UHGV virus genome: UHGV-0294568
DNA from: a virus
Reading direction: 5' to 3' (one strand)
Length of the DNA stretch: 12,356 nucleotides
Part shown: one piece after another, positions 1-12,356 of the stretch
Layout: the number at the start of each line of letters is the position of its first letter
How positions within the stretch are numbered: the stretch's first letter is position 1
Notes under the pieces: generated by a model
The model's input: the letters and a program-made list of their open reading frames with translations, nothing else
What the model was told of the DNA's origin: nothing
Database searches by the model: none
Program-made: the position numbers and the translations under genes

Positions 1-518
1 GGCTGAGTGAGGCCGACCGGCGGCTGCAGGTGCAGAGTGATTTGCCGTGGTGGCTGGTCTGCCGGGGGACGATTCATAAGTTCCGCTGTGTGCCGCATCT
101 CACCGGGCGGCGCTTTGAGCACGGTGTGACGGACTGTTACACGCTGCTCCGGGATGCTTACCATCTGGCGGGAATTGAGATGCCTGATTTTCATCGTGAG
201 GATGACTGGTGGCGTAACGGCCAGAATCTCTATCTGGATAATCTGGAGGCGACGGGGCTGTATCAGGTGCCGTTGTCAGCGGCACAGCCGGGCGATGTGC
301 TGCTGTGCTGTTTTGGTTCATCGGTGCCGAATCACGCCGCAATTTACTGCGGCGACGGCGAGCTGCTGCACCATATTCCTGAACAACTGAGCAAACGAGA
401 GAGGTACACCGACAAATGGCAGCGACGCACACACTCCCTCTGGCGTCACCGGGCATGGCGCGCATCTGCCTTTACGGGGATTTGCAACGATTTGGCCGCC
501 GCATCGACCTTCGTGTGA
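1..518 (+). CDS. K: Tail assembly protein K, 5'-truncated by the window edge (C-terminal NlpC/P60-like part)
   Basis: Reading frame is open from base 3, so the track's GTG at 30 is not the true start. The product has a Cys/His signature typical of NlpC/P60 (GVTDCYTLLRDAY ... NHAAIYCGDGELLHH). The 3' end overlaps the I start by 103 nt, as I recall for lambda K/I. Confidence 0.8.
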   Translation, partial: LSEADRRLQVQSDLPWWLVCRGTIHKFRCVPHLTGRRFEHGVTDCYTLLRDAYHLAGIEMPDFHREDDWWRNGQNLYLDNLEATGLYQVPLSAAQPGDVLLCCFGSSVPNHAAIYCGDGELLHHIPEQLSKRERYTDKWQRRTHSLWRHRAWRASAFTGICNDLAAASTFV

Positions 519-1057
519 AAACGGGGGCCGAAGCCATCCGGGCGCTGGCCACACAGCTCCCGGCGTTTCGTCAGAAACTGAATGACGGCTGGTATCAGGT
601 GCGCATTGCCGGGCGTGATGCAGGTGAAACCGAATTATCTGCCCGTCTTAATGAGCCGCTGGCAAATGGTGCCGTGATCCACATCGTACCGCGTCTGGCG
701 GGTGCCAAAAGTGGCGGTATTTTTCAGGCAGTGCTGGGTGCGGCGCTAATTGCTACGGCAATCTGGATGCCGGGGCTTAGTATTGTTGCAAGTAATCTCA
801 TGTTCTCTCTTGGGGCAGGTATGGTTTTAGGCGGTGTTGCGCAGATGCTGGCACCGAAAGCCAAAACGCCTAAAGTGTCAGCCACTGATAACGGTAAGCA
901 AAATACCTATTTTTCCTCATTGGATAACATGGTTGCCCAGGGCAATGTCCTGCCTGTTCTGTACGGTGAAATGCGCGTTGGGTCACGTGTGGCATCTCAG
1001 GAGATCAGCACGGCAGATGAAGGGGATGGTGGTCAGGTTGTGGTAATTGGGCGGTAA
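416..1057 (+). CDS. I: Tail assembly protein I
   Basis: The 213-aa product begins MAATHTLPLASPGMARICLYGDLQRFGRRIDLRVKTGAEAIRALATQLPAFRQKL, matching my recollection of lambda gpI. It sits between K and J and has a hydrophobic C-terminal half. Confidence 0.9.
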   Translation: MAATHTLPLASPGMARICLYGDLQRFGRRIDLRVKTGAEAIRALATQLPAFRQKLNDGWYQVRIAGRDAGETELSARLNEPLANGAVIHIVPRLAGAKSGGIFQAVLGAALIATAIWMPGLSIVASNLMFSLGAGMVLGGVAQMLAPKAKTPKVSATDNGKQNTYFSSLDNMVAQGNVLPVLYGEMRVGSRVASQEISTADEGDGGQVVVIGR

Positions 1058-1129
1058 TATTATTTACTCATGTTCTAACTGATTTAATATTTATATCGAA
1101 CACTGATAATTATTCTGTTGGTTAGCTAT

Positions 1130-1468
1130 ATGAACAAAACGATTTTATTCTGCACGATTATTGCCTTAACAGGATGTAAATCTTTGGATTACGTAAAATC
1201 CGGCAAGCCTGTAATGGAAGGTAATTCATTAAAAAATATTGATGAATTGTCAGGCTGCATATCCAGACAATGGGCTGGTAATGGAACACCTATAACATCC
1301 ATTCCTATTGAGAATGGGGTAAGCCTTTTAGTTCCACAGGCTATGGGTGGGTATGATGTTGTGCTTGATATCAAAAAAGCAGGAAATGGCAGTAGTTTTA
1401 CTCTTTATGAACGCGTACCAGCATTAACGCCAAAAATTTTTGCTGATAGTGTTAATGCATGTAAATAA
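1130..1468 (+). CDS. Small lipoprotein of unknown function (moron inserted between I and J)
   Basis: ATG at 1130 gives MNKTILFCTIIALTGCKS, a signal peptide with lipobox LTGC. The track's upstream start at 1118 is TTG. The gene is visibly AT-rich relative to the flanking tail genes and has its own terminator. Lambda has no gene at this position. Confidence 0.6.
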   Translation: MNKTILFCTIIALTGCKSLDYVKSGKPVMEGNSLKNIDELSGCISRQWAGNGTPITSIPIENGVSLLVPQAMGGYDVVLDIKKAGNGSSFTLYERVPALTPKIFADSVNACK

Positions 1469-1492
1469 TAGTTAATCCTGCCGTAACTCATG

Positions 1493-1520
1493 AGCCGCCT
1501 TTTGGGCGGCTTTGTTGTTT
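1493..1520 (+). terminator. Rho-independent terminator-like hairpin after the lipoprotein gene
   Basis: AGCCGCC (1493-1499), loop TTTTG, GGCGGCT (1505-1511), then TTTGTTGTTT. It lies 15 nt upstream of the J start codon. Confidence 0.5.
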
Positions 1521-1534
1521 ATGGAGTGTGAGGA

Positions 1535-4500
1535 ATGGGTAAAGGTAGCAGTAAGGGGCATACCCCGCGCGAAGCGAAGGACAACCTGAAGTCCACGCAG
1601 TTGCTGAGTGTGATCGATGCCATCAGCGAAGGGCCGATTGAAGGTCCGGTGGATGGATTAAAAAGCGTGCTGCTGAACAGTACGCCAGTGCTGGACAGTG
1701 AGGGGAATACCAATATCTCCGGTGTCACGGTGGTGTTCCGGGCCGGTGAGCAGGAGCAGACACCGCCGGAGGGATTTGAATCCTCTGGCTCCGAGACGGT
1801 GCTGGGTACGGAAGTGAAATACGACACGCCGATCACCCGGACCATCACGTCGGCAAACATTGACCGACTGCGTTTTACCTTCGGCGTGCAGGCACTGGTG
1901 GAAACCACCTCAAAGGGGGACAGGAATCCGTCGGAAGTCCGCCTGCTGGTTCAGATCCAGCGTAATGGTGGCTGGGTGACGGAAAAAGACATCACCATTA
2001 AGGGCAAAACCACCTCGCAGTATCTGGCCTCGGTGGTGGTGGGTAACCTGCCGCCGCGCCCGTTCAATATACGGATGCGCAGGATGACGCCGGACAGCAC
2101 CACAGACCAGCTGCAGAACAAAACGCTCTGGTCGTCATACACCGAAATCATCGATGTGAAACAGTGCTACCCGAACACGGCACTGGTCGGCGTGCAGGTG
2201 GACTCGGAGCAGTTCGGCAGCCAGCAGGTGAGCCGTAATTATCATCTTCGCGGACGCATTCTGCAGGTGCCGTCGAACTATAACCCGCAGACGCGGCAAT
2301 ACAGCGGTATCTGGGACGGAACGTTTAAGCCAGCATACAGCAACAACATGGCCTGGTGTCTGTGGGATATGCTGACCCACCCGCGTTACGGCATGGGTAA
2401 ACGTCTTGGTGCGGCAGATGTGGATAAATGGGCGCTGTATGTCATCGGCCAGTGTTGCGACCAGTCGGTGCCGGACGGTTTTGGCGGCACGGAGCCGCGC
2501 ATCACCTGTAATGCCTGGCTGACCACACAGCGTAAGGTGTGGGATGTTCTCAGTGATTTCTGCTCGGCGATGCGCTGTATGCCGGTATGGAACGGGCAGA
2601 CGCTGACGTTCGTGCAGGACCGGCCATCAGATAAGGTGTGGACCTATAACCGCAGTAATGTGGTGATGCCGGATGATGGCGCGCCGTTCCGCTACAGCTT
2701 CAGCGCCCTGAAGGACCGCCATAATGCCGTTGAGGTGAACTGGATTGACCCGGACAACGGCTGGGAGACGGCGACAGAGCTTGTGGAGGATACGCAGGCC
2801 ATTGCCCGTTACGGTCGTAACGTCACGAAGATGGATGCCTTTGGCTGTACCAGCCGGGGGCAGGCACACCGCGCCGGGCTGTGGCTGATTAAAACGGAGC
2901 TGCTGGAAACGCAGACCGTGGACTTCAGCGTGGGTGCTGAAGGGCTTCGCCATGTACCGGGCGATGTCATTGAAATCTGCGATGATGACTATGTCGGTAT
3001 CAGCACCGGTGGTCGCGTGCTGGCGGTGAACAGCCAGACCCGGACGCTGACGCTCGACCGTGAAATCACGCTGCCATCCTCCGGTACCACGCTGATAAGC
3101 CTGGTTGACGGAAGTGGCAATCCGGTCAGCGTGGAGGTCCAGTCCGTCACCGACGGCGTGAAGGTAAAAGTGAGCCGTGTTCCTGACGGCGTTGCCGGAT
3201 ACAGCGTATGGGGGCTGAAGCTGCCGACGCTGCGCCAGCGCCTGTTCCGCTGCGTGAGTATCCGTGAGAACGATGACGGCACGTATGCCATCACCGCCGT
3301 GCAGCATGTACCGGAAAAAGAGGCCATCGTGGATAACGGGGCGCACTTTGACGGCGACCAGAGCGGCACGGTGAATGGTGTCACGCCGCCAGCAGTGCAG
3401 CATCTGACCGCCGAAGTCACCGCAGACAGCGGGGAATATCAGGTGCTGGCGCGCTGGGACACGCCGAAGGTGGTGAAGGGCGTGAGCTTCCTGCTCCGTC
3501 TGACCGTAACAGCGGATGACGGCAGTGAGTGGCTGGTCAGCACGGCCCGGACGACGGAAACCACTTACCGCTTCACACAACTGGCTCTGGGGAACTACAG
3601 GCTGACAGTCCGGGCAGTAAATGCATGGGGACAGCAGGGCGATCCGGCGTCGGTATCGTTCCGGATTGCCGCACCGGCAGCGCCGTCGCGGATTGAGCTG
3701 ACGCCGGGCTATTTTCAGATAACCGCCACGCCGCATCTTGCGGTTTATGATCCGACGGTACAGTTTGAGTTCTGGTTCTCGGAAAAGCGGATTACCGATA
3801 TCAGGCAGGTTGAAACCACAGCACGCTATCTTGGTACGGCGTTGTACTGGATAGCCGCCAGTATCAATATCAAACCGGGCCATAATTATTATTTTTACGT
3901 TCGCAGTGTGAACACCGTTGGCAAATCGGCATTCGTGGAGGCTGTTGGTCAGCCGAGTGATGACGCATCCGGCTATCTGGATTTTTTCAAAGGCGAGATA
4001 GGGAAAACCCATCTGGCTCAGGAGCTGTGGACGCAGATTGATAACGGTCAGCTTGCGCCTGACCTGGCTGAAATCAGGACATCCATTACGGATGTCAGCA
4101 ATGAAATCACACAGACCGTCAATAAGAAACTGGAAGACCAGAGTGCGGCAATTCAGCAGATACAGAAGGTTCAGGTTGATACAAATAATAACCTGAACAG
4201 CATGTGGGCTGTGAAGCTGCAGCAGATGCAGGACGGACGCCTTTATATCGCGGGTATTGGTGCCGGTATTGAGAACACCCCTGACGGCATGCAGAGTCAG
4301 GTGCTGCTGGCGGCAGACAGGATTGCGATGATTAATCCTGCGAATGGCAACACAAAGCCGATGTTTGTTGGTCAGGGCGATCAGATATTCATGAACGAAG
4401 TGTTCCTGAAACGCCTGACGGCTCCCACCATTACCAGCGGCGGTAATCCTCCGGTATTTTCCCTGACACCGGACGGGCGGCTGACGGCGAAAAATGCCGA

Positions 4501-5032
4501 TATCAGCGGTAACGTGAATGCGAACGCCGGGACGCTCAACAATGTCACGGTAAATGAAAACTGTACGATTAAGGGCATGCTGGAGGCGACTCAGGTCAGA
4601 GGTGACTTCGTTAAAGCTGTATCCAAATCATTCCCGAAACAGGCTGGTACGTGGGGTAACACGGAAACACCAAACGGGACGGTTACAGTCACCATCAGCG
4701 ATGATCATAACTTTGACCGTCAAATCATTATTCCACCCATTATCTTTAACGGAATAGCGTATAGCGATCCGGGAAGTGGTAATAACCCGGGAGGTACAAG
4801 ATACACGGGTTATGGTTTTGAAGTTCGCAAAAACGGTGTATTAATCGCATCCAGAGAAACTAAAGGGGCCATTCCCGGTAGCTACAGTGCGGTTATTGAT
4901 ATGCCGAGTGGCAGGGGAAGCGTCACTCTGGAGTTTAAGGTTTTCCATAAAGGCAATCAGTGGGCAGGTAATATCACCGACTGTACGGTGATTGTGACCA
5001 AAAAAGCTGCTTCCGGCATCAGTATTCGTTGA
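1535..5032 (+). CDS. J: Host specificity protein J (tail tip central fibre)
   Basis: The 1165-aa ORF starts [54 protein letters not shown], as I recall for lambda J. Size and position after I match the lambdoid order. GGAG lies 8 nt upstream of the ATG. Confidence 0.95.
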
Positions 5033-5053
5033 AGTTGTTATAACCCATATAAG

Positions 5054-5077
5054 GGCACCAGAAATGGTGCCTTTTTT
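5054..5077 (+). terminator. Rho-independent terminator after J
   Basis: GGCACC (5054-5059), loop AGAAAT, GGTGCC (5066-5071), then TTTTTT (5072-5077). Confidence 0.6.
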
Positions 5078-5101
5078 ATTGCAGAAAAGCGAGAGGTAAT
5101 T

Positions 5102-5701
5102 ATGCGTAAACTTTATGCCGCCATTTTGTCCGCAGCCATTTGTCTGGCCGTATCCGGTGCGCCTGCATGGGCATCTGAACATCAGTCCACGCTGAGCGCG
5201 GGGTATCTTCATGCCCGGACCAACGTTCCCGGCAGCGATGATCTGAACGGGATTAACGTGAAATACCGTTATGAGTTTACGGACACACTGGGGCTGGTGA
5301 CGTCATTCAGCTATGCAGGAGACAAGAATCGCCAGCTGACCCATTACAGCGATACCCGCTGGCATGAGGATTCCGTGCGTAACCGCTGGTTCAGCGTGAT
5401 GGCGGGGCCGTCTGTACGTGTGAATGAATGGTTCAGCGCGTATGCGATGGCAGGCGTGGCTTACAGCCGTGTGTCGACTTTTTCCGGGGATTATCTCCGC
5501 GTAACTGACAACAAGGGAAAAACGCACGACGTGCTGACCGGAAGTGATGACGCTCGCCACAGTAACACCTCTCTGGCGTGGGGAGCTGGCGTGCAGTTTA
5601 ACCCGACCGAATCCGTGGCCGTTGATGTCGCTTATGAAGGCTCCGGCAGTGGCAACTGGCGCACTGACGGGTTCATCGTGGGTGTCGGTTATAAGTTCTG
5701 A
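5102..5701 (+). CDS. lom: Lom outer membrane protein (Ail/Lom/PagC/Rck family beta-barrel)
   Basis: The 199-aa product has a signal peptide (MRKLYAAILSAAICLAVSGAPAWA) and ends in the aromatic residue F (GFIVGVGYKF), typical of OMP beta-barrels. It is at the lambda lom position between J and stf, with AGAGGT 5 nt upstream of the ATG. Confidence 0.85.
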   Translation: MRKLYAAILSAAICLAVSGAPAWASEHQSTLSAGYLHARTNVPGSDDLNGINVKYRYEFTDTLGLVTSFSYAGDKNRQLTHYSDTRWHEDSVRNRWFSVMAGPSVRVNEWFSAYAMAGVAYSRVSTFSGDYLRVTDNKGKTHDVLTGSDDARHSNTSLAWGAGVQFNPTESVAVDVAYEGSGSGNWRTDGFIVGVGYKF

Positions 5702-5727
5702 TTAGCCAGGTAACACAGTGTTATGAC

Positions 5728-5754
5728 AGCCCGCCGGTTCAGGCGGGCTTTTTT
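5728..5754 (+). terminator. Rho-independent terminator after lom
   Basis: AGCCCGCC (5728-5735), loop GGTTCA, GGCGGGCT (5742-5749), then TTTTT (5750-5754). Confidence 0.65.
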
Positions 5755-5765
5755 GTGGGGTGAAT

Positions 5766-8700
5766 ATGGCAGTAAAGATTTCAGGTGTACTGAAAGACGG
5801 TGCAGGTAAACCGGTACAGAACTGCACAATCCAGCTGAAAGCAAAACGTAACAGCACCACGGTGGTGGTGAACACGGTGGCATCTGAAAATCCGGATGAA
5901 GCCGGGCGTTACAGCATGGACGTTGAGTACGGTCAGTACAGCGTTATTCTGTTGGTGGAAGGATTCCCGCCGTCACATGCCGGGACCATCACCGTGTATG
6001 AAGATTCCCGACCCGGTACGCTGAATGATTTTCTCGGTGCCATGACGGAGGATGATGCCCGTCCGGAGGCACTGCGCCGCTTTGAACTGATGGTGGAAGA
6101 GGTGGCGCGTAACGCGTCCGCAGTGGCGCAGAACACAGCAGCCGCGAAGAAGTCAGCCAGCGATGCCGGCACATCAGCCCGTGAGGCGGCAACCCGTGCG
6201 ACTGATGCTGCAGGCTCAGCACGTGCAGCCAGCACGTCAGCCGGACAGGCCGCGTCGTCGGCTCAGTCAGCGTCTTCCAGCGCAGGAACGGCATCAGCAA
6301 AGGCTACTGAAGCATCAAAAAGTGCTGCCGCTGCAGAGTCTTCAAAAAGCGCGGCAGCCACCAGTGCCGGTGCAGCGAAAACGTCGGAAATGAATGCCGC
6401 AGCATCACAAAAATCTGCGGCCACATCTGCATCCACCGCGACCACGAAAGCGTCAGAAGCTGCCACCTCAGCCCGGGATGCGTCGGCTTCAAAAGTGGCG
6501 GCAAAATCATCAGAAACGAGCGCTGCCTCGAGCGCCGGCAGTGCAGCTTCCTCGGCAACGGCAGCAGGAAATTCCGCGAAGGCCGCAAAAACGTCTGAGA
6601 CGAATGCGGATAACAGCGCACAGGCGGCAGCAGACTCACAAACTGCATCGGCAAACTCCGCGACAGCAGCCAAAAAATCAGAAACCAACGCGAAAAATAG
6701 TGAGTCAGCAGCAAAGGTCAGCGAAACCAACGCTAAAGCGTCAGAGAACAAGGCGAAAGAATATCTCGACAAGGTCGGGGGACTCGTCAGCCCGATGACG
6801 CAATACGATTGGCCTGTTGTTACTGCTAGTGAGTCTCTTTACATCAAGATCGCGAAACTTTCCGATCCTGGAACCAGCAGAAGTCATGTAACGCTAATGG
6901 TTACTAACGCTGGTAACTACGGCTCCCCTTACGGAAACATTGACTTTATCGAGATCTCGGCGCGCGGTCTGCCTTCTTTGCTTAGTGCGGATAATGTTTC
7001 TCGTCATCTGAGTATACGCCGCTTAGGGTCAACCGGGCTGACCGATAACAACCAGATGCGTTACGGCCTGGTTAAAGGTGACGGCTTTATTGAGGTTTGG
7101 GCATTCCAGGGTGCGTTTATTAACGACGCAAAGGTTGCGGTGCTGGCGCAGACAACACTAAACACAGAATTATACATTCCAGACGGATTTGTTAAGCAAA
7201 CCGCCGCGCCTTCTGGATATATTGAAGGCAACGTTGTAAGGATTTACGACCAGGTAAACAAGCCGACTAAAGCAGATTTGGGCCTTTCTAATGCTATGCT
7301 TATAGGCGCTTTTGGTCTTGGCGGTAGCGGTCTTGTTTTGGATGGTAAAATGACCGATAAGGAACTACTACAAGAGCTAAGGGCGAAAGGTGGGTGTTTC
7401 TGGAGGTCAGGAAAACCAACAGGTAGCGAATCAACAATTTTCAGCCACGGTTCTGGTATATTCTCGCGGTGCGGCGATACGTGGTCAGCTATTAATATCG
7501 ATTACGAAAGCGGTAGAGTAAAGATTTACTCTAGTAACGATAATAGACTCAACAATGGTACTTTTAACATAAATGAGCTATACGGAACCAAATACAAGCC
7601 GTCGAAATCGGATGTTGGACTTGGTAACGTAACTAACGATGCGCAGGTGAAAAAATCCGGCGACATTATGTCAGGTAATCTGTCGATCACTAAAGCAACA
7701 CCTTCACTATTCCTGCGTTCAAAAAGTGGAACCGCCCATGTATGGTTCCAAAATGAGGATCAGTCGGAACGCGGCGTTATTTTTGCGCCTACAAATACTG
7801 ATACGCTTGGCGAAGTTCACATCAGGGCTAAAAACGCAAAAGGTCAATCAAGTGGTGATTTTATTGTTCGTCACGACGGGATGGTTGAAGCCCGTGATCT
7901 CACATTAGCGGGTAAAACTAAAGGCGCAAAAGCAGAATTTGCAAACACAAGCACTAGATCCGATGATACTACGGTAAGCATAAAAGGATCTCAGCATACT
8001 CCTCTGGTTTTAACGCGCAACAACACAATTAAAAATTTATCCATTGGGTTTAAGGTTGATGACGTTGACCAAAAATATCTCGGCATATACGGTGACGGTG
8101 ATTTGTATTTTGGTGGTTATTCTGACCACACAAAAAACAGCAAAGTAATTACACAAGCAATACTCGATAGCGGGGTAACGGTAGGCGGCAAAACAACATT
8201 TTCTGACCTTGCCACATTTAACGCAGGTATGTCTGGGCCTATCGAGCCGGAAGCCATTGAAGGCATGACTATCGATCTTAATGACCTTATCATTAAGTTC
8301 ACGGATAAAGGTTCAGTTAAATACTATCACTGCAAAACTGCCGGAGGCGGTTCGAATATTACCAATAAGCCTGACGGCGTAGGCGGCAACTTTTTGCTTC
8401 GTGTAGAGTCAATTCGTAAGGTTAGTGATTCAGATTATATAAACATGCAAACGCTGATTAGCGGCGACAAAGGACGCGTGCATGTTCGTTTTGTTACTAA
8501 TGGTAATTGGACAGCATGGAGCGAGCATGTTGTTTCAGGATGGAATCAGGATGTGACCGTCAGGTCGTTAACCTCGACGACTCCATCAAAATTAGGCGGC
8601 GGGCGTGTTGATGTGCTGGGGAGTACGTCAGATTACAGTAGTATGAATTGTGCTGTGCGCGGTGTTGATAGCACTGGAACCAATTCGGCGTGGTCAGTAG

Positions 8701-9527
8701 GTACATCGGAAAACACGGGAAAAATGTTGTGCCTTAAAAACCACAGAAGCAGCGCTCAAGTGCTGTTAAATGGCGATGATGGCGCGGTGCAACTACTAAG
8801 CGGTACTGTCAACGGTGCTACAGCACAGGCGCTAACCATCAACAAAGATGAGGTTAACTCAACTGCTGATTTAGTAATTAGAAAACAGTCAGGGACTGGC
8901 AATCGTTTTGTTTTAAAGAACGCAGGTAATGCAGAACTACCGTTTAACATCAGTGTATGGGGTTCAAGTGATCGACAAAACGTTTTTGAGGTTGGAACGT
9001 CTGCTGCGTATCTGTTTTATGCGCAAAGAACGCCAGCAGGCCAGTTGTTTGATGTAAATGGCGCTATTAATTGCACAACGCTGAATCAGTCATCAGACCG
9101 CGACCTTAAAGACGATATTCTCGTTATCAGCGACGCGACGAAAGCAATCCGCAAAATGAACGGGTACACCTACACGCTCAAGGAAAACGGCCTTCCTTAT
9201 GCTGGCGTTATTGCACAGGAAGTAATGGAGGCGCTACCGGAAGCCGTAGGATCGTTTACTCGTTACGGTGAAGAATTGCAGGGTCCGACCATTGATGGCA
9301 ACGAGCTACGCGAAGAAACGCGTTACCTCAATGTTGATTATGCGGCGGTGACTGGTTTACTTGTCCAGGTCGCCCGTGAAACAGATGATCGCGTTACCGC
9401 GCTGGAAGAGGAAAACACAACGCTACGTCAAAATCTGGCAACAGCAGACACCCGGATCAGCACTCTGGAAAATCAGGTAAGCGAACTGGTTGCACTTGTC
9501 CGGCAGTTAACAGGAAGCGAACATTGA
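5766..9527 (+). CDS. stf: Side tail fibre protein, mosaic: lambda Stf-like N-terminus, Ala/Ser/Thr-rich repeat block, divergent distal region, C-terminal intramolecular-chaperone (peptidase S74-like) domain
   Basis: ATG at 5766 gives MAVKISGVLKDGAGKPVQNCTIQLKAKRNSTTVVVNTVASENPDEAGRYSMDVEYGQYSV, as I recall for lambda Stf; the track start at 5760 is GTG. The C-terminus has SSDRDLKDDILVIS ... GYTYTLKENG followed by a heptad-like coiled coil (LEEENTTLRQNLATADTRISTLENQVSELVALVRQL), as in self-cleaving chaperone domains of endosialidase-type fibres. GC drops after about 6780. Confidence 0.85.
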   Translation: MAVKISGVLKDGAGKPVQNCTIQLKAKRNSTTVVVNTVASENPDEAGRYSMDVEYGQYSVILLVEGFPPSHAGTITVYEDSRPGTLNDFLGAMTEDDARPEALRRFELMVEEVARNASAVAQNTAAAKKSASDAGTSAREAATRATDAAGSARAASTSAGQAASSAQSASSSAGTASAKATEASKSAAAAESSKSAAATSAGAAKTSEMNAAASQKSAATSASTATTKASEAATSARDASASKVAAKSSETSAASSAGSAASSATAAGNSAKAAKTSETNADNSAQAAADSQTASANSATAAKKSETNAKNSESAAKVSETNAKASENKAKEYLDKVGGLVSPMTQYDWPVVTASESLYIKIAKLSDPGTSRSHVTLMVTNAGNYGSPYGNIDFIEISARGLPSLLSADNVSRHLSIRRLGSTGLTDNNQMRYGLVKGDGFIEVWAFQGAFINDAKVAVLAQTTLNTELYIPDGFVKQTAAPSGYIEGNVVRIYDQVNKPTKADLGLSNAMLIGAFGLGGSGLVLDGKMTDKELLQELRAKGGCFWRSGKPTGSESTIFSHGSGIFSRCGDTWSAINIDYESGRVKIYSSNDNRLNNGTFNINELYGTKYKPSKSDVGLGNVTNDAQVKKSGDIMSGNLSITKATPSLFLRSKSGTAHVWFQNEDQSERGVIFAPTNTDTLGEVHIRAKNAKGQSSGDFIVRHDGMVEARDLTLAGKTKGAKAEFANTSTRSDDTTVSIKGSQHTPLVLTRNNTIKNLSIGFKVDDVDQKYLGIYGDGDLYFGGYSDHTKNSKVITQAILDSGVTVGGKTTFSDLATFNAGMSGPIEPEAIEGMTIDLNDLIIKFTDKGSVKYYHCKTAGGGSNITNKPDGVGGNFLLRVESIRKVSDSDYINMQTLISGDKGRVHVRFVTNGNWTAWSEHVVSGWNQDVTVRSLTSTTPSKLGGGRVDVLGSTSDYSSMNCAVRGVDSTGTNSAWSVGTSENTGKMLCLKNHRSSAQVLLNGDDGAVQLLSGTVNGATAQALTINKDEVNSTADLVIRKQSGTGNRFVLKNAGNAELPFNISVWGSSDRQNVFEVGTSAAYLFYAQRTPAGQLFDVNGAINCTTLNQSSDRDLKDDILVISDATKAIRKMNGYTYTLKENGLPYAGVIAQEVMEALPEAVGSFTRYGEELQGPTIDGNELREETRYLNVDYAAVTGLLVQVARETDDRVTALEEENTTLRQNLATADTRISTLENQVSELVALVRQLTGSEH
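6111..6760 (+). repeat. Low-complexity imperfect tandem repeats inside stf (Ala/Ser/Thr-rich, recurring AAK(T/K)SETNA-like units)
   Basis: Protein residues about 118-335 are almost entirely A/S/T/K/E, with recurring units AAKTSEMNAAAS, AAKTSETNADNS, AAKKSETNAKNS and AKVSETNAKAS. The track's antisense ORFs here are composition artefacts. Confidence 0.6.
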
Positions 9528-9710
9528 TATCCTTCAAGCTCTGAAGGAGGCTGTTCCCGGTACGTTCAGACTGTTGTTGAGCTGGAGATCGCAACGGAGG
9601 AAGAAACCTCATTGCTGGAAGCCTGGAAAAAGTATCGGGTGTTGCTGAACCGTGTTGATACATCAACTGCACCTGATATTGAGTGGCCTGCGGTCCCTGT
9701 TATGGAGTAA
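9528..9710 (+). pseudogene. tfa: 3' remnant of a tail fibre assembly gene, in frame immediately after the stf stop codon, with no start codon of its own
   Basis: The 60 codons after the stf TGA (9525-9527) read [60 protein letters not shown], ending at TAA 9708-9710. The [26 protein letters not shown] tail matches what I recall of enterobacterial Tfa C-termini. Confidence 0.5.
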
Positions 9711-9724
9711 TCGTTTTGTGATAT

Positions 9725-9758
9725 GCCGCAGCAACTTGTCATGGCAGGATACTGCGGC
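9725..9758. other. Inverted repeat (7-bp stem, 21-nt loop) downstream of the tfa remnant; weak terminator candidate
   Basis: GCCGCAG (9725-9731) and CTGCGGC (9752-9758). The loop contains GGCAGGATA. The downstream sequence TGATTTGTGAATTT is only moderately T-rich. Confidence 0.3.
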
Positions 9759-9893
9759 TGATTTGTGAATTTAAATAGTGTGTTTATTGCTTTATATATA
9801 AAGGATTTAATGGATTACATATCTATGATATCCCTGAAATGTCCTCTTCAAGCTCTTTTACTGATTTCGCAATTTTAAATTTAAATTTTCTCT

Positions 9894-11192
9894 CTATTTC
9901 ACTATTGCTAAGTTTTTTTCATTCTCTTTCCCTATCCACATAGAAACAATTTCTCGTTTCTGAGATATATGTAGATTGTCAAAGTTAGGTATGTATTTAA
10001 AAGTCTCCGCTCTACCCCTGCGGAGTTCATAGAAAGTTTTAATCAAAGACTTTGGTTTTATTTCTGATGAAAGGCCGAATCGGCGGATAAGATTATTGAT
10101 CGTATGATTAACAGCTCGAAGTTGAGCTGTTGACGTTATTTGTGAGAAGTACGATACCCATCCCAATCGTTTACCTTCAAACACACATCCCGTAATTCTA
10201 AGATTTAGTTTCCACTGACAATATGCAACAGCTCGTTCTTTATCGCGCTTATTTTTAGCTTGTAGTAGAGCGTGTCTATATGCAGTAAAAATTTTTGCTA
10301 AGGATGACTCAAATCTAAGAATGCTCTCATGTTTTATCAATAATTCTCGATTTTTTATGTGGTAGCCCAAAAAGTTGAAACTTTCATCCAAGCTGCCTAC
10401 TTTGGATTTTGAGTTCTCTTCATTTAATGGATGTGGGTTTAAATTTAATGATTGAAGCTTATCAATGATATGAGAAGCTATTTTTGTTGCTTGATATTTT
10501 GGTGTTAAAATAAGAATGTCATCAACGTATCGCATGTACCATATGTCATGCATTTTATTGATTTCATCATCGAAATTAGATAGTGATATTTCAGCTAAAA
10601 TGTTTGATATCGCTAATCCCTGAGGTACTCCTCTGGTATTATTAGGGATACCTTTGCTTCCTGTGGTTCCACTTACAGTAGGCACGATTAATGATGATGT
10701 TATTAACTGTCTAATTTCTTTTTTTCTAATTTTATTTTTTATTGCATTAATTATCAATTTATGTTCAATTGAAGGATAGAAACTTTTAAGATCTATTTTT
10801 GCATATTCAGCATATAGACTGTTGTTTAATGCTTCTTTCAATGAGTCAATTACTGTATGTGGTAGTTTTAATCTGGACTTAGGATATATTTCCGTAAGGC
10901 ATTCACAGAGAGCTCTAAGAGTAATTCTGTCCCTAGCAGTTGGTATGGAAATCTGTCTGGGTGTAGAGTTAGCGCCTTTAGATATTAATTTTTCTTTATA
11001 TGCTGTAAATTTGTAATTGCCAGAATTAACCTTTTCAAAAATGAAAGTGATCTCATTTTTTATTGTCAAATCAAGTTTTGATGGGCGAATCCGATCTATG
11101 CCAATCGCTCCTGATTCTTTGATTTTTTCAGAGTATACTTTTAGAAGATTTTTTTTCGAGAATGACTTTTTAAAAATTCTGCTTGCAGTCAT
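9894..11192 (-). CDS. Reverse transcriptase, compact single-domain type (fingers-palm-thumb), family unassigned
   Basis: RT motifs are readable in order: GIDRI; RQISIPTARDRITLRAL; IDLKSFYPSIEH; GVPQGLAISNILAE; YMRYVDDILIL; FNFLGYHI; and a thumb-like RLGWVSYF. The track start at 11198 is TTG; the first ATG is at 11192. The 5' end overlaps the upstream membrane-protein gene by 23 nt. Sampled lines are about 22-33% GC, against about 57% in one J line. Confidence 0.85.
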   Translation of the reverse strand: MTASRIFKKSFSKKNLLKVYSEKIKESGAIGIDRIRPSKLDLTIKNEITFIFEKVNSGNYKFTAYKEKLISKGANSTPRQISIPTARDRITLRALCECLTEIYPKSRLKLPHTVIDSLKEALNNSLYAEYAKIDLKSFYPSIEHKLIINAIKNKIRKKEIRQLITSSLIVPTVSGTTGSKGIPNNTRGVPQGLAISNILAEISLSNFDDEINKMHDIWYMRYVDDILILTPKYQATKIASHIIDKLQSLNLNPHPLNEENSKSKVGSLDESFNFLGYHIKNRELLIKHESILRFESSLAKIFTAYRHALLQAKNKRDKERAVAYCQWKLNLRITGCVFEGKRLGWVSYFSQITSTAQLRAVNHTINNLIRRFGLSSEIKPKSLIKTFYELRRGRAETFKYIPNFDNLHISQKREIVSMWIGKENEKNLAIVK

Positions 11193-11721
11193 AGTCAATC
11201 CAAAGATATATTAATGGGAGTATATAAAGTGCGGCAGTAATAAATATTCGAAGTAATATCCATAAAATAACAATTATTTTTTCTTTTTGTGTGGGGATCC
11301 TCGTCTTAAGTCCAACTTGAGTTACCCTTGAAATTTTATCATCTATGTCACGGTGATTCTCAACCTCATTGAGCAAATTAAAATATTTTTCTTTCTGTTC
11401 AAGAGATAACTGTTGACTGGTGGTAATGTCAAAATAGAGTCGCTGTAGTGCAATATAATTCCTTCTCATGGCTATTGCTCGACCACGAAAATCTAGGTTA
11501 GATACGATCAGAGAAATACCCAGTAGAGCCACTGAAAGTATCGCCGCAACGACATCTGTATTATCTCCTAGAACCTTTGGAAATCGCAACGTTACAATTG
11601 AAAGTACCGCACTCAATATAGCATACCAAACGAGGATAAATTGAGAGTGTTTTTCAAGCCATTCTAGTCGATGGTGCGCTTGGATACGTGCTTTATATGT
11701 AAACCAAATATTGTCATGCAT
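11170..11721 (-). CDS. Multi-pass membrane protein (2TM N-terminal module plus long C-terminal hydrophobic segment), candidate effector partner of the RT
   Basis: The 183-aa product has hydrophobic segments at about residues 27-45 (FILVWYAILSAVLSIVTL), 56-74 (VVAAILSVALLGISLIVS) and 148-175 (IIVILWILLRIFITAALYILPLIYLWI), with a basic helix between. AAGGA lies about 6 nt upstream of the ATG. It shares AT-richness and strand with the RT. Confidence 0.55.
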   Translation of the reverse strand: MHDNIWFTYKARIQAHHRLEWLEKHSQFILVWYAILSAVLSIVTLRFPKVLGDNTDVVAAILSVALLGISLIVSNLDFRGRAIAMRRNYIALQRLYFDITTSQQLSLEQKEKYFNLLNEVENHRDIDDKISRVTQVGLKTRIPTQKEKIIVILWILLRIFITAALYILPLIYLWIDYDCKQNF

Positions 11722-11743
11722 AAAAGATCCTTTTTAAAAGCGG

Positions 11744-11873
11744 AAGGGGCAGGATATATTGGAACCGTTGAACATCCTGCCCGGCAGGATCAGTGAGCAT
11801 AAGCTCAACAGTAAAATATTACTGTTCATTATCAGAGCCGCCCTTGCATGCGCAAGAGGAAAAACCTGCCCCA
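11744..11873 (-). ncRNA. Candidate structured non-coding leader RNA upstream of the membrane-protein/RT genes (hypothetical)
   Basis: On the - strand, GGGGCAGG near the 5' end (complement of 11865-11872) and CCTGCCCC near the 3' end (complement of 11746-11753) bracket about 110 nt. Inside are the hairpins CTTGC-GCAT-GCAAG and AACAGTAA-TATT-TTACTGTT and the 17-bp palindrome. No ORF is present. No folding or homology search was done. Confidence 0.2.
11774..11790. promoter_or_regulatory. Perfect 17-bp palindrome ATCCTGCC-C-GGCAGGAT in the leader of the membrane-protein/RT operon
   Basis: Read directly: 11774-11781 ATCCTGCC, 11782 C, 11783-11790 GGCAGGAT. A third copy of GGCAGGAT at 11748-11755 can pair with 11774-11781 across an 18-nt loop. 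Confidence 0.3.
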
Positions 11874-11880
11874 TCCCTTT

Positions 11881-11912
11881 GAATTATTACAATTTAATGA
11901 TCTTAAAGTCAA
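11881..11912 (-). promoter_or_regulatory. Putative sigma70-like promoter for the leader/membrane-protein/RT transcript
   Basis: The - strand reads TTGACT (complement of 11907-11912), a 15-17 nt spacer, then TGTAAT/TAATAA (complement of about 11884-11892). Only a pattern match. Confidence 0.25.
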
Positions 11913-11943
11913 TACAAGTGAATGGTGTCCAGAGATGATGAAC

Positions 11944-12192
11944 TTAATGAACAAACCACTCGTCAGCAGACTCCCAGGTATCTTTCAGAGTCTCCTGAAC
12001 AAAAGTTTTAGCTGAATCTTTATCAGCGGTGCGCGTAACAGAAAGGCCATCGTTGCTGGTGGCTTTTACGATCACTTCTACATCGTCATAACGTTTACTG
12101 ATGCGTCGGGTTAATTCTTCCTTTAACGCATCCACAGCACCGGTTGGCATTTTAGTCATTTTTTCTTTGGCTATGCAGATTTCAATACGCAT
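11944..12192 (-). CDS. dinI: DinI-like protein (DinI family, RecA/SOS modulator)
   Basis: The 82-aa product [35 protein letters not shown] ... LSV ... [17 protein letters not shown] matches the DinI pattern as I recall it (MRIE..IAK...P.GA.DAL..EL.RRI ... TWESAD.WF). GGGGA lies about 7 nt upstream of the ATG. Confidence 0.75.
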
Positions 12193-12285
12193 AAAAGTCC
12201 CCTACACTGTATTTGTATGGGTCTTCCCTTGTTGTGGTGGCTGAAGGCATGATAATGGTGTATTTAATCGCCAGAGGTCACCGCC

Positions 12286-12356
12286 ATGGACGAAAAGTCC
12301 CTCTACGCTCATATTCTCAACCTGTCCGATCCGTGGCAGGTAAAGTCCCTTTCTCT
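12286..12356 (+). CDS. 5' end of an ORF truncated by the window edge; possibly an ISL3-like transposase N-terminus (tentative)
   Basis: ATG at 12286 with AGAGGT 8 nt upstream; translation MDEKSLYAHILNLSDPWQVKSLSL. The hL.L.DpW.V pattern resembles N-termini of ISL3-family transposases as I recall them, but 23 residues is too short to be sure. Confidence 0.3.
   Translation, partial: MDEKSLYAHILNLSDPWQVKSLS

Follow-up and report, generated by a model that had tools for sequence, protein, structure and literature searches.

An uncharacterised lipoprotein moron between tail genes I and J of a lambda-like Escherichia coli prophage

A 12,356-nt stretch of DNA from UHGV virus genome UHGV-0294568, called here the window, carries a small predicted lipoprotein gene between the tail genes I and J, and the question raised by this arrangement is what such a gene does beside the gene for host specificity. 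The first-pass annotation had described it as an AT-rich lipoprotein moron with its own terminator, and had proposed a receptor-masking or other lysogenic-conversion factor matched to the specificity of J. According to our analysis the gene is indeed extra and compositionally foreign at this place, while its matching to J does not hold.

Gene order, taken from open reading frames and Pfam matches, identifies the window as the tail end of a lambda-like E. coli prophage, with K (partial, NlpC/P60), I (416-1057), the lipoprotein ORF (1130-1468), J (1535-5032), lom (5102-5701) and a side tail fibre gene (5760-9527). Gene I, the left flank on the plus strand, is a tail assembly gene outside the insert (Pfam Lambda_tail_I, E=1.5e-24), and J, the right flank on the same strand, encodes 1165 aa with the Pfam domains FNIII-A_GpJ, Ig_J, Phage_Tail_Tip and Ig_GpJ_C and a receptor-binding domain at about aa 1029-1164. 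Positions 1000-1600 are 100% identical to many E. coli chromosomes; in O55:H7 CB9615 the identical stretch lies in a prophage adjoining prfC, where the ORF is deposited as 'hypothetical protein' WP_153274582.1.

Further to the right, the side tail fibre gene encodes 1255 aa with a Peptidase_S74 intramolecular chaperone domain close to the C-terminus, and no separate tfa-like gene stands between it and the pair that follows. On the minus strand, 9894-11721 holds a reverse transcriptase of 434 aa (PADLOC RT_UG17, E=8e-151; Pfam RVT_1), whose ORF overlaps a SLATT_5 two-transmembrane effector of 183 aa (RTasSLATT, E=1.5e-56); judged by these matches, the pair is a predicted DRT-type anti-phage defence that lies past the tail fibre gene, at the prophage's right end. 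Rfam gave no RNA family anywhere in the window, including the surroundings of the RT/SLATT_5 pair.

The insert and its gene

Between the end of I at 1057 and the start of J at 1535 there is a gap of 477 nt, against 60 nt in lambda (DE3) and in phage Ayreon, and the earlier remark that lambda has no such gap was essentially right. Similarity to lambda and Ayreon stops at the I stop codon, and in the alignment with lambda it restarts inside the hairpin that precedes J, not past it. The boundaries set by alignment define the insert as a 434-nt accessory cassette (1058-1491) lying between the I stop codon and this conserved pre-J hairpin and beginning with an AT-rich leader of 72 nt on the plus strand (1058-1129). 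As expected of a moron in the Hendrix/Juhala sense, the gene is an extra one between neighbours, I and J, which are adjacent in the related phages lambda and Ayreon, and its composition is unlike theirs: its GC content of 0.37, against 0.57 upstream and 0.60 downstream, confirms the AT-richness first noticed, and the gene has a lower GC than its flanks in 10 of 10 diverged representatives of its family too. In the 100 nt upstream of the ORF the GC content is 0.31.

The ORF, on the plus strand, runs from the ATG at 1130 to the TAA at 1466-1468, and its product, MNKTILFCTIIALTGC|KSLD..., begins MNKTILFCTIIALTGCKSLD... and counts 112 aa, so that translation confirms a predicted lipoprotein of this length with the lipobox LTGC. 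The signal peptide covers aa 1-15 and has the layout of a lipoprotein signal, a positively charged n-region M-N-K and a hydrophobic core TILFCTIIA followed by the lipobox L13-T14-G15-C16 (1166-1177), in agreement with the pattern [LVI][ASTVI][GAS]C expected within about 35 residues of the N-terminus. Cys16, the predicted lipidation site, is encoded at 1175-1177, and two further cysteines, the conserved Cys43 and Cys111, at 1256-1258 and 1460-1462. An alternative TTG start at 1118 is unlikely, because homologues start with MKK or MNK.

All 60 copies of the E. coli type that were examined have the ORF intact, and the 15 polymorphic nucleotide sites among them include 9 at third codon positions. 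The common alleles are one conservative change apart, I58L, and only conservative amino acid changes are common; the gene is under purifying selection. It is present in 337 of 5,426 complete E. coli genomes (about 6%; 333-337 depending on the count), and among the carriers are O104:H4 C227-11, O55:H7 CB9615 and APEC O1 as well as commensal and animal isolates. In three IMG/VR loci (L024, L029 and L048) the lipoprotein ORF is intact despite a large internal deletion or insertion in J, which hints at its retention in decaying prophages, with the small numbers and possible assembly errors to be taken in account.

Family, slots and the pre-J hairpin

The lipoprotein is a member of a moron family that was noticed previously and is uncharacterised. 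Residues 1-112 match positions 1-118 of the 118-position PHROG 914 profile (E=5.7e-33), which is also matched by the members from phage Fraca and from locus L068. Word-indexed searches brought about 80 unnamed relatives from Escherichia, Klebsiella, Enterobacter, Kluyvera, Citrobacter, Atlantibacter, Pantoea and Jejubacter, and an exhaustive profile search extended the family to about 385 clusters at 50% identity, nearly all of 105-125 aa. A lipobox is found in 127 of 146 family representatives; 133 sequences with 15-38% identity to the window protein all have C43, and C16, K35, G63 and C111 are nearly invariant among them. Gp19 of phiKO2 belongs to the same family and was deposited, with a putative terminator, as 'putative moron gene product; similar to Xanthomonas gene XCC2962', from which it follows that the class was noticed some 20 years ago without a function. 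A literature search found no paper that mentions the family accessions, XCC2962 or phrog_914. A gene annotated only as 'hypothetical protein' stands for a family of several hundred clusters for which there is no Pfam model.

Distant relatives occur in ordinary chromosomal neighbourhoods of Pseudomonas. In a Dyella telluris chromosome and in a metagenomic contig (L095 and L096, about 5900-7400), distant members adjoin a dihydrofolate reductase gene in an island rich in ParB and helicase genes, which may be a putative prophage of DLP4/AXL1 type carrying folA; the papers on DLP4 and AXL1 do not discuss the family.

Structure prediction gave a confident fold (AlphaFold2, alignment of 59 sequences, mean pLDDT 88), modelled in the order strand, helix, four strands, helix, with two helices packed on a five-stranded sheet. 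C43 and C111 are located in the two long helices of the model, which suggests that a Cys43-Cys111 disulfide may staple them together. Full-length homologues down to about 25% identity, the 60 intact copies out of 60 and the pLDDT of 88 together indicate a real gene and not a chance ORF. The fold itself is generic. Foldseek gave no match below E=1e-2 in the PDB, BFVD matches were uncharacterised phage proteins only, and PDB sequence searches matched nothing but signal peptides. The closest fold is that of the Francisella lipoprotein Flpp3, at 6% identity; Flpp3/DUF3568 and the N-terminal domain of BamC are structural neighbours at 6-10% identity and with no Pfam match, and function is not transferable from either. 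For the window protein no family was found at E<=1 in Pfam, the Bor and TraT models included, or in PADLOC, and no NCBIfam model matched; among 133 distant relatives, Pfam returned only the lipid-attachment-site model and stray domains of unknown function.

A survey of 80 IMG/VR loci and several phage records, compared with tail proteins taken from the window and from phage Fraca, shows that lambda-like tail operons received the gene independently in three slots. The E. coli lambdoid prophages have it between I and J, in the order K-I-lipoprotein-J. The slot between K and I is used in Fraca, LMessi, phiKO2 and many uncultured relatives, in the order K-(x)-lipoprotein-I-J, and also in L067 and L075, and L066 and L097 have the family gene within a K|I gap which holds other small genes. 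The third slot, between the tail chaperone and tape-measure genes, belongs to a Klebsiella/Enterobacter group of IMG/VR contigs (L068-L073), with the family gene at 6001-6342. Members in tail operons are always on the operon strand, and members outside tail operons exist as well. In Fraca, a 'hypothetical protein' (phrog_2320, about 4671-4994) lies just upstream of the family member and would start MRKFLSILACSLIIVGC if an upstream ATG were used; with that ATG there would be two tandem lipoprotein genes between Fraca K and I.

These data bear on the explanation that the gene is a passenger without current function, a hitch-hiking remnant linked to the tail genes, which would agree with its lack of a named function and of a detectable promoter. 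We regard it as scarcely credible, since the ORF is intact in every copy examined, with substitutions mostly at third codon positions and conservative amino acid changes, the family is conserved to about 25% identity with its invariant cysteines, and the placement in three slots was independent.

The right border of the insert is a GC-rich hairpin, GAGCCGCC-TTTT-GGGCGGCTT at 1492-1512, followed by TGTTGTTTAT. With 9 pairs and -14.9 kcal/mol it ranks second among terminator-like sites of the whole window, and together with its T-tract it makes up a terminator-like junction element (1492-1522, plus strand) directly upstream of the J ribosome-binding site. Lambda, with no lipoprotein gene, has AAACCGCC-TGC-GGGCGGTTTTGTCATTTATGGAG in the same place, and the same pre-J hairpin is found in lambda, Ayreon, N15, phiKO2 and Fraca, being annotated as a terminator or stem-loop by the depositors of Ayreon, N15 and phiKO2. 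Since phages that lack the gene have this element before J as well, we do not regard the hairpin as belonging to the gene: of the terminator ascribed to the lipoprotein gene earlier, the hairpin with its T-tract stands, to be qualified as a conserved pre-J element. Two histories would produce this pattern, loss of the gene from lambda-type phages, with the hairpin retained, or arrival of the gene on the upstream side of a hairpin already there. The notion that the hairpin is the right end of a self-contained cassette was also considered and is ruled out by the alignment with lambda, Ayreon and N15.

The conserved pre-J element as a whole covers 1492-1534 and has the form RRCCRCC-loop-GGYGGYT, a T-run and ATGGAG/ATGGGC, in the window as in lambda, Ayreon, N15, phiKO2 and Fraca, and Fraca has a near-identical copy of it after the lipoprotein gene, in its K|I slot. 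The element may serve as a boundary or a site of recombination when cassettes are exchanged, or else act on stability or translation of the J mRNA. Where the lipoprotein gene occupies the K|I or the chaperone|tape-measure slot, it is accompanied by a hairpin, and N15, where K and I abut with no lipoprotein gene, has no hairpin between them; a GC-rich hairpin with T-tract, of unrelated sequence, lies 5-45 nt past the stop codon in 9 of 10 diverged representatives. Strong terminator-like hairpins at 5051-5074 and 5728-5749 also flank lom (J-t-lom-t-stf), and the same three terminators were annotated by the depositors of the Ayreon record, from which the tail end appears as a series of hairpin-delimited units.

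At its left side the insert offers little for independent expression. The leader has a weak Shine-Dalgarno sequence and no convincing sigma-70 promoter: a consensus scan found no plus-strand promoter upstream of the ORF, the best sigma-70 match in the leader being 8 of 12 positions, a score equalled by 70% of shuffles, and in the same kind of scan the best hexamer pairs upstream of 10 family members were not above shuffled sequence. From the lack of a detectable promoter and the position inside the late operon it follows that the gene would be transcribed at least with the late tail genes; it is certainly placed for such transcription, and presumably undergoes it.

Such placement invites a late lytic role, in which the envelope of the dying cell is modified, for example to spare virions from debris or to favour lysis and release, and T5 Llp has been proposed to keep released virions from being wasted on cell debris. 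The gene is on the strand of the late operon, its relatives in the K|I slot begin 32-36 nt after the preceding gene, a stretch that holds a good ribosome-binding site and is too short for a promoter, and a downstream hairpin is a normal operon feature. We consider this role rather improbable all the same, as protection from debris would need a receptor specificity that is not seen, lambda, Ayreon, N15 and most lambdoid prophages manage without the gene, and low GC with slot hopping fits an accessory gene and not a core late one.

J ends, receptor masking and host benefit

If the lipoprotein were matched to the receptor specificity of J, the two would be expected to change together. In seven E. 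coli loci the lipoprotein is 99-100% identical, whereas the last 150 aa of J are 41-62% identical between types. The same lipoprotein identity, 99-100%, holds for 38 loci in which J is complete, and here the J ends (last 150 aa) sort into four clusters at 3-62% identity, one of which has no relation to the others; three of the clusters contain both the I58 and the L58 allele of the lipoprotein. The Fraca-like lineage behaves alike, with lipoproteins 97-99% identical and J C-termini 29-51% identical, and there the identity of the lipoprotein follows the conserved N-terminal part of J (rho 0.49) better than its C-terminus (rho 0.28). From the other side, the window J shares its C-terminus with phage Ayreon at 100% identity and with long-tailed Stx1a/Stx2c phages at 98%, and the I|J site of Ayreon is empty despite the same J end. 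A similar J end is present in about 2,080 E. coli genomes, against 333-337 with the lipoprotein gene, and the gene of the E. coli type is in none of 50,697 phage records. An invariant lipoprotein beside varied J ends, and the same J end without the gene, lead us to reject the matching to J specificity proposed earlier; closeness to J is insufficient for inferring a receptor-matched function.

We infer that the lipoprotein does not mask a receptor chosen to suit its own J, as an exclusion lipoprotein like Cor or Llp would, by binding the outer-membrane receptor from the periplasm and blocking the phages that use it. In favour of such masking, an outer-membrane-type lipoprotein is encoded next to a receptor-binding gene and there are precedents in T5 Llp, in N15 Cor, about 1 kb downstream of J, and in mEpimmI Lpp010, directly after J (PMC11893012). 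It has become very improbable in view of the unvarying lipoprotein across the four J-end types and in the Fraca lineage, of Ayreon and the long-tailed Stx1a/Stx2c phages, which share the J end and lack the gene, and of the mature domain, whose match to Cor has a probability below 1%. Masking of one fixed receptor regardless of its own J could be envisaged.

Candidate homologies to the known exclusion lipoproteins were pursued and rejected. In hhalign, a 74% match with the N15 Cor precursor fell to 0.8%, and 0.6% with mature Cor, a signal-peptide effect; the window protein does not match PHROG 1119 (Cor) at E<=1, and the PHROG 1119 match of one family member (E=0.006) was gone once the signal peptide was removed. 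T5 Llp (8a60_B) matched residues 1-19 only, the signal peptide (E=0.51), and with mEp010 Lpp010 hhalign aligned the signal peptide only. The statement that no similarity to Llp or Cor was established is thereby upheld by remote homology search.

A lysogenic-conversion envelope factor for the benefit of the host, comparable to lambda Bor/Iss, Lom or plasmid TraT (serum resistance, adhesion, envelope robustness), has a small but real chance of being the right answer. The gene sits in the same tail-end region as lom, the classic lambda moron, it is found in the pathogens named above, its relatives occur in bacterial chromosomes, the ORF is intact where J is deleted or interrupted, and its closest fold, Flpp3, is a virulence determinant by the title of the PDB entry. 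Set against this, there is no promoter detectable for expression in a lysogen, no Pfam match, Bor and TraT families included, the Flpp3 match is one of 6% identity to a generic fold, and the gene is also carried by commensal and animal isolates. As a host-fitness factor it would be a further piece of lysogenic-conversion cargo in the tail region, beside lom and bor.

Proposed function and known systems

It would be logical to suggest, as the best explanation from the analysis as a whole, though tentatively and at somewhat less than even chances, that the lipoprotein is a receptor-independent envelope or exclusion factor. The gene would be transcribed with the late operon by antiterminated polymerase reading through, and the 112-aa prolipoprotein would be processed at Cys16 by Lgt, LspA and Lnt. 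Under the Lol sorting rule, a Lys at +2, with no Lol-avoidance Asp, directs a lipoprotein to the inner leaflet of the outer membrane. The window protein has Lys at this position, and sorting to the outer membrane is predicted from it; Lol would deliver the mature lipoprotein to that leaflet with a domain of about 97 aa facing the periplasm. The envelope would then be changed in such a way as to exclude incoming phages or other mobile DNA, whichever receptor J binds, possibly by interfering in the periplasm with a conserved step that lambda-like tail tips go through after adsorption, or by acting on a general outer-membrane component.

An exclusion role is proposed by analogy, because small lipoproteins next to tail genes exclude phages (PMC11893012; N15 Cor), and further because the slot of HK97 gene 15 is the slot of some family members. 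If the gene has no promoter of its own, exclusion in lysogens would fail, and the relatives found in chromosomes, away from phage genes, point to a housekeeping role in the envelope that phages have only borrowed.

More speculatively, and with a correspondingly low probability, the family may be a new class of periplasm-facing outer-membrane lipoproteins which block DNA delivery by siphophages with lambda-like tips at a receptor-independent step, for instance by binding ejected tape-measure or tip proteins in the periplasm. A block of DNA delivery would explain the travel of these genes with tail-tip modules, including the slot of HK97 gene 15, their constancy while the receptor-binding domain of J is swapped, and the relatives on other mobile elements.

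According to PMC11893012, true lambdoid phages have no lipoprotein known to exclude lambda. Should the receptor-independent exclusion factor which we favour prove correct, it would be the first lipoprotein of this kind from these phages, and its action, independent of the receptor-binding domain, would bear on host-range prediction and on the choice of therapeutic phages.

Among known systems the nearest is phiKO2 gp19 of PHROG 914, which shares with the window protein the family, the size, the lipobox, the cysteine pair, the low GC and a terminator-like hairpin after the gene, and which is likewise inside a tail-tip gene cluster. It differs in its slot, K|I and not I|J, and belongs to another subfamily, being 49% identical to the Fraca member and about 30% identical to the lipoprotein described here.

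The mEpimmI lipoproteins Lpp010 and Lpp021 are encoded in the structural cluster next to J and exclude phages experimentally, the Lpp of mEp010 (Lpp010) excluding LamB-dependent phages with lambda among them (PMC11893012). Compared to the window protein, Lpp010 is smaller (82 aa), belongs to PHROG 12984 and is encoded on the opposite strand, directly after J.

Cor (phi80, N15, T1, HK022; PHROG 1119) is similarly a small outer-membrane-type lipoprotein from the tail region of temperate siphophages, and is the classic model of an entry-blocking lipoprotein. It is shorter, 78 aa, and lies downstream of J (in N15 about 1 kb downstream, after genes 22 and 23), with no homology beyond the signal peptide; Cor acts on FhuA-dependent phages, whereas the window lipoprotein is tied to no J type. 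T5 Llp, encoded beside the receptor-binding gene and disulfide-bonded, inactivates the receptor from the periplasmic side, and proteins of the Llp type co-vary with the receptor-binding protein, unlike the window lipoprotein, which shows no co-variation with J.

For a function that does not depend on the receptor, HK97 gene 15 is a different kind of parallel. It is an exclusion moron between the tail chaperone and tape-measure genes, the same slot that is occupied by the family members of the Klebsiella/Enterobacter group; its product is an inner-membrane protein, not a lipoprotein, whose specificity follows the conserved injection machinery and not the receptor-binding domain, and the likeness to our family concerns gene position.

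Follow-up and report, generated by a model that had tools for sequence, protein, structure and literature searches.

What kind of gene occupies positions 5766..9527 of this viral DNA, and why is its stop codon followed in frame by codons which resemble the end of a tfa gene? The window, as we call the whole stretch of 12,356 nucleotides analyzed here (UHGV virus genome UHGV-0294568), carries at this place a side tail fibre gene, stf. It is listed as an open reading frame of 1253 codons plus a TGA stop at 9525–9527, and its translation starts with the ATG at 5766 (MAVKISG...), with an alternative GTG at 5760. All features described below are on the plus strand. Upstream we find I, J (with six gpJ Pfam domains) and Lom, and stf directly follows J and lom, as in a lambda-like tail operon. 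The prophage which carries it is lambda-like and integrated, and adjoins dusA. Phage Ayreon has a side tail fibre which is 97–98% identical to this one over its full length. Side tail fibres of this sort are ordinary and widespread among E. coli prophages, and the mosaic is of a common kind which has already been annotated. The reading that we favour, and consider highly probable, is that of a functional modular fibre with a lambda-type anchor and a self-chaperoning distal end, in which tfa has been left as a scar.

The N-terminal attachment domain (aa 1–134, 5766..6167) is of lambda type. It matches Pfam PF08400 (phage_tail_N) with 240.5 bits, E 5.4e-72, for a cutoff of 26.6 bits, and the solved N-terminus of lambda Stf (PDB 9e7m) matches aa 1–94 at 3e-51. 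Then comes an Ala/Ser/Thr-rich shaft (aa ~115–335, 6108..6770), recognized by its composition (A+S+T of 0.70–0.80 per 50-aa window) and likewise present in lambda Stf. An initial annotation, made from the sequence alone, had described a lambda-like N-terminus of some 110 residues followed by an Ala/Ser-rich block. Both are real, but the block itself is lambda-like too, and the lambda-like part extends to about 284 aa. In fact, aa 1–284 are 86% identical to lambda orf-401 and the DNA shared with lambda covers 5567–6607 (85%) and 9565–9739, which places the lambda breakpoint near 6607, not at residue ~110. The same annotation had noticed that the DNA becomes less GC-rich after about 6780, and the values are 0.56–0.62 at 5800–6800 versus 0.42–0.48 at 6800–9000. 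The gene is not uniformly lambda-like: we have detected no similarity to orf-314, the distal part of lambda Stf, anywhere in stf (best E 1.7). The J–lom–stf locus is the same as that of the Stf and Tfa of Ur-lambda (orf-401/orf-314/orf-194). Nevertheless, lambda has the distal orf-314 and an intact Tfa, whereas the window has an unrelated distal half, a start-less tfa scar and a built-in chaperone on which folding is expected to rely. Since similarity to orf-314 is absent and Tfa is reduced to aa 147–194, the gene is classified as Stf by its anchor and its locus, not by its distal half.

Past the shaft, the fibre contains a variable middle cassette (aa ~325–931, 6740..8558) built from globular domains rich in beta structure, among them a pyocin-knob-like one, most probably at aa ~830–925 (8253–8540). 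The knobs of R2-type pyocin tail fibres (6CU2, 6CL6) are only 10–14% identical to the window fibre, and these chains are absent from the structure matches of the S74 chaperone described below. A parallel beta-helix catalytic domain, the criterion for a tailspike depolymerase, was not found in the fibre. The cassette is followed by a conserved distal tip (aa ~931–1109, 8559..9092), directly ahead of the predicted cleavage site. This tip is common to phage mEp460 and many other fibres, with 75–88% protein identity, regardless of the middle cassette. Many fibres have aa 1–~410 and aa 908/929–1253 in common and different middles, with total lengths of 828–1369 aa. The DNA comparisons have the same pattern: mEp460 shares 5001–6739 and 8559–9687 with the window, and PhiR70_1 shares 5015–6739 and 9084–9688; position 9084 coincides with the boundary of the chaperone. 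For the lambda fibre, binding to OmpC has been reported. It is reasonable to suppose that the secondary receptor has changed with respect to lambda, and the new one would be of glycan or LPS type.

The C-terminus is an intramolecular chaperone of the peptidase S74 type (aa 1110–1253, 9093..9524). Pfam PF13884 (Peptidase_S74) matches aa 1110–1161 of 1253 with 47.4 bits, E 2.4e-12, for a cutoff of 22 bits. The SDRDLK motif, which had already suggested such a domain together with a coiled coil, corresponds to aa 1110–1115, with S1110 and K1115 predicted to be catalytic. All of 47 diverse relatives, some with as little as 26% identity, have D1111 and K1115, and at least 90% of them have S1110. An AF2 monomer model has a pLDDT of ~86–97 over the chaperone part, with a long helix at its C-terminal end (aa ~1192–1249), and a Foldseek search with the predicted fold finds 3gw6, 7dc3 and 3gud, each with probability 1.00. 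S74 homology is thus present by sequence, by the conserved Ser and Lys and by predicted fold. The S74 domains of K1F endosialidase (3GW6), GA-1 gp12 (3GUD), the T5 L-shaped fibre pb1 (4UW8) and MyRF ICA (7DC3) share with the window chaperone the Pfam family, the S-D-x-x-x-K pattern, the predicted fold and a C-terminal place after a trimeric fibre. They differ in sequence (12–25% identity), and the cargo is here a lambdoid side fibre, not a tailspike or a T5 fibre. The chaperone would cleave itself between S1109 and S1110 with a Ser1110/Lys1115 dyad, and the fibre would probably not depend on Tfa in vivo. Lambda PaPa is viable without Stf, so the plating of Ayreon on K-12 does not imply that the fibre is assembled.

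Could this stf be a relic of a decaying prophage, with no working fibre? In NZ_CP010371, PGAP divides the gene into a pseudogene fragment and a 267-aa CDS, as expected for a relic. This division is an annotation artefact: the 1253-codon reading frame is uninterrupted. Full-length versions with 84–97% identity are abundant, and fibres of the same family are present in phages which have been isolated (Ayreon, mEp460 and PhiR70_1). Variation in the chaperone is also strongly biased towards third positions, with 23/20/65 variable sites at the three codon positions (144 sites each). We consider decay very improbable.

The second part of the question is the DNA behind the chaperone. Homology to the chaperones of mEp021-like phages stops at ...GGAAGCGAA (9521). 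The next segment is a linker (9522..9563), which closes the fibre gene with a final CAT codon and the TGA stop and continues for 36 nt up to the tfa homology. The stop is found in a non-homologous linker, just beyond the end of the chaperone homology. After it, 60 codons continue in frame up to a TAA at 9708–9710, and their 5' end lacks a canonical start codon. The match to intact Tfa genes begins only at codon 13 of this stretch, that is, at 9564/9565. The remnant proper (9564..9710) consists of the last 48 tfa codons plus TAA, in their native frame: codons 13–60 are 88% identical (42/48) to aa 147–194 of lambda Tfa, and these codons with the ~30 nt beyond are 88–92% identical to lambda. Only positions 86–130 of the 131 of Pfam Caudo_TAP (PF02413) are matched, at 1.7e-20. 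PGAP labels the remnant as a pseudogene, "incomplete; missing N-terminus", and in fact it does not have the complete PF02413 domain and the start codon of its own which define a Tfa. The start-less, Tfa-like stretch of the initial annotation is thus real, with Tfa homology limited to the last 48 of its 60 codons. As for an intact tfa elsewhere, tblastn with lambda Tfa finds none in the window, nor in a nearly identical prophage region of 28 kb, nor in the entire Ayreon genome; in the three sequences only aa 147–194 are recovered, and no tfa is annotated in Ayreon.

The junction is not a peculiarity of this prophage. The TGA, the linker and the remnant are common, with few substitutions, to four phage or prophage references. 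They are also present, again with few substitutions, in 56 of the 57 copies we have retrieved. Our estimate of linker conservation is biased, since the loci were fetched with a pattern drawn from the linker itself. Phages Ayreon, mEp460 and PhiR70_1 have this junction, as do 51 IMG/VR contigs and 804–805 of the 5426 complete E. coli genomes (~15%), where it occupies 1377 places. Carrying genomes have a median of 2 copies, and up to 5, with intact tfa genes alongside. The linker is seen solely in the context of the stf-tfa scar (805 genomes). The same joint across phages, contigs and genomes comes from one ancestral event. The earlier suggestion of a recombination which brought in a new cassette and truncated tfa is supported by these data. 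We can add that the junction is old and of single origin, neither recent nor private to this prophage.

A single origin also removes any statistical weight from the in-frame placement of the remnant. By chance it would be in frame in ~1/3 of cases and the 12 linker codons would be free of stops with a probability of ~0.56, so that both together have a probability of ~0.2, roughly 1 in 5. This agrees with the earlier remark that the placement might be fortuitous. Another explanation is programmed readthrough of the TGA, which would produce a functional fusion of chaperone, linker and Tfa remnant, for example an extended chaperone. The 60 sense codons without interruption and the same frame and stop in 56 of 57 copies are what such a mechanism would need. 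But all copies come from one junction, and conservation of the frame is then a matter of inheritance, not of selection. Both polymorphisms in the linker would change an amino acid (S/P and R/W), a frameshift is present in one remnant (L017) and remnant ends are freely swapped. Variation in the remnant is less biased by codon position than variation in the chaperone: the remnant core has 14/14/18 variable sites (40 sites of each position). Nucleotide diversity in the remnant is still higher at third positions (pi 0.150 versus 0.062 and 0.091 at positions 1 and 2), which indicates that some coding-type variation persists; its probable source is recombination with tfa alleles that are intact. RNA structure past the stop is not significant (z -0.40), and the base following TGA is T. 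A T in this position is a context of efficient termination in E. coli. In any case, the extension would ride on the fragment freed at S1110 and would be unable to reach the virion. The initial annotation had already given readthrough little chance; with a single origin, a weak codon bias and a product which would be cleaved off, it is exceedingly unlikely to matter.

Translation of the remnant alone, with an internal start codon and a mini-Tfa as its product, seems equally implausible. A Shine-Dalgarno-like GAAGGAGG is found at 9543–9550, although no ATG, GTG or TTG lies 5–13 nt from it. There is also an in-frame TTG at 9609 with GGAGGA ahead, but this arrangement is plain tfa coding sequence (TEEE) and is also found inside intact tfa genes. 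The product would contain only the C-terminal part of Caudo_TAP mentioned above, the PGAP call is that of a pseudogene, and copies with a frameshift or variable truncation exist. Furthermore, the distal Stf of lambda type (orf-314), the sole partner of Tfa known at this locus, is absent.

The untranslated scar of our preferred reading may nevertheless be of some use. A possible refinement, compatible with it and of rather low probability, is second-order selection: the scar would be kept as useful non-coding DNA, a right-hand homology arm which together with a 3' hairpin allows cassettes of the chaperone type to enter and leave tfa-type lambdoid prophages by recombination. At least seven different Tfa-type C-termini are represented among the mosaic 3' ends of the remnants, so crossovers do occur within the remnant. 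A neutral scar in a recombination-rich region would equally show mosaic ends. The scar persists where the adjacent chaperone has diverged by up to ~14% in its DNA, and the multiple copies per genome, together with intact tfa genes, provide recombination partners. Recombination in tfa homology has been seen experimentally: lambda and defective prophages exchange sequences of the stf/tfa region by homologous recombination (PMC3945230). There are also tfa scars with other junctions, as in phage 2G7b. Nevertheless, these data do not separate selection from hitch-hiking, and the conservation of the linker suffers from the retrieval bias already mentioned. The hairpin itself is GC-rich (9725..9758, -20.3 kcal/mol, z -1.84) and lies partly inside the lambda-homologous stretch past tfa, where similarity reaches 9739. 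It is not called in a consensus terminator scan; the late transcript may end here. A related suggestion, to which we would give a similar, rather low probability, is that the single-origin scar, the conserved chaperone and the conserved N-terminal shaft are a maintained "adapter" which provides self-chaperoning receptor-binding cassettes with a right-hand homology arm to tfa-type lambdoid prophages. If true, it would account for the presence of one junction in ~15% of E. coli genomes, combined with many different middle cassettes.

Comparison with other phages helps to trace the origin of the parts. Ayreon (MF807953) has the same architecture and the same TGA-linker-tfa scar, and its 97–98% identity covers both fibre and scar. 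The same architecture and scar are found in mEp460 (NC_019716), with aa 1–331 and 929–1253 in common, and in PhiR70_1 (PV340577), with the N-terminus and the chaperone in common. The middle receptor-binding cassettes differ, and so does the cargo downstream of the scar. The mEp021-like phages and contigs (for example MagusPhagus, PP925836, 95%; IMG/VR loci L122–L139) have chaperones 77–85% identical to that of the window, and at one of these loci (L125) the fibre is 78% identical to aa 273–1253. Their fibre genes, however, end in ...TGSEE/K-TAA, followed by a true stem-loop/T-run terminator, with no linker and no tfa scar. The full-length fibres recovered from this group have no match to the lambda-type N-terminal anchor. 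A related chaperone, with TAA and a terminator and free of the scar, makes these fibres a pointer to the donor pool.

From these results we propose the following scheme. The N-terminal ~134 aa dock the trimer to the tail tip, as in lambda Stf, with the shaft next. The distal ~920 aa come from a pool of fibre cassettes which is shared with mEp021-like temperate phages, and partly with T5-like phages. The chaperone would drive trimer folding of the distal fibre and then cut itself off at the predicted site, leaving a mature fibre of 1109 aa and freeing a 144-aa fragment. With such a built-in chaperone to fold the distal fibre, a separate Tfa would be unneeded. An ancestral lambdoid stf-tfa locus took in such a cassette with the right-hand illegitimate joint within tfa, and an untranslated scar stayed behind: the 36-nt linker and then the last 48 codons of tfa. 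This joint arose once and later spread. Interchangeable receptor-binding cassettes now sit between the conserved N-terminus with the shaft, to the left, and the chaperone with the tfa scar, to the right, and both flanks would most likely act as homology arms for later swaps.

The practical value of these results is limited, and they leave current understanding unchanged. For annotation, the 1253-codon stf should be kept as one CDS, which PGAP divides in some genomes, while the 60 codons after it stay a pseudogene. The K1F tail protein has an S74 chaperone. For phage engineering, lambda Stf N-termini with self-chaperoning distal regions already occur naturally, and the left flank, conserved to ~6739, and the right flank, conserved from 9084, mark natural swap points for host-range cassettes which need no Tfa partner. 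An engineered fusion of the lambda Stf N-terminus with the K1F tail protein gives a working delivery particle (Brodel et al. 2024, PMC11338833); this chimera is man-made and joined at lambda residue S528, while the window fibre leaves lambda at about aa 284. For phage evolution, this is a clean case of one illegitimate joint which then spread by homologous recombination, with mEp021-like and T5-like fibres as a plausible donor pool.

The stf gene is a single uninterrupted reading frame of 1253 codons, from an ATG at 5766 (MAVKISG...) to a TGA at 9525–9527. Its front half is lambda-like. Residues 1–134 match the Pfam prophage tail fibre N-terminal domain (5.4e-72) and residues 1–94 match the solved N-terminus of lambda Stf. 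The initial annotation had placed the limit of this likeness at about residue 110, which is too early: the protein is 86% identical to lambda over residues 1–284 and the DNA similarity covers 5567–6607, so that the break from lambda lies near 6607. The Ala/Ser/Thr-rich block is found where expected, at about residues 115–335, and is itself lambda-like. We have found no DNA tandem repeats of note in this block, whose repetitiveness is confined to the protein level. The fall in GC content noticed after about 6780 is also real, from 0.56–0.62 to 0.42–0.48 past about 6800. In E. coli 6409 (NZ_CP010371), PGAP splits the same reading frame (12001–15762 of locus L001, equivalent to 5766–9527) into a pseudogene labelled "partial, missing C-terminus" and a separate CDS of 267 amino acids. 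In other genomes the frame is split and named differently. The PGAP split is an annotation artefact.

The gene is not lambda-like throughout. No similarity to orf-314, the distal half of lambda Stf, has been detected, and the segment replaced relative to lambda is 6608–9564. Tfa homology resumes only at codon 13 of the tfa remnant which follows the stf stop codon, in agreement with the proposal of a swapped-in distal cassette and a truncated tfa. The window shares blocks 5001–6739 and 8559–9687 with phage mEp460, and 5015–6739 and 9084–9688 with PhiR70_1, 9084 being the chaperone domain boundary. The ends of these blocks divide stf into four modules, all on the plus strand: an anchor and shaft shared with both phages (to about 6739), a variable middle cassette (6740–8558), a conserved tip (8559–9092) and a chaperone (9093–9524). 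We have scanned IMG/VR with the pattern of the linker between stf and the remnant, recovering 51 loci. Many of their fibres vary in the middle part and keep residues 1 to about 410 and 908/929–1253; total lengths range from 828 to 1369 amino acids.

The C-terminal module is well supported. A Peptidase_S74 match (47.4 bits, cutoff 22) begins at the SDRDLK motif (residues 1110–1115), as the suggestion of a self-cleaving chaperone had implied. We have aligned 47 diverse relatives, with identities as low as 26%: D1111 and K1115 never vary, and S1110 is conserved in at least 90% of them. An AlphaFold2 model of residues 904–1253 has a mean pLDDT of 78 (about 86–97 over the chaperone) and ends in a long helix. 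Its top PDB matches, each with a probability of 1.00, are the endosialidase intramolecular chaperone (3GW6), the MyRF ICA domain (7DC3) and the chaperone of GA-1 gp12 (3GUD). Profile searches also find MyRF and the C-terminus of phage S16 gp37. The PDB profile search gave depolymerase matches as well, which we have rejected: its alignment was partly contaminated by unrelated N-termini of the aligned proteins, and only matches in the C-terminal region were used. NCBIfam gave no useful fibre match. Domains of the S74 type are reportedly cleaved just before the catalytic serine. Cleavage before S1110 would yield a mature fibre of 1109 amino acids and a freed fragment of 144. The best-supported reading is that stf encodes a working, self-chaperoning side fibre.

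After the TGA there are 60 in-frame sense codons without a start codon, up to a TAA at 9708–9710, as first described. Their Tfa likeness lies in codons 13–60, 88% identical to residues 147–194 of lambda Tfa, and they cover no more than the final third of the Caudo_TAP profile. Intact Tfa genes align only from codon 13 (9564/9565). The window, Ayreon, mEp460 and PhiR70_1 share the TGA, the 36 nt linker and the remnant, with only minor substitutions between them. When the 51 IMG/VR loci are pooled with the reference loci, 56 of the 57 copies have this arrangement. Among 5426 complete E. coli genomes, 804–805 have it too, at a total of 1377 sites. Such uniformity means that the junction arose in one old event. 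The in-frame placement, which had been thought possibly due to chance, is then a single draw, with a probability of roughly 1/3 times about 0.56 (twelve stop-free linker codons). The one exception (L037, IMG/VR 2908572912_000001, reverse strand around 3739) joins lom at about codon 44 (...NGINVKY) to the linker and scar, and stf is gone; it is a deletion fusing lom to the linker, not a different upstream context. The linker is found in no other context. We have rejected its conservation as a sign of function because the sampling is biased: the IMG/VR search used a pattern derived from the linker, and a 46 nt BLAST query recovers near-identical copies only. The lambdoid phage 2G7b (NC_049954; 5001–5117 and 5900–6198 of locus L059) has an unannotated tfa 3' remnant with a different junction, matching from remnant codon 22. 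This remnant stands after a different fibre gene set, with more tfa fragments beyond a methyltransferase gene, so that tfa scars recur in the lambdoid fibre region.

The evidence says that the remnant is not used. It has no canonical start codon, and none lies in range of the GAAGGAGG motif (9543–9550). Both linker polymorphisms would change amino acids, one remnant copy is frameshifted, and the remnants end in at least seven different Tfa-type C-termini. Variable sites at the three codon positions number 23/20/65 in the chaperone (144 each) and 14/14/18 in the remnant core (40 each); the mild third-position excess left in the latter fits variation imported from intact tfa alleles. Downstream of the stf stop there is no RNA structure of note: a CCUUCA...UGAAGG hairpin in the linker does not differ appreciably from shuffled sequence (z -0.40). 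The TGA is followed by T, an efficient termination context, and any readthrough extension would stay on the fragment predicted to be cleaved away. We have also looked for an intact tfa in phase with this fibre: neither the window nor the 28 kb prophage region has one, nor does the complete genome of Ayreon, whose fibre is 97–98% identical. Ayreon grows on K-12, but this is no proof of side fibre assembly, since lambda PaPa has no side fibre and grows all the same.

The window covers the tail end of a lambda-like prophage of E. coli. Encoded on its plus strand are tail assembly gene I (416–1057), J with six gpJ Pfam domains (1535–5032) and, upstream of stf, lom (5102–5701). Between I and J, a small ORF of 116 amino acids (1118–1468, phrog_914, unknown function) lies in a low-GC pocket (0.375–0.43); RefSeq labels it a hypothetical protein and Pfam gives no match. 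The dusA-adjacent prophage of E. coli 6409 is 99.2% identical overall and 100% identical across 5766–9710. Of the 93 mismatches, nearly all are located in the K/I/J region (1–3800), so the recent history of the fibre gene differs from that of the tail-tip genes. A consensus scan of 9300–10000 found neither promoter nor terminator. Directly 3' of the scar, an AT-rich block (9740–11940, GC 0.29–0.36) carries a UG17-type defence reverse transcriptase and its SLATT partner on the minus strand (9894–11198 and 11170–11721; PADLOC RT_UG17 7.8e-151, RTasSLATT 3.5e-56; Pfam SLATT_5). In mEp460 dinI directly follows the scar, which makes this block inserted cargo. A homopolymer at about 9913–9919 is T7 here and T8 in E. 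coli 6409, so that the reverse transcriptase frame has a different 3' end (434 amino acids here, 456 in RefSeq); this is either a genuine frameshift or a sequencing error.

With the chaperone protein as query, we have found 80 loci in IMG/VR. In 49 of them the scar is preceded by the exact linker pattern, and in another (L118) by a linker with one substitution; 14 are too near a contig edge to judge. The remaining 16 (within L122–L139) have no scar. Their chaperones are 77–85% identical, and the reading frame ends in ...TGSEE/K-TAA with a stem-loop and T-run directly after. The contigs of these 16 match mEp021-like temperate phages (MagusPhagus, 95%), and part of the fibre matches the L-shaped fibre of T5-like Bf23. 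Homology between the lambdoid and scar-less chaperones ends at ...GGAAGCGAA (9521), so that both the final codon of lambdoid stf and its TGA belong to the linker. The fibre of one terminator-type locus, L125, is 78% identical to residues 273–1253; the entire distal region is thus common to the lambdoid and mEp021-like groups.

The exact sequence and the domain names are already in RefSeq, which lists the scar as a tfa pseudogene, and isolated phages built in this way have been in public databases for years. In the freely accessible literature, we have found no paper on the tfa scar or on lambda-like Stf proteins of natural origin with a chaperone of this type. What we see is ordinary mosaicism of tail fibres, which is already known. 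The idea of a fibre made mosaic by recombination holds as regards the swap, but the junction is old and widely shared. An ancestor would have gained the distal part when illegitimate recombination brought it into an stf-tfa locus of the lambda type, an event which would also have truncated tfa. The scar may be kept for its use as a homology arm, or simply because it does no harm. Experiments have measured homologous exchange between lambda and defective prophages in the stf/tfa region (PMC3945230), and an engineered lambda-K1F Stf chimera is functional (PMC11338833). In natural phages of this design, the conserved flanks most likely now permit homologous exchange of receptor-binding modules.

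Follow-up and report, generated by a model that had tools for sequence, protein, structure and literature searches.

Among the bacterial reverse transcriptases (RTs) that serve in anti-phage immunity, DRT10 is a three-part phage defence composed of a small non-coding RNA (ncRNA), a SLATT membrane protein and a telomerase-like RT. The pairing of a UG17 RT with SLATT was reported in 2022, and preprints of 2025–2026 established it as DRT10 (Tang et al. 2025, PMC12632851; Sanchez-Nieto et al. 2026, 10.64898/2026.04.29.721553). The mechanistic picture outlined here comes from experiments on alleles near-identical to the locus analysed below, not on that locus itself (Tang et al. 2025, PMC12632851). 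In those alleles, a 137-nt ncRNA is made from its own promoter and bound by the RT, which uses the hydroxyl of its C-terminal Ser456 as the primer for DNA synthesis and copies a short A-B template lying directly 3' of stem-loop SL5. The cDNA end then re-anneals to a downstream A' repeat and the cycle restarts, yielding, in a telomerase-like manner, long single-stranded DNA of tandem repeats that is linked covalently to the RT. SLATT is required for defence, and its action as a toxic, membrane-disrupting effector that responds to and is controlled by the cDNA is a proposed model only in the literature. The system is costly, being lethal without SbcB. Its resemblance to telomerase (TERT and its RNA) covers repeat addition on a short internal template, a structured boundary on the 5' side and A-B-A' realignment (Tang et al. 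2025, PMC12632851), whereas DRT10 is protein-primed, about 456 aa in length, bacterial, and devoted to immunity and not to chromosome-end maintenance.

Several described systems resemble DRT10 in part. DRT9 (UG28) is likewise a protein-primed class 2 UG RT with a structured ncRNA bearing a template loop, but it relies on internal tyrosine priming, copies a poly-U template into poly-dA, forms hexamers and has no obligatory SLATT. DRT3 (UG3 and UG8, an ncRNA and an accessory SLATT) is also based on class 2 UG RTs and makes repeat cDNA, unlike DRT10 in having two RTs, a poly(dT-dG) product and a SLATT protein that is an accessory and not the core effector. Within DRT10 itself another lineage is represented by the UG17-A system of Escherichia sp. 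E3659, which makes tandem-repeat cDNA and depends on SbcB (Sanchez-Nieto et al. 2026, 10.64898/2026.04.29.721553), and which has an RT gene of 1338 nt (445 codons), an ncRNA of 143 nt and the 7-nt repeat AGTAATA.

The window, by which we mean the whole 12,356-nt stretch of viral DNA analysed (UHGV-0294568), carries on the minus strand at 9823–11912 what is, with high confidence from its sequence, a DRT10 anti-phage locus (UG17, subtype A, Eco3-like) forming cargo of a lambdoid prophage, in a copy most likely disabled by a frameshift in the RT gene. The best profile match of the RT was PADLOC RT_UG17 (E = 7.7e-151, 500.8 bits, covering residues 1–425), followed at a distance by PADLOC Drt3a (129.9 bits, E = 4e-38), and Pfam RVT_1 was also matched (6.5e-21); together with the SLATT_5 and RTasSLATT matches of the neighbouring gene, these scores are too strong for the reading frames of the cassette to have arisen by chance. 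The earlier note had proposed a candidate RT-based anti-phage system with a membrane partner. The UG17 and SLATT_5 profiles bear out the nature of the system, while the word candidate has to be dropped, as both the UG17/SLATT pair and DRT10 were already on record; this is a known system and no new one. Since the priming residue is not retained while the other sequence hallmarks of the family are present, the locus is best regarded as a family member by descent that is defective as sequenced.

In RT protein length, N-terminus, template sequence and numbering the window appears to be a close allele of Eco3DRT10 (OKX54664 with its SLATT and 137-nt ncRNA; Tang et al. 2025, PMC12632851). The two loci have in common their gene order and SLATT/RT overlap, the 456-aa family length, a misannotated 'MT' extension at the RT N-terminus, the terminal ...EEDISGIS (out of frame here), and the length, stem-loops and template position (nt 107–119) of the ncRNA. 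What separates them is the template, discussed below, and an RT that in the window is frameshifted at codon 427 and without Ser456. With the E3659 system (Sanchez-Nieto et al. 2026, 10.64898/2026.04.29.721553) the window shares an ncRNA-SLATT-RT module with coupled genes in SLATT-RT order, as well as an ncRNA with its own promoter and a basal stem, SL1, but unlike E3659 it belongs to the 456-aa Eco3-like lineage and has a 9-nt template.

The RT is encoded at 9894–11192 (minus strand) in a shortened frame of 432 aa counted from an ATG, or 434 aa from an upstream TTG. The database entry for the Eco3DRT10 RT, OKX54664, comprises 458 aa including two spurious N-terminal residues, fitting both the TTG-start 'MTMTAS...' reading frame found here and a family length of 456 aa. 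The YVDD motif occupies residues 222–225 (nt 10518–10529) and is invariant across the homologs aligned, and its change to YVAA abolishes defence in the near-identical Eco3DRT10 (Tang et al. 2025, PMC12632851). The motif QGLAISN is also present, and the initial description of two minus-strand reading frames overlapping by 23 nt and encoding both motifs was accurate. Structure was approached through an AlphaFold2 model of a 99%-identical cluster representative, with which a fold search retrieved generic bacterial RTs only (G2L4, GsI-IIC, DRT9, DGR and DRT2). DRT9 is among the top structural matches, yet its PADLOC profile gives the window RT 69 bits, compared with 501 for UG17. No DRT10 RT structure was found in the PDB.

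Overlapping the RT gene by the same 23 nt is the gene of the SLATT_5 membrane protein (183 aa, 11170–11721, minus strand), the required effector partner in DRT10, preceded by an AAGGA ribosome-binding site 8 nt upstream. The suggested comparison of this protein with SLATT families proved well placed, yielding matches above curated cut-offs to Pfam SLATT_5 (1.3e-28, 100.1 bits, gathering cut-off 29.5) and NCBIfam SLATT_5 (8.5e-40, 136.2 bits, cut-off 60), in addition to PADLOC RTasSLATT (1.5e-56). Hydropathy agrees with the two N-terminal and one long C-terminal hydrophobic segments first noticed, placing them at residues ~27–46, ~55–76 and ~147–175, respectively; a relative of this protein was sought in the PDB and none was found. 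Deletion of SLATT abolishes defence in the near-identical Eco3DRT10 (Tang et al. 2025, PMC12632851). The exact SLATT sequence occurs on at least 1000 contigs, and a scan of 27 homologous loci showed the SLATT-RT arrangement in 26. An effector gene preceding the RT had been thought odd, but this is in fact the usual order in the UG17 family (Sanchez-Nieto et al. 2026, 10.64898/2026.04.29.721553). In another strain an IS1 element lies inside SLATT, a second natural knock-out.

The functional unit is larger than the two genes to which the cassette had been confined (9894–11721), and the part lying outside those bounds includes the ncRNA with its template, an essential component that had been overlooked. 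A predicted sigma-70-type promoter for this RNA is located at 11883–11912 (minus strand) and consists of TTGACT, an 18-nt spacer and AATAAT with an upstream TG, with transcription predicted to start at about 11876. It is the top promoter-like site in 9500–12356 (10/12 positions, plus the TG) and does not vary among the four E. coli alleles aligned, in keeping with the finding that transcription of the DRT10 ncRNA does not depend on that of the protein genes (Sanchez-Nieto et al. 2026, 10.64898/2026.04.29.721553). The ncRNA itself, 137 nt in Eco3DRT10 numbering, maps to 11740–11876 (minus strand) upstream of SLATT and is organised as a basal stem, SL1, around SL2–SL5 and a single-stranded template loop. 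Its minimum-free-energy fold reaches -58.5 kcal/mol (z = -5.1 versus shuffles), and a covariance model (R1) recovered a full-length ncRNA from 27 homologous loci, upstream of SLATT and in the same position, with E values from 1e-10 to 1e-34. In the resulting alignment 24 of 37 base pairs show changes on both sides and 96.7% of cells are paired, values that none of 500 shuffles attained; no Rfam family was found for this RNA. Minimum-free-energy pairs involving the template loop were excluded from the ncRNA model, since the template has been published as single-stranded.

Stem-loop SL5 (AUCCUGC-CGG-GCAGGAU, 11774–11790, minus strand) is positioned just 5' of the template and has been proposed as a template-boundary element. 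Its helix covaries across homologs, and scrambling it abolishes repeat synthesis in Eco3DRT10 (Tang et al. 2025, PMC12632851). The template loop core follows at 11758–11770 (minus strand), with A-B being CAACGGUUC (nt 107–115; 11770–11762) and A' being CAAU (nt 116–119; 11761–11758), so that the whole reads CAAC-GGUUC-CAAU. One E. coli allele, whose RT is 97.4% identical, has the published template, CAAUGAUUC-CAAU, exactly and at the published positions 107–119; the window departs from this Eco3-type template by two differences, U110C and A112G. As a result A and A' are identical in three of four bases and, unlike in Eco3DRT10, differ at the fourth, where a G:U pair would form. Of 29 homologous ncRNAs, 25 keep the (U)CAA...(U)CAA register at the template position. 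The sequence CAACGGUUC-CAAU predicts a 9-nt tandem-repeat cDNA, 5'-GAACCGTTG-3', that is (GAACCGTTG)n, where Eco3DRT10 has GAATCATTG. This repeat is not certain, since the window template, again unlike that of Eco3DRT10, also permits a competing 8-nt register, GUUC-AACG-GUUC, from which the repeat would be (CGTTGAAC)n. Among E. coli alleles, the template variant of the window is apparently the more frequent one.

Towards its 3' end the RT gene has a poly-A tract (9913–9919, minus strand) that counts seven adenines (A7) in the window, where it forms an in-phase A_AAA_AAC heptamer, and eight (A8) in intact alleles. Alignment with strain 6409, an A8 strain, identifies the change as a 1-nt deletion, and it is owing to A7 in place of A8 that the RT stops at 432 aa instead of 456. 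The protein is identical to the 456-aa RT of strain 6409 up to residue 426, and then continues with six foreign residues (...GKENEKNLAIVK*), at a cost of 30 residues of the original sequence. These are still encoded, out of frame, in the orphaned RT 3' end at 9823–9912 (minus strand), which reads LSNSEIERKFKFKIAKSVKELEEDISGIS* and comprises the C-terminal helix and terminal Ser456 with the tail ...KELEEDISGIS; the priming residue is absent from the RT reading frame of the window. The earlier note had taken the 432-aa RT as complete, but it is a frameshifted form lacking precisely this conserved tail and priming serine. The terminus ...ELEEDISGxS is retained even in homologs of only 59% identity, with a terminal serine in 23/23 full-length sequences of one alignment and invariant in 30/30 of another, and residues 430–452 form a confident helix in the AlphaFold2 model of the full-length representative. 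In Eco3DRT10, mutation S456A abolishes both cDNA synthesis and defence (Tang et al. 2025, PMC12632851). Loss of the C-terminal helix and Ser456 would therefore most likely leave this copy unable to prime cDNA and no longer able to defend, and the window copy is probably inactive unless the deletion is a sequencing error. Judged from sequence, its ncRNA and SLATT genes are still intact. The full-length 456-aa RT is found on 732 contigs and the window's 432-aa form on one.

Whether the tract is genuinely one base short bears directly on this conclusion. Homopolymers are where indel errors classically arise, and were A7 an error of sequencing or assembly, the true strain would carry A8, a 456-aa RT and a fully functional Eco3-type DRT10. 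The sole public record of the exact 432-aa protein is a single 16-kb contig from a highly fragmented assembly of more than 1100 contigs, and the window is otherwise identical over 3797–12218 to strain 6409, both of which speak for such an error. Against it, the poly-A deletion is the sole indel in 12.2 kb relative to that strain, indicating that the sequence is not generally error-prone, and A7 is shared by the window and the NCBI contig although their gpJ genes show 15 differences. Moreover, a second 432-aa allele, with a 97% identical protein, is truncated in the same way, with an identical NLAIVK tail, on nine contigs (NCBI, ENA and Logan; counted as contigs), so the change from A8 to A7 does occur or recur in nature. 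On balance we regard an error as unlikely.

Considerably less probable is the idea that A7 represents a low-expression or switchable state, in which the full-length RT (with K427N) would be restored on rare occasions by -1 ribosomal frameshifting on A_AAA_AAC or by slippage of RNA polymerase or of replication, tuning or phase-varying a costly defence. The zero-frame codons GAA-AAA-AAC do place an X_XXY_YYZ heptamer in phase, so that a -1 shift would read CTT AGC... and enter the full-length frame, and A7 occurs in two different alleles; the cost of DRT10 and the IS1-disrupted SLATT elsewhere would also suit such a switch. However, A_AAA_AAC is much less shifty than A_AAA_AAG in E. coli, a run of seven adenines is shorter than efficient transcriptional slippage needs, and the AT-rich sequence downstream shows no clear stimulatory structure. 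The variant is also rare: of the 188 complete E. coli genomes in which the cassette occurs, none gave an exact match to the A7 tract, the matches listed all being one base longer than the window, and such rarity is more in line with sporadic loss than with a switch that is maintained. The related proposal that the A8 tract near the RT 3' end is a contingency switch, with slippage to A7 silencing a costly SbcB-dependent system and reversion or -1 frameshifting restoring a priming-competent RT, is for us just as doubtful. A truncated, priming-dead RT that still bound the ncRNA might also serve in regulation.

That the RT is part of an msDNA-making retron, accompanied as in Ec48 by an msr/msd RNA and a two-TM effector, is scarcely credible: a compact RT beside a two-TM protein, the name 'retron-type reverse transcriptase' given to homologs in some databases and a weak NCBIfam retron_St85_RT match (58.3 bits) would be in its favour, but that score is far under the cut-off of 235 where UG17 scores 501 bits, no retron msr family was detected in Rfam at E <= 1, the ncRNA has the five stems and A-B-A' loop of DRT10 with no suitable inverted repeats flanking it, and the near-identical tested allele makes protein-primed tandem repeats, not msDNA. 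The analogy with Ec48 drawn in the earlier note, in which a product of the RT would govern an infection-aborting membrane effector, is a real likeness, although the Ec48-type retron differs in RT clade, in its msr/msd and branched msDNA made from a 2'-OH, in an effector that is not SLATT_5 and in gene order. An origin in a mobile group II intron or a diversity-generating retroelement (DGR) has next to no likelihood, for while the sub-threshold group_II_RT_mat match (144.6 bits) and the presence of group II, group II-like and DGR RTs among the nearest solved folds might point that way, the match falls short of its cut-off of 300 and GIIM reaches 14.8 bits against 23, an Rfam search gave no intron RNA domains, the only direct repeats in 9400–12356 (34 nt at 71% and 16 nt at 88%) include no TR/VR-type pair, and the SLATT-RT-ncRNA organisation is common to 27 species. 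The placement by profile HMM that had been called for gave no fit to the retron or group II RT models, UG17 being the family that does fit.

The reading preferred here is thus a DRT10 locus most likely inactivated by a genuine deletion. The cassette lies between dinI and the tail-fibre/tail-fibre-assembly genes in all four E. coli contexts examined. In the window its neighbours, both prophage context outside the system itself, are a DinI-like gene at 11944–12192 (minus strand; Pfam DinI, 1.1e-19) and, at the other edge of the cargo slot, a remnant of a tail fibre assembly gene without its N-terminus at 9576–9710 (plus strand), annotated from the 100%-identical region of strain 6409. GC content is 0.35 for the cassette, compared with 0.56 for gpJ and 0.49 for the tail fibre gene, which together with this dinI/tail-fibre setting agrees with the original view of AT-rich, horizontally acquired cargo at the lambdoid tail-fibre end. 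A 34-nt direct repeat flanking SLATT-RT was considered as insertion scars and set aside, being only 71% identical and probably due to chance. The cassette is present in 188 of 5426 complete E. coli genomes, always on the chromosome, and no match to it was found in the INPHARED phage collection.

For annotation, DRT10 is the proper name for genes labelled 'Reverse transcriptase domain-containing protein' and 'SLATT domain-containing protein' where they lie beside the tail-fibre genes of a prophage; the ncRNA, as yet unannotated, should be added, and 432-aa versions of the RT flagged as truncated. DRT10, published in 2025–2026, stands out as a bacterial enzyme of 456 aa that adds tandem DNA repeats in the manner of telomerase and is tied to a membrane effector. 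To this the window adds a natural template variant, with a different predicted repeat and a competing 8-nt register, as well as what is most likely a natural knock-out by homopolymer slippage that takes away exactly the priming residue. Alongside the IS1-disrupted SLATT, such a knock-out would fit the reported fitness cost of DRT10.

The RT of the cassette is assigned to UG17, matching the PADLOC profile RT_UG17 along its whole length (E 7.7e-151, 501 bits), with Drt3a second at 130 bits. Pfam detects RVT_1 only. In NCBIfam every match stays under its own cut-off, whether to group II RT/maturase (144.6 bits vs 300), retron St85 (58 vs 235), Drt3a or Drt2, so that profile placement, a check proposed in the earlier note, favors UG17 over retron, other UG/Abi and group II RTs. 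A fold search with the RT model returned only generic compact bacterial RTs, plus DRT9 or DRT2, and the PDB holds no solved DRT10 structure. The small membrane protein, which was also to be compared with SLATT, is a SLATT_5 protein above the Pfam (100 bits, cut-off 29.5) and NCBIfam (136, cut-off 60) thresholds, and matches the PADLOC RT-associated SLATT profile at 1.5e-56. Other RT classes were rejected: a retron on its low RT score, absent msr/msd RNA and different RNA architecture, a group II intron on its sub-threshold RT score and an intron RNA that was not found, and a DGR because no TR/VR pair was found.

The earlier proposal that the RT serves in defence together with a membrane effector was broadly correct, and the system, Eco3-like DRT10, is already characterised rather than new. 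UG17 RTs were described as strongly tied to SLATT proteins and predicted to act in defence in a study that also cites a prophage RT-SLATT locus rendering sbcB essential (Mestre et al. 2022, PMC9226505). The name DRT10 was given by Tang et al. 2025 (PMC12632851), who reported phage protection by three E. coli homologs that depends on the RT active site, on SLATT and on an ncRNA whose gene lies upstream of SLATT. In their mechanism the RT is primed from its C-terminal Ser456 and repeatedly copies a 9-nt template, located in a loop 3' of stem-loop SL5, by a telomerase-like A-B-A' realignment (PMC12632851). This three-part module was confirmed in another UG17-A system, lethal without SbcB and triggered by a phage SSB-like protein, and the predominant gene arrangement was found to be SLATT first, coupled to RT (Sanchez-Nieto et al. 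2026, 10.64898/2026.04.29.721553). Judged by sequence, the window cassette is a close allele of Eco3DRT10. Its ORF read from TTG opens MTMTAS..., in E. coli the intact RT has 456 aa and ends in ...EEDISGIS, and the Eco3 RT (OKX54664, 458 aa at NCBI) is likewise 456 aa once two spurious N-terminal residues are removed; Table S1 of Tang et al. includes E. coli loci with the same RT protein (PMC12632851).

Both protein genes lie on the minus strand, SLATT at 11170-11721 (183 aa) and RT at 9894-11198 from TTG (434 aa) or 9894-11192 from ATG (432 aa), the latter start giving the 23-nt overlap described previously. The remaining sequence features of the earlier note were also recovered, namely the YVDD and QGLAISN motifs of the RT, two N-terminal and one long C-terminal hydrophobic segments in SLATT (residues ~27-46, ~55-76 and ~147-175), and an AT-rich composition (GC 0.29-0.38 over 9600-11600 vs 0.45-0.63 in tail genes; by segment, 0.35 for the cassette, 0.56 for gpJ and 0.49 for the tail fibre). 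An imperfect 34-nt direct repeat (9788-9821 and 11689-11722, 71% identity) brackets both genes, probably by chance; its first copy immediately follows the stop codon of the full-length RT, and its second lies where SLATT starts.

The ncRNA, third part of the system, was overlooked in the earlier note. The 222-nt SLATT-dinI spacer holds the best promoter-like site of the region (11912-11883, minus strand; TTGACT-18 nt-AATAAT, with TG before the -10), and downstream of it fold and covariance place a 137-nt ncRNA (11876-11740, minus strand), in which a basal stem surrounds four stem-loops (-58.5 kcal/mol, z = -5.1). A covariance model built on four E. coli alleles matched loci in Xenorhabdus, Photorhabdus, Buttiauxella, Pseudomonas, Stutzerimonas, Stenotrophomonas, Bordetella and a proteobacterial MAG, where RT identity is 50-83%. 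The homolog alignment shows pairing in 96.7% of its cells, and both partners have changed in 24 of 37 pairs, with such pairs in all five helices. Fitting the alignment to the model biases these counts towards structure, although the signal is still large: the values were reached in none of 500 shuffles, and sliding the pair partners lowers pairing to ~50%. No Rfam 15 family covers this ncRNA.

In Eco3 numbering, the template region of the window comprises SL5 (87-103), GUU, C107-AACGGUUC-115 and C116-AAU-119. The allele of E. coli strain 510016, CAAUGAUUC-CAAU, is the exact published Eco3 template plus A', and the two ncRNAs differ only by U110C and A112G. As A accepts substitutions at its fourth base, and this base determines what is made (Tang et al. 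2025, PMC12632851), the window product is predicted to be (GAACCGTTG)n, with realignment predicted to use three Watson-Crick pairs and one G:U. The same two changes also yield a perfect GUUC-AACG-GUUC with an 8-nt period; a (U)CAA...(U)CAA register occurs at the Eco3 position in 25 of 29 homologous ncRNAs and the GUUC register in only a few, and we infer that the 9-nt product is favored. The ncRNA spacer is 100% identical in at least 12 complete genomes among the matches listed, 75 falling in the ≥99% band, and the ST131-type allele has the window template. This natural template variant is a mildly new point.

A frameshift, also overlooked earlier, removes the priming residue. E. coli strain 6409 matches the window exactly over 3797-12218 except at an A8 tract, which is one A shorter in the window (A7, 9913-9919), so that the window RT ends ...GKENEK-NLAIVK* at 432 rather than 456 aa, and the lost 30 residues remain encoded out of frame at 9823-9912. 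Nearly all RT homologs are 454-457 aa long with a conserved ...KELEEDISGxS. In one alignment all 23 full-length sequences have the terminal Ser, and in another it never varies (30/30). In an AlphaFold2 model with a mean pLDDT of 86, residues 430-452 are confidently predicted as a helix, after which the tail is flexible. Since S456A in Eco3DRT10 abolishes cDNA synthesis and defence (PMC12632851), the window copy as sequenced should be inactive.

The deletion is probably a genuine mutation. None of the 188 cassette-bearing complete E. coli genomes has an exact match to the A7 tract, each listed match being one base longer than the query, and the exact 456-aa protein is found on 732 contigs. A sequencing error could explain why the 432-aa form is recorded on a single 16-kb contig of a fragmented assembly, but is less likely, as that contig shares A7 while differing from the window at 15 gpJ sites, no other indel occurs over 12.2 kb, and another allele (97% identical) carries the same truncation on nine contigs from several sources. 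There is also a small residual possibility that the A7 copy expresses the full-length frame, which a -1 shift at its in-phase A_AAA_AAC heptamer would read; however, no structure that would stimulate such a shift is evident, and the variant itself is rare. The contig in question, SKFA01001128.1, is the only public record with the same truncated RT, and its differences, all within gpJ (window 2994-3796) against an identical remainder, suggest a related strain, or else assemblies that differ because of repeats among lambdoid prophages. At 2936-4156, beyond the window end, it carries an ISL3-family transposase between dinI and the prophage integrase.

Several neighboring features were noted. An AT-rich 112-aa ORF (1130-1468, plus strand, GC ~0.38) between a tail assembly gene (416-1057) and gpJ (1535-5032) has a lipoprotein-type signal, MNKTILFCTIIALTGC, matches PHROG 914 (unknown function) and nothing in Pfam, and looks like a moron. 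An Ail/Lom outer-membrane beta-barrel gene (5102-5701, plus strand; Pfam Ail_Lom 2.9e-121) separates gpJ from the tail fibre, the site where lambda classically carries its lom moron. The 1255-aa tail-fibre ORF (5760-9527) is intact, whereas RefSeq divides the same region of strain 6409 (8239-12000 of that locus) between a partial N-terminal pseudogene and a distinct C-terminal CDS. Given identical DNA from window 3797 onward, this division looks artefactual. An Rfam IS009 match (9467-9667, plus strand; 95 bits, below the gathering score of 117; E 7.6e-22) overlaps the tail-fibre 3' end and part of a tail fibre assembly remnant (~9576-9710).

The cassette is present in 188 of 5426 complete E. 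coli genomes, always chromosomally. Its neighbors in the four contexts inspected are a dinI-like gene on one side and, on the other, tail-fibre/tail-fibre-assembly genes of lambdoid prophages whose integration sites differ (adjoining dusA, aspS/yecD or prfC), and this constant slot supports the suggested cargo hotspot past the tail-fibre genes. Loss of the priming tail through a homopolymer change is a mildly new point. In strain 510016 DRT10 is naturally knocked out in another way, the locus with the exact Eco3-type template having its SLATT gene split by an IS1A insertion (3723-5051 of that locus), in keeping with the reported cost of DRT10 (Sanchez-Nieto et al. 2026; Mestre et al. 2022).

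What the first reader, a model, noticed from the sequence alone, without database searches (positions are those of the whole stretch)
11744..11912. Structured non-coding leader with flanking 8-bp inverted repeats upstream of the RT operon: possible template or regulatory RNA
Seen in sequence: the 222-nt gap between the dinI-like stop and the membrane-protein start has no ORF and differs in composition from the AT-rich cassette. On the transcribed strand, GGGGCAGG and CCTGCCCC bracket about 110 nt containing two short perfect hairpins and a 17-bp palindrome, downstream of a TTGACT/TGTAAT promoter-like pair. Established knowledge: retron ncRNAs (msr-msd) are flanked by short a1/a2 inverted repeats, and several defence RTs need an adjacent structured ncRNA. 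Inference: this leader could be the cognate RNA of the RT. It is short for a typical retron ncRNA, and I could not place a branching G.
Basis: partly seen in the sequence, partly recalled or inferred. Interest (0 to 1): 0.65.

Follow-up and report, generated by a model that had tools for sequence, protein, structure and literature searches.

The report
DRT10 reverse-transcriptase template RNA gene

Summary
On the minus strand, 11876-11740 encodes a 137-nt RNA.

The downstream genes are a SLATT_5 protein and a UG17 reverse transcriptase, which together form the DRT10 defence system. Three 2025-2026 preprints show that this system needs an upstream ncRNA as template and scaffold.

Evidence that the leader is that ncRNA:
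- It differs at 3 of 137 positions from the leader beside an RT that matches the characterised Eco3DRT10 RT over the 397 residues available.
- A covariance model built only from non-E. coli homologues finds it at 116 bits (E about 4e-28).
- Across 27 homologues, 17 of 34 base pairs show compensatory changes.

The loop carries the defining A-B-A' pattern (CAAC-GGUUC-CAAU) at the published positions 107-119. It predicts a (GAACCGTTG)n cDNA, whereas Eco3 makes GAATCATTG.

It is not a retron. The RT fails the retron model, and the orthologue primes from its C-terminal serine.

Verdict: correct inference, already known, and not annotated in RefSeq or matched in Rfam.

Caveat: the window's RT has a 1-nt deletion in an A-run that removes the priming serine.

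The parts
11907..11912 (-). -35 element TTGACT of the ncRNA promoter, which is probably also the operon promoter
   Evidence: Promoter scan: TTGACT, 18-nt spacer, AATAAT, 10 of 12 matches, TG present. TTGACT or TTGATT occurs at the same offset (-37) in the window, L002 and the Xenorhabdus, Photorhabdus (L029) and Buttiauxella homologues.
11883..11891 (-). Extended -10 (TG-T-AATAAT); predicted transcription start about 7 nt downstream, at 11876
   Evidence: A -10-like hexamer sits at a fixed -13/-14 from SL1 in at least 22 of 27 homologues.
11740..11876 (-). DRT10 ncRNA, Eco3DRT10 type, 137 nt. The ends are inferred by register with the published 137-nt species.
   Evidence: The covariance model from non-E. 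coli homologues hits 11877-11739 at 116.1 bits, E = 3.6e-28. Folded alone, the RNA gives the basal stem plus four hairpins, -57.2 kcal/mol. It differs at 3 of 137 nt from the leader beside an RT that matches Eco3DRT10 over the 397 residues available.
11865..11876 (-). SL1 5' strand, GGAUGGGGCAGG (ncRNA nt 1-12)
   Evidence: 12-nt inverted repeat, 92% complementary. Of 11 predicted pairs, 9 show compensatory changes.
11742..11753 (-). SL1 3' strand, CCUGCCCCUUCC (nt 124-135)
11838..11860 (-). SL2 (nt 17-39)
   Evidence: Helix 2: 8 pairs, 99.1% paired, 2 pairs with compensatory changes.
11827..11837 (-). Loop A, CUCUGAUAAUG (nt 40-50). It is highly conserved and includes U43 and G44, the positions where the second RT monomer makes a short abortive product in Eco3.
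   Evidence: C42, U43, A45, A47 and A48 are invariant in 27 homologues. The role is taken from 10.64898/2026.06.29.735271.
11807..11826 (-). SL3 (nt 51-70), an AU-rich hairpin AACAGUAA/UUACUGUU
   Evidence: I6. Helix 3: 100% paired, 3 pairs with compensatory changes.
11795..11806 (-). SL4 (nt 71-82), GAGC/GCUC
   Evidence: Helix 4: 95.4% paired, 2 pairs with compensatory changes.
11774..11790 (-). SL5 (nt 87-103), the '17-bp palindrome'. In Eco3 it is the 5' template-boundary element.
   Evidence: I5. Helix 5: 100% paired. The boundary role comes from PMC12632851 and 10.64898/2026.06.29.735271. G86 (11791) and G104 (11773), which flank SL5, are invariant.
11754..11773 (-). Loop B, the template loop (nt 104-123): G104, linker U105-U106, A = CAAC (11770-11767), B = GGUUC (11766-11762), A' = CAAU (11761-11758), linker AUAU (11757-11754)
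   Evidence: Read directly from the sequence, in the same numbering as Eco3. The (U)CAA...(U)CAA pattern, period 9-11 nt, is present in 24 of 27 homologues. U105, U106 and C107 are invariant and C116 is nearly invariant.
11719..11731 (-). Shine-Dalgarno AGGA (11731-11728) and the ATG of the SLATT gene (11721-11719). Only 18 nt separate the ncRNA 3' end (11740) from the ATG.
   Evidence: Direct reading. No second minus-strand promoter was found.
11170..11721 (-). SLATT_5 effector gene (183 aa)
   Evidence: Pfam SLATT_5, E = 1.3e-28. PADLOC RT-associated SLATT, E = 1.5e-56. NCBIfam SLATT_5, 136 bits against a cut-off of 60.
9823..11192 (-). UG17 (DRT10) RT gene. In this window an A7 run (9913-9919; A8 elsewhere) shifts the frame, so the ORF stops at 9894.
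   Evidence: PADLOC RT_UG17, E = 7.8e-151. Indel. The downstream frame still encodes ...EEDISGIS*.

Best explanation
The region is the gene for the DRT10 (UG17) non-coding RNA of the Eco3DRT10 type.

**Transcription (inferred).** A sigma-70 promoter (TTGACT, 18-nt spacer, TG-n-AATAAT) starts transcription at about 11876.

**Fold (shown here by covariation).** SL1 closes SL2, Loop A, SL3, SL4, SL5 (the 'palindrome') and Loop B.

**Mechanism (from the published orthologue, inferred here by near identity).** Two RT monomers bind the RNA. The monomer on Loop B primes from its own C-terminal Ser456 opposite C116, copies B then A (GGUUC, then CAAC), and stops at C107, a fixed distance from SL5. The cDNA 3' end (GTTG) then re-anneals to A' (CAAU; three Watson-Crick pairs plus a dG-rU wobble), and the cycle repeats.

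**Prediction.** This allele should give protein-linked (GAACCGTTG)n single-stranded DNA. That DNA is thought to control the SLATT membrane effector during phage infection.

**Operon (inferred).** Only 18 nt and a Shine-Dalgarno sequence lie between the RNA and the SLATT ATG. The same transcript probably reads on as the SLATT-RT mRNA.
For: - **Gene identities:** RT_UG17 at E = 7.8e-151, RT-associated SLATT at E = 1.5e-56, and SLATT_5.
- **Literature:** DRT10 has a 137-nt ncRNA upstream of SLATT with five stem-loops and an A-B-A' template at nt 107-119. RT stops at C107, primes at C116, and G86-G104 are conserved.
- **Numbering:** the window's RNA reproduces this exactly. C107, G111, C116, the U105-U106 linker, the A120-U123 linker, SL1 at 75% GC and SL3 at 25% GC are all read directly from the sequence.
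- **Near identity to Eco3:** L048 encodes an RT matching Eco3DRT10 over the 397 aa available. Its leader differs from the window at 3 of 137 ncRNA positions, two of them in the template. My reconstructed Eco3 template allele occurs exactly in 34 complete genomes.
- **Independent covariance model** (no E. coli sequences): 116 bits, E = 3.6e-28, minus strand only; the next hit has E = 0.06.
- **Covariation:** 17 of 34 pairs have compensatory changes; 97.6% of cells are paired against 48-56% for slid controls.
- **Template pattern:** A-B-A' is retained in 24 of 27 homologues while B varies.
- **Promoter position** is conserved across genera.
- **RT residues** that contact SL5 and SL1 (R371, K385, Y388) and Ser456 are invariant in 23 RT homologues.
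Against: - No expression, RT-binding or cDNA data exist for this allele. The RNA ends are inferred by register with the Eco3 species.
- I could not obtain the deposited Eco3DRT10 ncRNA sequence itself, because the supplement rows are truncated. Identity to it rests on a locus whose RT matches over 397 residues, plus the published motif.
- The window's RT is frameshifted (A7 against A8) and lacks the C-terminal helix and Ser456. If this is real, the RNA here has no working partner.
- In the 222-nt context, the MFE of the single sequence prefers an alternative pairing.
- A GUUC...GUUC register with an 8-nt period also exists in this allele, so the repeat could be less precise than predicted.
- How the cDNA acts on SLATT is unresolved in the literature.
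Confidence: 0.93

Rival explanations
1. A retron msr-msd RNA. The inverted repeats would be a1/a2, and the RT would make branched multicopy single-stranded DNA from a 2'-OH of a conserved G.
For: Flanking inverted repeats enclose a structured RNA next to an RT gene. Several database names for homologous RTs say 'retron-type'.
Against: - The RT scores 58 bits against a 235-bit cut-off for the retron St85 model, and 501 bits for RT_UG17.
- There is no long msd hairpin; the conserved single-stranded template is 9 nt.
- The orthologous RT is protein-primed from Ser456 and makes tandem repeats, not msDNA.
- Rfam gives no retron-related or other hit in the leader.
Confidence: 0.01
2. A purely cis-regulatory 5' leader (attenuator, thermosensor or riboswitch-like) that controls SLATT-RT expression through alternative pairings, with no template role.
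For: - The RNA ends 18 nt before the SLATT ATG, and no separate promoter was found for the genes.
- In the window, a perfect 9-bp alternative pairing (11782-11774 with 11755-11747) competes with SL5 and SL1 and is part of the MFE of the 222-nt gap.
- A short U-run follows SL1.
Against: - The alternative helix shows no covariation: 71.9% paired, equal to the shuffles, with zero double changes.
- The canonical fold is strongly supported.
- In orthologues the RNA acts in trans, binds the RT and templates cDNA.
- The conserved features (A-B-A', G86/G104, C107, C116) match template functions.
Confidence: 0.03
3. A small protein gene: the 46-codon minus-strand ORF at 11874-11734 (MGQVFPLAH...).
For: An ATG-initiated ORF spans most of the region.
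Against: - The ORF is absent or broken in the homologues, including a 96%-identical E. coli copy.
- Its ATG is part of SL1 and is replaced by GGAAGG or GAAGAG elsewhere.
- Substitutions preserve base pairs rather than codons, and indels are not multiples of three.
- There is no Shine-Dalgarno sequence.
Confidence: 0.01

Closest known systems
Eco3DRT10 ncRNA (E. coli 703491; Tang et al. 2025, PMC12632851; Ramirez et al. 2026, 10.64898/2026.06.29.735271)
   Same: - Same position upstream of overlapping SLATT-RT genes.
- Same 137-nt register and the same five stem-loops.
- Loop A and Loop B are of the same kind.
- The same G86, G104, U105-U106, C107, C116 and A120-U123.
- The RT is 98% identical over 397 aa.
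   Different: There are three substitutions inferred by comparison with L048.
- C25U in SL2 keeps the pair as a wobble.
- C110U and G112A lie in the template. The predicted repeat is therefore GAACCGTTG instead of GAATCATTG, and the A/A' identity is 3 nt plus a wobble instead of 4 nt.

The window-type allele is the commoner one in complete E. coli genomes (154 against 34). The window's RT is frameshifted.
Eco1DRT10 and Escherichia sp. E3659 UG17-A ncRNAs (143 nt, six stem-loops; Sanchez-Nieto et al. 2026, 10.64898/2026.04.29.721553)
   Same: Same system, same location, a basal stem closing several hairpins, and a template loop with a short direct repeat (ACU...ACU giving AGTAATA repeats).
   Different: The RNA sequence clade differs: six stem-loops and other templates. 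Covariance models do not cross clades, as those authors report. My own model also finds nothing in the distant UG17 loci.
SenDRT9 (UG28) ncRNA
   Same: A Class 2 UG RT with an upstream scaffold and template ncRNA of similar overall shape, and protein-primed repetitive DNA synthesis.
   Different: DRT9 uses a conserved poly-U template to make poly-dA. The window's Loop B has no U-tract, and the RT matches Drt9 at only 69 bits against 501 for UG17.
Telomerase RNA
   Same: It works alike: a short internal template, an adjacent alignment segment (A') and a structured 5' template-boundary element (SL5) give processive repeat addition.
   Different: There is no RNA homology (no Rfam telomerase hit). 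Priming is from protein rather than a chromosome 3' end. The complex is 2 RT to 1 RNA, and the function is antiviral.
Retron msr-msd
   Same: A structured RNA closed by terminal inverted repeats, next to its RT and an effector.
   Different: The RT clade is different. There is no branching G, no msd hairpin and no msDNA; the template is 9 nt and is copied iteratively.

Membership tests
DRT10 (UG17) ncRNA, Eco3DRT10-like clade | Encoded directly upstream of, and on the same strand as, a SLATT_5 gene followed by an overlapping UG17 RT gene | tested here: met
   The ncRNA ends 18 nt before the SLATT ATG, and SLATT and the RT overlap.
DRT10 (UG17) ncRNA, Eco3DRT10-like clade | Basal stem closing four further stem-loops, supported by covariation | tested here: met
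   RNAalifold gives 5 helices and 34 pairs, 17 of them with compensatory changes. 97.6% of cells are paired against 48-56% for slid partners, and 0 of 500 shuffles reach the observed value. The single-sequence MFE of the 137-mer gives the same fold.
DRT10 (UG17) ncRNA, Eco3DRT10-like clade | Matches a covariance model of the clade | tested here: met
   The published model was not available. My own model R1, built from 25 non-E. coli homologues, scores 116.1 bits, E = 3.6e-28, at 11877-11739 on the minus strand.
DRT10 (UG17) ncRNA, Eco3DRT10-like clade | A-B-A' direct-repeat pattern in the loop immediately 3' of the last stem-loop | tested here: met
   CAAC-GGUUC-CAAU at nt 107-119 (11770-11758). 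The homologous (U)CAA...(U)CAA pattern is present in 24 of 27 homologues. Within a single loop the pattern is not significant against shuffles (p about 0.2); the support comes from its conserved position.
DRT10 (UG17) ncRNA, Eco3DRT10-like clade | Conserved anchor nucleotides reported from the cryo-EM work (G86-G104 pair, 2-nt 5' linker, stop at C107, priming at C116) | tested here: met
   G86, G104, U105, U106 and C107 are invariant, and C116 is at least 90% conserved, in alignment A2.
DRT10 (UG17) ncRNA, Eco3DRT10-like clade | The RNA is expressed, binds the RT and templates RT-dependent tandem-repeat cDNA | not testable with these tools
   Shown for Eco3DRT10, Eco1, Eco2, E3659 and six other systems, but not for this allele.
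DRT10 (UG17) ncRNA, Eco3DRT10-like clade | Partner RT intact, with the C-terminal helix and terminal priming Ser | tested here: not met
   In this window an A7 run (A8 elsewhere) shifts the frame at about codon 427. The ORF ends at 434 aa (counted from the upstream TTG; 432 from the ATG at 11192) instead of 456. S456 is invariant in 23 homologues. This concerns the integrity of the system, not the identity of the RNA, and it may be a sequencing error.
Retron msr-msd | RT belongs to the retron clade | tested here: not met
   NCBIfam retron_St85_RT gives 58.4 bits against a 235-bit cut-off. The best PADLOC model is RT_UG17 at 500.7 bits.
Retron msr-msd | a1/a2 inverted repeats flanking the RNA | tested here: met
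   A 12-nt terminal inverted repeat is present, but terminal pairing is not specific to retrons.
Retron msr-msd | Conserved branching G and a long msd hairpin that is reverse-transcribed | tested here: not met
   No long msd-like hairpin is present: the longest inner stems are 7-9 bp. The orthologue is primed from protein, and RNase does not affect the product. The branch chemistry itself cannot be tested here.
DRT9 (UG28) ncRNA | Conserved poly-U template loop and a UG28 RT | tested here: not met
   Loop B is GUUCAACGGUUCCAAUAUAU, with no U-tract. The Drt9 model scores 69 bits against 501 for UG17.
Any Rfam 15 family | Match at or near the gathering score | tested here: not met
   Only noise in the leader: MEG8_1 at 15 bits, E = 1.8.

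The most novel reading that the evidence does not exclude
The two natural E. coli template alleles (CAACGGUUC, here and in 154 complete genomes; CAAUGAUUC in 34) differ at just two template positions in an otherwise almost invariant RNA. This could reflect selection on the sequence of the repeat DNA itself, for example recognition by the co-encoded SLATT protein or escape from phage or host nucleases, rather than neutral drift. In addition, the window allele's extra GUUC...GUUC register could make it produce mixed 8/9-nt repeats.
Probability: 0.1. Interest if true: 0.45.

Novelty: already known. Interest (0 to 1): 0.28.

Why it matters
DRT10 is of current interest because its RT-RNA pair adds repeats the way telomerase does, and it has been proposed as a bacterial relative of telomerase. 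This window adds no new kind of element.

It does show three practical things:
- The ncRNA can be recognised from raw sequence alone.
- It carries no annotation in the RefSeq E. coli genomes examined and has no Rfam match.
- Most E. coli copies carry a template allele different from the one studied, which predicts a different repeat DNA.

The frameshift that removes the priming serine is a reminder to check that such cassettes are intact before assuming they are active.

Tried and rejected
- **Rfam 15** at E up to 10 over 9500-12356: nothing credible in the leader.
- **Alternative fold.** The MFE of the whole 222-nt gap pairs GGGGCAGG with the 5' arm of the palindrome, and GGGCAGGAU with AUCCUGCCC. 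Tested on 27 homologues, this helix shows no covariation, so I treat it as lineage-specific and probably incidental.
- **Coding hypothesis** for the 46-aa ORF: not conserved.
- **Published Eco3DRT10 ncRNA sequence.** I searched the Tang et al. supplement, but the Eco3 rows of Table S2 are cut in the stored copy. I therefore reconstructed the allele from the published motif and confirmed that it exists exactly in 34 genomes, next to an RT matching Eco3 over 397 aa.
- **Model R1 on distant UG17 loci** (alphaproteobacteria and others, 24-37% RT identity): no hits. This agrees with the published statement that the models are clade-specific, and it says nothing about those loci lacking an RNA.
- **Significance of A-B-A' in a single loop** against shuffles: weak (p about 0.2). 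Only the conserved position carries weight.
- **dinI terminator** between 11943 and the -35 element: none found on the minus strand.

Full report
**Context**

The window is the end of a lambdoid prophage of E. coli. It carries tail genes: a GpJ-like 1165-aa protein and a 1255-aa tail fibre. On the minus strand follows a three-gene block: a DinI-family gene (11944-12192), a 183-aa SLATT_5 protein (11170-11721) and a reverse transcriptase.

PADLOC assigns the RT to RT_UG17 (E = 7.8e-151, 500.7 bits) and the membrane protein to the RT-associated SLATT family (E = 1.5e-56). NCBIfam confirms SLATT_5. The RT falls far below the cut-offs for retron, group II intron, Drt2 and Drt3a models. The 2-kb cassette occurs at 95.7-100% identity in 188 of 5426 complete E. 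coli genomes.

**Observation**

- The gap is 222 nt.
- GGGGCAGG and CCTGCCCC lie 111 nt apart. They extend to a 12-nt inverted repeat with one U-U mismatch.
- The 17-nt palindrome and the 8-bp AACAGTAA/TTACTGTT hairpin are both present.
- TTGACT is at 11912-11907.

The best -10 element is AATAAT at 11888-11883, with an 18-nt spacer and an upstream TG (10 of 12 matches), rather than TGTAAT. The RNA is 50% G+C, in a cassette of 22-41%. Mechanical ORFs exist in the gap, but none is conserved.

**What is known about such cassettes**

A full-text search found three preprints.
- **Tang et al. 2025 (PMC12632851)** named UG17 + SLATT 'DRT10'. RIP-seq showed that the Eco3DRT10 RT binds a 137-nt ncRNA encoded upstream of SLATT. 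The RNA has a central stem decorated with four stem-loops, and it is required for defence. The RT, primed from its C-terminal Ser456, copies a 9-nt segment of a loop over and over into (GAATCATTG)n. This depends on an A-B-A' pattern (A = nt 107-110, A' = nt 116-119) and on SL5 just upstream.
- **Sanchez-Nieto et al. 2026** reached the same picture for a different UG17-A system, including trans-complementation by the ncRNA.
- **Ramirez et al. 2026** solved RT-ncRNA structures. Two RT monomers sit on one pseudo-symmetric RNA. Loop A (G44) gives an abortive product of about 10 nt, and Loop B (G111) gives the repeats. Synthesis stops at C107, a fixed distance from SL5, which is anchored by a G86-G104 pair and R371. 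Priming is opposite C116. Truncating even 5 aa of the C-terminal helix kills defence.

**Is the window's leader that RNA?**

Four independent lines say yes.

*1. Register.* If position 1 is set at 11876, the sequence gives the following:
- C107-A-A-C110, G111-G-U-U-C115 and C116-A-A-U119;
- U105-U106 and A120-U123 as linkers, with G86, G104 and G44 in place;
- SL1 at 75% GC and SL3 at 25% GC.

These are exactly the published numbers. The 137-mer folded alone gives SL1-SL5.

*2. Near identity.* Locus L048 (E. coli Z0117EC0051) encodes an RT matching Eco3DRT10 (OKX54664) over all 397 residues available to me. Its leader differs from the window at 4 positions in 173 nt, 3 of them inside the ncRNA: C25U, C110U and G112A. 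A query carrying the published Eco3 template (CAATGATTC) matches 34 complete genomes exactly. The other 154 carry the window-type template CAACGGTTC. No feature is annotated under any of the 40 matches listed.

*3. Independent covariance model.* I collected 44 RT-homologous loci from the species-representative genome collection and located their SLATT genes. I then aligned 27 distinct leaders from Escherichia, Xenorhabdus, Photorhabdus, Buttiauxella, Pseudomonas, Stutzerimonas, Stenotrophomonas, Bordetella and a MAG. A model built from the 25 non-E. coli sequences finds the window at 11877-11739, minus strand, at 116.1 bits and E = 3.6e-28. The next hit has E = 0.06.

*4. Covariation.* RNAalifold predicts 34 pairs in five helices, 17 of them with compensatory double changes. 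With that structure, 97.6% of cells are paired and 86 cells carry double changes. Slid partners give 48-56% and 11-16, and 0 of 500 shuffles reach the observed values.

**Template**

Loop B reads GUUCAACGGUUCCAAUAUAU. By homology with Eco3, A-B is CAAC-GGUUC and A' is CAAU. The predicted product is therefore (GAACCGTTG)n. Its 3' end, GTTG, re-anneals on CAAU through three Watson-Crick pairs and a dG-rU wobble. Tang et al. found three bases of A/A' identity sufficient, and the fourth tolerant to change.

A (U)CAA...(U)CAA pattern with a 9-11 nt period and a variable B occurs at the same place in 24 of 27 homologues. The window allele also contains GUUC...GUUC with an 8-nt period. The geometric stop at C107 argues against its use, but this is untested.

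**Transcription**

The -10-like hexamer sits at a fixed -13/-14 from SL1 in at least 22 of 27 homologues, and a TTGAnT -35 is present in the window, L002 and three other enterobacterial leaders. This supports a start at the foot of SL1.

The RNA ends 18 nt before the SLATT ATG, and I found no other minus-strand promoter. I therefore infer that the operon mRNA is a read-through of the same transcript. Whether the 137-nt species arises by termination at the short U-run or by processing is unknown.

**Rivals**

- **Retron:** rejected on RT family, absence of an msd hairpin, and protein priming in the orthologue.
- **Purely regulatory leader:** the window-specific 9-bp alternative pairing that dominates the MFE of the whole gap shows no covariation.
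- **Small ORF:** not conserved.

**Caveat on this particular copy**

The window has A7 where L001, L002, L003 and L048 have A8 (9913-9919), and every top hit listed among complete genomes also carries one extra base over the region. The RT therefore ends at 434 aa instead of 456. It loses the C-terminal helix and Ser456, which is invariant in 23 homologues. The next frame still encodes ...EEDISGIS*. So this is either a homopolymer sequencing error or a very recent inactivating mutation. If it is real, published data predict no cDNA and no defence.

**Verdict**

The element is the already characterised DRT10 ncRNA. It is the commoner natural template allele, not annotated in RefSeq or matched in Rfam. 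Novelty: already known. Interest: low to moderate.

Noticed in passing
window 9913-9919 (minus strand A-run), RT gene 9823-11192: There is a one-base deletion (A7 against A8 in every comparator) in the RT gene. It shifts the frame at about codon 427, so the ORF ends at 9894 (434 aa) and lacks the C-terminal helix and the invariant priming Ser456. The following frame still reads LSNSEIERKFKFKIAKSVKELEEDISGIS*. This is either a sequencing error in a homopolymer or a fresh inactivating mutation.
   Followed up: yes
window 12219-12356: Just upstream of the DinI-family gene, the window diverges from the integrase-dusA flank seen in L001. It instead matches an ISL3-family ISKox3 element found in thousands of E. 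coli records. The insertion lies about 26 nt from the dinI ATG and may have displaced its promoter.
   Followed up: partly
E. coli complete genomes; window 11762-11770: There are two natural template alleles in otherwise near-identical ncRNAs. CAAUGAUUC (the studied Eco3 allele) occurs in 34 genomes, and CAACGGUUC (the window type) in 154. Two of the three differences between the alleles fall in the 9-nt template.
   Followed up: partly
window 11747-11755 with 11774-11782: A perfect 9-bp alternative pairing joins the 3' arm of SL5 to the 3' strand of SL1. It would enclose the template loop, and it dominates the MFE of the 222-nt gap. It is not supported by covariation in 27 homologues.
   Followed up: yes
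window 9500-9667 (+): There is a partial match to Rfam IS009 (RF02111), 90.8 bits, E = 1.2e-20. It is cut at the start of my search range and lies below the 117-bit gathering score, in the tail-fibre / tail-fibre-assembly region.
   Followed up: no
L003 (E. coli APEC O78, NC_020163.1) 2930-6369: This copy of the cassette is decaying. The RT is split into two CDS by a frameshift near window position 10719, and an IS2 is inserted immediately upstream of the ncRNA promoter region.
   Followed up: no
L001, L002: The same prophage end with the DRT10 cassette sits at different chromosomal sites: next to an integrase and dusA in L001, and next to prfC in L002. In L002 the DinI-family gene is annotated as frameshifted.
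   Followed up: no
window 11734-11874 (minus strand): A 46-codon ATG ORF lies inside the ncRNA, and its ATG is nt 3-5 of SL1. It is absent or interrupted in all homologues examined.
   Followed up: yes
L030-L047: Distant UG17-like loci (alphaproteobacteria, a Flavobacteriaceae MAG and a Saccharibacteria MAG; 24-37% RT identity) are not detected by the Eco3-clade covariance model. Their leaders were not examined further.
   Followed up: partly
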